A DNA stretch of 64,000 bases from Candidatus Omnitrophota bacterium. Its GTDB lineage: Bacteria; Omnitrophota; Gorgyraeia; Gorgyraeales; Gorgyraeaceae. Positions 1 to 64,000 of the stretch are shown here, one piece after another (positions within the stretch are counted from its first letter, which is position 1; every line of letters starts with the position of its first letter). A program made the position numbers and the translations under genes. The stretch is from the NCBI GenBank assembly GCA_041653835.1, contig JBAZEP010000002.1, positions 19,061-83,060 on the forward strand, given 5' to 3'. The notes under the pieces are model-generated. The model was not told the DNA's origin. It saw only the letters and a list, made by a program, of their open reading frames with translations, and searched no databases.

Positions 1-108
1 ATTATGTATCTGTTAGGCTGTGATATACCAAGCGCCTCAGTGTCCCTGGCACACGTTAATACGCACAGAAACTCAGAAGCCCGTAAAAAGACCGCCCATA
101 CATCACCT

Positions 109-138
109 AAATGCCTATAATGCGCATTATAGGCATTT
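109..138. promoter_or_regulatory. 30 bp perfect palindrome (15+15, no spacer) containing TATAAT; candidate operator or dimeric protein binding site
   Basis: aaatgcctataatgc|gcattataggcattt is exactly self-complementary; it abuts the left inverted repeat at 139. Confidence 0.5.
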
Positions 139-353
139 CCCCTCATAGAAATAATAATGTATATTAGGGAATACATACAGGCACCAGAAAATAAAAACAC
201 ATTTTTTGTGGGTTGCCTCAAAAACTGTGTTATTATTTTCTTTTAAATCACGCACAGACATCCGCCTGCGGCGGATGACTGTGTCTCACGCAAGCCAGCC
301 AGATTTGTGATTTAATGCCTGTATGCCTTTATCATTATTATTTCTATGAGGGT
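139..353. repeat. about 215 bp segment bounded by 20/21 bp inverted repeats (cccctcatagaaataataatg ... cattattatttctatgaggg); MITE-like or long-stem structured element
   Basis: Inverted repeat read directly at 139-159 and 334-353; interior holds small hairpins and ATGCCTrTAtG-type motifs; no ORF. Confidence 0.45.
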
Positions 354-611
354 CGGTGATTACTGGGCTTAGCGGCTTTTACATAAAGTTTTTATGTAAA
401 CTACAGCTTAAAAATGTAAGTAACTCGTCCGCATTTTAGACAGGGTTCCCCGCCCTATCTAAAATGCTGTAGAGCTGTAGACGCCGCTATCTTTTTACTT
501 GGCCGCACTTCGTGCGGAAGGAATCAAAGCATCTATGATAAGCTATAGCTTAATAGATTATTAGGGAAGAAAATAATGACTGTGAGGCAGAAAATTTAAT
601 TGCAGCTTATC

Positions 612-1337
612 TTATTTTTTTCTCTCTTTCAAGATTGATCCAATAATCGAATCTAAGTTTATATAACCATCACAAGATTTCTGCAAATCCCAAGACTTCC
701 CATGTTCAAAACAAGACAAATATACCAGTTTTCCTCTCTCTTGGATTTTATTAACTATCTCGATAAAATCTGCATCACCACTCACTAACATTGCAGTATC
801 ATATCCATCTTCAAATGCTAAACTTAACATATCTGATGCTATATAAATATCAATACCTTTCTGGTGATACTTACCCTCTTTATCTTTCTTTAACTTCTTT
901 AAGATAACCTTCCATCCACCATATTGTAACTTTTCATAAAATTTCATTTGTTGGCTTGAATTATAAAACATTTCTTGTGCAATAAACTCTTCTTCGGTTA
1001 AATTAAATTTCTTTAAAACCTCTTGTTTTGTTATGTGCTTGCTAAACATTATACCTATTTCCTTCTGGACTTCCGCTAAAGAAAGCTTTGCCTTATTTTC
1101 AATTTGCCAAATAAGCTTATCAACACTCTCTTTCCTTGATTTGTCTGATTCAAGAGGTGGGTACGTATTATAATAATAAATTCTTCTTAGATCATTATTT
1201 CCTTCTAATTTTGAATAAGCACCTTCCAGTAATTTAACTAACTCAGCTGCTATAAATTCCAAATTCTTCTCTTCCTTTAAGCTTTTATATACATAGTTTC
1301 CATCTACAAAAATTATTACTTTATCATTACGGTTCAT
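612..1337 (-). CDS. NYN domain (LabA/PIN-like) protein, putative RNase
   Basis: N-terminal IIFVDGNYVY and VSGDADF motifs typical of the NYN/LabA family; RBS ggagg 8 nt upstream of ATG. Confidence 0.7.
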   Translation of the reverse strand: MNRNDKVIIFVDGNYVYKSLKEEKNLEFIAAELVKLLEGAYSKLEGNNDLRRIYYYNTYPPLESDKSRKESVDKLIWQIENKAKLSLAEVQKEIGIMFSKHITKQEVLKKFNLTEEEFIAQEMFYNSSQQMKFYEKLQYGGWKVILKKLKKDKEGKYHQKGIDIYIASDMLSLAFEDGYDTAMLVSGDADFIEIVNKIQERGKLVYLSCFEHGKSWDLQKSCDGYINLDSIIGSILKERKK

Positions 1338-1350
1338 TTTAACGCCTCCA

Positions 1351-1382
1351 AAATAAAAAAGGAGAGGGTTTTATCCCTCTCC
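1351..1382 (-). terminator. Intrinsic terminator (minus strand) immediately upstream of the NYN gene RBS
   Basis: Perfect hairpin ggagaggg-tttta-tccctctcc followed on the minus strand by TTTTTTATTTT. Confidence 0.6.
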
Positions 1383-1790
1383 TCGCTTAATGTTCTTCCT
1401 CTCGGAAGGCTTTTATTTCCATTTTAAGTATACCACATTTTTAAAGTAACTTCAATACTACTACAACCTTTTTATTTGTCAAGTTTTTTTTAAGATTTTT
1501 TTAACCCATTATTGTAACTATATAAATATCAAATAGTTACAAAAAATAAATTTTTTACTGCTCGATGTCATGCCTTCAGTAATTCACCTGTTTTTATAAT
1601 TTAGCATCCCCACTCTAAATTACGCTGGTATGTATCTGCATGACAAACATGGTGTCCAAATAGTGTCCATGCCCAGCCCATAACCAGCCTTTTCAGGCCT
1701 GTTCCAGCCTGCTCAAAAATTATCCTAACCCATTGCCAATTCTTGTAGTTATAATAATTTCAATGAGTTACGAAAATTGCCCAATTCCGT

Positions 1791-1829
1791 TTATGAGTCA
1801 GGTGCTCTAACCGACTGAGCTATGGGCCC
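1791..1829 (-). pseudogene. Truncated tRNA gene: 5' half (acceptor, D-arm, anticodon stem-loop with CAU anticodon; Met or Ile2 type), no 3' half
   Basis: rc reads GGGCCCA-TA-GCTC-AGTCGGTTA-GAGC-A-CCTGA-CTCATAA; downstream bases cannot close the anticodon stem and no T-arm follows. Confidence 0.55.
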
Positions 1830-1989
1830 GCCTACGCTCAAATATAGCTATCCTTCACAGTATGCTACGGCGGGTAAACCCGAAATTCTGTTCATCCTGC
1901 GTCGCATACCTCTCTTGCACACAACTATTGGAATTTAAATTATACCATCTGGATTATATTATGACAAGGGGAAATTTTGACTAAAACGC

Positions 1990-2022
1990 CTATACGGCAT
2001 TGTTGTAAAAAATGCCGTATAG
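1990..2022 (-). terminator. Hairpin (12 bp perfect stem) downstream of the lipoprotein gene; weak U-tract
   Basis: ctatacggcatt / aatgccgtatag inverted repeat; on the minus strand followed by GCGTTTTAG. Confidence 0.35.
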
Positions 2023-2041
2023 AAGAAGGTGCAAGCCAAAC

Positions 2042-2725
2042 TTACGGCAGGGCTTTAAAAGTTATCTCTACATAATCCGCGTTTTTATCGTATAAAATAT
2101 GTATGTTTCTATTATTGGCCAAGCCTATATCTTCTACGGCAATACCGTCACTGCCTTTTGCCATGGAATTAAACCTGTCCAGCATTTGTTTTATGCGCGC
2201 GTTCCAGTCTTCTGTTTCAGGCGCTATATTTTTTAAGAACCTGGACATCATCGCATTGTTCAGTTCCGCGGTTGTTTTGTCTATCCTCTCCGGGTATATA
2301 AACTTCATAGACGCTTCTTTTACACCCCTGTTATCTTCTCTTATTTTCATAGTAATAAGGTTGTTTTCCGAAACCCCGGAATGCACTTTCTCATCCGGAC
2401 CGGTGCTATCTACTTTGATTTCCATGAATTCACTTATAAGGTTCATGGCTTGAGAATACTGCATCCTGACTGGTTGCAGGGCCTCTTCTGAAGCAGGAGC
2501 AGGCTCCATGTATTCAGGTATTGCCGGCATAGAAGGCTCTGCTGCGATGTCTGGTGCCGGCGCCTCGACAGGGGGCGGATTAACAACGCCTTGTTCCGTG
2601 GTTATCGCCGGCGCCTGCCCTACAGGTTCCGCCATAGGCGGTTTTGCAACTGTTTTTGAGGACGCGGCGCATCCTGAAACAGCTGATATCGTAATTAAAA
2701 TCAAAAATAATTTTATTTTTTTCAT
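2042..2725 (-). CDS. Pro/Ala-rich lipoprotein, function unknown
   Basis: Signal peptide with lipobox (LILITISAVSGC); low-complexity proline-rich segment. Confidence 0.6.
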   Translation of the reverse strand: MKKIKLFLILITISAVSGCAASSKTVAKPPMAEPVGQAPAITTEQGVVNPPPVEAPAPDIAAEPSMPAIPEYMEPAPASEEALQPVRMQYSQAMNLISEFMEIKVDSTGPDEKVHSGVSENNLITMKIREDNRGVKEASMKFIYPERIDKTTAELNNAMMSRFLKNIAPETEDWNARIKQMLDRFNSMAKGSDGIAVEDIGLANNRNIHILYDKNADYVEITFKALP

Positions 2726-2754
2726 AACAATTCTCCAAGTTTGCGAAGCAAGTG

Positions 2755-4365
2755 TTATTCCTGGCTAAAAGCTATCTCAAGAAAATTCTTCAGCCTCCTG
2801 GACCTTGTAGGATGCCTCAGTTTCCTCAGCGCCTTTGCCTCTATCTGCCTTACCCTTTCCCTGGTGACATTGAATATACTGCCCACTTCTTCAAGCGTCC
2901 TGGGATACCCATCTCCTATCCCAAACCTCAGCCTCAATACCCTCTTTTCCCTTTCAGTAAGGGTGTTAAGTATATTGTCCATTTCTTCCTTCAGGATAGT
3001 ATAAGCGGTCGCATTCGCCGGGGATACAGCCCTCTTATCTTCTATAAAATCCCCGAAATTTGTATCGCCTTCATCTCCTATAGGAGTCTGTAAAGATATG
3101 GGTTCCTGCGCAATCTTGAGGATGCTCCTTACCTTTTCAACACTCATCCTCATCTCATGCGCTATTTCTTCAGGCGTAGGCTCTTTGCCGTTCTCCTGCA
3201 CCAGTATCCTGGAGATCCTTATGAGTTTATTTATCGTCTCCGTCATATGGACAGGGATCCTTATAGTGCGTGCCTGGTCGGCTATCGAGCGGGTAACGGC
3301 CTGCCTTATCCACCACGTGGCGTATGTGGAAAATTTATATCCGCGCCTGTATTCGAACTTTTCTACCGCTTTCATAAGGCCGATATTTCCCTCCTGTATC
3401 AGATCGAGGAAAGAAAGCCCTCTGTTGGTGTATTTTTTCGCTATGCTTACCACCAGCCTCAGATTGGCCTCCACCATCGCCTTTTTAACCCTGTTGAACC
3501 TCAGCGCCTTTTTCCTGATAACGCTGAAATCCTTCTTTATATCGTCTATCTTTTTGCCGAACCTGGATTCTATGTCTTTCTTTCTCTTCTCGAAACTCTT
3601 TATGCTTCCTTTTATCCTGCGCCTTCTCATCCTTTCTATTTCTTTATCTATAGCGTCCATTTCGGATATCGCCGTCCTGATGCTGTTCGACATGTCGTCT
3701 ATAACCGAGATGCAGAATCCGAACTCAAGGCAGAGTTCCATTATATTGGACCCTTTCCTGGCGGCCCTGATACGGCGCACAAGATTCGTGATCTTTTTGA
3801 ATATCAGGACCTCTGTCTTTATTTTAGGGTCCTCCTTTATGATCTCTTCCATATTGACGCTTCTGGAAAGTATCCTGTTAGCGAGGGCAAGGGCCTCGTC
3901 CTTCACAAAAGGACTGCTGAGCACCGCCCTTTTATAGTCCTCCTCGGCTTTTTCTATTTCCTGCGCGAGCCTTATCTCATCCTGCCTGGAAAGAAGCGGT
4001 ATCTGCCCCATCTGCCTGAGATACATCTTAACAGGGTCCTCTATGCCTATGTCCACGACCTCATGCGCCTCAACAGGTTCAGCCATACGCGGCCTTTCGG
4101 CGCCGAATATATGGCCGGCATCGCCGTTATTATCCTCTTCTTTATTCGCGGACTTCACTTCTTCTTCCGAATCAACTATCTCTATGTTCTCCTTATCCAG
4201 GAGGGCAAAAACCTTTTCTATCTGTTCGGAAGACGTGATCTCCTCGGGAAGAAAATTATTTATCTCTTCATAGGTAAGATGGCCTTTCTTCCTGCCCAGC
4301 GCAACCAGTTTATCAAATTGACTTTCGATATCCGCGGTCTTCTTTCCCTTTGTTTCCTTCTTCAT
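2755..4365 (-). CDS. rpoD: RNA polymerase sigma-70 factor RpoD
   Basis: Region 2 motif [52 protein letters not shown] and region 4 helix-turn-helix; lies directly after dnaG. Confidence 0.92.
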
Positions 4366-4367
4366 GG

Positions 4368-6158
4368 TTAAAGCCCCCTTTTTATAAGTTGATTAAACTC
4401 TTCCAGAAGCCGTTTTTCTTCTTCTTCATAACCGCTTTTCTGAGCCGTATGAAGCCTTGATTGTATGTCCTTGAGAAGATCATTTCTGTTCTCTCTTTTT
4501 ATGGTCATTATACAGTCACAGACATTTTTTTCCTTATCTCTTATATCGACCTCTTCGTTCACTATAAAAGATATGATATTCTGCGGGACTTTGTCTTCGA
4601 TAGAATTTATCAATTTGCCCACGTCTATAAAACCATCTTCGATATTTTCGATATTTATGGAAAAGAGCGCCTCGGCTATAGCCCTGACGTCGCTATTCTT
4701 GAAATCCGAAGGTTTAAGTTCGTTCTTTACCATTTTTATGACTTCCAGGTCCTCCAGCATCAACCTTGCCAGTATTTTTTCCGCGGGAGAGATCTCTATA
4801 TTCTTCATTGCCGCCCGCCTCTTGTCCTCCGTATCCTGTCTCCTGCTGCCTGCCGGCTGTCTCCTGTCCCTTATTTTTTTAAGCTCCTCCCATATCGCAT
4901 CTTCTTTCACAAAAAGTTCCTGTGCCAGGAGTTTTATGTATTCCGCTTTTACTATAGCGTTCCTTACCCTGTTTATCGTGGAAAGCATTTCTTTTATGGT
5001 CTCCGCTTTCGCTTCCGGTTCCGTGCTGTTAAACCTGTTTTTCAATATATCCAGCTTGTACGTAAAAAGGCTTTTTGATTTTCTTACGGCCTCGTCGAAT
5101 TTCTCTTTTCCGAATTTCCTCAGGAAGCTGTCGGGGTCATGGCCCTTTTCCAGTGTAGCTATCTTTACGTTCATCTCTTCTTCCAGGAACAGGTCAAGCC
5201 CCCTCAATGAAGCCGCTTCCCCTGCCTGGTCGGCATCATATAGTATGACCACATTATGGGTATATCTTTTCAAAAGCCTTATCTGCTCTGTGGTAAGCGC
5301 GGTGCCGAGAGAAGCTATGGCGTTAGTAACGCCGTACTGATGGCACATCATCACATCCAGGTAGCCTTCCGTTATTATCGCGTAATTCCTTTCTTTTATG
5401 TCGGCCTTCGCGAGATTAAGGCCGTATAGGTGCAGGCCTTTTTTATAGACGGTCGTTTCCGGGGAGTTTATGTATTTAGGCAATGAATCATCCGTCACCC
5501 TGGCGCCAAAACCTAGGACCCTGTTCCTCACATCGAATATGGGAAATACCACCCTGTTCCTGAAAAGGTCATAATAGGAATTATCTTTTCCTTTGAAAAT
5601 CAGACCCGCCTTGCCGATGGTGTCCTGTTTTATGCCTCTCGCGGACAAATAATCCATCAGCCCCTTCCATGAGGAATCCGCCCAACCTAACCTGAATTTC
5701 TTTATGACAGCCGCGTTCAATCCTCTTTTATTTATATACCCCCTGGGTTCGGAGGATTGGGCGGCCTTTTCCAGGAACCCCGAATAATAGTTCGCCGCTA
5801 TGTCGTTTATCGAATATACGATACTTACGATAGATTCGTCATGTTCCTCATTGCCTCTTTTGTATTCCGGCAGTTTTACCCCTGTCTTTTCCGCCAGCAT
5901 CTTTACCGCGTCTATAAAATCTATCTTTTCGTATTCCTTTAAAAAATTAAAAACATTGCCGCCGGAGTTGCACCCGAAGCAATGATATATCTGCTTGTCC
6001 GGGCTGACCACAAAAGAAGGTGTTTTCTCGTGATGAAAAGGACAGCAGGCCTTGAAATTCCTACCGCTGGGCTTCAACGAGACATAACCCGAGATTATCT
6101 CGACTATGTCGCATTTGTCCTGTATCTCGTTTAGTATGTTTTCGGGTATCTTGCCCAT
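4368..6158 (-). CDS. dnaG: DNA primase DnaG
   Basis: Zinc-finger motif [18 protein letters not shown] region (EGYLDV, DADQAG); classic dnaG-rpoD order. Confidence 0.92.
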
Positions 6159-7118
6159 TTATTTCTTTCTTGAAAATCTCCTGAATCCGGAACAGGTTAA
6201 TATTTTAAACTTCCCCTTTTTCTCAAGCGCGTCCAGCACGATATTGACGCCGAGGTTATCGCTCGCTATATGGCCCGCTATCACCACGTTCATATGTTCT
6301 TCCTGCGCCTTCTTAAAATGCTCCTCGCTGAGATGCATGCATACAAGCGTAGATATCCCCGCCTCCGAAAGTTTCTTAAAGATATCCTTGGAACCCTCGG
6401 TACCGCCTGTCATATCCACAAAGATCTTTCCGGGCTTGCTGGAGGCATAGCCTCTCGTGATTTTCGGGCCCGCATTCTCTCTGGCCGCGGCGTTATATTC
6501 AGGTATTTCCCTTAACATATCCACGATATCTCCCAGCGTGCTTGGTTTCTTCTTATCCATCATGCCCTGTAAATAAGTAACTACGCAATTATCGGCGGGC
6601 GTATGGCAATTCATAAAATTGATATTAAGAAGCTTTGCCGCGTCGATCGCGCGTGTGTGGTTCGCCGGCATGACCCTTCTCTCTACCTCCCTGATCCTGT
6701 CATGCATAAGAGATTCCGCGACATTTATTGGAACTCCGAATTTATTTAGTATATCCACCTGCATATACATTACGTTAAAAAGCCCTGCCAGGGCGAGCCC
6801 CTCCGGATGATGAGCCATGACCAGGTCTATTTTTTCGCCTTTTTCTATCAGCCTGTCCGCCAGGACTATTTCGCCCACCTCTATATCTATGCCTACCAGG
6901 ATCGTTTTTATTTCACTGTCTTCTTTGCCGTTAAATATCCTTGTGTCGCTGTAAGGATTATCAAGCCTTGCCTTGTCATAGAATTCTTTATCCTTTGCGC
7001 TCAATTTTTCATATTCGCTTTTCGCCCTTAAAAGCTCTTTCTTCACGCTGTCCTTACCTCTAGGGTCGTTTTCCATGCCAAAAAGCACTACGCTCCTATA
7101 GATGTCTATAAGCTTCAC
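6159..7118 (-). CDS. Nif3-like dinuclear metal-centre protein (DUF34/YqfO family)
   Basis: LVMAHHPEG and IAGHIASD motifs resemble the Nif3 HH and AGHYxSE motifs; located upstream of dnaG as in the Firmicute macromolecular-synthesis operon. Confidence 0.55.
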   Translation of the reverse strand: MKLIDIYRSVVLFGMENDPRGKDSVKKELLRAKSEYEKLSAKDKEFYDKARLDNPYSDTRIFNGKEDSEIKTILVGIDIEVGEIVLADRLIEKGEKIDLVMAHHPEGLALAGLFNVMYMQVDILNKFGVPINVAESLMHDRIREVERRVMPANHTRAIDAAKLLNINFMNCHTPADNCVVTYLQGMMDKKKPSTLGDIVDMLREIPEYNAAARENAGPKITRGYASSKPGKIFVDMTGGTEGSKDIFKKLSEAGISTLVCMHLSEEHFKKAQEEHMNVVIAGHIASDNLGVNIVLDALEKKGKFKILTCSGFRRFSRKK

Positions 7119-7129
7119 TCAATCCTCCT

Positions 7130-7672
7130 TTATATTTTTATCAATTGAACAAGCGGTGTTTCATTTTTCTCGAAAGGGTAAACGCTCATTCCTATCTTGT
7201 ACGCGAAAGGCGCGGCACGTGAAACATATGGACCGGAAAAAGACCTGTCTTTCGCGCTTTTATTCAAATAATCAACAGGGCAGTGGATGAGAAAAACGTA
7301 AATAAGCCCTATTAACAGAACTCCTCTTGCCAGCCCCAATGACAATCCTATGGCTTTATTGGGCAAGGAAACGTTTTCAGAAACGCCTAAAATTTTATTT
7401 GCCAGCACAGCCAGCAGTTTAAAGATCACTATAACCGCCAAGAATATTAAAATAAACCCTGCTACATCCGCTTTCAGGCCTGTCAGCCTGGCATGTTTTT
7501 CCAGAAACCCGGCAGGCAGGATGTAACAATTAAAGGAGAGAATAAACGCTAAAAAAAGACCGATCAGCCTGAAAAATTCAGGCAATATACCGTTTTTAAA
7601 ACTTATATAACCTGTTCTAAATAAAAGAATTATAAAAAAAATATCAACCCAGTTAAATTTTATTTGAGGCAT
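7130..7672 (-). CDS. cvpA: CvpA family membrane protein
   Basis: About 180 aa, 4 TM segments; N-terminus WVDIFFIILLFRTGYISFKNG resembles CvpA. Confidence 0.65.
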   Translation of the reverse strand: MPQIKFNWVDIFFIILLFRTGYISFKNGILPEFFRLIGLFLAFILSFNCYILPAGFLEKHARLTGLKADVAGFILIFLAVIVIFKLLAVLANKILGVSENVSLPNKAIGLSLGLARGVLLIGLIYVFLIHCPVDYLNKSAKDRSFSGPYVSRAAPFAYKIGMSVYPFEKNETPLVQLIKI

Positions 7673-7707
7673 AATTTAAAATGAGGAATTAATCCAAATA
7701 TAAAGAA

Positions 7708-7735
7708 AGTATACCATACATTTTCGTTTTGTCAA
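7708..7735 (-). promoter_or_regulatory. Sigma-70-type promoter for cvpA (TTGACA-17-TATACT)
   Basis: Minus-strand read: TTGACAaaacgaaaatgtatggTATACT about 40 nt upstream of the cvpA start. Confidence 0.55.
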
Positions 7736-7769
7736 CCCCGCCTCCCTGCTTTTTTATAGCCTTAATATA

Positions 7770-7963
7770 CCTCCGGCAGGCTATGGCCGTTCGGCACAGA
7801 GAGTGTTTCGCCGTGCGCTACGGTTTACGGCTCGTTTTTTATACTGAAGGTAGTCTTGACAGTATAAAAAACTTCGCCGTAATCCCTTGCGCACTTATAT
7901 TCAAAAGAACTTGTCCTATGCCGAAACCTCTCAAATGTGCCTCAGGCCCTAGCCTGCCGGAGG
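7770..7963. repeat. Long-hairpin structured element, copy A (inverted relative to copy B at 27718-27903)
   Basis: Outer 19 bp inverted repeat cctccggcaggctatggcc/ggccctagcctgccggagg; about 120 bp core about 90% identical to rc of 27770-27890; core is itself an imperfect hairpin with loop tcaagactRccttc. Confidence 0.7.
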
Positions 7964-8060
7964 CGTAAAAAAGCCTTTACATATATCTCTAAGTTTACAT
8001 TTATGATATTGTCTTAAATGTGGACTTGGACTGCGTATCTTACATTGCAAGTATTACAAC

Positions 8061-9317
8061 CTAAACAGGTATTCCTACCAGCAAGGCCGATGAGGTTTGG
8101 GTCAAGCGGCAGTTTATGAGACTGGACTTCATGCTGTCGGGGCCATCTATTAAAACTTTTATATATCTGTCCGTGTATCCCTGTAAAAATCCTTGTTTAT
8201 CCCTTTTGTCTTCCACGAGCACCTTTGCTTCTTTGCCTATGAACATCTTTTCGAATTCTAATGAAAACTCTTTTACCGCGTCCATAAGAATATGCTCTCT
8301 TTTTTTCTTCAGCGCGCTATCCACGGTGTCTTTATAATCATAAGCTGGCGTGCCGGGCCTCCTTGAAAAACCAAACACATGCAGCCGCATGGGTTGAATT
8401 TCCCTGATAAATTCCAGCGTGTTCCTGAAATTGGATTCTTTTTCCCCGGGAAACCCGACCATTATATCTGTGCTGACCGCTATATCCGGGACCGCCATCC
8501 TGAGCCTGGCTACGATACTGCCGTAGCCTGAAGCTGTATACGGCCTGTCCATTTTTTTAAGAATCTCGTCATCCCCGCTCTGGAAAGGTACATGCAGGTG
8601 CTTGCATAACTTTTCCTCGGACGTTATAAGTTCTATCAATTCTTCTGTCACGTCTTTGGGTTCTATGGAACTGAGCCTCATGCGCCAGTCCCCTTCTATC
8701 TTGGCTAATTCTCTTATAAGGTTGCTAATGCCCCCTGTTTTACGGGCATCCCTGCCGTAGGCGCCAAGGCATATACCCGTAAGTACTATTTCGCGGTATC
8801 CGTTTTTTATAAGCGCGGCGGCCTCGTCCATTATATGCCTCAAAGGCCTGCTCCTGGATTTCCCCCTCACTATCCTCACTTTACAGTAAGAACATATGTT
8901 GTTACAGCCATCCTGGACTTTCACAAATGCCCTCGCGTGGCCTTTAAAACCGGTAATTATATCCGGCCTTGGGCTGTGTTTTTCGGATATAATTTCAACG
9001 ATCCTGTACTTGTCTTTGTTTTTTATAATAAAATCCGCTCCTTTAAGCTTATGCGCGTCGAGATCACCGGCCTCTATCATACAGCCCGTCGCTATAACGC
9101 GCCTGCCCTTCCCCCTCATGCCTGCGCGTATCGCCTTTAAAGATTTAGAATCGCTTCCAGAGGTAACTGTGCAAGTATTTATAATATATATGTCCGCCTT
9201 GTTAATATCATCCGCTTCGACATAGCCGTTCTTTAAAAAATCCTCACGGATCATCTGTGACTCATACTGGTTAACCTTGCATCCGAATGTCTTTATGCAG
9301 AACTTAGGGTTTCGCAT
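8061..9317 (-). CDS. Radical SAM methylthiotransferase, MiaB/RimO/MtaB family
   Basis: N-terminal MTTase domain (FGCKVNQYES), radical SAM CNNICSYC motif; 418 aa fits MtaB-like size. Confidence 0.8.
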   Translation of the reverse strand: MRNPKFCIKTFGCKVNQYESQMIREDFLKNGYVEADDINKADIYIINTCTVTSGSDSKSLKAIRAGMRGKGRRVIATGCMIEAGDLDAHKLKGADFIIKNKDKYRIVEIISEKHSPRPDIITGFKGHARAFVKVQDGCNNICSYCKVRIVRGKSRSRPLRHIMDEAAALIKNGYREIVLTGICLGAYGRDARKTGGISNLIRELAKIEGDWRMRLSSIEPKDVTEELIELITSEEKLCKHLHVPFQSGDDEILKKMDRPYTASGYGSIVARLRMAVPDIAVSTDIMVGFPGEKESNFRNTLEFIREIQPMRLHVFGFSRRPGTPAYDYKDTVDSALKKKREHILMDAVKEFSLEFEKMFIGKEAKVLVEDKRDKQGFLQGYTDRYIKVLIDGPDSMKSSLINCRLTQTSSALLVGIPV

Positions 9318-11268
9318 TTTTCAGCGCTTCTTTCCATTCGCTCTTTATCTTATTGATATTGCCTGTAACGCCTTCATTGCGAGGCGCCGCTCTCAGCGCT
9401 TCCCTGTATTCTCGCATAGCTAAATCAAAATGCCCGGCCATCGAATAAAGATTGCCTAAATTATTATGAGGCTCGAATTGGCGGCTGTTCAGGGAAAGGG
9501 ATTTACTAAGCGCGGCTTCAGCCTCTTGAAACCTGTTATTCCTTATATAAGCGCCCGCCAGCGAATTATAGAAACCGGCATCGTTTAACCCGGGCACAGA
9601 CGCCTTTTCGTATTCGCCAAGGGCTTCTTTATAATCGCCCTTTATCATATAAAGGCTCCCCATGCAGTAATGCGCCTCATAGTTTTTCTCTTCTCTCCTG
9701 CACGCCTCCCTGAAAAACATCATGGCCTTGTCTATGTTACCTCTTTTCGTATAGATGCGCCCGAGATTACAATAAGCGGCTCCATAGTTCTTGTCCAGCT
9801 GCACGGCTTTTTTTAAAAAAACTATCGCCTTTACAGGCTTACCCGCGGCAGCATAGGCTATCCCGAGATTATTATACGCCTCCGCGTACCGGGGATTCAG
9901 CGACATACTCTTCTTGCAATATTCTATCGATTTTTCAAATTCTCCCTTATCGTAACACGCCATAGCCATATTATTATAAAGCAGGTGCCTGAAAGGGCTT
10001 GTTATTTCGTATTTCAAGTCGTTATTGAACAAACTTACTGAATCATGCCATGTCTTGCCGTATGAGACAACGGTCAGGGCGTAATATAAGGCGTACAAAC
10101 CCATGAGCAGGATAATCGCGATCCTGTTTTTTCCCCAGCCGATGACCTTAACGATAAAAGCGCTGATAAACATGTAAAAACCCAGGGAAGGCAGATAGAG
10201 CCACATCTCATGCAAAAAAACAGAAATTGGATAAATATTCAATACGGGCGCCAGGCATATGAAAAACCATAACGCCGCGTATGAAAAAATCTTGTCTCTG
10301 CCGGATAATTTAATGACCGCGGCTATCGTGAGCAAAACCAGCGCCGCAGATACCAATACGTTGTTTTCGAGCAGGCTTCCCGCGGGCGGCATGAAGCGCT
10401 GCATGTGGAGGCCAAAAGGAACCAGGAGCATGCCTATATACGCTGTTATGACGTTTAAATCTGTCAATAGTCTTTTCCATAAGGGTATAGTGGCCGCGAA
10501 ATCCATGCTTATAAACCCATTGGCGGGAGTCATAAGAGTTATCCTCAAAAAAACATACAAAAACAGGACAATAAAATATGGGAGCAGCGGTTTCAGCGCT
10601 ATTTTTTTGCCGTGCCTTCTGGCGGATTCCATAACCAGGAGAAACGGGAATATCATTGCCATTTCTTTCGATAACAGCGACAGGATAAAACACGTTACGG
10701 AAATAAGATAAGCTGTCTTTCCCCTGGTTTCTTCATGCCTCAGGAAAAACCGGATGGATAAAAATATGAAGAACGCCATCAGCAGGTCCGCCCTTGCCGG
10801 GATATAGTGGACCACCCCGGAGATGGCGGGTGAGATACCGAACATCAGTGCCGTGAGAAAAGCTATCGGTAAAGAAGCGCTGATAATATACGCGATAGAA
10901 TATACAAGCGCGGAATTGAATATATGGAGCAACAGGTTTGTCAGGTGGTACCCGAAGGGATTCAATTTCCATATAGAATAGTCTATGGCAAAAGAAAAAA
11001 GCTGCAACGGCCTGTAAAAATTACTTCTGGAACCGCTTCCCTCATATAACTGGGTAGTGGCTATCTTCGAAATATAACCGCAATCTTTGATATAAGGATT
11101 ATTTATTATCAGGTACTTATCATCCCACGCGAAATCATTCTTCAGGGAGTTGGAAAAAACAATAGTGATGATAAGCGCTATAAATAATATAGAAGTTGTT
11201 TTAATGCTGGAATTCATACGCGAGGCATGACAATAAGTAAATGGCCGCTGTCTCCGACCTGAGCACAA
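9304..11268 (-). CDS. Polytopic membrane protein with C-terminal TPR repeats (glycosyltransferase family 39-like topology)
   Basis: About 400 aa hydrophobic N-terminal region then multiple TPR-like repeats (AEAYNNLGIAYAAAGK, YEAHYCMGSLY). Confidence 0.6.
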   Translation of the reverse strand: MCSGRRQRPFTYCHASRMNSSIKTTSILFIALIITIVFSNSLKNDFAWDDKYLIINNPYIKDCGYISKIATTQLYEGSGSRSNFYRPLQLFSFAIDYSIWKLNPFGYHLTNLLLHIFNSALVYSIAYIISASLPIAFLTALMFGISPAISGVVHYIPARADLLMAFFIFLSIRFFLRHEETRGKTAYLISVTCFILSLLSKEMAMIFPFLLVMESARRHGKKIALKPLLPYFIVLFLYVFLRITLMTPANGFISMDFAATIPLWKRLLTDLNVITAYIGMLLVPFGLHMQRFMPPAGSLLENNVLVSAALVLLTIAAVIKLSGRDKIFSYAALWFFICLAPVLNIYPISVFLHEMWLYLPSLGFYMFISAFIVKVIGWGKNRIAIILLMGLYALYYALTVVSYGKTWHDSVSLFNNDLKYEITSPFRHLLYNNMAMACYDKGEFEKSIEYCKKSMSLNPRYAEAYNNLGIAYAAAGKPVKAIVFLKKAVQLDKNYGAAYCNLGRIYTKRGNIDKAMMFFREACRREEKNYEAHYCMGSLYMIKGDYKEALGEYEKASVPGLNDAGFYNSLAGAYIRNNRFQEAEAALSKSLSLNSRQFEPHNNLGNLYSMAGHFDLAMREYREALRAAPRNEGVTGNINKIKSEWKEALKNAKP

Positions 11269-11971
11269 GGCCTCCTAATGAGCACATACCACAATAGCCG
11301 CTGTTTCTTGCCATAGCCGACTCTGTGGGGCTGAAATCACCTTCGGGGCCTATGAACACCGCGGTTTTCGAGGGAGAACATCCTCTTAATATATCCTTCA
11401 ATGGAATAGAGCCTTTATCCAGGCTGGCGAAAATTACCAGGTCATTCTGTTTTGATTCTGCCAAAGCGTTGTCAAAATACATGGCATCCGATATGCCAGG
11501 CAGCGTACTTCTGCCGCTTTGCTTGGCGCCGGACACGCTTATCCTTTTCCATCTCGCTATCTTACCGCTAAAATCCTTAATATCCGGCACTGTCCTTTCG
11601 GTTATCATAGGCACTATCCTGGACACCCCTAGTTCAACGGCCTTTTCCACTATAAAATCCATTTTCGTTTTTTTGGGGATTGCCTGATATAAAGTGACGT
11701 TTAAAGAGGTGCCCTTTTTAAGCGCCGGTTTTTCTTTTATTTTTATGATTACGGAACCCTTACCTGTATCTTCCATGACACCCGAAAACTCTCTGCCGCT
11801 GCCGTCAAAGATATCGACGCGATCCCCTTTTTTCAGCCTCATTACATCCCGTATATGATGGATCTCGGTTTTGTCTTTTATCTCGGCTATGTTTTCCAGG
11901 AGGAATATCGAGTCGGGAGAAACGTAGAAGCGCATGAAATTTCCTTTATCTTTTGAAGTTGGAAATTTCAT
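11201..11971 (-). CDS. rsmE: 16S rRNA (uracil1498-N3)-methyltransferase RsmE; likely true start at internal Met (about 11935)
   Basis: MRFYVSP start typical of RsmE; FDGSGREF and GPEGDFS motifs. Confidence 0.8.
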   Translation of the reverse strand: MKFPTSKDKGNFMRFYVSPDSIFLLENIAEIKDKTEIHHIRDVMRLKKGDRVDIFDGSGREFSGVMEDTGKGSVIIKIKEKPALKKGTSLNVTLYQAIPKKTKMDFIVEKAVELGVSRIVPMITERTVPDIKDFSGKIARWKRISVSGAKQSGRSTLPGISDAMYFDNALAESKQNDLVIFASLDKGSIPLKDILRGCSPSKTAVFIGPEGDFSPTESAMARNSGYCGMCSLGGLVLRSETAAIYLLSCLAYEFQH

Positions 11972-12084
11972 CCCGAGCGACTGTTGTCTTCTGTATCTTG
12001 TCGCGAGGGATAAATTCTTTACTGTCCCTCGTCCGCCAAAATTCTATAGCGGACTCGGGACGAATTTTGCCAAAGGCAAAATTC

Positions 12085-12159
12085 GGTGGACCTGAGCGGG
12101 ATCGAACCGCTGACCTCTTCGTTGCGAACGAAGCGCTCTCCCAGCTGAGCTACAGGCCC
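12085..12159 (-). tRNA. tRNA-Ala (anticodon CGC)
   Basis: rc: GGGCCTGTAGCTCAGCTGGGAGAGCGCTTCGTTCGCAACGAAGAGGTCAGCGGTTCGATCCCGCTCAGGTCCACC; cloverleaf with G3:U70, TTCGATC T-loop, anticodon loop TTCGCAA. Confidence 0.9.
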
Positions 12160-12216
12160 CGGAACAAATCTAAGCGGAAGCATTATACCATTTTTGCTCT
12201 ATATTTGGAAATAATT

Positions 12217-12744
12217 TTAATTGAAGCTTGCCAAACGGGGATAGCACGAGAAATAAAACGTGGCGCTCTGACTGCCATAAGCCGCGGTTATGGATCCGGT
12301 CAGGATGTTACCGTTTTTAGCGAAATTTACGGCGCTTACTATTACCTTAGGAATGAGGGATTCCTGAGAAGAACCATTATCGAATATCAATTCATTCCCC
12401 GACCTGTAGTAACTGTATAACTTAACATCATCATAATTGTTCATGGAAACAGGGTCGTTATTAGCTATCCTGATATCAAACCTTTCCGTACTGACAACAT
12501 CAATAGCGGATGTATCCGGCGGAGCAACCTCATCCCCCATTGCCTGCATGGTGTTTTTATATATATGCTGTATGGCATACTGGACTTCATAACCTATTAT
12601 GATCTTCTGGCTCGAGGCAAGATAAAACCTCTGGCTTGAAACATAAAGGCTGGACACCGCTAAAAATATAATACTTAGCAGAAAGACCGCCATTATGACT
12701 TCCAGCAATGAAAAACCTGCTTTATCCTTAGAAAGCTGTTTCAT
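12217..12744 (-). CDS. Type IV pseudopilin (PilW/GspJ-like minor pilin); start set at MKQLSKDKAGFSLLEV
   Basis: Prepilin leader plus GFSLLEVIMAVFLL N-methylation and hydrophobic helix motif. Confidence 0.6.
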   Translation of the reverse strand: MKQLSKDKAGFSLLEVIMAVFLLSIIFLAVSSLYVSSQRFYLASSQKIIIGYEVQYAIQHIYKNTMQAMGDEVAPPDTSAIDVVSTERFDIRIANNDPVSMNNYDDVKLYSYYRSGNELIFDNGSSQESLIPKVIVSAVNFAKNGNILTGSITAAYGSQSATFYFSCYPRLASFN

Positions 12745-13135
12745 TCCAGCGTACCCTGACGCTAACCTCTTTATACCCATTGGCCTGCGGCTCCGCGATA
12801 TCGTATGTAAGTTCCCCTCCAGCATTATCAAGCTCCCCTTTTATCATTCCTCCCGTTTCTATCTCGTCCTCGGCATGATTACTGCCTATATCCATGGCCG
12901 GGCTTGAATAATACACATGACTGCCCCTTAATTTATCCAATGCCTCTACGGCAAAATTATACGCCTGGATCCTGTGCCTGGCGCGGTTAAGAAAATACTG
13001 GCTGCCCCAGAAAGTGCTGAACAGCCCGCCCGCAAGCGCTACTATAACCAGGGTAGCGACAATTATTTCTATCAGTGTAAAACCTTTTTTATTCGGAACG
13101 CTGGGACAGGAAATTTTATGGGGAAAGAGGGCCAT
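12728..13135 (-). CDS. Type IV pseudopilin (minor pilin, GspH/PilV-like)
   Basis: KKGFTLIEIIVATLVIVALAGGL prepilin N-terminus. Confidence 0.65.
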   Translation of the reverse strand: MALFPHKISCPSVPNKKGFTLIEIIVATLVIVALAGGLFSTFWGSQYFLNRARHRIQAYNFAVEALDKLRGSHVYYSSPAMDIGSNHAEDEIETGGMIKGELDNAGGELTYDIAEPQANGYKEVSVRVRWNETAF

Positions 13136-13529
13136 TTGAAGTTATTGTCCCGCTTTTGTCTATGTCGTAATAATAGGTCTTATAAGGGTTGGGCGCGTTA
13201 CTTCTTCTCTGGGCCCTGGCTGTAAAATCATCCGTATCCCCTGCCGGTACGGTGTAATCGAAATATTTCGCACCGGTATTAGGATTTTCTATATTTAAAC
13301 TGTCTATGTCGGTAGTAAAGAAAGAGTTTTCCAGAAAGTATATCTTCTCCCCTGTCCTTATAAGGTTAAGGTTGGAAGCGGCTTCTCCCAGCTTTGCCTT
13401 TTCCAATGTCTTGACGAGCATCGGCAGGGCAAGGGTAGCGAGTATCCCTATGATTATGACAACTATCAATATTTCCGTAAGCGTAAAACCTGTCTTGATG
13501 ATATTGAGTAGTCTGTTCTTTTTTATCAT
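13116..13529 (-). CDS. Type IV pilin (paralogue type X)
   Basis: TGFTLTEILIVVIIIGILATLALP; shares IRTGEKIYFLEN region with pilin at 14435..14800. Confidence 0.8.
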   Translation of the reverse strand: MIKKNRLLNIIKTGFTLTEILIVVIIIGILATLALPMLVKTLEKAKLGEAASNLNLIRTGEKIYFLENSFFTTDIDSLNIENPNTGAKYFDYTVPAGDTDDFTARAQRRSNAPNPYKTYYYDIDKSGTITSNGPLSP

Positions 13530-13547
13530 AACTCCATTAAGATTCCT

Positions 13548-13967
13548 CTAAGAAGCGGGACCGCCGAGATTCATGCTTCTTATAAGCCTGCCTGTAATAT
13601 TATCCGCCTGTATCCATTTTATCCAATAACTGATTGTGCCCAAGGTACGCGAAGCGGTTATCGTGTATTTTCTTACCAGACTCGTGCTCCCGTCATCGGT
13701 AAAAGTGTAAATATATAATTTATTCGTGATAATGTTCGGGTTATCTATATCCAGCGCAGAAAAATTATTATCCGCCGGTAAAGCGCCGTTCTGATACCAA
13801 TACCTATCCAGCGCCACTCTTATAGCCCCGATATTTATTACGGCTTCTCCGGACCTGGCCTTTTCTATGGTAGCTGTGTATTGGGGCAGCGCTATCGAAG
13901 CCAGTACACCCAAAATTATAACAACTATCAAAAGCTCCAAAAGCGTGAACCCTTTTTTGTTCATCAA
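13548..13967 (-). CDS. Type IV pilin (paralogue type Y)
   Basis: KKGFTLLELLIVVIILGVLASIALPQY; shares DRYWYQNG and C-terminal LGGPAS/LGGPTS with pilin at 13964..14374. Confidence 0.8.
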   Translation of the reverse strand: MMNKKGFTLLELLIVVIILGVLASIALPQYTATIEKARSGEAVINIGAIRVALDRYWYQNGALPADNNFSALDIDNPNIITNKLYIYTFTDDGSTSLVRKYTITASRTLGTISYWIKWIQADNITGRLIRSMNLGGPAS

Positions 13968-14374
13968 CTGGTCGGCCCTCCAAGTTTTGCGCTCCTTGTA
14001 AGCTTACTGGTATTGTTATCCGTCTGCGTCCATTGCACCCAGTAGTCCGCTTCTTTGCCGATACGCTCCGCCCTTATTGTATATTTTCTTGTCGAGGCAT
14101 CGGTCCCCCCGTCTGTAAGTATGTAATTATACAACCTGTTGACTACGTCGTTTGGGTTATCTATGTCTAAATCGGTTATAGCCGGAGGAAAAGTGCCGTT
14201 CTGATACCAATACCGGTCTACAGCCGTCCTCAACGCACCTATATTCGTAGACGCCTCGCCTGTCCTGCTTTTTTCTATGGTTGTCGTATATTGAGGCAGC
14301 GCTATCGCGGCAAGTATGCCTATAATAATAACGACTACAAGGACTTCTAAAAGAGTGAAACCTCTTTTTAGCAT
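13964..14374 (-). CDS. Type IV pilin (paralogue type Y, tandem duplicate)
   Basis: KRGFTLLEVLVVVIIIGILAAIALPQY; clear paralogue of 13548..13967. Confidence 0.8.
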   Translation of the reverse strand: MLKRGFTLLEVLVVVIIIGILAAIALPQYTTTIEKSRTGEASTNIGALRTAVDRYWYQNGTFPPAITDLDIDNPNDVVNRLYNYILTDGGTDASTRKYTIRAERIGKEADYWVQWTQTDNNTSKLTRSAKLGGPTS

Positions 14375-14434
14375 ATCCTATCTCCTTTTTTTCTTATATA
14401 CGTTTATTGCGTTATACCTCTATAAATACAAAAA

Positions 14435-14800
14435 TTACAAATATTCCCAATTCCCGGCAATCGTACCGGCCTGGTCCATAGTTACAGTCTCGCCGCTGTG
14501 GGTCCCGCCCGACCTGGTGGCAGTCGCCGTATAAGTAACGGAAGTAGGCGTAGATATGCCGAATGACCAGAATTTCTGGGTTAAAGTTATATCCAGATCC
14601 GCTGAATTATTTGTATAAAATTCGTTCTCCGCGAAATATACTTTTTCGCCTGTCTGTATATGGCCTAATCCCGCTCTGGCTTCTCCGCCTTTTGCTTTTT
14701 CAATGGAAGCCGCGAACTGAGGTATACCTATGGACGCCAATATACCAATTATAATAACGACTATAAGGACTTCTACCAGCGTAAAACCTTTTCTGTTCAT
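14435..14800 (-). CDS. Type IV pilin (paralogue type X; candidate major pilin with its own promoter)
   Basis: NRKGFTLVEVLIVVIIIGILASIGIPQF; strong promoter and SD directly upstream. Confidence 0.8.
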   Translation of the reverse strand: MNRKGFTLVEVLIVVIIIGILASIGIPQFAASIEKAKGGEARAGLGHIQTGEKVYFAENEFYTNNSADLDITLTQKFWSFGISTPTSVTYTATATRSGGTHSGETVTMDQAGTIAGNWEYL

Positions 14801-14833
14801 TTTTGCCTCCTCCTTTTTGTTATCTATTGTTTA

Positions 14834-14863
14834 ATTATACATCACAAACAATAGCTATGTCAA
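14834..14863 (-). promoter_or_regulatory. Sigma-70-type promoter for the pilin gene (TTGACA-18-TATAAT) with the -10 embedded in a 9 bp inverted repeat (ctattgttt/aaacaatag)
   Basis: Minus-strand read TTGACAtagctattgtttgtgatgTATAAT then aaaaaggaggagg RBS and ATG. Confidence 0.55.
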
Positions 14864-14882
14864 ATAATTTATGTTATCTATT

Positions 14883-16109
14883 TTAACCGGACGCCTTTAC
14901 GGCGCTGGATATACTGAATATAGGCATAAACATCGCTATTACCAGCACCCCGATAACTATGCCCATAAAAACTAAAATTATAGGCTCGAACATCGTGGTA
15001 AACCTGGTTATAAAAGTATTCACCCTTTCCTTGTAAAATACTGAAACCCTGTCCAGCATTTTCCCTAATTCCCCGATCTCTTCCCCGACGCTTATCATCT
15101 GGATGACTAGGGGGGAAAACAAGCTGCTTTCCTGCATCGTCTGCCCCATGCCCTTACCTTCTTTAACAGCCGTCTTTACCTCCCTGAGCGCTTTCTCCAT
15201 TACTTTATTGCCCGCTGTTTTCTCGGCTATTTCAAGCGCATGCAAAATAGGGACCCCGCTTTTGATAAGCGTGCCCAGCCCGCTCGCGAAACGCTCAGTG
15301 GCTATTTCGCGCATCAACTGGCCTACGACAGGTAATTTAAGCATAAATCCATCGAACCGCCATCTGCCTGTTTCCGTGGATATATATCTTTTTAAAAGAA
15401 AGATCAATCCTATCAAGATACCTGCCACTATAAAAAAATATTTCCTTACCACATTACTCAAACTGATAACCATCTGAGTAAGGACGGGCAGTTCGACGTT
15501 AAAACCCTTGAATATTTCGGTAAATATAGGGATGATCTTCAGTAAAAACACGGCTATCGCGCCCGTAGCCACCCCTACAAGCACAATAGGGTAAATAAGC
15601 GCGGACACTATTTTTCTCTTTAACTCGGCATTTTCCTCAAGATAAACCGCTACCTGGTCAAGGCTTGACGGCAGGTGCCCGGATGCCTCCCCTGTCTCGA
15701 CTAAATTTATCCAGAAAGATGAGAATATCTTATCATGTTTCTTTAACGCGTTTTGGAACGTATACCCGCCTTCCACGTCTTTTTTGATCTGCTCTACCGC
15801 CCTGAGAAGCACCCTGGACTCTATCTGCCTGCACAGGATATCCAGGCTTTTTATAAGTGTCACACCCGCTCCCAAAAGAGTAGCGAGCTCTCTTGAAAAC
15901 ATTATAAGATCATTCGGTTTTACCGACCTGTGATATCTCCTGGTGTCGGCCCTCTTTTTTGACTTGGTCTCAGGCACGGGCCCGACAGATATCACAAGCA
16001 GGCCTTTTGCCTGTAAACCATTTACAAGCTCCCCCTCACTCGTAGTCTCTATTACCTCATCTATTAGTTTTCCTTCCCTGTCTCTCGCTAAATATCTGAA
16101 AAATGGCAT
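14883..16109 (-). CDS. pilC: Type IV pilus/T2SS platform protein PilC/GspF
   Basis: Two GspF domains, three TM segments, about 400 aa. Confidence 0.85.
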   Translation of the reverse strand: MPFFRYLARDREGKLIDEVIETTSEGELVNGLQAKGLLVISVGPVPETKSKKRADTRRYHRSVKPNDLIMFSRELATLLGAGVTLIKSLDILCRQIESRVLLRAVEQIKKDVEGGYTFQNALKKHDKIFSSFWINLVETGEASGHLPSSLDQVAVYLEENAELKRKIVSALIYPIVLVGVATGAIAVFLLKIIPIFTEIFKGFNVELPVLTQMVISLSNVVRKYFFIVAGILIGLIFLLKRYISTETGRWRFDGFMLKLPVVGQLMREIATERFASGLGTLIKSGVPILHALEIAEKTAGNKVMEKALREVKTAVKEGKGMGQTMQESSLFSPLVIQMISVGEEIGELGKMLDRVSVFYKERVNTFITRFTTMFEPIILVFMGIVIGVLVIAMFMPIFSISSAVKASG

Positions 16110-16128
16110 GATATATCCTTTTGTCCCG

Positions 16129-17841
16129 CTATTCTTCCCCGGCTACCAGTGTTATGCTGAGCACCTCTTCGATGCTTGTCAAGCCTTCTTCGGCTTTTTT
16201 TATCCCGCTCTGGAGCAAGGTTTTTAAACCGAATTCTTTTATCTTGTCTTTGATCTCTCCGAGCGCCGCGCCCCTGGCGATCAATTCCCTGAGCTTATCA
16301 TTGATCAATATTATTTCATAGATAGCTATTCTGCCCCGGTAACCTGTATGACTGCAATAATCGCACCCCTTGGGTTTATACAAAAGCTCTTGTTTTATCC
16401 CAAAGTCCTTTGCCAGCGAAGGCGTTGTCTCATAGGCCTCTTTACATTCCGGGCAAAGCCTTCTTACAAGCCTCTGGGCTCCTACCATAATCAATGACGA
16501 ACTTATCAAATACGGTTCAAGGCCTATATCTATAAGCCTGGATATGGCGCTTGCAGCATCGTTAGTATGCAGGGTGCTTAAAACAAGATGCCCTGTGAGG
16601 GATGCCCTTATACATATCTGGGCGGTCTCAAGATCCCTCACCTCTCCTACCATTATAATATCAGGATCTTGCCTTAAAAATGCCCTCAAAGCTGAAGCGA
16701 AGGTAAAGCCTATATTAGGCTTTATTTGGACCTGATTAATGCCTTCAAGTTTGTACTCTACAGGGTCTTCTACCGTAGAGATATTTTTGCGGGGGCTCTT
16801 CATCTCATTCAACGCCGCGTAAAGTGTTGTAGTTTTTCCGCTGCCCGTAGGGCCTGTAATTAAGATCAACCCGTGCGGGCTGGCTATGGCCCTCCTGAAT
16901 TTTTCCAGCTCTTCCGGATCAAAACCCAGCTCTCCCAGGTTTAACGGCGTGGCGGATTTATCCAATATCCTCATAACCACCTTTTCCCCGAATATGGCGG
17001 GGATGGTGGAAACTCGTATATCAATACCTTTGTTTTCCACTTTTACAAAAAATACGCCGTCCTGAGGAAGCCTGCGTTCCGCTATGTCCAGATTCGATAA
17101 TATTTTTATCCTCGAAACTATGGCGGGGAGCAGGTGTTTTGCCGGAGGCGATATCTCATAAAGGACGCCGTCTATCCTGTAGCGTATATTGATCTTATTT
17201 TTAAAAGGTTCTATATGTATATCGCTGGCCCTGTCTTTTATCGCCTGCATCAATATCAGGTCCACGAGCTTCACAACAGGCGCTTCTTCCGCTTTCGCGA
17301 TCAAGTCGTCTAAACTCAGGTCATCTTCCGTTTCTTTTTCTATCTTAAATTCTTCCAATTCATACGAACCGCTTATAGCGTCTTTCAGCAGGTCTTCCTT
17401 GCCGTAAAATTCATCAATAGCCCTCTGCAGGTCTGATTTAGTGGCGATAATGGGATTGATATCACAGCCTGTCATGCGCCTTAGATTATCGATCGTGATA
17501 AGATCCAGCGGGTCCATAAAAGCGACTATGAGCGAATCCGCGTGCCTGGAAACAGGGAGGAGCATATTTCTGCGGGCATAATCCTCCGGCACTAATTTGG
17601 CAAGATTTTGGCTCTCTGCCGGTTTCAAAAGCCCCTTGGCATAAGAGGCATATGGGATCGACAGCTGTTTCGCCATGGCGATAACAATGTCTTTTTCCGT
17701 AACTATCCCAAGATTTATCAGAGTCTCGCCGAGCCTTGTGCCGTCTTTTTTCTGGATCGCGATAGCCTTTTCCAGCTGTTCTTCCGTAACAAGGCCTTCT
17801 TTCAGCAATATCTGTCCTAATTTTTCTCTTGATTTCTTCAT
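16129..17841 (-). CDS. pilB: Type IV pilus assembly ATPase PilB/GspE
   Basis: Walker A GPTGSGKTT, GspE N-terminal domain, C-terminal Cys tetrad (CPEC...CDYC). Confidence 0.88.
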   Translation of the reverse strand: MKKSREKLGQILLKEGLVTEEQLEKAIAIQKKDGTRLGETLINLGIVTEKDIVIAMAKQLSIPYASYAKGLLKPAESQNLAKLVPEDYARRNMLLPVSRHADSLIVAFMDPLDLITIDNLRRMTGCDINPIIATKSDLQRAIDEFYGKEDLLKDAISGSYELEEFKIEKETEDDLSLDDLIAKAEEAPVVKLVDLILMQAIKDRASDIHIEPFKNKINIRYRIDGVLYEISPPAKHLLPAIVSRIKILSNLDIAERRLPQDGVFFVKVENKGIDIRVSTIPAIFGEKVVMRILDKSATPLNLGELGFDPEELEKFRRAIASPHGLILITGPTGSGKTTTLYAALNEMKSPRKNISTVEDPVEYKLEGINQVQIKPNIGFTFASALRAFLRQDPDIIMVGEVRDLETAQICIRASLTGHLVLSTLHTNDAASAISRLIDIGLEPYLISSSLIMVGAQRLVRRLCPECKEAYETTPSLAKDFGIKQELLYKPKGCDYCSHTGYRGRIAIYEIILINDKLRELIARGAALGEIKDKIKEFGLKTLLQSGIKKAEEGLTSIEEVLSITLVAGEE

Positions 17842-17843
17842 GT

Positions 17844-19325
17844 TTATCCGCCGAACAAATCTAAAATCGAGTTGACTTCTTTTTCTCTTACTGCCTTGGG
17901 CTTCTCCTGTTCTCTTTCGGAGATGCCGCCAAGGGCATATGCAGGCGTATCTTTCATTATGCGCGGCGTGATGAATATTACCAACTCCCTGTCTAAATCA
18001 TCTTTTGTCTTATATCTAAACGCCGAACCGATAACAGGTATGTCCCCGAAAAACGGCACTTTTTTAAGGCCATGGGTGCGCCTTGATCTTATAAGGCCTC
18101 CTATAATTATGGTTTCTCCATCTTTTATCATGACCGTGGTTTCCGTGGCGCGTTTGATAGTATCGAACTGGTCCGTATACCTGGAGTTTTCCAGATCAGT
18201 CACGCTCGGCTTTAAATTCATGGTTATATAACCATCCTTACTGATTTGGGGCGTAACTTCCAATATAACACCCGTGTCTTTTTCTTCGTAAGTAGTGCCT
18301 GTGGTGGCACCGCTGGAACCCACCGCGGTCGTGCTGGTTACCTGCCTGGCTATTTCCTTCCCTGTAAGCTCTATCTTTGCCAGTTCATTGTTCATTGTCA
18401 TGATCTGGGGCCTGGCCAGGACTTTTGTATCACTGCTGTTTTTTAGCGCGACTATCTGGGCCGTAGTGGCATCAAGCGCGAATGTGCCTGCGCCATCTGC
18501 CGCTATACCTTCTCCGCTGGAATTGTTCCTTCCAAGGCGGTTATTAAAAGGAAATATCGTATTATGTATAGGCCCTGTGTAGATCCCGAACGAGCCATCC
18601 CCCCAATTTATCCCGAGATTCTCTATAAGTTTCGCCGTAGTCTCCAGTACCTCTACCTTTATCATTACCTGGGGCGTCCTTATGTCTATCCTCGTAAGCA
18701 AATTTTCTATTATAGAGAACTGGCTAGGCACATCCCTTATAATAAGGCTGTTGGACCTTTTGTCCGCTATGACCTTCCCGTCTTTGGACAGCAGGCTTTG
18801 CACTATCGAGATTATTTCCCCTCCAGTCTGGCTGGGCGCTTCTTCGTCCCCTGAATAACCTGCGGCAGCCCTGGCAGGAGCGCTTAGCTGGGCATATTTC
18901 AATTCATATATTTTTGTTATTGTCTCTATCTCCGGTTTTCCTGTCTCTTTAACGATAAATATGTTGGTCCCGGGTTCCTGTTCATAAGCCAGGTTATTAG
19001 CGTTCATTATATAGTTAAGCGCGTCTTCGGTCTTGACATTGTCAAAATAGACCGTAACCGTCCTGTCCTGGACACTCTGGCCCGCGATAAAATTCAAGCC
19101 CGACTGCTGGGAAAACATCTTAAGCACGGTTTTCAGGTTCGCGTCCTGCAGATCCAGCGATATCAGGTTATTTTTGCCGGGAGACGTGTCTTTGGGATAC
19201 GCCTCGGCGGCAAATGAAAATGGAACCGACGCATAAATAACAAATATAATGGCAATAACCAATTTGATTGTTTTCATAATCAACCTCCGATTTTTACGAA
19301 GTAAAAATCGCCCCGAGCCCGCCAA
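17844..19325 (-). CDS. pilQ: Secretin PilQ/GspD
   Basis: Signal peptide, secretin-N domains, C-terminal secretin core (VPFFGDIPVIGSAFR). Confidence 0.85.
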   Translation of the reverse strand: MAGSGRFLLRKNRRLIMKTIKLVIAIIFVIYASVPFSFAAEAYPKDTSPGKNNLISLDLQDANLKTVLKMFSQQSGLNFIAGQSVQDRTVTVYFDNVKTEDALNYIMNANNLAYEQEPGTNIFIVKETGKPEIETITKIYELKYAQLSAPARAAAGYSGDEEAPSQTGGEIISIVQSLLSKDGKVIADKRSNSLIIRDVPSQFSIIENLLTRIDIRTPQVMIKVEVLETTAKLIENLGINWGDGSFGIYTGPIHNTIFPFNNRLGRNNSSGEGIAADGAGTFALDATTAQIVALKNSSDTKVLARPQIMTMNNELAKIELTGKEIARQVTSTTAVGSSGATTGTTYEEKDTGVILEVTPQISKDGYITMNLKPSVTDLENSRYTDQFDTIKRATETTVMIKDGETIIIGGLIRSRRTHGLKKVPFFGDIPVIGSAFRYKTKDDLDRELVIFITPRIMKDTPAYALGGISEREQEKPKAVREKEVNSILDLFGG

Positions 19326-19348
19326 AGCCCTGCGGCGGACGAGGGGCC

Positions 19349-19825
19349 TTACTTCGGCCTTACGATAAATTCTTTCCCCATATACAATAAATGAATGCCG
19401 TCTTTTTTGATTTCCTTGATCTCAACCGGTCCGCCGGCCGTATTAATGATATCTTTTACATCATATACCTTGTTATTTATGATAGCCTGGGGCCTTGAAC
19501 TCCTCCATACCATGCCCTGGAACTGCATATCGGGAAGCAAAACAATTTCCTCCGACCCCGCTTCCACTTTTTCATCAAAAGGACCTTTAAAAGGTATTTT
19601 GCCGTCTTCTATGTTATAAGATACCACATCCTCTTTTTTAGGGACATTGGCCTCCAGTATCTCAACCTCTTTCCACTTCTCCTTAAATTCTTTTCTGGAA
19701 AAAACCTCGTCATTTTTATCGCTTTTTTTAAATCTGGTTATACCTATAATAAGGGCGACACTTACCAGCGCCCCTATCGCTAGATACTCTATCATATGCT
19801 GTTTCTTGGAAAGAAATTCCGCCAT
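19349..19825 (-). CDS. PilP-like inner-membrane pilus assembly protein
   Basis: N-terminal TM anchor, about 150 aa, position between pilO and pilQ. Confidence 0.5.
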   Translation of the reverse strand: MAEFLSKKQHMIEYLAIGALVSVALIIGITRFKKSDKNDEVFSRKEFKEKWKEVEILEANVPKKEDVVSYNIEDGKIPFKGPFDEKVEAGSEEIVLLPDMQFQGMVWRSSRPQAIINNKVYDVKDIINTAGGPVEIKEIKKDGIHLLYMGKEFIVRPK

Positions 19826-19828
19826 AAA

Positions 19829-20389
19829 TTATTCCTTCGGCACTATCGTGCTTATGACTATGTTAGCCTTGACGTCAAACGCCCTGAATTTCCCAGAACC
19901 ATTCTCGAATTTATCATCAAGGTCCATTCTTTTTACATTAACGCTTTCCACCTTCATGAATTTTTCCGAAGATTCTATAGCCGCGATAAACCTGCCGAAT
20001 TGATTGTAATTCGAAGTTATGTCGACTATAACGAATAATTTGGTATATAACCCGTAATCTTCCGGGTTACCGGGCTTTATAGAGGATATCTCTATATTTT
20101 CTTTCGATGCCATGCCGGATATCTCGCCCAAAAGCCACGAAACCCCCGTACCTTGATGTATTCTCTTGTCATAGACTTTAAGGTGTTTGCCCAGCGCTTT
20201 TATTTTGCCTATCAGCACATTCCTGTCCCTTTCTTTCAATATATCCGTCCTTATGGATTTATTTCTTTCCGAGAAAGGCATATAGATAAACACGATGCTC
20301 ACAGTCAACGCCGCGGCTATCATCACGACGTTAAATATGACAAGCTTGTTCCAGTTTTTTTTCTCCACATCTATCTTTTTTATTTTCAT
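19829..20389 (-). CDS. PilO-like pilus assembly protein
   Basis: Single N-terminal TM helix, coiled-coil then periplasmic domain, gene order after pilM/N. Confidence 0.6.
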   Translation of the reverse strand: MKIKKIDVEKKNWNKLVIFNVVMIAAALTVSIVFIYMPFSERNKSIRTDILKERDRNVLIGKIKALGKHLKVYDKRIHQGTGVSWLLGEISGMASKENIEISSIKPGNPEDYGLYTKLFVIVDITSNYNQFGRFIAAIESSEKFMKVESVNVKRMDLDDKFENGSGKFRAFDVKANIVISTIVPKE

Positions 20390-20391
20390 AT

Positions 20392-22008
20392 CTATGGCCC
20401 TATTAATGATACCTCGAAACTCGAGACCTTCGCACCTTTGATCTCCGTCCTTTTGACGGATACTATGTCAGCCCTTGACATGCCGTTATTGACCCTGCTT
20501 TTTTTCAGGCCGCTTAAAAAAGTATTTACGATATCTTTATCGCCAGCTTTTTCATCTGTCACGTAATACCCTTTTATATTAAGGTACCGCGTAATCCTGG
20601 AAGTATTTTTCTTATCTATTTTTTCTTCAAAACTGATCTCGCTTAACCACATATTCTGAGGCAGTACCTTCACCACATCCTCCAGCCTGAATGTCAAATA
20701 TGTCCTGCTGGAGATAAGGTTTTCCAATATCTGTTTCCTTTTCTCCATCTCATTCTTAACCTTTTCCAGGTCCGGGATGTTGTCATTTTTTATATTTACC
20801 TCGGCCTTGGGCCTTTCGGATAGGGTCTTATTCAATTCTCCGGTAAGAGGAGCGACTGCCCTTATGGCGAATATCTTCAGGACTATCAATAAAAACACCG
20901 CTGCCGACGCTTCAAGGAAAGCCATCCTGAGAAACAATTCCTTCTTCTTATAAATCATCATTTTTTCTTTACATAAATTTATGTCTATAAACGGTTCCGC
21001 CAGGCCCCTGAGCGCCAGGCCGAAGCACACCGCCGCTCTCGCCGGCACAACGCCTGATTTAACCCTTATCCCACGCAAGGGGTCACCCGTCTCCACGGGT
21101 ATCTGCAGTTCCTTGCCTACTATTTCATGCCAGTTTTCCAGAGGCAGTTTACTGTATATGATTATCTTATCGATCACTTCACTGGGGAATTGTTTTTCAT
21201 AAAAATCAAAGGAAAGTTTTATCTCCGCCAGTATCTTTTCAAAAACGGGTTCGAACGACTTGCCTTCAGGCATAGCCTCGGAAATAGCTACATCTCTTAT
21301 TATATAAGGTACGCCGCTCCTGAGGATGCTTATATTAAGCGTATCGGTGTCTATATTGACTATGGCGGTATTGACTTTCGCGTCTATCTGTTGAGCGGCG
21401 TTGAAAGCCCTCATGAGACTGAAAGGCGCGGATTCTATTACAAGCGGCCTGAGCCCGGAGGCGGCAAGGATATTCATATATTGTTCTATGGTATCTTTTT
21501 TAACCGCTACAAAGACCACATCCGTGACATTCGGCGTGGTTTTATTCGCCAATACCTGGAAATCCGAAACTACATCTTCCATGCGGAAAGGTATGTGCCG
21601 CTTTGCTTCGAAATTAACAGCCGCTATTCTTTCCTGTTTCGGGATCTTCGGCATCTGAAAATAACGTACCATGATCTCTTCGCTTGGTATAGCCGTTATC
21701 ACATCGCCTGGTTTCTCATTATTTTCCCGGAAAACTTTTTTTATGGCTTCTATTATATAATCTTCTCTTGTCTTGGGCTTGGTTGACGAATCATCGCGGC
21801 TGACAGACGCGATCCCCGCCTGGGACTCCGGCACGACTTCTCCCTCTTGCCTGGCATCTTTGGAAGGATAGATAGGCGTCTGTCCGAATTTAACGAGCTT
21901 GGGCCCGGCAATGCTTGATTTAAGCACTACCAGGTCTACGGTGTCCTGGCTCACGTAAAGCCCGACTACCTTTTTGGCGTTAAATATAGACAATATGTTT
22001 TTATCCAT
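20392..22008 (-). CDS. PilM-PilN fusion protein (actin-like ATPase fold plus TM PilN-like C-terminal domain)
   Basis: About 350 aa PilM-like N-terminal region then a hydrophobic segment (AFLEASAAVFLLIVLKIFAI) and a 170 aa C-terminal domain; 538 aa total. Confidence 0.65.
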   Translation of the reverse strand: MDKNILSIFNAKKVVGLYVSQDTVDLVVLKSSIAGPKLVKFGQTPIYPSKDARQEGEVVPESQAGIASVSRDDSSTKPKTREDYIIEAIKKVFRENNEKPGDVITAIPSEEIMVRYFQMPKIPKQERIAAVNFEAKRHIPFRMEDVVSDFQVLANKTTPNVTDVVFVAVKKDTIEQYMNILAASGLRPLVIESAPFSLMRAFNAAQQIDAKVNTAIVNIDTDTLNISILRSGVPYIIRDVAISEAMPEGKSFEPVFEKILAEIKLSFDFYEKQFPSEVIDKIIIYSKLPLENWHEIVGKELQIPVETGDPLRGIRVKSGVVPARAAVCFGLALRGLAEPFIDINLCKEKMMIYKKKELFLRMAFLEASAAVFLLIVLKIFAIRAVAPLTGELNKTLSERPKAEVNIKNDNIPDLEKVKNEMEKRKQILENLISSRTYLTFRLEDVVKVLPQNMWLSEISFEEKIDKKNTSRITRYLNIKGYYVTDEKAGDKDIVNTFLSGLKKSRVNNGMSRADIVSVKRTEIKGAKVSSFEVSLIGP

Positions 22009-22208
22009 TATAAAGCCTGTTTAACTGTTTTAGATTTAGCCTCTACCATTTGAGAATTCAGCCATTCATCAACCGACTTCTTATCGAATCTCCAGACATG
22101 GCCTACCTTTATGCCGGAGATCTTCTTTTGATGAAGCCAATTGTAGATAGTCTGCTTCTCTAACTTAAGATACCTGGCTAATTCATCCGTATCCATGAGT
22201 CTTGACAT
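22008..22208 (-). CDS. Helix-turn-helix (excisionase/AlpA-like, HTH_17 family) DNA-binding protein
   Basis: 66 aa; TDELARYLKLEKQTIYNWLHQKKISGIKVGHVWRFDKKSVDEWL matches the excisionase-family HTH; stop overlaps the pilM-N start. Confidence 0.65.
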   Translation of the reverse strand: MSRLMDTDELARYLKLEKQTIYNWLHQKKISGIKVGHVWRFDKKSVDEWLNSQMVEAKSKTVKQAL

Positions 22209-22253
22209 TTATAACACCTCCTAATATACTTACTAATTTTATGGGTGAAACAA

Positions 22254-22282
22254 AATATACCATAAAGAACTTACTTTGTCAA
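22254..22282 (-). promoter_or_regulatory. Sigma-70-type promoter (TTGACA-17-TATATT) inside a 227 bp extremely AT-rich region, driving the HTH-pilMNOPQ genes
   Basis: Minus-strand read cTTGACAaagtaagttctttatggTATATT ... GGAGGTGttataaATG. Confidence 0.55.
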
Positions 22283-22435
22283 GGAAGGGTAAAGAGGCTG
22301 TAAGTTGTTAATTAATATAACTATTTTAAAATAAATAACTTATATAAAAAAATAATATGATGAAAAAATAAAGGAAAAATACATAAAATTTCATATATTT
22401 TTCCTTAACTTATTTAAATATAAATAGTTATATAA

Positions 22436-22768
22436 TTATGGCGCTGATATTTTTTGGTATTCCGCCTTGGAGGTTATTGTATATCTGCCTGAAACAGGCC
22501 CTGATATAGTTATTACGACATCAGTGCCCCCCACAGTAATAGTGCTTCCGCTATAGCCCGGTTCATCGGTATTTGGCCCAAGCTTCCAATATGCGTAATT
22601 GATACCTGCTTCTGCCGAAACCATAGCCTTAAGCCTTTTTATTTGCCCTTCACATATGCTATTATAATTATAAGTTGTCAATAGCACCGCGATAGCTGCC
22701 GCGGATAACAGAAACAACAATGCCAGGCTTATGAAGATAGCTACACCTTTATTATTGTATATATTCAT
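22436..22768 (-). CDS. PilX N-terminal domain protein (minor pilus-associated)
   Basis: NKGVAIFISLALLFLLSAAAIAVL resembles the PilX_N motif (qrGvAL...). Confidence 0.5.
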   Translation of the reverse strand: MNIYNNKGVAIFISLALLFLLSAAAIAVLLTTYNYNSICEGQIKRLKAMVSAEAGINYAYWKLGPNTDEPGYSGSTITVGGTDVVITISGPVSGRYTITSKAEYQKISAP

Positions 22769-22804
22769 GATTATTTTCCACCTAATTTTTTTTATTGCAA
22801 TTAC

Positions 22805-23074
22805 TTATTGCAATTCTCCGACCAAAGACTCTACTGCCTCGGATATTAAATGCCATCTTTCCTGGCTGTGTATGGTATATTTCTGTTTCCTCTTCCACCC
22901 GGTGTCCGACTTTTGCCATAAATACATGCATAGGCGCCTGTTACCCCATGATTCAACCAAGACAACCGCGGACCACCACCCAAAGCCTCTGCTTATAGTC
23001 CTGTAATCGAGCACTTTAAGCGGGGGGCCTATAGGCAGCTTTTCTTCTTCATTGACCATTTTTTCGTCCGGCAT
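22805..23074 (-). CDS. Hypothetical protein (89 aa)
   Basis: ORF only; no recognisable motif. Confidence 0.3.
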   Translation of the reverse strand: MPDEKMVNEEEKLPIGPPLKVLDYRTISRGFGWWSAVVLVESWGNRRLCMYLWQKSDTGWKRKQKYTIHSQERWHLISEAVESLVGELQ

Positions 23075-23309
23075 GCGTATCCTCCTTTTTTTTGTTGTAA
23101 CTTCCGCACCTGGGACATTGAGATATATTAGCGTGCCTGCTGTCTACATATACATAAGTGCATATGGAACATTGCCACAAAAAATTTCTTTCAGAAAAAA
23201 ACCAGTCCGGCTCCTTTCTGCCCTTAAACGCGAGTATTGACAGCATAAGGCAGGTTGTCAAGATAAGATATAACGCAATTGCTAAAGAAAATTCAACCTT
23301 TATCATCAC
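23049..23309 (-). CDS. Membrane-anchored rubredoxin-like zinc-ribbon protein
   Basis: N-terminal TM helix then WQCSICTYVY...CPRCGSY (CxxC...CPxCG rubredoxin-type knuckles). Confidence 0.5.
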   Translation of the reverse strand: MMIKVEFSLAIALYLILTTCLMLSILAFKGRKEPDWFFSERNFLWQCSICTYVYVDSRHANISQCPRCGSYNKKKEDTHAGRKNGQ

Positions 23310-24010
23310 TTGAAGCTTACGCGCACAATCCCTTCTTGATTATCCTCCGCTTCGGGCGCAAATTGCCACTTTCTTATATATCTTACCGCTTCACGGTCTA
23401 TTTCCGGAAAACCGCTGGAAATGACGCATTCCGCGTACTTGACAAAACCATCCCTCGATATCATAAATTTTACCGTAGAACTGAAATCGGAACTGAAATC
23501 GGAAGGAAGCGTCACAACTTTTCCCATATCAGGTTTATACACTATTACCCTGTCCCTGGCATCCCCTTTTATAAAAAAACCGGAAAAATCAACCCTGGCA
23601 CTTTCTTTTCTGCGGTATATGTCTAAATTTAGCGGTTCGTAATTATCCTGCGGATAAAAAATGTCTTTTTTTTCCAGCCGTGTGTTTATAAAACCCGGTT
23701 CAACAGGTTCCGCTTTATTTATTTCATACGCAATAGAAGCGTTATCCGGCGTAAAAAGCTTTTTATTCCCGGGCGAGACATTTTCCAGGATGCCCCCCAG
23801 GAATGATATGGATCCGCCATATTCCTTTATGTTCCCGGCGGGCGCTACCGGATTAAATAAAAACATGCAAAAAAAGTGCCAAGACACTGAAATCAATATC
23901 GCCGTATTAAGGGTGCGGTCCTTGAATATATCCATAAGAATTGTCATTCTATTTCCCTGTCCGTAGCTATATTGATCTCTTTTATGCCGATTTCCCTGCA
24001 AAAATCCCAT
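23306..24010 (-). CDS. TonB/TolA-like energy-transducer protein
   Basis: N-terminal TM anchor, C-terminal domain, sits directly after exbB-exbD homologues. Confidence 0.5.
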   Translation of the reverse strand: MGFLQGNRHKRDQYSYGQGNRMTILMDIFKDRTLNTAILISVSWHFFCMFLFNPVAPAGNIKEYGGSISFLGGILENVSPGNKKLFTPDNASIAYEINKAEPVEPGFINTRLEKKDIFYPQDNYEPLNLDIYRRKESARVDFSGFFIKGDARDRVIVYKPDMGKVVTLPSDFSSDFSSTVKFMISRDGFVKYAECVISSGFPEIDREAVRYIRKWQFAPEAEDNQEGIVRVSFK

Positions 24011-24339
24011 ATATTGACTATTTTGCTCAAACTTACATTCCTGTCCGCCTTTATCAATACAGGTCCTGCGACAGCGGTTTCGAGTTTACTTTTAAGTTCG
24101 AGGAGAGTCGCCGGCGTATCGTTCAGGTAAAACCTGTTATCCGACGTAACGGTAATGATCAGCGGGTTTTCTCCCACGACCCCGCTGGTAACCGCCCTCG
24201 GGAGGCTTATCTTTATGCCGGGCTGGGAAATAAATCCCGGGGTTAATAAAAAAAATATCAAAAGCAAAAATACGCAATTTATCAGAGGTACCATATCCAG
24301 CCTGGTATCTCCTATATAAAGGCCGCTTTTGAATCTCAT
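23944..24339 (-). CDS. exbD: Biopolymer transport protein ExbD/TolR
   Basis: 131 aa, single TM (MVPLINCVFLLLIFFLLT), ExbD/TolR family. Confidence 0.8.
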   Translation of the reverse strand: MRFKSGLYIGDTRLDMVPLINCVFLLLIFFLLTPGFISQPGIKISLPRAVTSGVVGENPLIITVTSDNRFYLNDTPATLLELKSKLETAVAGPVLIKADRNVSLSKIVNIWDFCREIGIKEINIATDREIE

Positions 24340-24965
24340 TTATACCCTTCTATTCTTTGCGATAATATGTTTATAAGCTCGGCCGCGCTGCGCTCCATTT
24401 CAATTGTAAAATCCTGGACCCTGGACGCCAGATAATGATAGGCGGTTATGGTTGGGATAGCTACGATAAGCCCCGCGGCGGTTGTTAAAAGCGCTGTCCA
24501 TACGCCGCCTGCCAGGTCCAAAGTCCCGACAGGATTGGACGCGGCTGCTTTCAGCTGTATGATATTGAAAACCTTGATCATGCCGATAACCGTGCCCAAT
24601 ATACCCAGTAACGGCGATATATGCGCTATAGCGGCTAAAGTCTTTATATGTTTTTCAAGGCCCGGGATTTCCTGATGGCCCGCGTCTTCTATTGCTTCCC
24701 TGATCTCCTGCCTGGGCCTGTCATATTTCAATATCCCGGCCTTTATCACCCGGGCAGTCGGACCGGGTGTATCCTCGCATATCTTGACAGCTTCGGCGAT
24801 CTTGTTATATTTCAACGCGCCTTCTATATTATTCATAAAAGCCGCGCTATCTATCTTTATCCTGTAAAAATAGCTGATCCTCTCTATGACTATAGCCAGG
24901 GCTATTACGGAACACAATATAATAGGGTACATCACCGCCCCGCCTTTTTGTATGATATCGAACAT
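24336..24965 (-). CDS. exbB: MotA/TolQ/ExbB proton-channel protein
   Basis: 209 aa, 3 TM, conserved C-terminal TolQ/ExbB region. Confidence 0.8.
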   Translation of the reverse strand: MFDIIQKGGAVMYPIILCSVIALAIVIERISYFYRIKIDSAAFMNNIEGALKYNKIAEAVKICEDTPGPTARVIKAGILKYDRPRQEIREAIEDAGHQEIPGLEKHIKTLAAIAHISPLLGILGTVIGMIKVFNIIQLKAAASNPVGTLDLAGGVWTALLTTAAGLIVAIPTITAYHYLASRVQDFTIEMERSAAELINILSQRIEGYK

Positions 24966-25014
24966 CTTACGCTCCTTTTAACTTTAAACTTCAAACCTTA
25001 AACTTTAAAGCACC

Positions 25015-27465
25015 TTATCTATTCTCTTCTATTTTCCTGAGCCTTTCCTTCGCGAGCGCCGACTCTTTTACGTCCATCTCGGATATCTTTCTATACATTT
25101 TTCCAGCCTCTTCCATTTTACCCTGCTTTTCCATCAATTCGGCGCACAGGAGAAAAGCGTTCGCGACTATCTCGGTGGAATCCGGATATATGTACCCGAC
25201 TTTCATATATTCCGCGATAGCGTTATCTACATCCCCGGATTCTTCATAAAGCCGGCCTATGGTAAGCTGGATACCGGCGTTAAAATCCCCCCGCCTGTCA
25301 TCCAGGGAATTTTTATAATACCCAATAGCTTCCTGGATGTTGCCTTCTTTTTTCATGATATCCCCGAGATATTTGAAAGCCACTTTTACAAAATCAGTAT
25401 CCTTGTAGTCCTCCAAGAATTTTAAAAGCCTGGCTTTAGCTTCGCCATAATCTTTCTTTTTCATTAAAATATCCGCGATCTTAAGCTCTGCCGCGGGAAT
25501 AAGATCGCTGCCGCTATAAACCATTTTAAGGTTTTCGAGATAGGCCGCGCTTTTATCCAGTTCGCCTTTTTCATAAAAAATTATCGCGGTCCTGTAGACC
25601 GCGTCATCGCTGAGAGAATCTTCCGGGGACTCCTTGACCAGATTATCGAAATACTTTTCCGCTTTGTCAAAATCCTTTCTGTTAGCATAATACTCGCCCA
25701 GCCAGAACTTTACTTCTCCTGTCAATTCATCCTGGGGATACCGGGTTATATAGTCTTCGAATTGGTTAAGGGCTTTCTTATTATCCCCCATCCTGTAATA
25801 GCACCATCCTATTTCATATAACGCGCGTTTGGCAAGCTGGGTGCCGGACCTGTTTGACGCTATGCCCTGGAACACCTCTATCGCCTGTTTATATTCGGAG
25901 ATGTTATAAAAAGCCCCTGCCATCTGGAACTCGGCGTCATCCCTGTATTTTGTATTCTTGAACTTTTCAAGGAATGCCCTGAATTCACGGGCGGCGTCCT
26001 GAAAAGAGCCTTTCTTGAAATATGACGCCGCTACGCCGTAAGACGCGTCTTCGGCGTACCTGGAAGAGGGGTAATTTTTCAACAAACTGCCGAAAGCCAG
26101 TATCGCGCCTTCGTAACGTTCTGATTTGAATTGTATCCTGCCTATCTGGTATTGGGCATAATCCACATAACCGAATACGGCGTCGGGATTGACACTGGCC
26201 TCTTTTAAAACCATGTCATAAGCTTCCGACGCTTTTTCCAGCTGATTCAGCTGGAAATACGCGTCCCCCAGCCTGCAATACGAGCTTATCCTGTAAATAT
26301 CATCATTTGTTGTCTTGATGACCCTGCTGAACTCCTCTATCGCGTCATTATACCTGCCTGTTTTAAAATACAGCCAGCCGAGATTATACCTCATATCATC
26401 GGCATAGCCGGCGGGAGGGAATTTGTTTATTCCGTCTTTCAGCACCTCTATGCCGTCCTCGTATAAACCAAGATTATAAAGCGCTTCGGATTTGCCGAGA
26501 TATGCTTTCATTATTAAGGCGCTTTTGGGAAATTTTTCTATAATCTCGCTGAAACATTTTAAAGCGTCGTCAAATTTTTTCATTTTCATAAACGCCTGGG
26601 CCTTGCCTTCGAGCGCGGAATCCATGACATCGTAACTCTTTTTGAAATTCCCCAGACGGTCGAATTCCCTGGCAGCGTCCTCATACCGCTCTAATTTCAT
26701 ATAGCTCCACGCCATGTCGTATATAGCGTAAAAATCTATGTCATCCTCCGGAGCGATCTCGAGCGCTTTCTTGAACGCCTCCAGCGCGGCCTTGTAGTCA
26801 TTCTGGTAATAATGGTTTTCACCGGTATAAAAATAAGCGAGTTTGGCTTTTTTTATGTCTTTGGTCCTGGCGATGAGCCCCGCTAATCTTTCCCTGGATT
26901 CGTCGTATTTCTTAAGCCGGTAGAGTGTCTCCCCTATCTTCAATTCGGCATCTTCTTTTAATTCGTTCGCGGGATATTCGGATATAAAGGCTGAAAATTT
27001 ATTGATAGAATCCTGGTATTTTTTTTCTTCGTAGAGCGACCGCGCGTACGCGTATTTAACGTAAGGCGTGTAATTCGATTTTGGAAATTCCGCGAGAATG
27101 GAATCGTATATCTCCCTGGCCTTCTCGAAATCCCCGGTCCTGGAATATATCTCCGATTTCCAGTACATCGCCTCGTCCTTGGGCCCTGTCCACCCGGCGG
27201 AGTTTATCACGGCGTCCAGTTCTTTCATCGCGTCGGTGAACCTGTTAAGATACACATAGGACTCTCCCAGCAAAAGCCGCGCGTTATAAACATCCGTGTC
27301 AAAGGGATTTTCGGATAAAAATTTTTCGAACGCCTTGGCGGCTATTTCATAAAATCCGTCCTGGAAGGATTTCTTAGCCAGGCTGAGATCGGAATTTTCC
27401 CCGTATCCGGCCCCTGCCATCAATATGACAGCTATAATAATAAATATATATTTAATACATCTCAT
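25015..27465 (-). CDS. Large TPR-repeat protein with signal peptide; start at MRCIKYIF (27465), not the longer ORF
   Basis: Many TPR repeats; the ORF extension to 27618 runs through a palindromic noncoding element and lacks an RBS. Confidence 0.7.
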   Translation of the reverse strand: MRCIKYIFIIIAVILMAGAGYGENSDLSLAKKSFQDGFYEIAAKAFEKFLSENPFDTDVYNARLLLGESYVYLNRFTDAMKELDAVINSAGWTGPKDEAMYWKSEIYSRTGDFEKAREIYDSILAEFPKSNYTPYVKYAYARSLYEEKKYQDSINKFSAFISEYPANELKEDAELKIGETLYRLKKYDESRERLAGLIARTKDIKKAKLAYFYTGENHYYQNDYKAALEAFKKALEIAPEDDIDFYAIYDMAWSYMKLERYEDAAREFDRLGNFKKSYDVMDSALEGKAQAFMKMKKFDDALKCFSEIIEKFPKSALIMKAYLGKSEALYNLGLYEDGIEVLKDGINKFPPAGYADDMRYNLGWLYFKTGRYNDAIEEFSRVIKTTNDDIYRISSYCRLGDAYFQLNQLEKASEAYDMVLKEASVNPDAVFGYVDYAQYQIGRIQFKSERYEGAILAFGSLLKNYPSSRYAEDASYGVAASYFKKGSFQDAAREFRAFLEKFKNTKYRDDAEFQMAGAFYNISEYKQAIEVFQGIASNRSGTQLAKRALYEIGWCYYRMGDNKKALNQFEDYITRYPQDELTGEVKFWLGEYYANRKDFDKAEKYFDNLVKESPEDSLSDDAVYRTAIIFYEKGELDKSAAYLENLKMVYSGSDLIPAAELKIADILMKKKDYGEAKARLLKFLEDYKDTDFVKVAFKYLGDIMKKEGNIQEAIGYYKNSLDDRRGDFNAGIQLTIGRLYEESGDVDNAIAEYMKVGYIYPDSTEIVANAFLLCAELMEKQGKMEEAGKMYRKISEMDVKESALAKERLRKIEENR

Positions 27466-27528
27466 CTTGATTATAAATATAGCATTGAGCGGCTTAATGT
27501 TCAAGAGAAAAGTGAAAATATACAAATT

Positions 27529-27687
27529 CTCTTTTCCGGCTGGCAGGCTTTCGAAAAGACGCTTGACCGCCCCAGCGTGGCGGTCTACGCTCAGTGTTTC
27601 TTCTCGCTCGTCCGCCACAAAACGATGGCGGACACCATGCCCGCTCGAAGAAACAATGCTTTTCTCAAACCTGCCAGCCGGAAATAG
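27529..27687. repeat. Long palindromic structured element C (nested inverted repeats)
   Basis: Outer about 26 bp inverted repeat (ttttccggctggcaggctttcgaaaag / cttttctcaaacctgccagccggaaa), inner inverted repeat gtttcttctcgctcg/cgctcgaagaaac, two GC hairpins gaccgcc..ggcggtc and tccgcc..ggcgga. Confidence 0.6.
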
Positions 27688-27717
27688 CTACAGCTTTACA
27701 GTATATTATATGTCTCT

Positions 27718-27903
27718 GAGCCAGGTTGGGACATAAGGCACATTAGAAAAATTTCGGCATAATTTATTTTTTATTCTGCTAAGTGCGCAAGGAATTACGG
27801 CGAAGTTTTTATACCGTCAAGACTGCCTTCGGTATAAAAAATGAGCCGTAAACCGTAGCGCACGGCGAAATTATTTCAGTGCCGAATGGCCCCAACCTGG
27901 CTC
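27718..27903. repeat. Long-hairpin structured element, copy B (inverted relative to copy A)
   Basis: Outer inverted repeat gagccaggttggg/cccaacctggctc; core matches rc of 7800-7910 at about 90% with a compensatory C-G vs T-A stem change. Confidence 0.7.
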
Positions 27904-27920
27904 AATTAGAAACATATACA

Positions 27921-30707
27921 TTAAAGATATTCTTTTAGATATTGTCCAGTAGACGATGACGGGATTTTTACTATCTCTTCGGGCGTGCCTGAGGCTGTTA
28001 TTTTTCCGCCTTCATCTCCGCCTCCCGGCCCCAGGTCTATTATATAGTCCGCGGACTTGATAACATCCAGGTTATGCTCTATTATCAAAACGCTGTTTCC
28101 CCCCTCCACAAGCGCGTGCAATACTCTGAGGAGTCTGTCTATGTCGGCGAAGTGCAGACCTGTGGTAGGCTCATCCAGTATATACAGGGTTTTGCCGGTG
28201 CCTATCTTGCTTAGTTCAGAGGCAAGTTTTACCCTTTGCGCTTCGCCTCCGGAAAGAGTGGTAGCGGATTGCCCGAGCTCCACATACCCGAGGCCTACAT
28301 CGTAAAGCGTCTTTAATTTCTGATATATCTGCGGGATATTCTTAAAAAGCTCCATTCCGTCTTCCACGGTCATTTCCAGCACATCCGCTATAGATTTTCC
28401 TTTATAGAGGACCTGCAGGGTCTCGTGGTTATACCGTTTCCCGGCGCATACCTCGCACGCCACAAAGACATCCGGCAGGAAATGCATTTCTATCTGTTTT
28501 ATCCCGTCTCCCTGGCATGCCTCGCACCTGCCTCCTTTTACGTTGAAGCTGAAACGCCCGGGCTTATACCCTCTCATCCTGGACTCGGGGAGCCTCGCGA
28601 ATATGTCCCTGATAAAAGAAAATACCCCGGTGTACGTAACCGGATTTGAACGCGGTGTCCTGCCTATAGGCGATTGGTCAACGACTATAACTTTATCTAT
28701 CTGCTCCGCGCCTTCAATAGCATCGTGGCTTCCGGGTTTTTCTTTTGACCCGTAAAGTTTTTTCGCGAGCGCATTGTACAGGATATCATCAACCATCGTG
28801 CTTTTGCCGGAACCGGACACCCCTGTAATGCACACAAAAAGCCCGAGAGGTATCGCGATATCTATATTTTTAAGGTTATGCTCCCTGGCATTTCTTATGA
28901 CAATAGATCTGCTTTTTACGGCTTTCCGTCTTTTCTTTGGGATACTTATCTTTAAATCCTTTCTCAGATAACTGCCGGTAAGAGATTCTTTGGAGCCGAT
29001 AATATCCTCTATCTTTCCTTTGGCGACTATGTACCCGCCGTGCTTTCCGGCCCCGGGGCCAAGGTCAACTATATAATCCGCGCTCCTTATCGTAGCCTCG
29101 TCATGCTCGACAACCACCAGTGTATTGCCGAGATCTCTCAATGCCTTAAGGGTATCAAGAAGCTTGGCATTATCTTTCTGGTGAAGCCCTATGCTCGGTT
29201 CATCCAGGACATAAAGCACGCCTGTAAGCCCCGCGCCTATCTGCGTCGCCAGCCTTATCCTCTGCGCCTCTCCGCCCGACAGGGTCGAACTGACCCTGTC
29301 CAGCGTAAGATAATCGAGGCCTACATTAGCCATAAATCCTAACCGTTCTTTTATTTCTTTCAATATCTGATGCGCTATCTTCTCCTGCGTATCCGTAAGT
29401 TTTATGCCGGAAAAAAACCTAGCGGCATCCCTGACCGAAAAACTTGAAACATCGCTTATAGATATATCGTTTATCTTTATAGAGAGCGCCTCTGGTCTCA
29501 GCCTTTTCCCTTTGCACTCAGGGCATACGGAAATAGTCGTGTATTTATTTATCTCCGCCCTCATGAATTCACTGTCCGTGTCTTTCAGCCTCCTTAATAA
29601 ATTAGGCACAACACCCTCGAAATGAACCCCTTGCTCTTTTCTGCTCGAACCAAAAAGTATGACATCCCTTATCTTTTTTGGGATATTATTAAAAGGCGTA
29701 TCTATATCAAATCCGTATTCCTGGCCCAGTTTTCTCAAAAGCCTTCTGTAATGAAGTATTATCCTCATGCCTCCGACGCGCCACGGCCTTATGGCTTCCC
29801 TTAAAGATTTTGTTTTATCCGGGATGACGGCGTCGGGATCTATATCCATTATCGTGCCTAATCCCGCACACGCCTGGCACGCCCCGTACGGACTGTTGAA
29901 GGAGAACATCCTTGGCTCTATCTCTTCATAACTTACCCCGCATTCCGGGCAGGAATATAATTCGCTGAAAAGCTCGTCTTCTTTGGTATCGAGCATGGAA
30001 GCAAGCATCAGGCCTTTTCCGGCTTTCAGCGCCGTCTCGACAGAATCAGCCAGCCTTTCCCTGACGCCTTTCTCGATCACCACCCTGTCCACCACGACCT
30101 CTATATTGTGGTTTTTGTATTTATCCAATTTTATCTTCTCGTCCAATGAGATTATGGCTCCGTCCAGCCTTATCCTCGCGAAACCCTGTTTTTTCAGCTC
30201 GCTGAACAGGCTGAGATATTCGCCCTTTCTGCCCCTTACCACAGGCGCGAGTATTAATATGGACGAACCCGCGGGATACCTCAAGAGCCTGTCTATTATC
30301 TCATCCTGGCTCTGTCGTTTTATTTCCCGTCCGCATTTATAACAATAAGGTTTTCCGGCGCGGGCAAAAAGGAGCCTCAGGTAATCATATATCTCCGTGG
30401 TTGTCCCGACCGTGGAACGGGGGTTGCCTCCGGCCTTCCTCTGCTCAATAGAGATAGCCGGGGATAAACCTTCTATGTGTTCCACGTTGGGCTTTTCGAG
30501 CTGTTCCAGGAACTGCCTCGCGTAAGCGGACAAACTCTCGACATACCTGCGCTGGCCCTCGGCGTATATCGTATCAAAGGCAAGCGAAGATTTTCCCGAT
30601 CCGCTCAAGCCGGTAATTACCACCAGCTTATTCCTCGGTATCTCAAGATTTATATTCTTGAGATTATGTTCCTTTGCCCCGAATATCTTAATAAACCCTT
30701 CTTCCAT
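27921..30707 (-). CDS. uvrA: Excinuclease ABC subunit A
   Basis: 928 aa, two ABC ATPase modules ([23 protein letters not shown]), zinc fingers. Confidence 0.93.
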
Positions 30708-30758
30708 TACCTTCTCCTCTAATGTTACATTTCAGTAGGGGCACGGCATGCCGTGCCC

Positions 30759-32027
30759 CTACGATAAGCGGCTTATGATTGATGCAAAGACCGTAGCGGT
30801 ATCCACGAGACTGCTGATATATACAAACTCATCATCGCTGTGCCATTTTTCCCCGCCTGACGCGCTGTAACCCAGGGCAGGCACGCCTTTCCACATGAAG
30901 TACCGCATGTCAGTAGCGCCTGGCATTACGCTGAACTCTGTTTTTTTGCCTGTCACAGATTCCACGGCATCCGCCGCTATTTTGAAAAACGCGCTATCCT
31001 TCCCTGACACAACAGGCCCTTCCTGCGAAACAAATTTTATTCCGGCTTTCGAATCCCTGTATTTCGCGTTGAATTTTTTTATCACACCTTCTATTTCCCT
31101 TCTCGCTGTTTTTATATCTTCCTCGGGTATCAGGCGCCGGTCTATGCTGAATTTTACAACGCCCGGAACCACGTTTACCTTTACGCCCCCTTCCATGAGC
31201 CCACCCATGACAAAAGTCGGGCTTTTTGAAACAACGTCCCGCATATTATACCGCGTCCTCCTTCTTACTATCTTGCTTTTCAATTTTTCCAGTTCATTCA
31301 CCAGCTTGTTCATTCTCTCGAAAGAGTTTACCCCTTTATGAGGCGTAGAGCCATGTGCTGACTTGCCTTTGATCTCCACCTCCGCCCATAAAACGCCTTT
31401 ATTCCCTATCGAGATACAATGCCCCGAATAACCTTCGCTCATCGCGTAATCCGCTTTTACTAACCCTCTTTCCACCAGGTACCCGAGCCCTGTCCTCCCG
31501 CCTATCTCCTCGTCAGGCGTAAAAGAAAGCTGTATGTTTACTCTTAGCTTTATGCCGCGCTCTTTCAACGCCCTTAACGCGAACAATACGCTCGCGATGT
31601 TCCCCTTCATGTCTTCGGAACCGCGGCCATAGACCCTGTTGCCTTCCACTGTAGCCTTAAACGGCTCGCGCTTCCATTTATCTGTCGCCGGCACCACGTC
31701 ATAATGGGAGTTTATATGAAAAATTTTCTTTGCCCCGGCGTTAAGATCAGCTACCAGGCTTACTCTTTTCGAGCCGCCTTTTACCCCGAATTTTTCGAGC
31801 ACATATCCGGGCGTGGCATATTTCCTGGTAACGAATCCCAGCTTTTTACATTCTTTTTCGAGAAGCTCCGCCATCTTTTCGTAATTCTCCCCGGGCGGGT
31901 TCACTGTGCGTATCTCGATAAGCCTTGAAAGCAGATTTACCGCGTATTTTTTATTCTTATTTAAATAATCCGCTATATCACATACCATGCCGCTCTCCTT
32001 TTCATCTCTCCAGCTCATTTGCCTCAT
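30759..32027 (-). CDS. M20 family metallopeptidase (ArgE/DapE-like)
   Basis: M20 metal-binding motifs (HYDVVP, GSEDMKG, dimerisation domain). Confidence 0.75.
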   Translation of the reverse strand: MRQMSWRDEKESGMVCDIADYLNKNKKYAVNLLSRLIEIRTVNPPGENYEKMAELLEKECKKLGFVTRKYATPGYVLEKFGVKGGSKRVSLVADLNAGAKKIFHINSHYDVVPATDKWKREPFKATVEGNRVYGRGSEDMKGNIASVLFALRALKERGIKLRVNIQLSFTPDEEIGGRTGLGYLVERGLVKADYAMSEGYSGHCISIGNKGVLWAEVEIKGKSAHGSTPHKGVNSFERMNKLVNELEKLKSKIVRRRTRYNMRDVVSKSPTFVMGGLMEGGVKVNVVPGVVKFSIDRRLIPEEDIKTARREIEGVIKKFNAKYRDSKAGIKFVSQEGPVVSGKDSAFFKIAADAVESVTGKKTEFSVMPGATDMRYFMWKGVPALGYSASGGEKWHSDDEFVYISSLVDTATVFASIISRLS

Positions 32028-33972
32028 TATATTCCACCCCGGCTTTTTTTAAAAACCCTTTTTGCTTATAGATATCCCCTAAGAGCCTGTGCGCCGACGC
32101 GCTGTAAGGATCCAATGCCAGGTATTTCTCGAACTGCCTCATCGCTCTTACGATATCTCCTTTTTCAAGATACACAAGGCCGAGCATATAAGAGGCCCGT
32201 CTCAGATACGGGTCCAGCCTGGCTGATTTTTCCAAAAACACCAAACCCTCTTCCCTGTTCCCCGAACGCAGATACAGCGCGCCTTTATTGCAGTAAAGCT
32301 CGGCTGAGGCGGGATAGCGTTCCAAAAATTTATTTATAAGGCTGAGCGCCTCGTTAAACCTTCCGGTATTGATATAGATAACCGCGAGATTGTTGCCCGC
32401 TTCTAAAAATCCCGGCGTGGATTCCAGGAGCTTTATATAAATATCTTCCGCTATTTTTACCTCCCCTATCTTTTCGAAAAAACCCGCTATGCTCAGCGCC
32501 TCATCCGGCTTTTCTATTTTTTTTCCGCTGAAATCCAGCCGGAGGGAAGGATCGCGCAGGAACAGGGCGGAACCCCTGTCATAATATGCCAGCGCCCATT
32601 CCTTGCTGTTGTATAAATACCTCAATAACCGCTCTGTGCCGCTGAATGCATGCCTCACCAGCGCTATATCGAAACCGTATTTCGCCCGGAGCGCTTCCCA
32701 TTCGGCGGGATAATTATGCGCCCTCCGGTACAGCCTGTAAAAATCATACTTATACAATTCCGTCCTCGCGTCTATAAAAATTCTTTTTTCCGGATAAAAC
32801 CTGTAGGCGATATAGTGCCCGAAATCAATACTATTGAACATGCGGCCTTTTATATTTTTGGCTTTGAGAAAATCGCATGCCCCGGACGGCGTCAAAATTT
32901 CCGTAACCCCGGATCCTGTTTTCCTGAATGATGACTGCTTTGTAAATACATAATATTTGTCGGAGATGAAGAAATATACAGCTGCCAGGGTAGCCGCGAG
33001 GGCAACGGCATAATATTTCCTGTCGGATATGTTTTTAGTGATGCCGGCCTCGTTCAGGTTAATGGCGGATACGGGCATGGCTATAAATATAAATACAGGC
33101 ATATTCCTTATCGCCGCGTAAGAAGCTATGAATGCGCCCAGGAATACAAGGACGTGGCGCATCCTGGCTTTACTAAGATTGATGAGGAATGTAACGCTGG
33201 AAAGGGCTGCCAGCGCCCAGAAAAAAACATACCTGCCGAAACTTACATTGACAGGCATTATCAATTCATGTATATCCCGGCTCCAGCCTTTCTGTCCGGT
33301 AAAAATATCCGTCAGTATTTTTACCGGATAGGACGCGCCTTTATAAAAATAAGGATTTACAAGGCATGCCAGGCTTACCAGGCATAATATCACGGCTAAT
33401 TTTTTAACCCTGGCGGTATCTCCCGAGATAAGTTCTCCGGCTAAATATAAAACCACCAGGATAGGGCCCAATATAAAATACCCGTGCAGATTCACCCATA
33501 AAACCTGCAGGAACGGCAGCAGGAACAGTTTCTTTTCGTTTTCGAGTATACAGAAAAACAGGCATAGCAGGAGATAGGAAAATATTTCGGGCCTCGCGAA
33601 CGAGCGGTAGCCGAACGCGAGCACGGAAAACAATATCAGAAATACCGCATAACCGGATTTTTTGTATTTAAAAATTATGAAAAATAAAAGGATGAAAAAG
33701 CATAAAGATATGACGCCGGCCTTGAGCAGGTTTATGCCAAGCCAGCCGGATTTCTCGAAAACAACGTAGAATAAAACCTGCGAGAGCCATTCGTGATCCA
33801 CCCAGGGCTGGTTTTCCAGCGTATAGGAAAAAATATCCGTACGCGGGACATCCAGATTTTTTACGATATATTCGCCGGTCTTGAGATGACACCATATATC
33901 TGCGTCAACCACGGTATTTATCTGGGATATGACAATAAGCGCAAAAAGCAGGATTAAAACCAGGGGTCGCAT
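32002..33972 (-). CDS. Polytopic membrane protein with C-terminal TPR repeats (paralogous architecture to 9304..11268)
   Basis: Hydrophobic N-terminal region of about 300 aa then TPR repeats (AELYCNKGALYLRSGN, YMLGLVYLEKGD). Confidence 0.6.
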   Translation of the reverse strand: MRPLVLILLFALIVISQINTVVDADIWCHLKTGEYIVKNLDVPRTDIFSYTLENQPWVDHEWLSQVLFYVVFEKSGWLGINLLKAGVISLCFFILLFFIIFKYKKSGYAVFLILFSVLAFGYRSFARPEIFSYLLLCLFFCILENEKKLFLLPFLQVLWVNLHGYFILGPILVVLYLAGELISGDTARVKKLAVILCLVSLACLVNPYFYKGASYPVKILTDIFTGQKGWSRDIHELIMPVNVSFGRYVFFWALAALSSVTFLINLSKARMRHVLVFLGAFIASYAAIRNMPVFIFIAMPVSAINLNEAGITKNISDRKYYAVALAATLAAVYFFISDKYYVFTKQSSFRKTGSGVTEILTPSGACDFLKAKNIKGRMFNSIDFGHYIAYRFYPEKRIFIDARTELYKYDFYRLYRRAHNYPAEWEALRAKYGFDIALVRHAFSGTERLLRYLYNSKEWALAYYDRGSALFLRDPSLRLDFSGKKIEKPDEALSIAGFFEKIGEVKIAEDIYIKLLESTPGFLEAGNNLAVIYINTGRFNEALSLINKFLERYPASAELYCNKGALYLRSGNREEGLVFLEKSARLDPYLRRASYMLGLVYLEKGDIVRAMRQFEKYLALDPYSASAHRLLGDIYKQKGFLKKAGVEYNEANELER

Positions 33973-34003
33973 CGATTGAATTGGGGTTATTGTAGATTTC
34001 GGA

Positions 34004-34041
34004 GTCCCGCCCCGCCGACATTCTAGCGGCGGGGACGGGAC
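34004..34041. promoter_or_regulatory. GC-rich hairpin (14 bp stem) in the intergenic region
   Basis: gtcccgccccgccg-acattcta-gcggcggggacgggac. Confidence 0.4.
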
Positions 34042-34055
34042 ACGAATTGGATCTT

Positions 34056-34178
34056 TTATCTTTTTTTCTTTTTCTTTCCGCCGCGAGCCATCTTCGCTCT
34101 GGAGATATCTCCGTGCTTATCAATGAAATAAAGATATCCCTTTACTTTCTTTACTCCGCATTTCATTACTTTTTCCAT
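34056..34178 (-). CDS. Small basic protein (40 aa), not in ORF track: MEKVMKCGVKKVKGYLYFIDKHGDISRAKMARGGKKKKKR
   Basis: Strong SD (gagggagggggtga) 7 nt upstream of ATG; lysine-rich C-terminus; family not recognised. Confidence 0.45.
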   Translation of the reverse strand: MEKVMKCGVKKVKGYLYFIDKHGDISRAKMARGGKKKKKR

Positions 34179-34212
34179 TCCTGATCACCCCCTCCCTCTT
34201 TAGGATTTTAAC

Positions 34213-35001
34213 TCAAACAATTTCTTTTAACTTCGCGATCGCGGAAAATATAGCTAATCCGCTTGTCTTCGGATTAGCCCTGGACGGCACATTCTCGGTC
34301 TTTGTCCAGAGCCTTCCGAACTCGCCTATAACTTCTACCTCATGGATATTCTTAGTATATTCAGGGGAAGTAAATATCTTTACATGTGTCAGGTCCGCCC
34401 CCAGGCCGTATATGCTCAGCGTAACAGCCACGTTTATATTCTGCGGAAAGTATTTTATCGCCTCTCGCGCGGTGCCGGAATACAAAAGGGTTTCCCTGTC
34501 TATCTTTTCTATATCTATGTTTTTTTCTTTCAGATACGGCGAGCCCGCCAGGCCTTTTAACGGTTTTCTGGTGATGAGGGTAACGCTGGTTACCGTGCCT
34601 GCCATCGCGGACTTTAATCCATCCAGGCCGCATATGGCACCGCTGGGGATATGTATGCCTGAACTGCCTGCTTTTATCTTTTCGATAATGCCCTCTTTTT
34701 TCAAAAGCCCGCCCGTACTCATGATAAGCGCGTCTTTTTTCAGGGAATCCGCCTTTTCCGCCACATCCCCGGAAACAGCGGGGGACGCCGCTTCTATTAT
34801 CAGGTCCGCTTTATTTATCAATTCGTCTATCGTAGTTACGCGGGGCGCGGGCTTTATTTTCCCAGAAAGCTCTTTTGCCTTCCCGTCGTCTATGTCGGAA
34901 AGAAACGCCACTTCCGATATATCCCTGAGATTAGCGGATATGTATTCCGCTATCTGCGAGCCCATGGCGCCGCATCCTATAATCCCTATCTTCTTTTTCA
35001 T
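34213..35001 (-). CDS. nadX: L-aspartate dehydrogenase NadX
   Basis: MKKKIGIIGCGAMG Rossmann start, about 260 aa, adjacent to nadA. Confidence 0.75.
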   Translation of the reverse strand: MKKKIGIIGCGAMGSQIAEYISANLRDISEVAFLSDIDDGKAKELSGKIKPAPRVTTIDELINKADLIIEAASPAVSGDVAEKADSLKKDALIMSTGGLLKKEGIIEKIKAGSSGIHIPSGAICGLDGLKSAMAGTVTSVTLITRKPLKGLAGSPYLKEKNIDIEKIDRETLLYSGTAREAIKYFPQNINVAVTLSIYGLGADLTHVKIFTSPEYTKNIHEVEVIGEFGRLWTKTENVPSRANPKTSGLAIFSAIAKLKEIV

Positions 35002-35002
35002 A

Positions 35003-35986
35003 TCAATAACCTGTCAGAGCGACGCCTGATTTTTCTCCCGAAACCTTTAACATGCGTTCCAGCGCCTTATGGGCTTTATCCCTTATTCCGCCTTCTATCT
35101 TTACCACATGCTCCATTGCCTCGAGCGAATGAGCGACCCATCCTAATGTAGTTAACTTCATCGTAGGGCAGATCAACCTGTCTGTAGCCATATAAAATTT
35201 TTTGCCTGGATTATCTTTTCTTAGCCTGTAAAGCATACCGGATTCGGTCGCTATGATAAATTCCTTTGATTTGGATAATTTGACATAACTGAACATGCCG
35301 CCCGTCGAGCAGATATGGTCGCTTACGCCCAGTACATCGGGATTGCACTCGGGATGCGCGACGATCTCGGCATCAGGATGGGCTTTCTTTACTTTCAATA
35401 CCTCTTCCTTTGAAACCCTTATATGAGTGGGGCAGAACCCGTCCCACAGGATTATTTTCTTGTCAGGAGTATGCTGCTGGACGTATCTTCCGAGGTTTTT
35501 ATCCGGGATGAATATGACCTCTTTGTGATCTTTGAGTGATTTGACGATCTGTATGGCATTCGAGGATGTGCAGCAGATATCGCTCTCCGCCTTTATCGCC
35601 GCGGAAGAATTCACATAACAGACTATGGCCGCGTCCGGGTGTTTCTTCTTCTTTTCCCTCAACCGCTCGACACTGACCATATCCGCCATGGGGCAGCCCG
35701 CCTCTTTGACAGGCAAAAGCACTATCTTGTCCGGGTTGAGTATGGACGCGCTCTCCGCCATGAAATCCACGCCGCAAAAAACAATGACCTTCGCGTCCGC
35801 TTTTACGGCCGCCTGGCTCAATGCCAGGGAATCCCCGCTTATGTCGGCTATGTCCTGGACCTCGTCACGCTGGTAATTATGTACTATTATAACGGCGTGT
35901 TTTTCCTTTTTAAGCCTGGCTATTTTTTTCTTGAGGTTTTCTTTATACTTCAGGTCGTCTTCTTTTTTGTATGGATGAGTTGTCAT
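35003..35986 (-). CDS. nadA: Quinolinate synthase NadA
   Basis: Fe-S cysteines, triplicated NadA fold motifs ([11 protein letters not shown]..). Confidence 0.88.
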
Positions 35987-35989
35987 GTG

Positions 35990-36349
35990 TTACTTCTTCC
36001 TGACAATTTTATTGCCGGTATTCACAAAAATAACCCTGGGCTTGAATCCCGCCACGTCTTTTGTTTCCATCATGATATAAGAAATTATAAGCACCCTGTC
36101 CCCGGGCAAAGCCCACCGGGCCGCCCCGCCGTTCATGCAGATGGTGCCCGACCCTTTCTTGCCCGCTATTACATAAGTCTCTACCCGGCTGCCGTTATTA
36201 AGATTCACTATCTGCACGCGTTCGTTGGGCATAATATCCGCAGCCTTCAGCAGATCCTCATCTATGGTTATACTGCCGACATACTCGAGGTTCGCCTCCG
36301 TGACTATGGCGCCCTGTATCTTTGATTTATAAACGGTCCTGAACATCAT
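35990..36349 (-). CDS. panD: Aspartate 1-decarboxylase PanD
   Basis: MFRTVYKSKIQGAIVTEANLEYVGSITID with Gly-Ser self-cleavage site. Confidence 0.9.
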   Translation of the reverse strand: MMFRTVYKSKIQGAIVTEANLEYVGSITIDEDLLKAADIMPNERVQIVNLNNGSRVETYVIAGKKGSGTICMNGGAARWALPGDRVLIISYIMMETKDVAGFKPRVIFVNTGNKIVRKK

Positions 36350-36382
36350 ATATCCATGCTCCTCTCATTTCAACAACTGTGC

Positions 36383-37237
36383 TCAAGACCGGGCCTTGAG
36401 CACAAGATTATCGATCAACCTTGTTTTTCCTATCCAGACAGCTATCGCGGCCAGCGCTTCGCTTGTGATATTTTTCATGTCTTTCAATTCTTTCATATCC
36501 ACTATTTTCACGTAATCTATCTTCGCCTCTTTAGCGCCTCCTATGGCCCGCCTGATTTCAGCGATTATTTTTCCGGCATTCCTTTCGCCGTTATCGAACA
36601 AAGCCTCCGCGAGTTTTAAAGATCTATAGATCGAAAGCGCCTGGACGCGCTCCTCATGGTTCAAATAGACATTTCTCGAACTCATGGCAAGGCCGTCCTT
36701 TTCGCGGACAATAGGCATGACCTTTATTTTCACTGCCATATTAAGGTCATGTACCATTCTTTTTATTACAATCGCCTGCTGCGCGTCCTTTTGGCCGAAA
36801 TAAGCTAAATCGGGCATTGTAATGTTAAAAAGCTTTGCCACGACAGTAGCCACGCCCTTGAAGTGGCCCGGCCTGTAAGCGCCGCACAATGTATCCGTGA
36901 TCTTTTCCACGTTCACATAAGTGACGTAACCCGCAGGATACATGTCTTTCGCTTCCGGGGCGAAAATAATATCAGCGCCTTCTTTTTCGCAAAGGGCGAT
37001 GTCCTTTTTCAAGTCCCTGGGATATCTTTTAAAATCCTCTTTGGGGCCGAATTGGGCGGGATTCACGAAAATACTGACAATAACGAAATCCGTATCTTTC
37101 GCAGCCTGCCGTATAAGGCTCGCGTGCCCCTCATGAAGAGCTCCCATGGTCGGGACAAGCCCTATTTTTTTACCGCATCCTTTTATCTTTTTGACTTCTC
37201 TTGCCAAAGAGCTTATATCTTTATATACCTTCATCAT
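36383..37237 (-). CDS. panC: Pantoate--beta-alanine ligase PanC
   Basis: LVPTMGALHEGHASLI HIGH-type motif. Confidence 0.9.
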   Translation of the reverse strand: MMKVYKDISSLAREVKKIKGCGKKIGLVPTMGALHEGHASLIRQAAKDTDFVIVSIFVNPAQFGPKEDFKRYPRDLKKDIALCEKEGADIIFAPEAKDMYPAGYVTYVNVEKITDTLCGAYRPGHFKGVATVVAKLFNITMPDLAYFGQKDAQQAIVIKRMVHDLNMAVKIKVMPIVREKDGLAMSSRNVYLNHEERVQALSIYRSLKLAEALFDNGERNAGKIIAEIRRAIGGAKEAKIDYVKIVDMKELKDMKNITSEALAAIAVWIGKTRLIDNLVLKARS

Positions 37238-37628
37238 ATATTTCTTTTAACGGCTTCATGACAAATTCCCGATCCCTCATCCTGGGATGCGGTATCTTCA
37301 GGCCTGGCTCGTCTATATTGTCTTCCCCATACAAGAGAATATCCAGATCTATCGTACGCGGAGCGTTCCTGACCGTCCTTATCCTGCCCAACTCTTTTTC
37401 TATATCCTGCAGCCTTGTAAGAAGCTCTCTTGGCTTGAGCCCGGTCTCTATTTCTATTGCCCCGTTCAGGTATCTGCCCTGCTTCGGCCCGCCTATTGGC
37501 TCTGTCTCATAGATACCGGAGACTTTTTTCACTTCGATACTACTTGTCTCCCTCAACTTATCGATCGCACTATCTATGTATTTCCGCCTATCACCCAGAT
37601 TTGAACCAATCCCTATATAACAACGCAT
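37221..37628 (-). CDS. folK: 2-amino-4-hydroxy-6-hydroxymethyldihydropteridine pyrophosphokinase FolK
   Basis: YIGIGSNLGD ... ETEPIGGP ... IDLDILLYG. Confidence 0.88.
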   Translation of the reverse strand: MRCYIGIGSNLGDRRKYIDSAIDKLRETSSIEVKKVSGIYETEPIGGPKQGRYLNGAIEIETGLKPRELLTRLQDIEKELGRIRTVRNAPRTIDLDILLYGEDNIDEPGLKIPHPRMRDREFVMKPLKEIYDEGI

Positions 37629-37632
37629 ATCC

Positions 37633-37670
37633 TAAGGTAAGATTTCTGACAGTGTCAAAAATCTTACCTA
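37633..37670. repeat. REP-like intercistronic palindrome (taaggtaagatttcTGACAgTGTCAaaaatcttaccta)
   Basis: 17/18 bp inverted arms around TGACA-g-TGTCA; fills the dapL-stop/folK-start gap. Confidence 0.65.
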
Positions 37671-38834
37671 AAGCACCTTTTTCAGCCTCTCGACCGCTTC
37701 CCGTATCCTTTCTTTGGAAACAGTGAGCGCGAACCTTACATAGCCTTCGCCGTTCTCCCCGAAACCTATACCCGGGGTAATTATGATGTCCGCGCCATCG
37801 AGAACCGACTGGGCGAATTTAATGGATGATCTTTGCTTGCCTGGCAATTTCGCCCATACATAGAATGTGGCTTTTGGTTTCTTTACCGGCCATCCCAATC
37901 TATTCAATCCGTCCACCAGCTCATCCCTTCTTTCCTGGTACACATTATTCATTCTCTCGAGATGCTTATCCGCTATATCAAGGGCGGTGACCCCCGCGGC
38001 CTGGACAGCGTTAAACACCCCGGAATCCACATTCGATTTTACCCTGGCTATGCCGCTTATGATCTTCTCGTTGCCGCAGGCAAAACCTACGCGCCAGCCT
38101 GTCATATTACAGGTTTTCGAAAGCGAATGGAATTCCACCCCTGTCTCCATGGCGCCGCTGGCTTTCAAAAAGCTATCAGGCCTGTAGCCATCGAACGCCA
38201 CCTCGGAATAAGCAGCGTCGGATGCTACCATGAGATTATATTTTTTGGCGAAAAGGACAACATCTTCAAAAAAACCTTTTTCACAGGTAGCGGCTGTAGG
38301 ATTATTGGGGTAGTTTATATAAATGACTTTCGCTTTTTTGAGCGCGGATTTTTTTATGCTGTTCAGGTCAGGCAGGAAGTTATTCTCTTCTTTTAAAGGC
38401 ATCAGGCAAGGTACGCCTCCCGCCAGTATAGTCCCGCCTTTATACGGAGGATAACACGGGTCAGGGACAAGTGAAATATCCCCGGGGTTAACGAACGCGA
38501 GCGGCATATGGCTTATGCCTTCTTTCGAACCTATGAGAGGCAGTATCTCTTTCTCCGGATCCAGGCTGACGCCGAACCTTTCCCTGTACCACGACGCGAT
38601 CCTCTCCCTGAAAACAGAATTGCCCTGGTCCAGAGGATAATGATGATTTTTCGGGTCCTGGACAGCTTTATAAAGAGATTCTATCACCTCTTTGGGCGTA
38701 GGTTCGTCAGGGTCTCCTATACCGAGATCTATAATGTCGCGGCCCTGAGCGGCCGCCTGTCTCTTTGCCTTATCTATTTCCACAAAAAGATAAGGAGGAA
38801 GCTTATTTAATCTTTTACTGAAATCAAAATTCAT
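37668..38834 (-). CDS. dapL: LL-diaminopimelate aminotransferase (class I aminotransferase, DapL-like)
   Basis: N-terminal LNKLPPYLFVEIDKAKRQ motif typical of DapL; PLP-lysine region; sits in the dap/lys cluster. Confidence 0.7.
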   Translation of the reverse strand: MNFDFSKRLNKLPPYLFVEIDKAKRQAAAQGRDIIDLGIGDPDEPTPKEVIESLYKAVQDPKNHHYPLDQGNSVFRERIASWYRERFGVSLDPEKEILPLIGSKEGISHMPLAFVNPGDISLVPDPCYPPYKGGTILAGGVPCLMPLKEENNFLPDLNSIKKSALKKAKVIYINYPNNPTAATCEKGFFEDVVLFAKKYNLMVASDAAYSEVAFDGYRPDSFLKASGAMETGVEFHSLSKTCNMTGWRVGFACGNEKIISGIARVKSNVDSGVFNAVQAAGVTALDIADKHLERMNNVYQERRDELVDGLNRLGWPVKKPKATFYVWAKLPGKQRSSIKFAQSVLDGADIIITPGIGFGENGEGYVRFALTVSKERIREAVERLKKVL

Positions 38835-38838
38835 TTTT

Positions 38839-39579
38839 TTATATCCCTATGACATCCGCCATGGTATACAGCCCTGGATTTTTGCCTGCCAGGAATTTCG
38901 CGGCGTCAAGCGCCCCCCTGGCGAACGCGTCCCTGGAATGCGCCCTGTGCGTAAGCTCTATCCTTTCGCCGTTACCCGCGAATATAACTGTATGATCCCC
39001 CACTATGTCGCCCAATCTGATCGAATGCATCGGGGGAGTTTTTCCTTTCGCCTTAAAAACAGCCTCTGCCAGCCTTTTGGCTGTGCCGCTCGGCGCGTCT
39101 TTTTTCTGGTCATGATGCGCCTCTACTATCTCGGCCTCATAGCCTTTTCCCAACGCCCGCGCTGTTTCCTCCGCGATCTTGAACATAAGGTTAGCGCCTA
39201 TGCTCATATTCGGGGAAAATACAACCGGTATCCTGGCTGAAGCGTCCCTGATCGTCCCCAATTCTTCTTTGGAAAATCCGGTCGTGCCTATTACTACGGC
39301 TTTTTTATTTTTAACCGCTATCCCGATATGTTCCAGGGTAGCGGAAGGACTTGTGAACTCTATCAGCACATCGCAAAAAGGCGCGAGCTTATTGAAATCT
39401 GATTCGATCTTTTTGTTTATCTTCCCCGCCCCGGTAAGTTCCCCTATATCCCTTCCTATAACAGCGCTCGAAGAGAACTCAAGCCCGCCCGCTATCTCTA
39501 TATCTTTATCCTGGGCACTAAGCGCGGCTATCCTCATCCCCATCCTTCCCGATATCCCGCTTATAACTATCTTTACCAT
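38839..39579 (-). CDS. dapB: 4-hydroxy-tetrahydrodipicolinate reductase DapB
   Basis: MVKIVISGISGRMG NAD(P)-binding start; 246 aa. Confidence 0.88.
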   Translation of the reverse strand: MVKIVISGISGRMGMRIAALSAQDKDIEIAGGLEFSSSAVIGRDIGELTGAGKINKKIESDFNKLAPFCDVLIEFTSPSATLEHIGIAVKNKKAVVIGTTGFSKEELGTIRDASARIPVVFSPNMSIGANLMFKIAEETARALGKGYEAEIVEAHHDQKKDAPSGTAKRLAEAVFKAKGKTPPMHSIRLGDIVGDHTVIFAGNGERIELTHRAHSRDAFARGALDAAKFLAGKNPGLYTMADVIGI

Positions 39580-39591
39580 ATAATGTCTCCC

Positions 39592-39630
39592 TAAGGGAAC
39601 ATTTTTGACAATGTCATAAATGTTCCCTTA
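39592..39630. repeat. REP-like intercistronic palindrome (taagggaacattttTGACAaTGTCAtaaatgttccctta)
   Basis: 18/19 bp inverted arms; runs from the dapA stop to 12 nt before the dapB start. Confidence 0.65.
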
Positions 39631-39631
39631 T

Positions 39632-40504
39632 TTATAGTAAGCCGTAGTCTTTGAGGGCTTTTTTTAGTTTCTCAAGATTTACATCCGACATCGGGCATAA
39701 AGGCAGTCTCATGCCAGGCTCTATCATGCCCATAAGGCTCATAGCTGTCTTGACAGGTATCGGATTGGTTTCTAAAAATACCGCCCTTACCAAAGGCAAA
39801 AGTTTGTAGTGCAATTTTCTCGCGCCTTCCAGGTCACCTTTTTTGAATTTCGCCACCATGTCTGATACATCTTTCGGAACGATATTATTCACTACCGAGA
39901 TAACCCCTGTCCCGCCGATCGCGAGCAAAGGCAGTGTAAGGGCGTCATCGCCTGATATGAGATAAAATTTATCGCCGCACAAATAACGTATCCTGGACAT
40001 CTGTTCCAGATTTCCGCTGGATTCTTTGACGCCCGCTATATTTTTCACTTTGCTCATCCTGGCCATTGTCTCGGGCTCTATGTTCACTCCTGTCCTCGAG
40101 GCTATATTATAAACGATCATAGGAAGGTCCACTTCCTCCGCTATCGTCTTGAAATGCAGATAAAGCCCTTCCTGGGTAGGTTTATTATAATACGGCGAGA
40201 CCTGAAGCGTAGCGTCTGCCCCGGCTTTTTTAGCGTGCTTAGTGAGCATCAATGCCTCGGCGGTGCTGTTCGAACCTGTCCCGGCTATTACGGCTATTTT
40301 TCCCGCCGCGGCCTCTATCACGATCTCAATAACCCTTTCATGCTCTTCGTAGGAAAGCGTGGCTGATTCACCTGTTGTGCCGCATGGCACAATACCGCTG
40401 GTCCCGTTTTTTATATGGAACTCCACCAGCTCCGCTAATTTTTTTTCATCTACACGGTCTTTTTTAAACGGCGTCACCAAAGCCGTCATCGCGCCTTCAA
40501 ACAT
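39632..40504 (-). CDS. dapA: 4-hydroxy-tetrahydrodipicolinate synthase DapA
   Basis: TPF..D..VD, GTTGES and active-site Lys motifs. Confidence 0.9.
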   Translation of the reverse strand: MFEGAMTALVTPFKKDRVDEKKLAELVEFHIKNGTSGIVPCGTTGESATLSYEEHERVIEIVIEAAAGKIAVIAGTGSNSTAEALMLTKHAKKAGADATLQVSPYYNKPTQEGLYLHFKTIAEEVDLPMIVYNIASRTGVNIEPETMARMSKVKNIAGVKESSGNLEQMSRIRYLCGDKFYLISGDDALTLPLLAIGGTGVISVVNNIVPKDVSDMVAKFKKGDLEGARKLHYKLLPLVRAVFLETNPIPVKTAMSLMGMIEPGMRLPLCPMSDVNLEKLKKALKDYGLL

Positions 40505-40518
40505 AAATACCTCGCTCT

Positions 40519-41334
40519 CTATAAATTTACCTGTCCTGTAAATACTACTCTCGTTTCCCCTTCCAGGTAAACATCCCTTATCTCGTTCAGTATCTTTTTA
40601 AATCCCGCTTTTAAAACGCCGCCGGCCGTATGAACGTTTATCTCTGTATCCGTGATCTGTTTCATGCCGGCTGACTTGCCGATCGACCGGATATGATTCG
40701 TTATTATCGCGGACGCCACAGATCCTGTGCCGCACGAAAGCGTCTCTCCTTCCACGCCTCTCTCGTACGTCCTTACTTTTATATTGCTTTCGTCCATTAT
40801 CTCGACAAAATTCACATTCGCGCCTTTTGGCTTAAACTCTTTATGATACCTTATTGCCGAACCTATAGCGTCCACATCTATCTTGTCTATGCCGCTGACA
40901 AACACCACGACATGCGGCACGCCGGTATTCACAAAATGCACTTTTATCTTCCTGGTATTTACCTTCAGGGGGATGTTCAATTTTAGATCTTTTGGCTCTT
41001 CCATTCTTGCTTTTACCCTGTTTTCTCCGGTAATCTCCCCTTCATATATTCCCGCCTTTGTCTCTACCTTTACTTTTCTCCTGATCCCTTTGAATAAAAC
41101 CGCGCATCTCAGGCCATTACCGCACATCTCAGCCTCACTGCCGTCCGCGTTGAATACGCGCATCCTGAGATCCGCTGTCTTCGACTCTTCCAGCGCCAGT
41201 ATCCCGTCCGCGCCTATGCCGGTCTTCCTGTCGCATAATCTTTTGGCGAGCGCGTTCAATCCTTTAATCTCGCCTTCGATTATTATAAAATCATTCCCCG
41301 CGCCCACCATCTTCGTGAATTTTAATATCTCCAT
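40519..41334 (-). CDS. dapF: Diaminopimelate epimerase DapF
   Basis: GAGNDFIII and catalytic Cys motifs (CGNG, CGTG). Confidence 0.88.
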   Translation of the reverse strand: MEILKFTKMVGAGNDFIIIEGEIKGLNALAKRLCDRKTGIGADGILALEESKTADLRMRVFNADGSEAEMCGNGLRCAVLFKGIRRKVKVETKAGIYEGEITGENRVKARMEEPKDLKLNIPLKVNTRKIKVHFVNTGVPHVVVFVSGIDKIDVDAIGSAIRYHKEFKPKGANVNFVEIMDESNIKVRTYERGVEGETLSCGTGSVASAIITNHIRSIGKSAGMKQITDTEINVHTAGGVLKAGFKKILNEIRDVYLEGETRVVFTGQVNL

Positions 41335-41354
41335 GTTTTTCCTTTTATCTGATG

Positions 41355-42605
41355 TCAGATTTCCGCGGATACAAGGTCTTTGTATGTTTCCCTGCGCCGT
41401 ATTAATTTCGCTTTATTGCCCTCTACTATAACTTCCGCGGTCCTGGGCCGTGAATTATAATTACTGGACATGCTGAAGCCGTACGCACCCGCGCTCATAA
41501 CGCTCAAAAGGTCCCCTTCTTTCAGACCTATGAATTTCCTGGCATTTCCCAGGAAATCCCCGCTTTCGCATATAGGCCCGACCACGTCAAAAACCCTGAC
41601 CTGTTTAGGCCCGGCATAAGAACGCGACTTCACAGGCAATATCTCATGGTACGCGTCGTAAAGGCTGGGCCTTATGAGGTCATTCATGCCGGCGTCCACT
41701 ATGGCAAAATTCTTGGCCGGCGCTTCTTTGACATACTGAACCTTTGTCACAAGCACGCCCGCGTTCCCTACAATAAATCTCCCGGGCTCCAGGATGATGT
41801 TTGCCTTTATTTTCTTAAGCACGGGTAATACCGCCCTGGCGTACTCCTCCGCTGTCTGCGGCCTTTCTTTGGAATATATTATGCCCAGGCCGCCGCCTAT
41901 ATTAAGCCACCCTATTGTTACGCCGCGGTTCTCAAGGCCTTTTATAAAACCAGTTGTCCTTTTAAGCGCGCTGATAAAAGGTTCCGCGTCCACTATCTGC
42001 GAACCGATATGCATATGGATACCGGATATATACAGATTTTTATATTTACCTCTCCCCAGAAATATCTTTTCAGCCGTATCAAAATCTATGCCGAATTTGT
42101 TCTCGGCGTGGCCCGTCGTAATATACTTATGCGTCCTGGCTTTTATGCCGGGATTGACGCGTATCGCTATTTTCTGCCTTATCCCGATTTTTCCGGCTAT
42201 CTTATTTATCCGCTCAAGTTCCGGGATGGATTCCACGTTGAAGAAAAATATCCTGTGTCTTATCGCCAGCTCTATCTCTTTCTCTGTTTTTCCGACACCG
42301 GCATATACGATCTTCCTGGAAGAGACGTCTGTCTTAAGCGCCCGGTACAGTTCTCCCCCTGAAACAATGTCAAGCCCCGCGCCTTCTTTTACGAGCGCCT
42401 TGCACACGGAAAGGTTCGAATTTGCCTTCATCGAAAAGCATATGAGCGGATTTACCGGCTCAAACGCTTGTTTTATTTTCCTGTAATGGCTTATAAGCGT
42501 ATTGCGGCTGTAAACATATAGAGGCGTACCGTATTTCGCGGCAAGCTCTTCCAGGCTTACGGATTCGCAATAAAGATTCCCGCGCCTGTAATTAAAATCG
42601 TGCAT
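41355..42605 (-). CDS. lysA: Diaminopimelate decarboxylase LysA
   Basis: Orn/DAP/Arg decarboxylase family 2 motifs; 416 aa; follows dapF. Confidence 0.88.
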   Translation of the reverse strand: MHDFNYRRGNLYCESVSLEELAAKYGTPLYVYSRNTLISHYRKIKQAFEPVNPLICFSMKANSNLSVCKALVKEGAGLDIVSGGELYRALKTDVSSRKIVYAGVGKTEKEIELAIRHRIFFFNVESIPELERINKIAGKIGIRQKIAIRVNPGIKARTHKYITTGHAENKFGIDFDTAEKIFLGRGKYKNLYISGIHMHIGSQIVDAEPFISALKRTTGFIKGLENRGVTIGWLNIGGGLGIIYSKERPQTAEEYARAVLPVLKKIKANIILEPGRFIVGNAGVLVTKVQYVKEAPAKNFAIVDAGMNDLIRPSLYDAYHEILPVKSRSYAGPKQVRVFDVVGPICESGDFLGNARKFIGLKEGDLLSVMSAGAYGFSMSSNYNSRPRTAEVIVEGNKAKLIRRRETYKDLVSAEI

Positions 42606-43959
42606 TTTTCAGCTGTCTCCTTACCTGTTTCGAACTCGTGCCCCCGAAAGAATCTTTCAAGTTCACGGATTTTTCAGCGTCCAGCAGTTCATAAACATCC
42701 TTGTTGAATTTAGGGCTGAAAAACCTCAGCTCCCTTAAAGAGATCTCGGATATTTTCAATTTCCTGCCAAGCCCATACGCGACTATCTTGCCTGTGATAT
42801 CATGGGCATCCTTTAGGGAGACACCTTTTTTGACAAGATATTCCATTATATCGGTCGCGTAGATGGACTCATCCTGTAAAAGTTCGTTTGCCCTGTCTTT
42901 ATTCACCTTCAGGGCCTTGAACATCGCGGCCAGGATATCCAGGGAACTTTTTATTGTATCTATCGCCCTGAACAAAGGCTCTTTGTCTATCTGCATGTCC
43001 CTGTTATAAGTAAGTGGCAGGCCCTTCATCATGACCATTACTTCGGTCAACGAGCCGTAAAGCGTCCCGCATTTCCCCCTGACGAGTTCCAAGGCGTCCG
43101 GATTCTTTTTCTGGGGCATCATGCTCGAGCCTGTAGAGAACTCATCCCCGACATCCACGAGCCTTACTGCCTGGGAATTCCATATTATGATATCTTCCGA
43201 AAGCCTGGAAAGATGCATGCCGGCTATCGCGAGAGAGAATATAGTCTCTATGACAAAATCCCTGTCGCTCACCGCGTCCATGCTGTTCGAGGATATCTTT
43301 GAAAAGCCGAGCTCTTTGGCGGTAAAATTCCTGTCTATCGCTAAGCTGGTACCGCTTATCGCGCATGAACCCAGAGGCAGGACATCTACCCGTTTCTTAC
43401 AGTCAGCGAGCCTGTCCATGTCCCTTCCCAGCATCTCGCAATAAGCCAGCATATGATGACTCAATAAAACAGGCTGCGCGTTCTGGAGATGCGTAAGGCC
43501 AGGCACTATGACATCGATATTTTTTTTACAAAATCCCTTTACCGAAGACTTGAACGCGGCTATCTTGTCAGTTATCTCGCCTATTTCTTTTTTGCAATAC
43601 ATCCTGGTATCAAGCGAAATCTGGTCATTCCTGCTCCTTGCTGTATGAAGCATAGCCGCGGATTTTCCAATTTTTTTATCCAGCTCATTCTGTATAACAG
43701 TATGGATATCCTCCGCGGAATTATCGATTTTTAACGAGCCTTTTTTGACCTGTCCCAGGATAGAATTCAGGCCCGAGACGATCCTGGCGGCGTCTTTTTT
43801 AGGTATAATACCGCACTTTGCCAGCATCCTGGCGTGCGCGATGCTTCCGAGACAGTCGTATTCAGCCAGCCTTTTATCGAATTGGACAGACTTTGTGAAT
43901 TCGTCCATAAGAGGATTGGTTTTTTTGGAAAACCTTCCACCCCACAATTTATTTTTCAT
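42592..43959 (-). CDS. argH: Argininosuccinate lyase ArgH
   Basis: Fumarate-lyase signature GSSMMPQKKNPD. Confidence 0.92.
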   Translation of the reverse strand: MKNKLWGGRFSKKTNPLMDEFTKSVQFDKRLAEYDCLGSIAHARMLAKCGIIPKKDAARIVSGLNSILGQVKKGSLKIDNSAEDIHTVIQNELDKKIGKSAAMLHTARSRNDQISLDTRMYCKKEIGEITDKIAAFKSSVKGFCKKNIDVIVPGLTHLQNAQPVLLSHHMLAYCEMLGRDMDRLADCKKRVDVLPLGSCAISGTSLAIDRNFTAKELGFSKISSNSMDAVSDRDFVIETIFSLAIAGMHLSRLSEDIIIWNSQAVRLVDVGDEFSTGSSMMPQKKNPDALELVRGKCGTLYGSLTEVMVMMKGLPLTYNRDMQIDKEPLFRAIDTIKSSLDILAAMFKALKVNKDRANELLQDESIYATDIMEYLVKKGVSLKDAHDITGKIVAYGLGRKLKISEISLRELRFFSPKFNKDVYELLDAEKSVNLKDSFGGTSSKQVRRQLKNARF

Positions 43960-43969
43960 ATGCCACCTT

Positions 43970-45142
43970 TTACTTTTTATACGGCATTCCCCATACTTTA
44001 ATAAAACCTTCCGCTATAGACCTGTCGAATTTGTCGCCTTTATCGTATGTCGCCATTTCTTTCCTGTACAGCGAATACGGCGACTTCCTGGACACAACAC
44101 TTGCCACGCCTTTCAATAATTTAACCTTCGCTATGCCGGTCACATGCTTCTGTGTATTATTTATAAAAGCGTCCAGCGCATCTTTCAAAGGTGTAAACCA
44201 TAAACCGTAATAAACAAGGTCCGCGTATTTAAGGGCTATGCTTTCTTTGAAGTGCAGAAGTTCCCTGTCCAGCACAAGGCTTTCCAGGTCTTTATGGGCA
44301 TGGTACAAAATCCACGCGCCAGGCGCCTCATATATCTCCCTTGATTTTATTCCCACAAGCCTGTTCTCCACGAGATCAGTCCTGCCGATGCCGTTCCTGC
44401 CGCCTATCTCGTTTAATTTCAATATCAGGCTGACCGGGCTGTATTTTTTCCCGTTAAGTTTGACAGGCACGCCCTTATAGAATTCTATTTCCACGTATGT
44501 AGGTTTCCCCGGCGCTTTAGCCGGATCTATCGACATCTGGTAACCATCCTCTGCCGGTTCATTCCACGGGTCTTCCAGCATCCCGCATTCTATACTCATC
44601 CCCCAGATATTTTTATCCAGGCTGTAAGGGCTTTTTTTCGTGGTATCTATCTGTATATTGTTTTCTTTCGCGTATTCTATCTCTTCTTCCCTCGAATACA
44701 TGTGCCATTCCCTTAACGGCGCGATTATCTTTAATTCAGGCGCGAGCGCCATACAAGTGACCTCAAACCTTACCTGGTCATTCCCTTTTCCTGTACAGCC
44801 GTGCGCCACAGAATCCGCCTTTTCCTTTTTCGCCGCCCTTACCAGCCCTGCCGCGATTATAGGCCTTGAAAGAGCGGTCGCGAGCAGGTATTTTGATTCA
44901 TAGACCGCGCCTGCCTTCAAAGACATAAACACAAAATCTTCGGCGAATTCCTCTTTAAGGTCCTCGATAATGACCTTTGAGGCTCCAGCCGATATAGCCC
45001 TTTTCTTCAATTTATCGTAATCGCCGCCCTGGCCTACATCAGCCATATAACAGATAACGTCATAACCTTTATCCGCGAGCCACGACACCGCTACAGATGT
45101 GTCCAATCCGCCTGAATACGCGAGAACAATCTTTTTATTCAT
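43970..45142 (-). CDS. argG: Argininosuccinate synthase ArgG
   Basis: AYSGGLDTSV PP-loop and downstream ArgG motifs. Confidence 0.92.
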   Translation of the reverse strand: MNKKIVLAYSGGLDTSVAVSWLADKGYDVICYMADVGQGGDYDKLKKRAISAGASKVIIEDLKEEFAEDFVFMSLKAGAVYESKYLLATALSRPIIAAGLVRAAKKEKADSVAHGCTGKGNDQVRFEVTCMALAPELKIIAPLREWHMYSREEEIEYAKENNIQIDTTKKSPYSLDKNIWGMSIECGMLEDPWNEPAEDGYQMSIDPAKAPGKPTYVEIEFYKGVPVKLNGKKYSPVSLILKLNEIGGRNGIGRTDLVENRLVGIKSREIYEAPGAWILYHAHKDLESLVLDRELLHFKESIALKYADLVYYGLWFTPLKDALDAFINNTQKHVTGIAKVKLLKGVASVVSRKSPYSLYRKEMATYDKGDKFDRSIAEGFIKVWGMPYKK

Positions 45143-45154
45143 GACAAACCCCTT

Positions 45155-46048
45155 TTATTTTAAAAGTTTAACAAGTATCGCTTTTTGCACATGCAGCCTG
45201 TTTTCAGCCTGGTCCATGACTACGGACGCCGGGCTGTCCATCACCTCATCCGTGATCTCCTGCCCCCTGTGGGCGGGCAGGCAATGCATTACTATAGCGT
45301 CTTTACGCGCTAGCTTCACAAGCCCGGAATTCACCTGGTATTTTTTGAATGCCTTAAGTCTTTTTTTGTATTCTTTTTCCTGGCCCATACTGGTCCACAC
45401 ATCCGTATATATGACATCCGCGTCTTTTACAGCGTCGGCAGGATTATTAACTATTTCCGCGAAACCCGCGACATCCTTCAATACATCTTTAGCCGGTTCA
45501 TACCCTTTAGGGCACGCGGCTCGGATCTTTATGCCCATCTTATGGCAAACATATAAAAGTGAATTAAGGACATTATTGCCGTCCCCTACAAAAGCTACAG
45601 TAACGCCTTCGATACCTTTCTTCTCCTTTATGGAGAAAAGATCGCTCAATGCCTGGCATGGGTGCTGGTAATCAGTCAACCCGTTTATGACCGGTATTGA
45701 GGAATATTTAGCGAGCTCCACAACAGTCTTATGCGAAAACGTCCTGGCCACAATGCCGCTCAGGTACCTCGAAAGGACTTTTGCCACATCCTTAGGGGAT
45801 TCGCGCTTTCCCAGGTCTATTTCGTATGACCCGAGATATATGGCGTGCCCTCCGAGTTCTGTCATACCTGCCTCAAAAGAAACCCTGGTCCTGTTGGACG
45901 GTTTCTCAAATATAAGGCCCAGGGTCTTTCCTTTAAGCGGTTCGCCTGAAGAAAGCCGTTTGGCTTTTAATTCCCTGGCAAGCGCCAATATCTCATTTAT
46001 CTCGGCGGCGCTCAAATCATTTATAGTCAGCAGGTCTTTTTTCATCAC
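45155..46048 (-). CDS. argF: Ornithine carbamoyltransferase ArgF
   Basis: SNRTRVSFE (STRTR) and HCLPAHRGQE motifs. Confidence 0.9.
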   Translation of the reverse strand: MMKKDLLTINDLSAAEINEILALARELKAKRLSSGEPLKGKTLGLIFEKPSNRTRVSFEAGMTELGGHAIYLGSYEIDLGKRESPKDVAKVLSRYLSGIVARTFSHKTVVELAKYSSIPVINGLTDYQHPCQALSDLFSIKEKKGIEGVTVAFVGDGNNVLNSLLYVCHKMGIKIRAACPKGYEPAKDVLKDVAGFAEIVNNPADAVKDADVIYTDVWTSMGQEKEYKKRLKAFKKYQVNSGLVKLARKDAIVMHCLPAHRGQEITDEVMDSPASVVMDQAENRLHVQKAILVKLLK

Positions 46049-47220
46049 ATCACCTTATCCAGGATCGCCATTGCCCTGTCTATCTGTTTTTTCGTGACTA
46101 TCATGCCGGGCATCACCCTCAATACCTTATCGTGTGTACAGTTTATCATAAGCCCTTCTTTAAAACATTTTTCCACGATCTCTTTTCCCGGGATAGTAAG
46201 TTCCACTCCGATCATCAGGCCTTTGCCCCTTATTTCTTTTATGACGCCTTTTTTCTTTTTCAGTCCATTCAGCCTGTCCACAAGGTACGCGCCCATAGTG
46301 ACGGTATTCGAGAGCAAGCCCTCTTTCTCTATCGCCTCGAAAACAGCAAGGCTCGCGCTGCATACCACTGGGCTGCCGCCGAATGTGGAGGCGTGCATGC
46401 CCGGTTTTAACACATCCGCGAATTTCCTGGAAGCGACCATCGCCCCTATCGGTAATCCGCCGCCAAGGGATTTGGCGAGCGTCATGACATCGGGAGTTAT
46501 ACCGTAATGTTCGAAGCAGAACATCTTGCCTGTCCTGCCGACGCCTGTCTGCACCTCGTCAAAGATCAGCACCAGGTCTTTCTTGTCGCAAAGAGCCCTG
46601 AGCGCTTTTATATAGCTTTCATCCGCGACGTTTATGCCTCCCTCGCCCTGTATAGGTTCCAGCATTATAGCCGCGGTTTTGTCTGTAATAGCGGCCTCGA
46701 CGGCTTTGATGTCATTGAAAGCCGCGTATTTAAAACCCGCCGGCAAAGGCTCAAAACCTTTCTGATATTTTGGCTGGGCAGTGGCAGTTATAGTAGTAAG
46801 CGTCCTTCCATGAAAAGAATTTTCCATTGTAATGATCTCGTACCTGGAACCTTTGGAATTGCCGTAAGAACGCGCTAATTTTATCGCGCCCTCATTAGCC
46901 TCAGCCCCGCTATTACAGAAAAATACCTTGCCGTCAAAAGAGTTTTCTATTATTTTCTGCGCCAGCTTCCCCTGCAGCATATTGTAATAGTTATTAGGCA
47001 CGTGGATTATCTTTTTAAGGTAATTTCTTACCGCGTTCACTACCTTTGTATGGCAATGCCCGAGTCCGCTTACCGCCCACCCAGGGAAAAAGTCAAGATA
47101 CTCTCTGCCTTCCAGGTCCCATACCTTAAGCCCCTTGCCTTTGACCATCACTACAGGGGTCCTTCCGTAAGTGGACATCACGTACTTATCATATTGCGCT
47201 ATCACTTCTTTTGTCTTCAT
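46045..47220 (-). CDS. argD: Acetylornithine aminotransferase ArgD
   Basis: Class III aminotransferase, PLP-Lys region (FDEVQTGVGRTG). Confidence 0.88.
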   Translation of the reverse strand: MKTKEVIAQYDKYVMSTYGRTPVVMVKGKGLKVWDLEGREYLDFFPGWAVSGLGHCHTKVVNAVRNYLKKIIHVPNNYYNMLQGKLAQKIIENSFDGKVFFCNSGAEANEGAIKLARSYGNSKGSRYEIITMENSFHGRTLTTITATAQPKYQKGFEPLPAGFKYAAFNDIKAVEAAITDKTAAIMLEPIQGEGGINVADESYIKALRALCDKKDLVLIFDEVQTGVGRTGKMFCFEHYGITPDVMTLAKSLGGGLPIGAMVASRKFADVLKPGMHASTFGGSPVVCSASLAVFEAIEKEGLLSNTVTMGAYLVDRLNGLKKKKGVIKEIRGKGLMIGVELTIPGKEIVEKCFKEGLMINCTHDKVLRVMPGMIVTKKQIDRAMAILDKVM

Positions 47221-47221
47221 T

Positions 47222-48082
47222 TTATTTGTCCTTTACTATCTCCGTCCCTATGCCTTTATCCGTAAAGATCTCCAGCAGGAGACTGTGAGGTATCCTTCCG
47301 TCTATAATATGCGTCTTGGATACGCCCGCTGCCAAAGCGCTCATGCACGCCCTCACCTTGGGTATCATGCCGCTCTGTATGACCTTCCTCCCTATAAGCG
47401 TATCCGCGTCTTTCATTTTAAGGGTCGAGATAAGCGTACTTTCATCGCCTTTGTGCCTCATTATCCCTTTTACATCCGTCAATAAAACAAGCTTGACCGC
47501 TTTTAACGCGGAGGCTATCTCCGCGCTCGCGTCGTCCGCGTTTATATTGTAAATCTCCCCGTCCTCGCCTATGCTGACCGGGGAGATAACAGGTATTGCC
47601 CTCGGCCTGACCGCGTTCCTTATCACATCCGCGTTTACCTTGTCTATTTCCCCCACAAATCCCAGCGCCTTCGACTCTTTGTGCGGCCTCGCTGTCATGA
47701 CATTTTTTTTGGATGTATTCATGCTTACCGCCCTGCCGCCTAATTTTTTAATGTCATGCACAATGCCTTCGTTTACCCGGCTCAGTACCCTGTCAACCAC
47801 GGTAATATCATCTTTGGTGGTAACCCTCAGGCCTTCGGTAAATTCCACCTTTTTACCCAGCTTCCTGAATTCCTCGTTTATAAAAGGCCCGCCGCCGTGG
47901 ATAAGTATCGGCCTTATGCCGACATAGCTCATAAAAACTATGTCCTCGAGCACGCCCTTTTTGACCTCGGGTTTTATAAGCGCGCTTCCGCCGTATTTAA
48001 TGACAAATATCTTGCCGCTGTAAGCCTTTATATAAGGTAACGCTTCGATCAGTACATCCGCTTTTTTAATAGCTCGTTCCAT
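47222..48082 (-). CDS. argB: Acetylglutamate kinase ArgB
   Basis: VIKYGGSAL amino-acid kinase start. Confidence 0.9.
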   Translation of the reverse strand: MERAIKKADVLIEALPYIKAYSGKIFVIKYGGSALIKPEVKKGVLEDIVFMSYVGIRPILIHGGGPFINEEFRKLGKKVEFTEGLRVTTKDDITVVDRVLSRVNEGIVHDIKKLGGRAVSMNTSKKNVMTARPHKESKALGFVGEIDKVNADVIRNAVRPRAIPVISPVSIGEDGEIYNINADDASAEIASALKAVKLVLLTDVKGIMRHKGDESTLISTLKMKDADTLIGRKVIQSGMIPKVRACMSALAAGVSKTHIIDGRIPHSLLLEIFTDKGIGTEIVKDK

Positions 48083-48160
48083 ATTAATATTCCTAATGCA
48101 TGTTCTCGACTTCGCTCGAACAATATTCTTCGAGCGAGCGAAGCGAGTCGAGAAGTCTAA

Positions 48161-49363
48161 TTACGTCTCATACTCCGCGTTTATCTTCACATATTCCTCG
48201 GTCAAATCGCACGTCCATACCCTGCCGGATTTGTTCCCGGATTTCAGATCCACCGCTATCTCTATTTCTTTTTTCCTGAATACGTTCAAAAGCGCTTCTC
48301 TCCCAGCGTTCGTGCCTGTGCCGTTCTTCATGACCGCGATTTTATTGAAATAAATATCCATGCGGCCGGGATCAAAAGATATCCCGCTCGCGCCCGCCGC
48401 GCCGGCAATCCTTCCCCAATTAGGGTCACCACCCGCTATCATTGTCTTTACCAGGCTGGATAACGCTATCTTCCTGGCGACCGCTTCCGCGGCCTTCTCG
48501 GTCTTCGCGCCTTTTACGATTACCTCGACAAACCTGGTAGCGCCCTCTCCGTCCAGGACTATCTTTCTCGAGAGTTCTTTTGAGACAAATTTTACGGCAT
48601 TGAGAAAAACCCGGTAATCTTTTGTATCCTTCCTTATGGTTTCGTTATCCGCCGTACCGTTAGCGAACATAATAGCGGAATCATTGGTGCTCATGTCTCC
48701 GTCAACGGTTATCTTATTGAATGATTCGAACACCGATTCCCTGAATGCATGTTTAAGCGCGTTTTTCTCTATTGCCGCGTCTGTTGTAAAGAACGCCAGC
48801 ATTGTAGCCATCTCAGGGCATATCATGCCCGCGCCTTTCACGGCCCCTGCTATCTTTACTTCTTTACCTTTTATTTTTATTTTAACCGCTATCTCTTTAT
48901 GCGCAGTATCCGTGGTCATTATAGCTTTGGCGAAACTTGTGCCGTTTGACGCGGACAGGTTCCTGACCAGGCCCCCTATGCCGTTCTTGATCTTCTGCAC
49001 AGGTAGAGGCCTTCCGATTATGCCCGTAGAAGCCATGAGGACAGACCCGTTTTCCAGGCCCAGGTTTTTAGCGGCCAACGCTGTTATTTCTTCGGCGTCT
49101 TTTATCTCGTCAGGCCCGACACAGCAATTAGCGTTGCCGCTATTCACGAGCACTGCCTGGCTGGCGCCTTTTTTAAGCCGCCTGGCGCATAAAATAACAG
49201 AGCCTGACTTTACCCTATTTGTAGTAAAAGTCCCTACGCTGACGCACGGCATTGTGGAAAATAATAAAGCCAGGTCCTGTTTACCGCTCTTTTTTATGCC
49301 GCAGCTTGCCGAACCCGCCAGAAAACCCTTTGGCGCGGTTACGCCGCCCTTAATTATTTTCAT
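48161..49363 (-). CDS. argJ: Bifunctional glutamate N-acetyltransferase/amino-acid acetyltransferase ArgJ
   Basis: Autoproteolytic ATML site (PEMATMLAFF). Confidence 0.9.
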   Translation of the reverse strand: MKIIKGGVTAPKGFLAGSASCGIKKSGKQDLALLFSTMPCVSVGTFTTNRVKSGSVILCARRLKKGASQAVLVNSGNANCCVGPDEIKDAEEITALAAKNLGLENGSVLMASTGIIGRPLPVQKIKNGIGGLVRNLSASNGTSFAKAIMTTDTAHKEIAVKIKIKGKEVKIAGAVKGAGMICPEMATMLAFFTTDAAIEKNALKHAFRESVFESFNKITVDGDMSTNDSAIMFANGTADNETIRKDTKDYRVFLNAVKFVSKELSRKIVLDGEGATRFVEVIVKGAKTEKAAEAVARKIALSSLVKTMIAGGDPNWGRIAGAAGASGISFDPGRMDIYFNKIAVMKNGTGTNAGREALLNVFRKKEIEIAVDLKSGNKSGRVWTCDLTEEYVKINAEYET

Positions 49364-50379
49364 AAACCCAATTTCTCCTCAAACCCGTACATGATATTCA
49401 TATTCTGCACTGCCTGGCCGCTGGCGCCCTTAACCAGGTTATCAATAGCGGTCATCACCACCGCTAATGACCTTTCAGGGAAAACCTTCACGCCTATGTC
49501 GCAGAAATTCGACCTGACAACGTTTTTAGTGTCAGGCAGCATGCCGTCTTCCAGCACCCTTACAAAATATTCGCCTTTATAAAGCTCCTTATAGATGTCG
49601 AGCGCTTCTTTTGTGTTTATCTTTTTGATGAGTTTCAGGTATATCGTGCTCAATATCCCCCGCTCCATAGGCACCAGGTGCGGCGTAAAATTAACAGCTA
49701 CTTTCGCCCCGCTTAGATTGCTCAGTTCCTGGTCTATCTCGGGCATGTGCCTGTGAAAATTCACCTTGTACGGCCTGAAACTATTGACCGCTATTTCAGT
49801 AAACATCAACGGCTGGCTGGGCGTCCTGCCCGCCCCGCTTACACCTGATTTGGAATCACAGATAATGCATTCCGTGCCGGCTATCTTCTTCTTCAATAAA
49901 GGCGCGCACCCTAAAATAATACTGGTAGGATAACACCCGGGATTGGCTATAAGGTCCGCACCCTTGACCTCTTTCCTGTAAAGTTCCGGCAGGCCGTATA
50001 TTGCTTTATCCAGGTACTCTGGGCACTCGTGTTTTATCTCATACCATTTTTCATATACGGCTTTATCCTTGAGCCTGAAATCGGCGCTCAGGTCTATTAC
50101 CTTTTTTCCATGTTTTAAAAGCACAGGCGCGAAATCCATCGATATCTTGTGTGGCAGCGCGAGAAACACGACATCTGTTTTTTCAGCTACTTCTTCCGCG
50201 GACATATCATAAACATCCAGGTCGAGCATTGCCCTTGACCATGGGTATAGTTTCGACATGTGGGTTTTTTCGATCTTCGCGGCAAGCGCCGTAATTTTCA
50301 CTTCAGGATGGCCTAATAATATCCTTATAAGCTCTTCTCCCGCGAATCCGCTGGCGCCCATTATCCCGGCTTTTAACAT
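49360..50379 (-). CDS. argC: N-acetyl-gamma-glutamyl-phosphate reductase ArgC
   Basis: Catalytic Cys region (GCYPTS), Rossmann N-terminus. Confidence 0.9.
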   Translation of the reverse strand: MLKAGIMGASGFAGEELIRILLGHPEVKITALAAKIEKTHMSKLYPWSRAMLDLDVYDMSAEEVAEKTDVVFLALPHKISMDFAPVLLKHGKKVIDLSADFRLKDKAVYEKWYEIKHECPEYLDKAIYGLPELYRKEVKGADLIANPGCYPTSIILGCAPLLKKKIAGTECIICDSKSGVSGAGRTPSQPLMFTEIAVNSFRPYKVNFHRHMPEIDQELSNLSGAKVAVNFTPHLVPMERGILSTIYLKLIKKINTKEALDIYKELYKGEYFVRVLEDGMLPDTKNVVRSNFCDIGVKVFPERSLAVVMTAIDNLVKGASGQAVQNMNIMYGFEEKLGL

Positions 50380-50411
50380 AGCTTTCCTCCACTTGTGTAT
50401 AATACTAAAAT

Positions 50412-50471
50412 TATAAACAAAAACGCCTATCCTGTCAATTGATTTCTCGTCGGAAAATGACCGGATAGGCG
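50412..50471 (-). terminator. Intrinsic terminator after rpsI (minus strand)
   Basis: acgcctatcc ... ggataggcgt 10 bp stem (30 nt loop) followed on the minus strand by TTTTTGTTTATAATTTT. Confidence 0.55.
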
Positions 50472-50529
50472 TCTATGTTTATCCGGCTCCGCGTACCGCC
50501 GCAAGCGGCCCGCAAAGCCGATTATTGTT

Positions 50530-50925
50530 TTACCTCTTAGTCCACTGGAATCTCTTGCGGGCCCCTTTCTGGCCGTACTTCTTTCTTTCCCTCTTTCTCG
50601 GATCTCTTGTGAGAAAGCCCTTTTTTCTTAATAAAACCCTCATCTCTTCGCTCGTGAGCGCTATTGCCCTGGAGATCCCGTGCCTTAACGCGCCTGCCTG
50701 GCCGGATTTACCTCCGCCTACGACAGTCGCTATTATATTATATTTATTCCCGATGTTCGCGGCTTGTATAGGCTGCATGATGATCATTTTAAGCGTAGGC
50801 CTTTCAAAATATTCCTCAAGAGGTTTTTTGTTGATCACTATCTCACCGGTCCCGGCTAATAACCGGACGCGGGCAATAGCCCGTTTACGCCTTCCTGTAG
50901 CCCATATCACATTCTCTGCTGTCAT
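50530..50925 (-). CDS. rpsI: 30S ribosomal protein S9
   Basis: GGGKSGQAGALRHGISRA and C-terminal RKKYGQKGARKRFQWTKR. Confidence 0.93.
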   Translation of the reverse strand: MTAENVIWATGRRKRAIARVRLLAGTGEIVINKKPLEEYFERPTLKMIIMQPIQAANIGNKYNIIATVVGGGKSGQAGALRHGISRAIALTSEEMRVLLRKKGFLTRDPRKRERKKYGQKGARKRFQWTKR

Positions 50926-50933
50926 CTAATCCC

Positions 50934-51359
50934 TCACTTAACCTGTTCCGGCTTCTGAGCGATGTGCGGATGCTCAGGACCCGCGTAAATTTTTAATCTG
51001 GTGATCATCCTGGAACCCAGCCTGTTCTTCGGAAGCATGCCTTTGATCGCGTGCCTGATAACTTCGGTAGGCCGCGTCTTCAGCGCCCTGTCCAGGGTCT
51101 TTATCTTCAGCCCTCCGGGATAACCGGAAAAGCTCGTATATGTCTTTGCCTGCAGTTTATCCCCTGTCACGGCTATCTTTACCGCGTTGACGATAACCAC
51201 AAAATCCCCGTTATCCACATTAGAGGTATAGCTTACCTTGCGTTTTCCGCTCAAAAGTAAAGCCGCTTTTACCGCAAGCCTGCCGAGTATCTGATTTTCG
51301 GCGTCTATAAGGTAATGTTTCCTGTCTATTTCTTTTTTTGTTATTAAACTTGTCTTCAT
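50934..51359 (-). CDS. rplM: 50S ribosomal protein L13
   Basis: Typical L13 N-terminus (KHYLIDAENQILGRLA), 141 aa. Confidence 0.93.
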   Translation of the reverse strand: MKTSLITKKEIDRKHYLIDAENQILGRLAVKAALLLSGKRKVSYTSNVDNGDFVVIVNAVKIAVTGDKLQAKTYTSFSGYPGGLKIKTLDRALKTRPTEVIRHAIKGMLPKNRLGSRMITRLKIYAGPEHPHIAQKPEQVK

Positions 51360-51382
51360 ATTTTACTCCGCAAGAAGTTTAA

Positions 51383-51410
51383 ATTGTACCATAAAACCCG
51401 GTATTGTCAA
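51383..51410 (-). promoter_or_regulatory. Sigma-70-type promoter for rplM-rpsI (TTGACA-16-TACAAT)
   Basis: Minus-strand read gcTTGACAataccgggttttatggTACAATttaaacttcttgcGGAGtaaaatATG. Confidence 0.55.
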
Positions 51411-51518
51411 GCAAAAAAATGCCTGCTGGCGGTTATTTTTTGATTGATGCCGCAAAGACTTTTGCGGCGCAAGCAAAAAAATGCCTGCTGGCGGTTATTT
51501 TTTGATTGATGCCGCAAA
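51409..51518. repeat. Tandem direct duplication (2 x 48 bp units, 62 bp period) spanning the 3' end of the aldolase-like gene
   Basis: aagcaaaaaaatgcctgctggcggttattttttgattgatgccgcaaa occurs at 51409-51456 and 51471-51518 separated by gacttttgcggcgc. Confidence 0.85.
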
Positions 51519-52085
51519 AGCTTTTATGGCTGTTACGCCCGCGTCTTTGAGGGTTTTGCCCATGGAAATAAATCCATGGCCTTTCATTATTACAAATTCC
51601 CTGTTTCCCAACGCTTTCAGGACGCTTTTTATCAGTTTTAAGGTGCCATAAGGTTCTTTTTTGGCGGTCTGGCAGAATTTCAGCCTCGCGGCGGAACATA
51701 AAATCTCTTCGCAATGGCCGTGGAAGATCGCGTTCACATCCTTCCTTTTATGATAAATGGCGAAATGAAGCATGCTTTCCGAAGAAGGCTCTTTCAGCCC
51801 ATGCGAATATACTATGTTTTTGTCGAAGTCAACGCCCGAGACCCTTACAAAATTTCTATTAGACAGACACTTCTTAAGGCCTATCCTTGAACCTGTTATT
51901 ATAAACTCGTCGCTTCCTTTTTTTACCCTGAAACTGAGATTTCCGTAAGAACCGCCTTCATAAGGAGGCGCCAGGTTATAGTCATGGAATTTTTCGCACC
52001 AGTATTTCAACTTTTTGATCCTGGCGTCTTTTGGAGGACTATCGCTAAGCCTGATTATTTTGAATTTTACGCCCGCGTACGCCAT
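51495..52085 (-). CDS. Class II aldolase/adducin family protein
   Basis: SSESMLHFAIYHKRKDVNAIFHGH matches the class II aldolase motif (sSE..lH..iy..v.AvvHtH). Confidence 0.6.
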   Translation of the reverse strand: MAYAGVKFKIIRLSDSPPKDARIKKLKYWCEKFHDYNLAPPYEGGSYGNLSFRVKKGSDEFIITGSRIGLKKCLSNRNFVRVSGVDFDKNIVYSHGLKEPSSESMLHFAIYHKRKDVNAIFHGHCEEILCSAARLKFCQTAKKEPYGTLKLIKSVLKALGNREFVIMKGHGFISMGKTLKDAGVTAIKAFAASIKK

Positions 52086-52492
52086 TATTTCTCCTGCTCC
52101 TGCGCCACTATCAAAGGATAATACCTTACCACCTCATTATTTAATAAAACCTCCACCTGGTATTTCCCGGGTTCGCGGAATACGATATTCACGAATTTCG
52201 ATATTACGGTATGGCTGGAGTCTATGCCTTTGAGTTCGAAGTTTACTTCCCTTGTATCAACGATTATCTTGTTGTCCTTTGAGTTTATGATCCTTGTCTT
52301 TTCCGTGAAACTTCCCATGCCTTTGATCCAGCGGTTGGCGATAAAAAGCTCGTGATGGGTCGCCGGGAAAGTCCGCGCGCCTATCACCTCAAATATGCCT
52401 ATAAACATCATCTTGCCGTTGTCTTCCCTGCGTATACTGTCGCACACTATAGAAAACTGCAGATCCGGTTTTATCAAGCTGTCTTTATCCAT
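52085..52492 (-). CDS. Hypothetical protein (135 aa)
   Basis: ORF with start overlapping the upstream gene stop; no recognised motif. Confidence 0.45.
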   Translation of the reverse strand: MDKDSLIKPDLQFSIVCDSIRREDNGKMMFIGIFEVIGARTFPATHHELFIANRWIKGMGSFTEKTRIINSKDNKIIVDTREVNFELKGIDSSHTVISKFVNIVFREPGKYQVEVLLNNEVVRYYPLIVAQEQEK

Positions 52493-52505
52493 ATTCTCCC
52501 CTCTC

Positions 52506-53411
52506 TCACCATTTAAAGGCTATGCCGCCGCCTATGAAACGTTCGCCTTCTTTAAATACCGATTCTATATAAGCCATGCCGCTATTGCCCGGCATCTCTT
52601 TTGTGAATTTCAGGGACAAGCCGCCCCTTTCGATATCCGATGTTTCCAGGATAAGTTCTTTACCCTTGCCCATCTTCAACCTGCCTGAAAAAATAATTCT
52701 TCTGCGCGGTTTCTTCGTTATGCCGGACAGTTTTATGCCTATATCAAAAACCGCGTAAACATCTTTTCCTTTAGGGGCCAGTGCCCCGAAACTTGCTGTA
52801 AAATTGAACCCGGAGCCGGTTTTCCTGTCCAGGATATAATTCAGTTTATATTTATCCGCTATGTCCCATTTGCCTTTGAATGTAATGACCTCGGAAGAAC
52901 CGGCGCGGCTGTAAGTAATCTCATTATTTTTGTTTATCTTCCACGCTCCGGATAAGGTCAGGATGTCCGTATCCCTCAAGCCCCTTTCGATCCCGAAAGT
53001 AAGCCTGTTCTGTTTATCCGCCTGCCAGGAACCGTAAAGCCTTAACGTGTAAGTCAGACTTTTATTTTTACCTGCCCTGGAATTCACCAGCAGGCCTATT
53101 TCATTACTCTCCGCGGATATCAGTTTAGTCTTTAAGGTAAGCCTGTTTCCCTCGCATTGGTTGTTCCATTTATTCAGGGTAAAGACCAGGTTGTGACGCT
53201 TGTCCAAAGAATATCTGCCTGAAAATTTTATCTTCTGCGGCGCATCTATGCCGGAGGACTTATTGACCTCGTAAAAAAGGTTATTATTCCCGTCTGTCCT
53301 GAATTTCCCGTAAATCACACGGCGGAATTTCTTCACCCGCGAACCCCTGCCCGGCTGATTCCGCGCTATAAGTCTGTTAAACGGGTCTATCTCGTAAAAA
53401 ACCTTTTCCAT
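52506..53411 (-). CDS. Hypothetical beta-rich protein (301 aa) ending in aromatic residues (AFKW)
   Basis: Alternating polar/hydrophobic repeats (LTYTLRLYGSW, ITYSRAGSSEVITFKGKW), no signal peptide seen. Confidence 0.5.
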   Translation of the reverse strand: MEKVFYEIDPFNRLIARNQPGRGSRVKKFRRVIYGKFRTDGNNNLFYEVNKSSGIDAPQKIKFSGRYSLDKRHNLVFTLNKWNNQCEGNRLTLKTKLISAESNEIGLLVNSRAGKNKSLTYTLRLYGSWQADKQNRLTFGIERGLRDTDILTLSGAWKINKNNEITYSRAGSSEVITFKGKWDIADKYKLNYILDRKTGSGFNFTASFGALAPKGKDVYAVFDIGIKLSGITKKPRRRIIFSGRLKMGKGKELILETSDIERGGLSLKFTKEMPGNSGMAYIESVFKEGERFIGGGIAFKW

Positions 53412-53423
53412 CTCTCCGCCTTC

Positions 53424-53464
53424 CCCAAACCCGCATTGGGGATTTTCCTCAATGCGGGTTTGGG
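53424..53464. promoter_or_regulatory. Intercistronic GC-rich hairpin (14 bp perfect stem) without U-tract
   Basis: ccaaacccgcattg-gggattttcctc-caatgcgggtttgg. Confidence 0.5.
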
Positions 53465-53469
53465 ATAAT

Positions 53470-54018
53470 TCAGAGCAAAGAAGCGGTTATACCGCCGAGG
53501 ACAGCCGTGTCTTCGGTCGGGAATATATACATTATCTCGGGATTAAAGAGCATATTACAATCCGCCGGGAACTCTTCGTCCTTTGCCCATAATATGACCG
53601 CTACTTTTACCTTCTGGAACGCGTTTATCGATATGGCGGCGCTGCCTTGGTCTATCCTCTCCGCGTTAAAAGCCGCGGCGCGGTCGAATATAGCTAAGGG
53701 TCTATCGCCATATTTTCTCAAGACCGGATTTATCGCCCTCTTTTTGAAAGCCGGAAAATACGTTTCCCCGCCTTCGAGTTCCTTGAAAGATATCCAGGCG
53801 TCACCGGCTGATTTCGATACCTTATTTTCATTGGCAAGATAATGCAGTATCAGTAATTTATAATGATCCTTGGCGGGCGCGTTGCATGACATGGAAACAA
53901 TATTCCTGCCGACATAATCTACTTCGTATTCATCATTGAAAAATTTTAAATATTTATCTTTTATCCCGTTTTCAAGTACCGATTCCCATGCTTTTTGTAA
54001 GGCCGCCTCATATCCCAT
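53470..54018 (-). CDS. Hypothetical protein (182 aa)
   Basis: ORF overlaps the truA stop by 11 nt; no recognised motif. Confidence 0.5.
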   Translation of the reverse strand: MGYEAALQKAWESVLENGIKDKYLKFFNDEYEVDYVGRNIVSMSCNAPAKDHYKLLILHYLANENKVSKSAGDAWISFKELEGGETYFPAFKKRAINPVLRKYGDRPLAIFDRAAAFNAERIDQGSAAISINAFQKVKVAVILWAKDEEFPADCNMLFNPEIMYIFPTEDTAVLGGITASLL

Positions 54019-54760
54019 AGAACACTTTTTCCAAACACAGCCCCTTGGCAGGCGCTGTCTGTCCCGCCGAAGACCTGTGTTTTTTGTCCAGTATCTCTTT
54101 TACTGTTCCCGGTTTAAACCTGCCCCTTCCAACTTCCATCAAAGTCCCTGCTATATTACGGACCATATTATATAAAAATCCGTCCGCCTGGACATATATC
54201 TCCACGACCGGAGGGTTTGATATAATTTCTATTTTCTTGACGGTCCTTACCGAATTCTTCTCTTTCTTGCCGGCTGTCTGGAACGATTTGAAATCCTTCC
54301 TGCCTATGAGGCATTTCGCCGCCTTTCTCATCGCTGGGATGTCAAGATAATAGGAATAATAAGCCGCGTGCCTCTCGAGCAAAGGTGAACGCGATTTCCT
54401 GTTGACTATGGTATATTTATATAACTTTCCTTTGGAATCGAACCTGGAATGAAACTTGAGCGGGACATATTCCGCCGAGATTATCGAGATCCGGCGCGGC
54501 AAAAACCTGTTCAAACCATTCTTGATATTTTCCGGATTGAGTTTTGAATTTGTCCTGAAATTCGCGGCCTGCGCCCTGGCGTGGACTCCGCTGTCCGTCC
54601 TTGAAGCCCCTGTGAGGGAAATTTTTTTCCCCAGGAGTTTTTTTGCCGCCTTTTCTATCTCTTCCTGGACAGTTTTTAATTTTTTACCAGCGCTTCCCTG
54701 CGACTGCCAGCCGTTGAAACCAAGGCCTTCGTATTCGATTATCAGTCTGATATTACGCAT
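54008..54760 (-). CDS. truA: tRNA pseudouridine(38-40) synthase TruA
   Basis: GASRTDSGVHA catalytic-Asp motif. Confidence 0.9.
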   Translation of the reverse strand: MRNIRLIIEYEGLGFNGWQSQGSAGKKLKTVQEEIEKAAKKLLGKKISLTGASRTDSGVHARAQAANFRTNSKLNPENIKNGLNRFLPRRISIISAEYVPLKFHSRFDSKGKLYKYTIVNRKSRSPLLERHAAYYSYYLDIPAMRKAAKCLIGRKDFKSFQTAGKKEKNSVRTVKKIEIISNPPVVEIYVQADGFLYNMVRNIAGTLMEVGRGRFKPGTVKEILDKKHRSSAGQTAPAKGLCLEKVFYGI

Positions 54761-55764
54761 TCTGCTATCTGTACGGCATTAGTAGCCGCGCCTTTGCGCA
54801 AGTTATCAGCCACCACCCAAAGCCATAACCCGTTTTTCACAAAGGGGTCTTTTCTCACACGGCCCACAAAGACCTCGTCCTTGCCTTCCGCGTCTTTCGG
54901 CATGGGGTACAGATTGTTCTGCGGATCGTCCGCGAGTATTATACCGTCGGATTTTGAAAGGATACTCTTTACCTCTTCGGGAGAGATATTTTTATCAGTC
55001 TCTATGTAAATAGATTCGGAATGCCCTGTCCTCACAGGCACCCTGACAGTAGTCGCGGAAATATTTATCTTATCGTCGTGCATTATCTTATGCGTCTCTT
55101 TTACCAGTTTCCATTCTTCGCTGGTATAATCCGAATCGCTGAACCCGCCGATCTGGGGAAAAACATTATACGCCAGCTGTTGAGGCATCGCCTTGATCTC
55201 AGATTTTACCAGCACGTTCCCATATCCGGCCTGGGCGATCTTCGAATTCTCCTCTTTCAATTGTTCGACAGCGGCCTTACCCGCGCCGGATGAAGCCTGC
55301 AGGGTAGTTACTATTATCCTGGATAAACCCGCTTTTTTATATATGGGCCACAGCGCCGCCACCATCTGTATGGTGGAACAATTCGGATTAGCTATTATGC
55401 CTTTATGCTTTTTTACGTCTTTGGCATTGACCTCGGGCACCACAAGCGGCACTTTAGGGTCCATCCTGAAATCCGCGCCGTTATCTATAACAACCGCGCC
55501 TCTCTTCACCGCTTCATCGGCAAAAGTAACTGCCGCGCCTTTTTCCCCTTCTGTCCCCGCGAAGAGGGCGATATCCACTCCCTCAAAAGCGTCTCCCGAG
55601 ATCGCCCGGACAGGATATGCGATACCGTCCACGTTTATATTCCTGGCGGAGCGCGCCAATACGCTCAATTTTCCGACAGGGAAATTCCTCTGCTTTAGAA
55701 CCCTGAGCATTTCTATGCCTACAACCCCTACTCCCACAACCGCTACATTATATTTTTTATTCAT
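54742..55764 (-). CDS. asd: Aspartate-semialdehyde dehydrogenase; start at MNKKYNVAVVG (ATG 55764) rather than the GTG at 55800
   Basis: NAD-binding VAVVGVGVVG, catalytic Cys region (NPNCSTI). Confidence 0.88.
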   Translation of the reverse strand: MNKKYNVAVVGVGVVGIEMLRVLKQRNFPVGKLSVLARSARNINVDGIAYPVRAISGDAFEGVDIALFAGTEGEKGAAVTFADEAVKRGAVVIDNGADFRMDPKVPLVVPEVNAKDVKKHKGIIANPNCSTIQMVAALWPIYKKAGLSRIIVTTLQASSGAGKAAVEQLKEENSKIAQAGYGNVLVKSEIKAMPQQLAYNVFPQIGGFSDSDYTSEEWKLVKETHKIMHDDKINISATTVRVPVRTGHSESIYIETDKNISPEEVKSILSKSDGIILADDPQNNLYPMPKDAEGKDEVFVGRVRKDPFVKNGLWLWVVADNLRKGAATNAVQIAECVISD

Positions 55765-55780
55765 ACGTCGCCTTATTAAT

Positions 55781-55819
55781 CTAATGTTACATTTTGACAC
55801 TGTCAGAGTGTAACATTAG
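55781..55819. repeat. REP-like intercistronic palindrome (ctaatgttacatttTGACAcTGTCAgagtgtaacattag)
   Basis: Inverted arms around TGACA-c-TGTCA between the leuB stop and the asd start. Confidence 0.6.
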
Positions 55820-55825
55820 TCAGTG

Positions 55826-56902
55826 TTACAGATTTTTTACTACCAGGTCGCCTATTTCCGTAGTCGAATATCCCATTTTCCCGGCAGCGAGTGATTTTAA
55901 TTTTGTCTTCACTATTTTTATGACCGCGGCTTCTACCTGTTTCGCGGCATTGTCCTCTCCCAGATTTTCCAGCAGCATGCCCACCGCGCATATAGCCGCG
56001 AGAGGATTGATCGCATTCTTGCCGGTATATTTAGGAGCGGAGCCGCCTATTGGCTCGAACATCGAAACGCCCTCGGGATTTATATTGCCGCCGGCAGCTA
56101 TGCCCATGCCGCCCTGGATCATCGCGCCCAGGTCAGTAATGATATCGCCGAATATATTATCCGTGACTATCACGTCGAACCATTCCGGGTTTTTCACAAA
56201 CCACATCGTGGTGGCGTCCACATGCGCGTAGTCCGTGGTTATATCCTTGTATTCCCCTGCCACTTCGTTGAATGTCCTCTGCCAGAGGTCCCACGCGAAT
56301 GTAAGGACATTGGTTTTTCCGCAAAGCGTCAGTTTCTTATCTTTATTCCTTTTTCTCGTGTATTCAAACGCGTATCTGATACAGCGCTCAACGCCCTTTC
56401 TCGTATTATGGGATATCTGGAGCGCCACCTCGTCCTTGGCGCCCTTATTCTGGAACTCGCCTAATCCTTTATAAAGGCCTTCCGAGTTTTCTCTCACTAC
56501 CACAAAATCGATATCCTCGGGCTTTTTGTCCTTCAAAGGGCAGAACTTCTCGTTATAAAGCTTCACAGGCCTGAGATTGATATACTGGTCAAGCGAAAAC
56601 CTGAGTTTCAAAAGAATGCCCTGCTCCAATATGCCGGGTTTTACATCAGGATGCCCTATAGCGCCTAAATATATCGCGTCCATCTTAGTCAATTCTTTTA
56701 AAACAGAATCAGGCACAAGCTCCCCTGTTTTCAGGTACCTTGCGCCGCCAAGGTCATAATCTATGGTCTCGTATTTAAAACCTGTTTTTTTACTTACAGC
56801 CTCCAAAACCTTCAGGCCCTCCCTGACAACCTCCGGCCCTGTTCCGTCCCCTCCTATTACCGCTATTTTCCGCATTTCTTTGCACCTTTCTTTTTTATCC
56901 AT
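55826..56902 (-). CDS. leuB: 3-isopropylmalate dehydrogenase LeuB
   Basis: IAVIGGDGTGPEV and NIFGDIITDLGA... motifs. Confidence 0.9.
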   Translation of the reverse strand: MDKKERCKEMRKIAVIGGDGTGPEVVREGLKVLEAVSKKTGFKYETIDYDLGGARYLKTGELVPDSVLKELTKMDAIYLGAIGHPDVKPGILEQGILLKLRFSLDQYINLRPVKLYNEKFCPLKDKKPEDIDFVVVRENSEGLYKGLGEFQNKGAKDEVALQISHNTRKGVERCIRYAFEYTRKRNKDKKLTLCGKTNVLTFAWDLWQRTFNEVAGEYKDITTDYAHVDATTMWFVKNPEWFDVIVTDNIFGDIITDLGAMIQGGMGIAAGGNINPEGVSMFEPIGGSAPKYTGKNAINPLAAICAVGMLLENLGEDNAAKQVEAAVIKIVKTKLKSLAAGKMGYSTTEIGDLVVKNL

Positions 56903-57366
56903 TTTAAAAGTCCGCCCGAGTGGATGATTTCTTGTATAAACCTCGGGAGCGGCTTCGCTTTATACTCCTTATGCTCTGTCAGGTCAAGGACAGTGCCGTT
57001 CGCCAGCTCCACTTCCAGGTAATCACCTTCCTTTATACCGCTTATATCTTTTATCTCCAATATAGGCAGCCCCATATTTATCGAATTCCTCAGGAATATC
57101 CTGGCGAAACTTTCCGCGATGACGCACGAGATACCTGCGCCCTTTATCGAAATCTGCGCGTGTTCCCTGGAAGAACCGCACCCGAAATTCCTGCCTCCCA
57201 CTATTATGTCCCCCTGGGAGATCTTTTTTGAAAACTCAGGGTCAATATCCTCCATGCAGTGGCTTCCTAGTTCTTTGGGATCGGTCGTGTTAAGATACCT
57301 CGCGGGTATTATCTCGTCCGTATTTACGTCGTCTTTGAATCTCCAGACTTTGCCTTTGAATTTCAT
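56863..57366 (-). CDS. leuD: 3-isopropylmalate dehydratase small subunit LeuD
   Basis: 167 aa aconitase swivel domain, GGRNFGCGSSREHA. Confidence 0.88.
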   Translation of the reverse strand: MKFKGKVWRFKDDVNTDEIIPARYLNTTDPKELGSHCMEDIDPEFSKKISQGDIIVGGRNFGCGSSREHAQISIKGAGISCVIAESFARIFLRNSINMGLPILEIKDISGIKEGDYLEVELANGTVLDLTEHKEYKAKPLPRFIQEIIHSGGLLKWIKKKGAKKCGK

Positions 57367-57368
57367 CG

Positions 57369-58631
57369 TTAAACTTCCTCCGGATGAGCGATCCTGCCTT
57401 TTATCGCGCTCGCGGCCGCGACCGCCGGATTAGACAGGTAAACCTCACTGTCAGGGTGGCCCATCCTGCCCCTGAAATTCCTGTTAGTGGTGGCGATAGC
57501 CCTTTCTCCGCTCGCCAGTATCCCCAGATGCCCGCCAAGACACGGCCCGCAGCTCGGTGTTGAAAATACTCCGCCTGCCTTCAGGAAAATATCCGCCAGT
57601 CCTTCTTTGATAGCCTGGTTATATATTTTCTGGGTAGCTGGGAGTATTACCAGCCTCACGTTCGAATTCACTTTTTTGCCTTTTAAAACTCCGGCGGCGA
57701 TCCTGAGGTCGGAGATCCTGCCGTTTGTGCACGAGCCTATGACCGACTGGTCTATCTTTATCTTTTTGAATTTACTCACAGGGCCGGAATTGCTCGGCAG
57801 ATGCGGGGCTGAAACCTGCGGTTCGATTTTAGCCGCGTCATACTCTATTACCTTATGATATTTGGCGGATTCGTCGCTTTTATAAAACACGCCTTTTACC
57901 TTCCTGCCTTCGCTCGTAATATACTTTTTCGTTATAGCGTCCGGCTCTATGATGCCTGATTTCCCGCCCGCCTCGATCGCCATATTGCACATCGAGAATC
58001 TATCGTCCATGGGAAGCGCCTTTATTGTCTCGCCTGTAAATTCCATTGCCATATACAGCGCGCCGTCCACCCCGATATCTCCTATGGTATGTAAAATCAA
58101 ATCTTTTCCGCCAACCCATTTTTTTAATTTCCCGCTATACACAAATTTTATAGTTTCGGGTACTTTAAGCCATACGCATCCTGTTATAAACCCGGCTGCC
58201 AGGTCTGTCGAGCCGACGCCTGTCGAAAACGCGCCCAGGGCGCCGTACGTGCAGGTGTGCGAATCCGCGCCTATTATCAAATCCCCTGGCCCAACAAGCC
58301 CTTTCTCGGGTAAAAGCGCGTGCTCCACGCCCATCCTGCCGACTTCGAAATAGTTTATTATCTTATGCTTAGCCGCGAAATCACGCAGTATCCCGGCCTG
58401 CTCCGCGCTCTTCTTGTCCTTCGCCGGAGTAAAGTGGTCAGGCACAAGCGCTATTCTGCGCCTGTCAAATACCTTTTTAGCGCCTATTGCCTCGAACTCC
58501 TGTATCGCGATAGGCGCGGTAATATCATTTCCCAGCGCCAGGTCTATTTTCGCGTAAATAAACTCCCCGGCTGCGATAGTTTTCTTGTCCATATGTGCCA
58601 GCAATATCTTTTCGGTAATAGTATATGCCAT
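57369..58631 (-). CDS. leuC: 3-isopropylmalate dehydratase large subunit LeuC
   Basis: Aconitase family Fe-S cysteines (GSCTNGR, CGPCLG). Confidence 0.9.
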
Positions 58632-58634
58632 ATT

Positions 58635-59084
58635 TTAAATATCCAATGCCAGCGCGTTTTCCGCGCAATCCGGGAATTTTATGCACTTGATACATTCCGA
58701 CCATATCTTGTGCGGCAGTTGAGCGTGCTCTATCCTTTTGAATCCCAGTTTTTCAAAAAATGACGGTACGTATGTTAAAGCGAAAACCCTTTTTACCTTC
58801 AGTTCCTTCGCGTCTTTCAGGGCCTGTTTCACAAGCATTGCCCCTATACCTTTTTTCTGTTTATCCTCTTCCACGGCAAGCGATTTTATCTCCGCGAGGT
58901 CCTCCCACGTAACATGCAGCGCGCAACACCCCGCGATTTTTTTGCTTTTCTCATACACGTAAAAATCCCTGATATTCTCGTAAAGCTCGTTCAGCGACCT
59001 GGGCAGCATCCTGTCCTGCTTGGCGTAGAAATTTATGAGCTCCTGTATATCCTTTATATCTTCTATCGTGGCTTTCCTGATCAT
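58635..59084 (-). CDS. GNAT family N-acetyltransferase
   Basis: Acetyl-CoA binding motif (QKKGIGAMLVKQAL). Confidence 0.7.
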   Translation of the reverse strand: MIRKATIEDIKDIQELINFYAKQDRMLPRSLNELYENIRDFYVYEKSKKIAGCCALHVTWEDLAEIKSLAVEEDKQKKGIGAMLVKQALKDAKELKVKRVFALTYVPSFFEKLGFKRIEHAQLPHKIWSECIKCIKFPDCAENALALDI

Positions 59085-60295
59085 AAAACCATACCTTTCG
59101 GTATTACCACTATTCCCGAATCAGTGACGGTAAACCTCTTCCTGTCCTCATCCAGGTTATACCCTATCTCCATTTTCTGAGGGACTTTCACGTTTTTGTC
59201 TATGATCGCCCTTTTAACCCTGGCGTACCTGCCTATATCCACGCCTTCCATGAGTATCGAATCGCTAACCTCTGAAAAACTGTTTATTCTCACGTCCGGA
59301 GAAAGCACGCTGGATGACACTTTACCTCCGCTTATTATACAGCCGTTCGATATGATAGAATTCAATGCCATGCCTACCCTGTTAGTGTCTTCTTCAGTCC
59401 ACACGCTCTTGGCAGGCCCGTACTGCGCCTGGTATGTCCTGAATGGCCAGGCCTTATCATACAGGTTCATGGGAGGCACGACCTGTATCAGATCCATGTT
59501 CGCTTCGAAATAAGCGTCAATACTGCCCACATCTTTCCAGTATTTGGGCTGGTCTGTTTCTTTATCTTTAAGATTAAACGCGTAAACCTTTCCCGAAGAA
59601 AGCATCATTGGTATGATATTCTTCGCGAAATCATGCTTGGATTCTTTATCCCCCGCGTCTTTCTCTAAAAACTCTTCCAGGATATCCGTATTGAATATGT
59701 AGATACCCATTGAGGCATACACAAATTTCCCGCCGCCTATTTTTTCAACCTGCTTTCTCGGTTTCTCTATAAGGTTCTTTACCCTGGAATCCTTATCAAC
59801 CTCGCACACCCCGAATTCACCTGCTTTTTCTTTCGGGACTTCTATTACGCTTACGGTAAGCCCGGCGTTCTTTTCTTTGTGGAACTCCAACATCTCCCTG
59901 TAATTCATTTTATACACATGGTCACCCGCCAGGATCAGCACATACTTTGGTTTCTCGTCTTCTATCGCGTATATATTCTGGTAAATAGAATCAGCTGTGC
60001 CTTTGTACCACTGCTCATCCACCCTCTGCTGGGCGGGTATGGCGTCCACGTATTCGCCAAGCTCGCCGTTCAACACGTTCCAGCCCCTTGATATATGCCT
60101 TGTAAGCGAATAAGATTTATACTGGGTCAGGACATGGATCTTCCTCAGGCCCGAATTGATACAGTTCGAGAGCGTGAAATCTATTATCCTGTAGATACCT
60201 CCGAACGGCACAGCGGGCTTTGTCCTGTCCTTAGTAAGAGGAAAAAGCCTTTCCCCTTTGCCTCCGGCCATTATGAAAGTCAGAACGTTTCTCAT
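59081..60295 (-). CDS. glgC: Glucose-1-phosphate adenylyltransferase GlgC
   Basis: FIMAGGKGERLFPLTKDRTKPAVPFGG N-terminal signature. Confidence 0.88.
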   Translation of the reverse strand: MRNVLTFIMAGGKGERLFPLTKDRTKPAVPFGGIYRIIDFTLSNCINSGLRKIHVLTQYKSYSLTRHISRGWNVLNGELGEYVDAIPAQQRVDEQWYKGTADSIYQNIYAIEDEKPKYVLILAGDHVYKMNYREMLEFHKEKNAGLTVSVIEVPKEKAGEFGVCEVDKDSRVKNLIEKPRKQVEKIGGGKFVYASMGIYIFNTDILEEFLEKDAGDKESKHDFAKNIIPMMLSSGKVYAFNLKDKETDQPKYWKDVGSIDAYFEANMDLIQVVPPMNLYDKAWPFRTYQAQYGPAKSVWTEEDTNRVGMALNSIISNGCIISGGKVSSSVLSPDVRINSFSEVSDSILMEGVDIGRYARVKRAIIDKNVKVPQKMEIGYNLDEDRKRFTVTDSGIVVIPKGMVL

Positions 60296-60333
60296 AAGAG
60301 ATTTATTTTACAATAATCACGGATAAAATGCAA

Positions 60334-61086
60334 TTAAAATAAAGCGGATTTAAGCAGGCTGCGCGTATATTCATTGGCGGGATGCTTGAATACATCCTCG
60401 CACAAACCGGATTCCACTATCCTGCCCGACTTCATCACCATGACCCTGTCGCATATAGAGCCTATGACCCCCAGGTCATGGCTTATAAAGAGATAGGTAA
60501 GATTTTTCCTTTTTTGCAGATCTATCAAAAGATTCAATATCTGCGCCTGTATGGATATGTCAAGGCTCGATACAGGCTCATCGCATACGATGAATTCCGG
60601 GCTTGTAGCAAGCGCCCTGGCAATGCCTATGCGCTGGCGCTCCCCGCCTGAAAGTTCCGCGGGAAGCCTGTTTAGATATGACTCTCCAAGGCCCACTGTT
60701 TCCAGAAGTTCTATGGCTTTATTCCTCTTCTCGCGGCCCGGGATATTTTTATGGATATCATACACCTCTTCTATCACCTCTCCAGCCTTCATCCTGGGAT
60801 CAAGAGAGGCATATGGGTCCTGGAATATTACCTGCAGGTCTTTGCGCAGGTTTCTCATATCACTGTAAGAGATCAGGTTTAAATCTTTTCCTTTATAAAA
60901 GATACTGCCTTTATCCGCATTTATAAGGCGCAGGAGCAGTTTCGCGAGCGTTGTCTTCCCGCACCCCGACTCTCCCACGAGCCCCAGGATCTCTCCTTTA
61001 AAAACAGGAAAGCTCACGCCATCCACGGCAGTGACCCTGTGCCTCTTGTAAGCCTTGCTCAGATTATCTACCTTTAATAATTCCAT
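60334..61086 (-). CDS. Peptide ABC transporter ATP-binding protein (OppF/DppF-like)
   Basis: Walker A GESGCGKTT, LSGGERQR signature, Walker B. Confidence 0.85.
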   Translation of the reverse strand: MELLKVDNLSKAYKRHRVTAVDGVSFPVFKGEILGLVGESGCGKTTLAKLLLRLINADKGSIFYKGKDLNLISYSDMRNLRKDLQVIFQDPYASLDPRMKAGEVIEEVYDIHKNIPGREKRNKAIELLETVGLGESYLNRLPAELSGGERQRIGIARALATSPEFIVCDEPVSSLDISIQAQILNLLIDLQKRKNLTYLFISHDLGVIGSICDRVMVMKSGRIVESGLCEDVFKHPANEYTRSLLKSALF

Positions 61087-62041
61087 CTGCTCTAAGGTCC
61101 TTTATCCTTATGCATCTCGATACATGTCCCGTTGATACATTTTCCAGTTCCGGTTCTTTTTCCGCACACTTGTCTATCTTGAACCTGCACCTGGGGGAAA
61201 ACTTACAGCCTTCGGGTAATTTGGAAAATAAAGGCGCCCTGCCGCCTATCGCGTTAAAAAGTTTTTTCCGGTGCTCGAAGGACGGCACAGAATCTATAAG
61301 GCCGATCGTATAAGGATGCCCGGGGTTGGAAACTATTTCCTCTTTGGGCCCGCTCTCCACTATCTTCCCAGCGTACATTATGCTGATTTTATCGGCAATA
61401 TCAAAAACCACCCTCAGGTCATGGGATATAAACAGTATAGACAGGTTCATTTTATTTTTTAATTCCACGATAAGGTCCAATATCTGGCGCTGGACAGTGA
61501 CATCGAGCGCTGTGGTCGGCTCGTCCAACACCACTAAATCCGGTTTGGACGCTATTGCCATGCCTATCACGGCCCTTTGCTGCATGCCGCCGGAAAGCTC
61601 ATGCGGATATATATTTTTCCTGCCTATGATCTTTTCAAGGCCGATACTTTCCAAAATCTCCGCTATTTGACCGTCAGCATTGTTTTTTTCTCCCAGCGAT
61701 TCTTTTATCTGCTCATATATCGTGAACACGGGGTTTAACGAGCTGAAAGGTTCCTGGAATACATAGGATATTTTCCTGCCCCGTATATCCCTTAACCCTT
61801 CTTCGTCCATTTTTAATATATCGTTACCCTCGAACAATATCTCTCCTGACGTTATACTGCCTTTCCGCTCAGGCATAAGTTTTGTTATGCTGAGCCCGAC
61901 TGTTGTCTTACCGCAGCCTGATTCGCCTATAAGGCCGCGGCATTCGCCTTTATCAATACCCAGGTCCACCCCGCGCACTACTTCCATCGCGCGGCTGCCG
62001 GATCTATAATTGACTTTGAGATTTTTTATTTGTAATAACAT
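61064..62041 (-). CDS. Peptide ABC transporter ATP-binding protein (OppD/DppD-like)
   Basis: Walker A GESGCGKTT, LSGGMQQR, C-terminal oligopeptide-ABC extension. Confidence 0.85.
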   Translation of the reverse strand: MLLQIKNLKVNYRSGSRAMEVVRGVDLGIDKGECRGLIGESGCGKTTVGLSITKLMPERKGSITSGEILFEGNDILKMDEEGLRDIRGRKISYVFQEPFSSLNPVFTIYEQIKESLGEKNNADGQIAEILESIGLEKIIGRKNIYPHELSGGMQQRAVIGMAIASKPDLVVLDEPTTALDVTVQRQILDLIVELKNKMNLSILFISHDLRVVFDIADKISIMYAGKIVESGPKEEIVSNPGHPYTIGLIDSVPSFEHRKKLFNAIGGRAPLFSKLPEGCKFSPRCRFKIDKCAEKEPELENVSTGHVSRCIRIKDLRADGIIKGR

Positions 62042-62042
62042 G

Positions 62043-62834
62043 CTATTTTAAGAGTCTTTCCCTTATCCCCTCACCTAATAAATTATATCCCAGCACTGTG
62101 ATAAAAATCGCCGCGCCCGGGAATACCATCATCCACCAGCCCGCGCCCATCACAGCCTTTCCTTCGCTCAAAATATTGCCCCAGCTCGGCGTAGGCGGCT
62201 GCACCCCTATGCCTAAAAAACTCAAACTCGACTCCACCAGGATCGCTCCCGCTACCCCGAGGGTTATGCTGACAAGCACGGGTGCCATGGCATTGGGTAT
62301 AAGATGCCTTATGATTATCCTCGCGTCACCCGCTCCTATCGCGCGCTCCGCGTATATAAAATCTCTTTCTTTCAAGCTCAATATTTCCGCGCGCATGAGC
62401 CGCGCCATACCCATCCAGCTTGTGGCGCCTATTATTACCATTATATTTATTATGCTCGGCTCCATAAGCGCGATCACTGCGAGTATCAGGAAAAAAACCG
62501 GGAAACAAAGCATTATGTCTATAAATCTCATTATGACAGCGTCTATCCATCTGCCGTAATAACCCGCTATCGCGCCGAGCGCTATGCCTATCAACGCGGC
62601 GATGCCGACCGCTATCAAACCTACCATCAAAGATATCCTGCCGCCGTAAACCATCCTTGAAAACAGGTCCCTGCCCAGGCTGTCTGTCCCGAAAATATGC
62701 GAACTTGACGGAGGCGTAAGTATACTGCCGATATCTATCTCTTCCGGATTATAAGGCGCTATAAGAGGCGCGAACAGGGCCATTACAATAAAAAACCCTA
62801 CAATGCAGATACCAAAAATAGTTAATTTATTCAT
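62043..62834 (-). CDS. Peptide ABC transporter permease (OppC/DppC-like)
   Basis: BPD-transporter inner-membrane fold, 263 aa. Confidence 0.82.
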
Positions 62835-63811
62835 ATATGGTCTTCTAACTTTATCCGCGGGTCCACTGCCGCGTAAGAGATATCAGCCAATAGATTCCCC
62901 AGGAGAGTAAGGATAGCGCCTATCACCAGTACGCCCATTATCACGGGATAATCCCTTGCCATCACTGATTCATAAAAAAGCCTGCCCATGCCCGGTATGC
63001 CGAATATTGACTCGAATATAACGCTCCCGCCTATAAGGGCGGGCACGGACAATCCCAGGATAGTCACGACAGGTAAAAGCGCGTTCTTTAACGCGTGTTT
63101 ATAAAGCACTTCTTTTTCCGGCAGGCCTTTTGCCCTGGCAGTCCTTATATAATCCTGTTTCAGGACATGAAGCATACTGCTCCTCATGTATCTTGAAATA
63201 CCCGCGAGCCCGCCGAACGCGGAAACAAACACAGGCAGCGCCAGGTGCTTTGAGATATCCGCGATTTTCTCAAAAGTTCCAAACTGCTCGAATTCCAGGG
63301 ATTTTATCCCTGATACAGGCAAGAGCCCCCATCTCACTCCCACAAGCTCCATCAGTATAAGGCTCAGCCAGAAAGTCGGAATAGCGAAACCTATAAATAC
63401 AAAAACCGTCATGAACCTGTCGTAAAAACTTCCTTCTTTCACAGCCGATATCACTCCTATCGGAATGCCAATCAATAATATCAGTATAATTGAAATTAAC
63501 TCTATGGCGAGCGTAACAGGGATACGCTCCAGGATCTTCTGCATCACAGGCCTTGAATCCATAAAAGATATCCCGAAATCGAATCTCGCGAATCTTTTCA
63601 GCCATTCGATATACTGGATGTGAAGCGGTTTATCCAGGCCATATAGATGAGCGATCCTCTCCCTTGCCTCCATCGAAACCTTGGGATTGAACTGCGCCTC
63701 CATATCAGTAGGCCTGCCGGGCGCGATATGAATGACGCTGAATGTTATAATGGTTATGCCCAATAAAAGCACAACCAAACTTATTATCCTCTTAAAAATA
63801 TACTTCCCCAT
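62831..63811 (-). CDS. Peptide ABC transporter permease (OppB/DppB-like)
   Basis: 326 aa; typical OppB N-terminus [21 protein letters not shown]. Confidence 0.82.
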
Positions 63812-63829
63812 CCCGCCTCTCTTTTCTCC

Positions 63830-63869
63830 TAAGGGAACATTTGTGACAGTGTCACAAATGTTCCCTTAG
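63830..63869. repeat. REP-like intercistronic palindrome (taagggaacatttgTGACAgTGTCAcaaatgttcccttag)
   Basis: 19 bp perfect inverted arms; overlaps the SBP stop codon and ends 19 nt before the oppB-like start. Confidence 0.7.
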
Positions 63870-64000
63870 CGGGTGTAACGTTGTTCCGCGCGGGGCACAA
63901 ACCATTTGATGAAATTATGGCCTATGCCTGCGGGCGCTACTTCAATACCTTTGAAACGGCTGTTCAATATAGGAAGCGCGTCCGGAACGTACAAAAACAA
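63866..64000 (-). CDS. Peptide ABC transporter substrate-binding protein (family 5), C-terminal fragment; partial at window edge
   Basis: C-terminus ...KGIEVAPAGIGHNFIKWFVPRAEQRYTR* immediately upstream of the permease genes. Confidence 0.6.
   Translation of the reverse strand: MFLYVPDALPILNSRFKGIEVAPAGIGHNFIKWFVPRAEQRYTR

Follow-up and report, generated by a model that had tools for sequence, protein, structure and literature searches.

Introduction

The ERIC/IRU repeats of enterobacteria are imperfect palindromes of more than 100 bp that lie between genes in either orientation and are probably co-transcribed with them. They are highly conserved between species, vary in copy number from genome to genome, and include longer variants produced by inserts at fixed internal sites; no enzyme is known to mobilise them. 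REP sequences reportedly carry a GTAG or CGTC tag at one end of each unit. REPINs, the REP doublets that form hairpins, are mobilised by RAYT transposases (Bertels and Rainey, 2011; PMC3116915), and their hairpins have been proposed to occur in single-stranded DNA or mRNA (PMC3116915).

The 64-kb stretch of Candidatus Omnitrophota DNA analysed here, hereafter the window, contains two copies, A and B (Table 1), of a hairpin element that resembles these repeats in part. Like a REPIN, the element has two inverted, conserved blocks of ~20-26 nt around a less conserved, hairpin-capable spacer, with common compensatory changes; it also shares with REPINs extragenic dispersal, an apparently non-autonomous nature, within-genome subfamilies and occasional higher-order mosaics. 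The likeness of the blocks (TTTCGCCGTGCGCTACGGTTTACGGC and GCCGTAANNCCTTGCGCAC..TGCCGAAA around a 31-68-nt, usually folding spacer) is one of layout only. In contrast to REPINs, the Omnitrophota element is about twice as long (165-240 nt versus about 70-110), its covarying stems reach well outside the conserved blocks, which are not terminal, and it shows no strand bias in orientation. Neither RAYT nor Y1_Tnp was found among the families shared by the 145 nearest ORFs or beside 163 related loci (1.07 Mb of flanks scanned). The terminal GTAG/CGTC tag is absent: CTAC occurs in one arm only (GCGCTACGG), its partner arm reads CTTG, and neither lies at the element end.

The ERIC features listed above are also those of the Omnitrophota element, which differs in being longer, in its hypervariable tip, in nesting within other palindromic modules and in belonging to another phylum; copy A had no match at E <= 1e-3 in 5,426 complete E. 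coli genomes (blastn, word size 11). As in BIMEs, the A and B gaps combine several palindromic modules, but those of Omnitrophota are concentric and reach more than 400 nt, whereas BIME modules stand side by side, and the sequences are unrelated. With classical MITEs (Correia/NEMIS, RUP, Nezha) the element shares small size, non-coding sequence, multiple copies, foldability, intergenic position and insertion polymorphism, but across 151 copies it has neither target-site duplications nor conserved terminal inverted repeats, its ends being the most variable part. No autonomous insertion sequence with the same ends was found, and no copy encloses or adjoins a transposase-like ORF. Like integron attC sites, it preserves structure above sequence, with unpaired or extrahelical bases that are conserved, a terminal structure that varies and pairing that is almost all Watson-Crick, features that, as in attC, suggest a folded DNA strand; unlike attC, its copies lack cassette arrays, the R''/R' end consensus (RYYYAAC / GTTRRRY) and a nearby integrase, and its core is far more conserved. 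Because membership of the REPIN, ERIC, BIME, MITE and attC groups fails on the features tested, we place the element in a new family within the interspersed hairpin-forming repeats of bacteria. The family, apparently undescribed, is unusual in conserving an internal-loop core rather than its ends, and in the concentric nesting of its modules.

Results

The window had been described in a first-pass annotation, made from its letters alone, as holding two inverted copies of a long hairpin. The inverted homology is borne out. A repeat finder paired 7777-7870 with 27806-27899 (94 nt, 86%) and 7867-7897 with 27780-27810 (31 nt, 97%); MAFFT gave 84% identity between A(+) and B(-) over ~190 columns, with 6 of 92 positions differing in the core (7806-7897); and core 22- and 23-mers occur in the window in A and B only (0/100 shuffles). 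The covariance model found no third copy in the 64-kb window. Each copy does fold as one long imperfect hairpin of ~190 nt, whichever strand is folded, at -104/-113 kcal/mol for A and -83/-84 kcal/mol for B, with z-scores of -9 to -14 over both copies and both strands and equally stable folds in 0/200 shuffles. The paired change reported near the tip is present (TATACTG/CAGTATA in A, TATACCG/CGGTATA in B; alignment columns 106 and 122), and the middle stem is kept by pairing, as AGAGAG/CTCTC in A versus TGAAA/TTTTC in B. To call the outer repeats entirely different, as that annotation did, was an overstatement: the outer stems (CCTCCGGCAGGCTATGGCC in A versus TTGAGCCAGGTTGGGGCC in B) are diverged homologues with compensated substitutions.

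The gene context is as first described. Copy A separates a radical-SAM/UPF0004 (MiaB-like) gene from a CvpA-like gene, and copy B separates uvrA from a TPR gene, in each case past the stop codon of the gene named first. All four flanking genes are on the minus strand, so that A and B are opposite in orientation relative to transcription. The two gaps, of 389 and 303 nt, are unusually large for a compact window in which 61 of 63 ORFs (simple ORF calls) share one strand and most intervals between genes are shorter than 60 nt. Both copies lie within one replichore, GC skew being uniformly negative, and other neighbours in the window encode NIF3-like and M20 peptidase proteins. An ORF at 7729-7968 (+), with similar ones elsewhere, was rejected as protein-coding: tips differ in length by numbers not divisible by three, and substitutions in one arm are compensated in the other. 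Its clustering with the ORFs of other copies follows from DNA conservation alone.

Table 1. Hairpin copies A and B, the parts of copy A, and adjoining repeat sequence in the window.
Feature	Position	Strand	Details
Copy A, complete hairpin element	7770-7963	+	~194 nt; + strand taken as canonical; fold z = -13; covariance-model match 7788-7946, 153.9 bits
A, P1 5' arm (CCTCCGGCAGGCTATGGCC)	7770-7788	+	partner 7945-7963; from fold
A, P2 (GGCAC AGAGAG) and P3 (TTTCGCC) 5' arms	7793-7812	+	partner 7919-7941
A, conserved 5' core block GTGCGC-TACGGTTTAC-GGC	7813-7831	+	P4 5' arm, internal loop, P5 5' arm
A, variable tip	7832-7875	+	44 nt; stem GTTTTTTATACTG/CAGTATAAAAAAC, loop AAGGTAGTCTTGA
A, conserved 3' core block GCCGT-AATCCCTT-GCGCAC	7876-7894	+	P5 3' arm, loop, P4 3' arm
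A, optional AT-rich insert between P4 and P3, 3' arm	7895-7918	+	from alignments
A, conserved AAAT/UAAU-type bulge	7933-7936		within P2/P3 partner strand 7919-7941
A, P1 3' arm (GGCCCTAGCCTGCCGGAGG)	7945-7963	+	from repeat finder and fold
Remainder of A-gap mosaic	7988-8057	-	degenerate 40-nt palindrome copy and 15-mer
Second palindromic repeat module adjoining B	27533-27685	.	homologous to outer layers in other genomes
Copy B, complete hairpin element	27718-27903	-	canonical orientation is the minus strand; model match 27732-27888, 148 bits

The wider search that the first-pass annotation had proposed turned up many more members. Scanning species-representative genomes with the exact 22-mer GCCGTGCGCTACGGTTTACGGC yielded 43 loci in 19 species-level genomes, nearly all titled Candidatus Omnitrophota, with a few matches labelled 'Planctomycetales' TPA; one metagenome-assembled genome (MAG), LacPavin_0920_SED5_MAG_41_13, accounts for 15 of the 43, several at contig ends. 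Fuzzy matching and a covariance model (R1) recovered further, more diverged copies in the same 43 loci. A looser metagenome pattern that fixes the internal-loop bases alone, GCTACGGTTTAC N44-74 GTAANNCCTTGC, matched at least 120 contigs, and 85 copies from the first 80 of these metagenome loci scored 57-156 bits with R1. From all loci and the window we extracted 151 complete hairpins, of median length 201 nt (range 164-242). Two copies lack the 3' block: that of locus L040, which reads as an internal deletion, and that of L001, whose contig ends ~355 nt past the break.

Within one MAG the copies form two subfamilies, with 94-98% identity between copies at different loci of the same subfamily and ~83% between subfamilies; A belongs to one and B to the other. 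Copy A is 96% identical to the L018 copy from another species, yet 82% identical to B, which in its own subfamily is 89-90% identical to L007, L013, L015 and L016. The flanking genes of those genome pairs share 70-77% DNA identity, and 96% identity for A and the L018 copy beside flanking genes that are 73-76% identical requires either strong selection on almost every base or lateral spread.

A known RNA family is ruled out by Rfam 15 at both gathering and permissive thresholds: at the former the sole match in the window was one tRNA, and in permissive E-value mode copy A and one composite copy gave sub-threshold noise (miRNA-precursor hairpins of 13-20 bits versus thresholds of 53-86). Nothing pertinent came from full-text literature searches, whether with core 12-mers or on repeats and RNA motifs of Omnitrophota. 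Phage or plasmid cargo was rejected, with no match in IMG/VR, PLSDB or INPHARED.

From the termini inward, the hairpin begins with P1, of 15-25 bp and highly variable, with 4-18 double changes per P1 column in 37 copies. P2 holds a conserved asymmetric bulge, C-U-G opposite C-UAAU-G, and P3 (UUUYGCC/GGCRAAA) alternates UUUCGCC/GGCGAAA with UUUUGCC/GGCAAAA (UA 41, CG 39). An AT-rich insert follows in the 3' arm only, 3 nt long in many copies and up to ~25-30 nt, as in A. P4 reads G-NNN-GC/GC-NNN-C; inside it lies an 8 x 8 region (UACGGUUU/AANNCCUU) with fixed T.T and C.C mismatches and one imperfect pair. P5 is distally ACGGC/GCCGT or a variant, and the tip beyond it, 31-68 nt long, differs between subfamilies and often contains UAGNCUUACG or GACUAUCG. 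P4, the internal loop UACGGUUUAC / GUAANNCCUUGC and P5 make up a conserved core of ~45 bp, and this loop and the UAAU-type bulge are near-constant asymmetric internal loops. The element is most conserved at its centre and least at its termini, which is the reverse of a MITE defined by terminal inverted repeats.

Pairing is maintained throughout the family. In a MAFFT alignment of 37 copies that was not structure-fitted, 22 of 40 RNAalifold pairs carried double changes. Among the 85 metagenome copies 95.8% of cells were paired versus 84% in shuffles, and 12 of 23 pairs had changed on both sides (232 cells); the covariation score was reached by 0/500 shuffles, and slid registers paired at 38-46%. 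The middle three pairs of P4, which lie outside the search pattern, alternate freely (CG 43 / GC 36; CG 49 / UA 26 / GC 8), and single-sided G-U intermediates are very rare at covarying pairs. Conservation of the patterned bases is partly ascertainment, as both collection scans used exact core patterns. In the first set, where the search left the 3' block unconstrained, CCTTGC was invariant in 37/37 copies, and matches found only by the model retain the loop alongside fully compensated changes in P4 (L043:4282-4420, GTCTGC/GCAGAC). That pairing persists as the sequence changes shows the secondary structure to be selected, as the first-pass annotation had argued from two copies. We conclude that the hairpin fold and conserved core are under selection.

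All 49 of the copies checked at genome loci are intergenic. Relative to co-directional neighbours, 13 lie in the same orientation and 12 in the opposite one; five copies have divergent genes on either side, and no copy has convergent ones. Often, as at A, a copy is found within 20-40 nt of the stop codon before it and ahead of the next promoter. Comparing ORFs all against all by BLAST, at 43 and then 163 loci, revealed no recurrent neighbour family, which rules out a guide or partner RNA of a neighbouring gene, and Pfam assigned the recurrent clusters and the 145 nearest ORFs to housekeeping families only; the neighbours include RuvB, MTHFR, AIR synthase, FtsW and ABC transporters. The flanks, 1.07 Mb in all, contain no recurrent transposase, integrase, RT or TnpB, and a crude HUH-Y1 (HUH+Y) motif scan of them had no match. 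No cognate gene of a retron, TnpB/IscB omega-RNA, IS110 bridge RNA or CRISPR system adjoins a copy among the window neighbours or the 163 loci, so that the lack of RT, TnpB/IscB or CRISPR components noted for the window flanks extends to related loci. No conserved promoter or terminator was found beside the copies, whose flanks are unique DNA, and no common flank tetranucleotide was seen around the 151 copies.

Site A is empty in two syntenic relatives, L118 and L031: where the window has a gap of 389 nt, L118 has 46 nt and L031 has 77 nt between the two genes, and all three keep the cvpA promoter (TTGACA-N16-TATACT). L011 carries a copy between two genes that overlap (ATGA) in L019, and where L018 has its copy, L148 shows a small GTCCGCC..GGCGGAC hairpin instead. 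Target-site duplications, proposed earlier as a check on MITE origin, were present at none of the 151 junctions and seen at neither of these filled/empty pairs (L011/L019, L018/L148). Base-exact insertion boundaries could not be drawn from the filled/empty pairs, the flanks being too diverged (68-79% identity). Site B is filled in the window, in L041 (with two copies) and in L053, with differing subfamilies and orientations. A Logan short-read contig encoding an identical UvrA breaks off ~95 nt beyond the stop codon of uvrA, close to the distal end of copy B.

At many loci further layers enclose the hairpin and bring its length to more than 400 nt. These outer layers belong to a separate repeat, which runs from a terminal motif TGTAATACTTTCAATGNTAGGTNACA through GCCAGCCCTGGCAGGYTTTGAGAAAAGCCTCGCCGATT and a conserved asymmetric loop CGAGCGGGCAYGGTG / CGAGCGAG to the element itself. 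The element sits inside the same outer repeat in both orientations, and also with one outer arm only. The module adjoining B (Table 1) contains the motif GAGCGGGCATGGTG at 27633-27646; by BLAST and reading, its apex is a small hairpin (TCCGCC..GGCGGA) where L017 has the ~190-nt element. The A gap is a mosaic too: 3 nt past the MiaB-like stop codon begins a 15-mer, GTAATACTTGCAATG (within 8031-8057, minus strand), then comes a degenerate copy of the 40-nt palindrome family at 7988-8028, and then the hairpin. This 15-mer agrees in 14 of its 15 positions with the terminal motif of the large composite hairpins, a motif that occurs at 31 places in related loci; the full 25-nt motif had no match within 3 mismatches in the A gap. 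The concentric nesting suggests an insertion preference for hairpin apices, which to our knowledge has not been described for bacterial repeats.

Two other candidates at the ends of the hairpins were set aside. A possible promoter at one end of the composite terminal motif (TTGAAT-N17-CATAAT) is not conserved across copies, and 'palindromic flanks' considered as target hairpins turned out to be subfamily-specific extensions of P1. Another palindromic family (TTTAGCGGGTGG...CACCCGCTAAA) adjoins 28 of the 151 copies.

Discussion

Copies A and B belong to a multi-copy, insertion-polymorphic, orientation-free, intergenic family of modular hairpins in which pairing is selected. We think it probable (about 0.6) that they are members of two subfamilies of non-autonomous, hairpin-dependent interspersed repeats of Candidatus Omnitrophota and environmental metagenome contigs, mobilised in trans and analogous, not homologous, to REPIN, ERIC and BIME repeats. 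A mobile element acting at the DNA level is favoured by the lack of flanking promoters and terminators, the random orientation, the near-exclusive Watson-Crick covariation and the variable copy number and position. Such repeats would multiply via a folded single strand, most likely of DNA and possibly of RNA, with a trans-encoded protein recognising the conserved core rather than the termini; selection on this step of recognition or multiplication would preserve the hairpin and its asymmetric loops. Copies inserted just past stop codons are probably co-transcribed as stable 3' hairpins, in either orientation, as a secondary effect.

Of the origins that the first-pass annotation listed, a MITE fits best in behaviour, with numerous copies, a site A that is empty in relatives, both orientations and nesting, but not in anatomy, with no target-site duplication, conserved termini or autonomous parent. 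Against a transposon more generally, the classical hallmarks (target-site duplication, a recurring transposase, integrase, RT or TnpB, conserved termini) were all sought and none was found. The asymmetric loops, flanked by covarying helices, resemble those of functional structured RNAs and count against a mobile element. An IS200/IS605-type mechanism is disfavoured by the random orientation relative to genes, almost all of which are on one strand of the genome, and by the opposed orientation of A and B within one replichore; the orientation bias (with gene direction as a proxy for replication direction) and the fixed 4-5-nt left target of PATE-like elements are both absent.

A bolder proposal, which we hold only tentatively and consider improbable, is that the ~90-nt core (P3 to P5, with its two near-invariant loops and apical motif) represents a new class of structured nucleic acid with a dedicated protein partner, either a dispersed protein-binding RNA, akin to a bacterial SINE-like ncRNA, or the ssDNA hairpin substrate of a new enzyme that targets hairpin apices. 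The latter, if true, would yield concentric hairpin-within-hairpin composites of more than 400 nt.

Among the alternatives to trans-mobilised repeats, the one that survives best is a functional structured RNA first and foremost, whether a protein-binding multi-copy ncRNA or a cis-acting 3'-UTR module that protects or insulates transcripts, with dispersal secondary. The ncRNA suggested in the first-pass annotation is a live minority reading of this kind, kept so by the asymmetric conserved loops, the conservation above that of coding DNA, the mild excess of G-U pairs on the canonical strand and the position after stop codons. The helices covary, conservation extends to the two asymmetric loops and the apical motif (UAGNCUUACG / GACUAUCG), the element has diverged far less between species than the genes beside it, and copies often lie no more than 20-40 nt past a stop codon and ahead of the next promoter. 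G-U pairs are somewhat commoner on the canonical strand (4.8% versus 3.3% on the reverse), in copies that share one core and are not independent observations. An apical mini-stem with G-U covariation was considered and rejected; the consistent stem there is ACGY/RCGT, which is Watson-Crick and so gives no strand assignment. The flanking signals speak against an RNA, as no promoter or terminator is conserved beside the copies and the flanks are unique DNA, and with orientation at 13:12 read-through would yield the canonical strand from some copies and its complement from others. Covarying pairs very rarely show G-U intermediates, the strand opposite to the canonical one is the more stable in 135 of 151 copies, copy number ranges from 1 to at least 15 at sites that are not conserved, and no Rfam family matches. 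On balance we regard an RNA function as the primary one as unlikely.

We find it distinctly doubtful that the element is instead a site for recombination or protein binding on folded DNA, at which a site-specific recombinase or architectural protein would recognise a cruciform or ssDNA hairpin, more as in attC than in a transposon. Pairing that is almost wholly Watson-Crick, the fixed T.T and C.C mismatches and the variable terminal structure would fit such a site, as would the exchange of modules at a fixed 'slot' between GAGCGGGCAYGGTG and CGAGCGAG and the lack of any target-site duplication. The copies are solitary, however, with no cassette arrays and with the two in the window 20 kb apart; their ends carry no conserved R-box-like sequence, and the neighbouring genes include no recurrent recombinase.

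A bidirectional terminator or insulator had been another early suggestion; an intrinsic terminator or insulator of this sort, of local origin at each site, is very unlikely. The hairpin is indeed very stable and stands after a stop codon and ahead of the next promoter, but no U-tract follows it in either direction: a scan for terminators came up empty at A and B, the stem lacks a following T-run on both strands, and A is flanked in the order T-run, hairpin, A-run, the wrong way round for termination. Divergent genes flank five copies, and a local origin is excluded by sequence homology across 19 genomes. Finally, a recent private duplication of A and B, with the paired changes made by arm-to-arm gene conversion, can be dismissed even though long palindromes can homogenise their arms, given that A is 96% identical to the L018 copy and 82% to B, that the two belong to different trans-species subfamilies with hundreds of copies elsewhere, and that conversion between arms would erase the conserved asymmetric loops and mismatches.

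The phylum Omnitrophota is uncultured and ecologically widespread, and its genomes are compact. This repeat occupies the largest gaps between genes, interrupts MAG assemblies and is more conserved than nearby genes; it is therefore worth annotating, and offers a natural marker for strain typing and for assessing assembly quality. The family is undescribed to date, apparently, widespread and strongly constrained, and of a kind already well known in bacteria. Its copies, diverse and more than 150 in number, combine covarying helices with fixed loops and provide a clean data set on what maintains REPIN- and ERIC-like repeats: a mobilising enzyme acting on folded single-stranded DNA, or a function in RNA.

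Palindromic repeats around the hairpin element

Next to copy B of the ~190-nt hairpin element, and separate from it, lies a palindromic repeat that shares homology with the outer layers surrounding the hairpin in other genomes; its layout is GCTGGCAGG.TTTGAGAAAAG ... GAGCGGGCATGGTG / small hairpin / CGAGCGAG ... CTTTTCGAAAGCCTGCCAGC. The annotated start of the ORF at 25015-27618 falls inside this repeat; because the tblastn alignment of this ORF begins only from residue 33, its true start is probably near 27522. The apex slot of the outer repeat, which in other genomes holds the element, is here filled by a REP-like hairpin of the GTCCGCC..GGCGGAC type. Such hairpins recur in intergenic DNA, and in one related locus (L148) a REP-like hairpin occupies the orthologous position of the element copy in another (L018). 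A further palindromic family lies beside 28 of the 151 complete element copies, and shares the motif GAGCGGGCAYGGT with the outer-layer repeat.

The gap between the MiaB-like and CvpA-like genes, which contains copy A, carries a possible trace of the same architecture. The large composite hairpins of related loci, in which the element is nested within an outer palindrome, bear a terminal motif, TGTAATACTTTCAATGnTAGGTnACA, with 31 occurrences; GTAATACTTGCAATG agrees with it at 14 of 15 positions, a match which suggests that a composite insertion left the entire 389-nt gap behind as its remnant.

Paired element copies in related loci are spaced 40-170 nt apart, and two independent samples (L043 and L051) have an identical arrangement. 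In two metagenome loci (L055:3265-3290 and L096:4280-4304) the element begins right after an apparent tRNA 3' end (GGTTCGATTCCCGCCAGGCGCA), which may be a recurrent insertion position.

Repeats and related-locus features
Feature	Position	Strand	Remarks
Outer-layer palindrome	27533-27685		~150 bp
Terminal-motif remnant, GTAATACTTGCAATG...	8031-8057	-	starts 3 nt past MiaB-like stop codon
40-nt palindromes, CTAAGGGAACATTTnTGACAnTGTCAnAAATGTTCCCTTAG	39591-39630; 63830-63869; 37631-37671		near-perfect; short intergenic gaps
Degenerate 40-nt palindrome	7988-8028		
Small REP-like hairpins	12018-12068; 19303-19345; 27597-27633; L148:14115-14150		(C)GTCCGCC-N8-12-GGCGGAC(G)
Palindromes TTTAGCGGGTGGCTTGGCTTGATTT...GAGCGGGCAYGGTTCACCCGCTAAA	e.g. 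L100:2540-2660; L105; L140; L146		directly adjoin element copies
Paired element copies	L041:5233-5664; L043:4003-4445 (= L051); L044:713-1185		different subfamilies, inverted orientation
Tandem duplication	51408-51530		unit 61-62 nt, 93% identical
Four tandem paralogous small genes	13116-14800	-	121-139 aa; prepilin-type N-terminus
tRNA	12087-12159	-	sole tRNA in window

Other features of the window

The 40-nt palindromes, with 93% identity between two copies, are candidates for an operator, a terminator or another repeat module. Every unit of the tandem duplication has an A-run, hairpin and T-run as well as a second GC hairpin (GCCGCAAAGACTTTTGCGGC), and from this arrangement both look terminator-like. 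The largest remaining gap (22008-22436; 428 nt) is AT-rich, at ~39% GC in a 2-kb bin, and is crowded with overlapping AT palindromes at 22305-22433.

The direct repeats D1-D3 listed by the repeat finder are explained by the four paralogous genes. At the N-terminus their products show KGFTLVE or TGFTLTE followed by a hydrophobic helix, and they probably serve as pseudopilins in either a type II secretion or a type IV pilus system. The minus strand carries 61 of 63 called ORFs and GC skew is negative across the whole window (1-64000). This places the window inside a single replichore, in a genome that is very compact.

Follow-up and report, generated by a model that had tools for sequence, protein, structure and literature searches.

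Our analysis indicates that element C, a 152-nt structure (27533-27684) lying between uvrA and a TPR gene in a window of 64,000 nt from a Candidatus Omnitrophota genome, probably arrived by insertion and belongs to an interspersed family of structured, strand-specific non-coding repeats that spread among intergenic sites and decay there; we put the probability of this reading at roughly 0.6. Copies of the family share one fold, differ sharply between their two strands, occur several to a genome and patchily among relatives, nest within one another, and are found independently of the genes beside them.

The first-pass annotation had described C as a long nested palindrome, and every repeat on which that description drew is present in the region it gave. 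The outer inverted repeat (27533-27558 / 27659-27684) is 26 nt long and 88% complementary, with its arms 100 nt apart; the inner one (27592-27603 / 27647-27658) is 12 nt long; and the outer repeat also encloses two GC hairpins, GTCCGCC-10 nt-GGCGGAC (27610-27633) and GACCGCC-CCAGCGT-GGCGGTC (27565-27585). Structure prediction, which had been proposed for both strands, gives -89.4 kcal/mol for the minus strand against -56.9 +/- 4.2 in 200 dinucleotide shuffles (z -7.8, with 0/200 as good) and -74.6 kcal/mol for the plus strand (z -8.0). The repeats are thus real and the fold lies well beyond the shuffles, but the predicted architecture is a three-way junction rather than a simple nest, with a closing helix P1, an arm P2/P2a ending in a GUCCGCC/GGCGGAC tip, and an arm P3 ending in a GACCGCC/GGCGGUC tip. 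P1 extends 25/24 nt past the core and carries the UGAG/CGAA tandem G.A loop that characterizes the family. The parts of C, its neighbour and the nearby promoter, all on the minus strand, are as follows.

27533-27684, minus: whole element C, a copy of the three-way-junction repeat, with outer inverted repeat, fold z -7.8 and covariance model score of 106.8 bits
27659-27684, minus: P1 5' strand, UUUCCGGCUGGCAGGUUUGAGAAAAG, in which UGAG at 27664-27667 is one half of an internal loop of tandem G.A pairs
27533-27558, minus: P1 3' strand, CUUUUCGAAAGCCUGCCAGCCGGAAA, with the CGAA half of that loop at 27550-27553
27558-27658, minus: conserved core (P2, boxes, P2a, P3), the part described by covariance model R1
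27647-27658, minus: P2 5' strand, a variable helix that covaries across the family
27592-27603, minus: P2 3' strand, placed by the inner inverted repeat and the family alignment
27643-27646, minus: box 1, GAGC, joined to the bulge (whole segment 27634-27646)
27634-27642, minus: 9-nt purine-rich bulge, GGGCAUGGU, invariant in 27 aligned copies, partly through selection by the search pattern
27610-27633, minus: P2a hairpin, GUCCGCC-loop-GGCGGAC, whose tip is a variable slot that hosts whole other elements in nested copies
27604-27609, minus: box 2, GAGCGA, outside the search pattern and near-invariant in the 27 copies
27586-27594, minus: junction strand with box 3 (cuGAGCGua), 5' of P3, from the predicted fold and the alignment
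27565-27585, minus: P3 hairpin, GACCGCC-ACGCUGG-GGCGGUC, capped by the CnCGCUGGG loop that the family alignment shows to be conserved
27559-27564, minus: box 4 (AAGCGU), 3' of P3, pairing with box 3 in the predicted fold
27717-27904, minus: element B, of the A/B family, a neighbour of C from a different family and co-oriented with it
27476-27504, minus: promoter-like site of the TPR operon, TTGAAC-17 nt-TATATT with TG before the second hexamer, downstream of C and outside it

Within the window C is single-copy, since both blastn and the model scan find only C itself. Elsewhere it has many relatives. The window copy and the copy at locus L090 share 23 identical bases, CGAGCGGGCATGGTGTCCGCCAT, and a scan of metagenomes with 20 of these 23 bases as the pattern matched 36 loci; the invariance of those 20 bases is of course by construction. 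Two features that formed no part of the pattern nevertheless recur, namely GGCGGAC-GAGCGA (containing box 2) shortly downstream, in 30/36 loci, and a second hairpin with the P3 loop CnCGCUGGG, in 28/36. The invariant core of the family can be written GAGCGGGCAUGGUGUCCGCC ... GGCGGACGAGCGA ... CnCGCUGGG. Copies are spread over contigs of very different composition, with a GC fraction in the matched core from 0.54 to 0.78. As to hosts, the protein beside one copy is named Candidatus Omnitrophota and that beside another Patescibacteria, and the PyrG next to a high-GC copy has its best named relatives in Candidatus Omnitrophica. When covariance model R1 was run on uvrA loci of other genomes, 757 kb in all, it gave a single match, at L050 (53 bits, in a bin labelled Saccharibacteria), which is an independent member. 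Hosts are spread over Candidatus Omnitrophota, with two further bins that carry the label Patescibacteria or Saccharibacteria. The window core itself (27558-27658, minus strand) scores 106.7-106.8 bits over model positions 1-100 (E about 2e-21), the best of 50 hits, a match that is partly by construction because the window sequence is part of the R1 seed alignment.

No member was found in 2.9 million viral contigs, where the two-part family pattern gave zero matches; the 18-mer matches in that collection were GGGG...CCCC terminator hairpins and were rejected. At gathering thresholds Rfam 15 recognizes only one tRNA in the whole window, a scan of 27440-27940 at E<=10 returns chance-level matches of 17 bits or less, and scans of eleven further member loci return nothing on the element, so that none of the 4227 Rfam families, all known self-cleaving classes included, matches the C family. 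A literature search for the core sequence, and for Omnitrophota, structured RNAs and new ribozymes, turned up no paper describing such an element.

The fold is supported by the pattern of change among copies. When 27 distinct copies are aligned with MAFFT, 83.8% of the cells of the proposed structure are paired, against 63.6% in shuffles, and the covariation score is 0.482, against 0.138 in shuffles (0/500 reach the observed value) and 0.08-0.17 when the partners are slid by 1-3 columns. All 11 pairs of P2 show changes on both sides, as do 6/7 pairs of P3, a helix that is 95% paired, and the P3 loop bases are invariant despite being outside the search pattern. A model-based alignment of the 50 hits gives 87% paired and a covariation of 0.520, values that lean towards the model. 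The outer stems differ in sequence among copies and keep their pairing (CCGGCUGG, CCAGCUCUGG, CCAGAGUUGG and high-GC versions). In box 2, G50, A51, G52, G54 and A55 (numbering of the first sequence) are invariant or nearly so in the 27 copies, and the helix between box 1 (GAGC) and box 2 (GCGA) is modelled as two sheared G.A pairs and two G-C pairs. Variants fit this model: L104b has the compensatory UUCC/GGAA, L050 has GAAC/GAGUGA, likewise compensatory, with a G-C replaced by A-U, and L105 has a G-C replaced by G.U. The UGAG/CGAA loop of P1 is seen, by eye and uncounted, in most of the 26 copies with printed P1 flanks. The P2a loop, on the other hand, is free to vary, from 2 to 16 nt in other copies or up to a whole element.

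Only one strand carries the purine-purine (tandem G.A) loops, in the window the minus strand, and consequently the sense fold is the more stable: it beats the antisense fold in 28/29 copies, by a mean of 11.9 kcal/mol, and for P1 alone the sense strand is more stable in 23/26 copies. That a 45-nt core should be near-invariant over a GC range of 40-70% is a stronger constraint than is known for selfish bacterial repeats, and it hints at a molecular activity.

The genomic setting, by comparison, has no fixed partner. The flanking genes are unrelated housekeeping genes in every orientation, whose products, judged by eye from translations, include NifS-, SecY-, PriA-, RNase Y-, PyrG (CTP synthase)-, ThiC-, PurD- and TsaD-like proteins; only ThiC, YraN and a serpin carry a source name, and the element shows no link to any neighbouring protein family. 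In 18/22 loci the flanks have a negative GC skew when read along the sense strand of the element (binomial p 0.004), which would place the element mostly antisense to its neighbours if the G-rich strand is taken as the usual coding strand, and a tally of downstream genes finds about 15 on the opposite strand and 8 on the same strand, that is, about two thirds opposite. The window copy, co-oriented with uvrA and the TPR operon, is an exception to this tendency. Copies are multiple per genome: L085, a contig of 561 kb that lacks the element at its uvrA site, has two composite loci (L112) elsewhere, separated by 2 kb. The inner L112 copy is about 88% identical to the window copy (by eye, not computed), with compensatory differences in P1 and P3, and the two lie at different loci in different species, with UvrA identity of 87%. 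Truncated derivatives occur at L090, L102, L089 and L130:10566.

The window locus itself can be compared with the uvrA loci of nine metagenomic relatives. Window UvrA is 65% identical to the best species representatives (Candidatus Omnitrophota) and 84-89% identical to many metagenomic relatives. In the window the genes run uvrA (27921-30707), TPR (25015-27465), then ExbB, ExbD and TonB, all on the minus strand, identities that agree with the first-pass annotation, as does its picture of B and C stacked as one structured block that separates uvrA from the TPR/exbBD/tonB operon. The order uvrA - TPR - exbB - exbD - tonB is kept in 7/9 relatives. C sits 68 nt upstream of the TPR ATG at 27465, a start common to all orthologues and backed by a conserved promoter, and the listed ORF 25015..27618, which opens with a GTG and runs into C, is therefore a spurious 5' extension; here, too, the initial reading was right. 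The spacer between uvrA and TPR is highly variable:

L085: 115 nt, with a small hairpin and a U-rich run only, no element
L093: 83 nt, without an element
L091: one A/B-type element
L090: a C-type hairpin with an internal deletion
L082-L084: a different palindrome and an A/B-type element
L087/L088: an A/B-type element and a degenerate C-type shell enclosing an A/B-type hairpin
L089: an A/B-type hairpin, then the 3' half of a C-type element

One stretch, CTTGAAyAT...TATATTTATArTCAAGATG, is kept in 8/8 sequenced spacers reaching the TPR gene, whether elements are present or absent, and in the window it corresponds to the promoter-like site at 27476-27504. Since this site lies between C and the ATG, and since orthologous loci lack C, the operon can do without C, and its leader, only about 10 nt long when measured from the promoter, does not include C. 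The flanks at this site are too diverged among relatives to align at the exact insertion point.

Copies of the family are also nested within one another. At L112 and L119 a whole copy in the opposite orientation replaces the P2a tip of an outer copy; at L102 the inner copy is in direct orientation; and at L087, L089 and L130 that P2a position of a C-type element is taken by an A/B-type hairpin. The joints of these composites are constant, falling right after ...AUGGUGU and right before ACGAGCGAG. The first-pass annotation had suggested that C and the window's elements A and B are related modular elements on account of a likeness between the outer arms of C and A. A and B are one family, matching each other (92 nt at 93%, in a unit of 190 nt) and not C by blastn, and C is a different, far more widespread family. 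The arm motif CCGGCTGGCAGGCT, allowed up to 3 mismatches, has 8 matches where 4.0 are expected, a number reached in 5/100 shuffles, so that its enrichment is within chance and the outer arm does not make C a relative of A/B. The modular idea nevertheless has substance, because of the nesting at a fixed position and because the central 6-bp stem of A/B, GUCCGC/GCGGAC, is the P2a stem of C, the sole part in common. In 4/4 cases of A/B within or beside C, the window included, A/B has the same orientation relative to the C sense strand. We also considered A/B as a general partner of C and rejected this, A/B being seen only in the window's close relatives and at L130. As separate observations, the short contigs L001 and L092 end within the adjacent A/B-type hairpin, a solo hairpin of the GUCCGC/GCGGAC type lies 3' of a tRNA at window 12031-12054, and a further palindrome stack at window 100-480 is centred on CAUCCGCC-UGC-GGCGGAUG.

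How did C come to be where it is? An origin by insertion would be suggested by the pyrG-kdsA interval of L116, where two head-to-head copies lie in a lineage-specific segment of roughly 400 nt (5763-6165), while in three relatives with 86-92% identical PyrG the two genes overlap or abut and there is no copy. Junction sequence appears on both sides of the segment, on the left as GGCGGCCGCGCGATGAACCT with the pyrG stop and on the right as GGTGGCC...TGATGAATCT with the kdsA start. A target duplication would produce this arrangement, and without one the two genes could not both have remained intact. Between the two elements the junction is found once more, inverted, where it makes up the outermost stem of the downstream copy. 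Around B and C in the window the layout is similar to read, with a direct repeat (27908-27920), an element, an inverted repeat (27707-27717), an element, and a direct repeat (27514-27524); this direct repeat is a possible one, of 11-12 nt in AT-rich sequence, and we do not take it as proof. Both duplications are short, and the composition around them is skewed, towards high GC in L116 and towards AT in the window, so they could be due to chance. Counting against the inserted-repeat reading, no transposase, reverse transcriptase or other mobilising gene is seen beside any copy, the termini lack the sequence conservation of transposase-bound inverted repeats, and the near-invariance of the 45-nt core is stronger than in known selfish repeats.

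It is useful to set the family against known systems. Like the REP, BIME and REPIN elements of Proteobacteria, it consists of interspersed extragenic palindromes, often at gene ends, between convergent genes or in inverted doublets, whose presence varies among close relatives and which can act as 3' stabilisers or terminators. REP elements, however, are simple hairpins of 20-40 nt with a GTAG-type 5' tetranucleotide, confined to a genus or family and linked to RAYT genes, whereas members of the C family are three-way junctions of 150-240 nt (152 nt for C) with a 45-nt core conserved across a phylum, one insertion with a duplicated junction, and no RAYT gene seen in the flanks of copies. The bacterial MITEs (Correia, ERIC, RUP, Nezha) are closer in size, being non-coding, intergenic and multi-copy, 100-300 nt long with terminal inverted repeats, forming long RNA hairpins when co-transcribed and sometimes nested, and the family shares with them the presence/absence differences between related genomes. 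In MITEs, though, the termini bound by transposase are conserved and the interior drifts, while in the C family it is the outer stems that vary and the interior loops that stay invariant; nor are there conserved termini shared with an autonomous insertion sequence or a related transposase beside any copy, and to our knowledge the C family has no parent insertion sequence.

The interspersed self-cleaving ribozymes of bacteria (hammerhead, twister and nearby RAGATH motifs) are alike in their small junction folds with freely covarying stems, in unpaired purines that do not vary (in the hammerhead core these form tandem G.A), and in their intergenic scatter without a fixed gene partner; the C family differs in matching none of those classes by sequence or model and in its far longer closing helix. 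The hairpin-in-hairpin habit recalls 23S rRNA intervening sequences, IS1397 in REP loops and class C group II introns at terminators, which likewise have a sporadic distribution, stems suited to RNase III or sites at terminator-like hairpins, but some of these occur in rRNA helices only and the others are protein-coding or catalytic elements of 0.7-2 kb, whereas C-family copies have no coding capacity and no intron domains. A number of specific candidates were also tried and rejected: the hammerhead, whose CUGANGA/GAAA core is not readable in the junction, the strands there being cnGAGCGna and (A/G)AGCGU; the HDV ribozyme (GGCAUGGU with an CUCGCUGG loop), to which the helix order does not fit; a T-box UGGN bulge, whose first position here varies (U, C or G) and lacks leader context; 5S rRNA, the SRP Alu domain and the fluoride riboswitch, none of which gives a model match; a small ORF through the conserved ATG, excluded by loop lengths that vary out of frame; and a riboswitch or other cis-regulatory leader, which unrelated and mostly opposite-strand downstream genes disfavour. 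By this comparison C behaves like REP elements and MITEs but is built like a functional RNA, and it fails the defining tests of every known family tried.

Could the family then be a class of functional RNA genes, a self-cleaving ribozyme or a protein- or ligand-binding RNA, whose active units are transcribed in the sense direction? C would in that case be more than a passive insertion, either a small RNA that is expressed or a site of processing. We think this unlikely, though of the alternatives it survives best. The invariant core, the conserved purine-rich internal loops, the three helices that covary over very different GC, and the strand-specific tandem G.A motifs in all three arms are what such a class would show, and bacterial hammerhead and twister ribozymes are likewise interspersed and independent of gene orientation. 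Moreover, the antisense tendency read from the 18/22 skew would follow if host transcripts that contain the sense RNA were damaged by it, and the long P1 would permit excision by RNase III. Against this, besides the silence of Rfam and the unreadable hammerhead core, there is no conserved promoter in front of the copies, many copies are truncated or nested, which would be unusual for needed genes, and at a given site the copy is lost in sister genomes without replacement. A more specific and somewhat more doubtful version is that the family is a new functional RNA class, most attractively one that processes or mobilises itself, with the G.A arms serving as an active site or protein dock, the P2a tip as a cargo slot that would give rise to Russian-doll composites, and the antisense tendency arising from selection against sense activity.

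The functional form might instead be single-stranded DNA, read by a strand-specific enzyme (of the HUH/Y1, IS200/IS605 or REP-RAYT kind) or by a replication-linked process, with copies spreading or growing as DNA, among other ways through template switching that extends the palindromes outward. Sense-strand G.U pairs are not clearly enriched in P1 (50/794 sense versus 38/795), and tandem G.A pairs are stable in DNA too. The orientation bias relative to GC skew, the frequent inverted and nested pairs reminiscent of REP doublets, and the inverted flank copies that form an outermost stem in L116 and around B and C in the window all sit comfortably with DNA. Yet IS608-type elements have a lagging-strand-template bias, and here, if the skew marks the replication strand, the sense fold is on the C-rich strand, opposite to them; there is no RAYT or TnpA gene seen nearby; elements of this kind insert without target duplication, and L116 has a duplicated junction; and REP units of 20-40 nt are a poor precedent for a junction of 150-240 nt. 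On balance we regard a single-stranded DNA mechanism as improbable and provisionally read the folded form as RNA, the G.U counts fitting either.

Finally, C would be a locus-specific cis structure, either a leader or attenuator of TPR/exbBD/tonB, as its position might imply, or a dedicated uvrA terminator, only with very low probability: it is a very stable hairpin between and co-oriented with uvrA and the TPR gene, has a U-rich stretch within about 15 nt and stands where sister genome L085 has a small hairpin and U-run, but the same family stands beside dozens of unrelated genes, the sister loci L085, L093, L091 and L082 have no element or other elements, the TPR promoter lies downstream of C, and the U-rich run begins about 15 nt past P1 with no U-tract directly abutting the stem, unlike an intrinsic terminator, the terminator scan calling none for P1 and, as its sole minus-strand candidate, an alternative small hairpin within the core (27644-27628). 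By the sequence comparisons a dedicated regulatory or terminator role at this locus is thus largely excluded.

Returning to the reading of C as an inserted repeat, we propose that the selected unit would be the fold of one strand, here the minus strand, which is that of uvrA and the TPR operon. This fold consists of a closing helix P1 of 25-35 bp interrupted by the tandem G.A loop, an arm P2 leading through the GAGC/GCGA box helix and the 9-nt purine bulge into the GUCCGCC/GGCGGAC hairpin, and an arm P3 capped by the CnCGCUGGG loop. Copies would reach new intergenic sites, often at gene ends and beside or within other hairpin elements, and would then decay. The C copy occupies the region 3' of uvrA, in which sister genomes carry no more than a small hairpin and, after it, a U-rich run. 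Because C lies upstream of the TPR/exbBD/tonB promoter and separate from it, its local effect would be limited to the 3' structure of the uvrA transcript, and that effect is most likely to supply a very stable structure there, possibly one that serves as an RNase III target or as a substitute for a terminator.

Omnitrophota and the candidate phyla radiation are uncultured, and the non-coding content of their genomes is almost unexplored. In these organisms the C family couples a conservation of its core like that of a ribozyme or riboswitch with the genomic behaviour of a selfish repeat, and it nests within itself at one exact position. Even if it is only a selfish repeat, it breaks short-read assemblies, creates false ORF extensions, marks insertion hot spots at gene ends, and can serve as a marker when strains of these phyla are compared. 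If, on the other hand, the fold has an activity, be it cleavage, protein capture or self-insertion, the family would represent a new class of RNA, and small elements would be seen to spread in a way that is new as well.

Element B, which adjoins the three-way-junction repeat copy C between uvrA and the TPR/exbBD/tonB operon, has a partner in the window, element A:

7759-7974, element A, whose plus strand corresponds to the minus strand of B
27717-27904, element B, in the opposite orientation to A

The homology between A and B extends across about 190 nt and contains a common core of 92 nt with 93% identity; the stems flanking this core carry compensatory changes between the two copies, and both are predicted to fold into long rods (z of -10 to -13). 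Related elements, in both orientations, occur in sister genomes at uvrA and also in L130, a locus with a C-family copy. In L001 and L092, contigs from the same organism as the window or from related ones, short-read contig ends fall within an A/B-type hairpin right after uvrA, and elements of this type seem to interrupt assemblies.

Around element pairs, the flanking sequence follows the order direct repeat, element, inverted repeat, element, direct repeat, in two places:

27514-27524, 27707-27717 and 27908-27920 of the window
5763-6165 of L116, a locus with two C-family copies between pyrG and kdsA

In L116 the stop of pyrG and the start of kdsA both lie in the duplicated piece. We know of no mechanism that produces such an arrangement.

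The window and the uvrA loci of its relatives also hold further palindromes:

12031-12054, solo hairpin GTCCGC...GCGGAC with GAGGGA after it, 30 nt beyond the 3' end of the tRNA gene at 12087-12159 (minus strand)
37634-37670, 39593-39629 and 63831-63867 (and 55781-55819), AAGGGAACATTTnTGACA-n-TGTCAnAAATGTTCCCTT, a palindrome roughly 39 bp long
100-480, stacked long palindromes (z -13.6)
22305-22433, overlapping long palindromes that form a very AT-rich cluster, in the spacer on the downstream side of the tonB gene region
12790-13090 of L082, and also in L083 and L084, a further kind of nested palindrome at the uvrA site

The solo hairpin shares its kernel with P2a, the inner hairpin of C, and the window contains two instances of its pattern, where 0.02 would be expected. 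For the palindrome of about 39 bp, with at least three copies and six half-site matches against 0.00 expected, the recurrence looks like that of a repeated operator or of a further repeat family. The 100-480 stack is built around the hairpin CAUCCGCC-UGC-GGCGGAUG and includes a perfect 20-nt inverted repeat (140-159 / 333-352) with arms 173 nt apart. The AT-rich cluster includes, among others, a 40-nt inverted repeat. The L082-type palindrome, with outer arms GAAGGCCTGTTCGCTCAGATGAAAATTTA / TAAATTTTCAATTCGCTCGCAGGCCTTC, has no sequence kinship to C or A/B.

The promoter region of the TPR operon is strongly conserved at the equivalent position in L082-L093, the uvrA loci of relatives:

27465-27504, TPR operon promoter region

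Because the -10 hexamer ends just about 10 nt ahead of the ATG, the mRNA would be nearly leaderless and would not accommodate a Shine-Dalgarno sequence.

Finally, in a count covering 22 C-family loci (L099-L132) and the window, the GC skew of the flanking DNA is negative on the sense strand of the element in 18 of 22, with C itself among the four exceptions. We take this negative skew to mean that C-family copies lie mostly antisense to their neighbour genes.

Follow-up and report, generated by a model that had tools for sequence, protein, structure and literature searches.

Five short palindromes in the window, by which we mean the whole stretch of 64,000 nucleotides analyzed here, are most probably (at odds of roughly two to one) copies of a dispersed, untagged REP-like palindromic repeat belonging to a sub-clade of Candidatus Omnitrophota. 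That they represent a real dispersed repeat family is close to certain, and our verdict is that the family is a new one of the untagged REP-like kind, in a phylum where we found none described. With much the same confidence as the main reading, we take its primary nature to be that of a self-propagating or converting DNA repeat rather than of a selected RNA signal.

A simple longest-ORF gene call shows that the window is 93% coding and places all 62 credible genes on the minus strand; many of the gene junctions across the 64 kb are 1-10 nt long or overlapping. The original prediction listed four clear members and a degenerate fifth, and the same five sites, with nothing else, were returned by a covariance model (R1) built from 74 non-identical copies taken from the window's organism, two close relatives and metagenome contigs; with filters off, the next match over the window had an E-value of 0.2. 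The copy at 37633-37671 (R1 37631-37673, 52.2 bits) occupies essentially all of the 39-nt dapL-folK gap, with the dapL stop codon TAG (37668-37670) inside its arm and the folK ATG (37628) only 4 nt beyond the element, and its RNA is predicted to fold at -22.9 kcal/mol (z -4.9). The dapA-dapB gap holds the copy at 39592-39630 (TAAGGGAACATTTTTGACAATGTCATAAATGTTCCCTTA; R1 39590-39632, 56.5 bits), for which the dapA stop lies 1 nt upstream, the Shine-Dalgarno sequence AGGGAG adjoins the 3' arm on the sense (minus) strand and the predicted RNA fold is -25 kcal/mol; an identical copy is present in L085, one of the 96 metagenome loci discussed below, which derives from the window's own organism. Between leuB and asd, the copy at 55781-55819 (R1 55780-55820, 41.0 bits) is of a short-arm subtype in which each arm is 1 nt shorter between ACA and TGACA (AATGTTACATTT-TGACA), and its GTTACA arm type is also found at other gaps in the relatives L049 and L054. 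The copy at 63829-63869 (R1 63828-63870, 55.6 bits), located 5' of an oppB/nikB-like permease gene, is a perfect 20+1+20 palindrome of the same arm type as the dapA-dapB copy, with a predicted RNA fold of -36.2 kcal/mol (z -6.9); the gene on its 5' side runs past the window end and was assigned no name. The decayed fifth copy, at 7988-8030 and 30 nt 3' of the mtaB stop (R1 37.2 bits, E 9e-8), keeps a near-consensus left arm (TAAGTTTACATTTATGATA), carries four arm mismatches and folds weakly as RNA (-9.8 kcal/mol). Of the names originally given to the flanking genes, dapL, folK, dapA, dapB, leuB, asd, oppB-like and MiaB-like (mtaB) were confirmed.

The palindrome center TGACANTGTCA has five exact matches in the window compared with 0.01 expected from dinucleotide-preserving shuffles, and all five family members lie in the non-coding 7%. 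Four of these exact matches form the centers of 17-20 nt inverted repeats whose arms are one base apart. The fifth (19034, inside a coding sequence) has no outer arms and reaches only 13 bits with R1 (E 0.7), and was rejected as a member. The window also contains intergenic inverted repeats unrelated to the family, at 53424-53464, 109-138, 186-241, 424-474, 7834-7872, 50413-50482 and 27783-27863, some of which may be terminators; those at 186-241, 424-474, 53424-53464 and 7834-7872 entered the R1 list only at E-values of 0.2-9, and the remaining three were not in the list.

Across 90 distinct copies, complementarity between the arms extends to position 19 from the center and then drops to the random level, which defines a unit of 19 + 1 + 19 = 39 nt with a nearly perfect stem and a 3-nt loop. 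Its apex is near-invariant (ACAYTTNTGACANTGTCANAARTGT) and its apical half reads ACA-Y-TT-N-TGACA-N-TGTCA-N-AA-R-TGT; the apical 12 positions of each arm (ACA-Y-TT-N-TGACA) are almost invariant, ten of them being set by the search pattern, and do not differ in copies that were located independently, by DapL synteny. The basal seven positions are variable (for example CAACTTT, TAAGTTG, AGGGTTT, AAAGGTT and TAAGGGA) and covary with the opposite arm. Of the cells in the 74-sequence alignment, 95.3% pair, compared with 83.5% in shuffles and 30-42% in slid controls; double changes occur in 11 of 18 pairs, and the observed values were reached by none of 500 shuffles, in keeping with the earlier remark that the outer arms differ among copies yet remain complementary. 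Positions 6, 13, 16 and 19 each display three or four Watson-Crick pair types, and position 6 is a hotspot, unpaired or T·G/C·A in about half of the copies. The subtype in which both arms are one base shorter comprises the leuB-asd copy of the window and copies in L049. When the flanks of 110 copies were examined, a GTAG tag was found at two and a CGTC tag at two, and from position 20 outward no conserved motif was detected besides Shine-Dalgarno-like purines on the 3' side. A dispersed short palindrome that has no terminal tag and undergoes compensatory change answers to the description of an untagged REP-like stem-loop repeat.

Placement relative to genes was evaluated with 65 copies that have clear co-directional neighbors. 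The median distance from the end of the stop codon to the start of the element is 0 nt; 59 of the 65 copies overlap the stop or start no more than 15 nt from it, consistent with the proposal that the elements begin at or near the upstream stop. The stop codon overlaps the element in 29 cases, and in approximately 18 it is the element's own TAA or TGA. On the other side, the downstream start codon follows the element at a median of 18 nt. The claim that the copies end 12-20 nt before the ribosome binding site did not hold: in the window, 4-17 nt separate the end of a copy from the downstream start codon, and the Shine-Dalgarno sequence adjoins the 3' arm, just outside the predicted RNA stem. 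Co-directional flanking genes, also claimed, are indeed the rule, but this is not special to the family, as 95% of element-holding junctions are co-directional versus 92% of all junctions in these sequences. With a coding density of 93% and 92% of junctions co-directional, placement after stop codons is to be expected.

At the RNA level, sense-strand folds of the window copies lie between -16 and -36 kcal/mol, and three of them have z-scores between -4.9 and -6.9. The role in mRNA stabilization and differential expression that was originally proposed gained no support from mismatches on the sense strand, which show no bias between G·U and C·A (20 versus 18, p 0.87) and, since the two are equally common, give no sign of RNA-level selection. 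In E. coli, REPs near stop codons affect mRNA stability and translation, and ribosomes stall at stops that lie within 15 nt of a REP (trans-translation). Comparable RNA effects, such as a 3' exonuclease barrier, RNase III-type cleavage of the ~19-bp stem or ribosome stalling, would be plausible for the Omnitrophota elements by this analogy, and they look like consequences of the family rather than the reason for its existence.

To define the extent of the family, metagenome contigs were scanned with the pattern ACANTTNTGACANTGTCANAANTGT, which specifies 20 bases and has an estimated chance expectation of less than one match. The scan yielded 96 further loci that have in common a 25-nt apex and similar arms; in 93 of them the arms are at least 14 nt long, mostly 17-25 nt, and in the other three they are shorter. 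The window comes from a Candidatus Omnitrophota bacterium, and the hosts point to this one phylum. An exact look-up of the window DapL gave no record. Metagenome relatives of this protein appear at 99% and then at 84-66% identity, and every named match is Candidatus Omnitrophota or Omnitrophica; likewise, the MATE transporter encoded at the independent locus L134 (a 200-kb contig) has only Omnitrophota-named relatives. A scan of a genome collection with ATTTNTGACANTGTCANAAAT, a pattern that proved too narrow because it was aimed at the ATTT type whereas the main family type is ACACTT, gave 48 scattered single matches in many phyla, one of them in a Candidatus Omnitrophota MAG (L037). Long perfect hairpins containing TTTTTGACANTGTCAAAAA occur singly in this collection (L003, L024, L027, L031 and L005), in Ruminococcaceae, Mucilaginibacter, Bacteroidaceae, Elusimicrobiaceae and Onthovivens, and some of them, such as those of L003 and L027, are bordered by A/T runs like bidirectional terminators; we judged these to be ordinary hairpins that match a palindromic pattern by chance. 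Viral contigs gave no match to the family. Against Rfam 15, the only match of the window was a tRNA at gathering scores and a chance miRNA (E 0.28) in E-value mode, and a full-text literature search found no description of such repeats in Omnitrophota.

Copy density is five per 64 kb in the window and four to six per 21 kb in close relatives. Extrapolation from this density, as opposed to a count, would give approximately 100-300 copies per ~1-Mb genome and more in larger ones. Contigs carrying DapL relatives at 76%, 71% (Ca. Gorgyraea atricola) and 66% identity (L151-L153) keep the gene order, yet no family copies were found in the 21 kb available from each, where the dapA-dapB gaps measure 8-35 nt. 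In our favored reading the family is specific to a sub-clade of Candidatus Omnitrophota.

Comparison of orthologous junctions reveals copies being gained and lost at single gaps between a stop codon and a Shine-Dalgarno sequence. The dapL-folK junction contains an element (37-39 nt) in the window versus a gap of 2 nt (TTTAG-ATATG) in L049 and L054, and we read the window copy as an insertion because the orthologous gap is so short in both relatives. Conversely, argB-argD carries a copy in L049 versus a 1-nt gap in the window, and three further filled/empty pairs were found among the metagenome loci, with the empty sites in L095, L134 and L114. Certain gaps, namely dapA-dapB, M20-uvrA, argB-argD and lysA-dapF, are filled in several genomes.

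Copies are also homogenized within a genome, which generates genome-specific subtypes in either orientation. The sequence AAGTTGACACTCT is common to four of the six L049 copies and TAAGGGAACATTT to two window copies, while five L052 copies have in common an asymmetric, partly unpaired apex (TAAGTTTACACTTCAAGCAATACTCGTTTTGTAAACTTA) that forms a 3x3 internal loop, and these occur in both orientations relative to genes and transcription. L049, L054 and L052 hold other subtypes in the dapA-dapB gap, which, given that subtypes are genome-specific, displays four subtypes in four genomes. Two pairs of orthologous copies were compared between L104 and L112 (L104 10553-10591 with L112 3063-3105, and L104 12041-12079 with L112 4551-4591) within aligned 141-nt regions that are ~96% and ~88% identical. 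One comparison uncovered a paired T-A to C-G change in the supposedly invariant core, and a second junction a 1-nt indel present symmetrically in both arms; as sequence changes, these imply either arm-to-arm correction or copy replacement. Two further arrangements hint at mobility. L101 carries two copies of different arm subtypes in tandem (2464-2535) where its relative L070 has one, and in the dapA-dapB gap of L052 (9143-9242) a G+C-rich hairpin (CCCCGCACC...GGTGCGGGG) interrupts a family copy close to the copy's 5' arm, one hairpin element having inserted into another. Taken together, the filled and empty gaps, the subtypes, the two orientations, the tandem and nested copies and the absence from distant relatives describe a dispersed and, to judge from these sequence comparisons, probably mobile repeat.

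The mechanism that we propose has the repeat spreading at the DNA level, either as a small non-autonomous element or through conversion between copies, with the apex probably being the part recognized by the copying enzyme. Templated repair from one arm to the other, selection for the hairpin, or the two together would keep the palindrome perfect. As it lands inside operons the element is co-transcribed, and the resulting RNA would form a hairpin of 18-19 bp, beginning at the upstream stop or no more than 15 nt from it and reaching to the downstream Shine-Dalgarno sequence. From this placement and the analogy with enterobacterial REPs, the hairpin may modulate 3' decay, processing or termination-coupled translation, such modulation being presumably a consequence of location rather than a demonstrated purpose.

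Some observations weigh against a DNA repeat. The same few gaps are occupied across genomes, and could hold ancient copies kept by selection for the hairpin; no mobilizing enzyme was found in the window and ~0.6 Mb of related loci; and the filled/empty pairs show no clear target-site duplication. For the second of these, six-frame ORFs from the window and ~0.6 Mb of loci, which are partial genomes, contained no match to E. coli RayT (phmmer, E<=10), and no ORF in the same sequences matched an HUH/Y regular expression. Because RAYTs are single-copy genes and the search was confined to partial genomes, the RayT result does not amount to a genome-wide negative. Clustering of neighboring genes in ~0.6 Mb of sequence revealed no recurrent gene family adjoining the copies, and one recurrent neighbor cluster considered as a transposase candidate proved to consist of aminotransferases. 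As for duplications, TTAG(G) at dapL-folK is suggestive only, and none was consistent across the filled/empty pairs and terminal positions.

We weighed the DNA-repeat reading against an intercistronic RNA element under selection, serving as a barrier to 3'-5' exonuclease, as an RNase III-type processing site or as a ribosome-stalling or translational-coupling hairpin, in which case repetition would reflect recruitment at many operon junctions. Such an element would account for the stable hairpins, for the tight placement between stop and Shine-Dalgarno sequence, for compensatory changes even among orthologous copies, and for junctions that are filled in several genomes or carry another hairpin type where the family is missing, as with the GTAG hairpins at M20-uvrA in the window and at dapL-folK in L052. 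The precedent of the E. coli REPs mentioned above points the same way (a general statement is given in PMC3733652). However, selection on the RNA is hard to reconcile with the equal frequencies of G·U and C·A mismatches, with a stem position (6) that is unpaired in about half of the copies, and with an asymmetric L052 subtype that is found in both orientations despite its internal loop. Orthologous junctions moreover do without a hairpin in near and far relatives, several of the gaps being just 1-10 nt, and the placement itself is explained by coding density and the prevalence of co-directional junctions. We therefore consider a selected RNA element unlikely, while giving it some weight. A different role for the conserved apex (TGACA-N-TGTCA with flanking TT/AA and ACA/TGT) would be that of a recognition module for a dedicated Omnitrophota protein, either a non-RAYT copying enzyme acting through single-stranded DNA or an RNA-binding or processing factor for which the hairpins mark cistron boundaries in these highly compact genomes with nearly all genes on one strand; this is a speculative idea to which we assign a low probability and, if true, it would represent a new repeat-protein partnership and not a passive REP look-alike.

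A binding site for a dimeric protein that reads TGACA/TGTCA half-sites had also been suggested; it could be an operator or a nucleoid-protein site, for instance one in lysine/DAP control. In favor of such a site, the core hardly varies and is symmetric on the two strands, and genes of the DAP pathway (dapA/dapB, dapL and asd) border three of the five window copies. Yet the flanking genes are functionally unrelated across the unbiased metagenome loci, where the neighbors include UDP-sugar dehydrogenase, CCA/polyA polymerase, riboflavin synthase, LpxA, thioredoxin reductase, LigA, V-ATPase B, a pterin-binding methyltransferase and Dxs, and on this diversity a lysine-regulon operator was rejected. 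The sites lie inside operons between stop and Shine-Dalgarno sequence and not at promoters, the outer arms vary and nevertheless stay complementary, for which an operator gives no reason, and close relatives have the same operons with no site at the same junction. A protein-binding site of this type is thus strongly disfavored. A promoter with TTGACA as its -35 box was likewise rejected, as no -10 box was seen by eye at a fixed distance. Finally, the copies might be unrelated, ordinary terminator-like hairpins that resemble each other by chance or through AT-rich composition, in line with the scattered single matches of the looser 18-base pattern in many phyla and the few of these (L003, L027) that combine long arms with A/T runs. 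Model scores of 37-56 bits with nothing in between, and the lack of a U-tract after the window copies on the sense strand, speak against this, and the window counts together with the 96 loci refute it, leaving it a negligible probability. The DNA-repeat reading is the one that we retain.

Among known systems, the best fit is to the untagged REP-like stem-loop sequences of Di Nocera et al. (PMC3733652), families of which are described from M. tuberculosis, D. radiodurans, Bordetella, Brucella and Cyanobacteria (PMC3733652). Like them, the Omnitrophota family consists of short dispersed palindromes with no conserved terminal motif and no known dedicated transposase; unlike them, it has an unrelated sequence, resides in another phylum and maintains an unusually strict apex across many genomes. 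The original prediction likened the copies to REP/BIME elements, and this likeness stands for dispersed extragenic palindromes that follow stop codons and fails for the missing GTAG or CGTC tag and for units that are almost always single. With classical REP/PU sequences the family has in common its many copies of a 20-40 nt extragenic palindrome (39 nt here), its location mostly 3' of ORFs, where it is co-transcribed and often touches or supplies the stop, and its genome-specific families. The GTAG-tagged REPs of Enterobacteria and Pseudomonas, which are mobilized by RAYTs, often supply the stop codon as well (PMC3733652). In contrast to classical REPs, the Omnitrophota repeat has no unpaired GTAG or CGTC, is conserved at the apex instead of the foot, and occurs as single copies and not as inverted pairs (REPIN/BIME), with one tandem pair (L101); its host lies outside the Proteobacteria, and no RAYT was seen in the window and ~0.6 Mb of related loci.

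The family resembles Correia/NEMIS and other MITEs in being small, non-autonomous, gene-adjoining and co-transcribed, in forming long hairpins and in its presence/absence polymorphism. In MITEs, however, which are 100-300 bp long, an internal segment is enclosed by terminal inverted repeats and the target duplication is defined (TA for Correia), whereas the Omnitrophota arms are just 1 nt apart and come with no isolated arms, full-length parent or consistent duplication. In 0.59 Mb, no isolated arm that could be the end of a full-length IS was found, each apparently solo arm proving to be a full palindrome with slight mutations. We rejected a MITE with a visible parent on the abutting arms and the lack of a fixed duplicated terminal dinucleotide, the filled/empty pairs being ambiguous in this respect. 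Integron attC sites are also imperfect palindromes between co-directional genes, but the Omnitrophota copies are flanked by core syntenic housekeeping genes and, on inspection of the sequence alone, have no GTTRRRY core.

These findings add an uncultivated PVC-related phylum to the range of small REP-like palindromic repeats and provide a clean untagged example, with no RAYT seen, in which a conserved apex is combined with symmetric arm change even between orthologous copies. In practical terms, the motif marks the lineage, which is of use in binning and strain typing this Omnitrophota clade, and gene callers should allow for stop codons and the last few protein residues that can come from the repeat. 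The natural pairs of filled and empty junctions offer, given RNA work, a ready-made test of how an intercistronic hairpin affects operon expression. Assembly fold-backs and contig breaks are also likely to stem from the family: in L099 (1-115) a palindrome with 57-nt arms runs to the contig end, most likely because the assembler folded back at the repeat, and on this reading family elements may break or distort metagenome assemblies.

A second family of palindromes, which does carry the GTAG tag, was observed in the same genomes. One of these (GTAGGGGCACGGCATGCCGTGCCCCTAC) occupies the gap between the M20-peptidase gene and uvrA in the window (30735-30762), and others are located at 11164-11191 in L052 and at about 3431-3469 in L103. 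In L052 a similar GTAG hairpin fills the dapL-folK gap, where its GTAG provides the dapL stop codon. These palindromes look like members of the classical GTAG-REP superfamily and, as they are separate from the TGACA family and present in the same genomes, REPs of the classical type may coexist with it.
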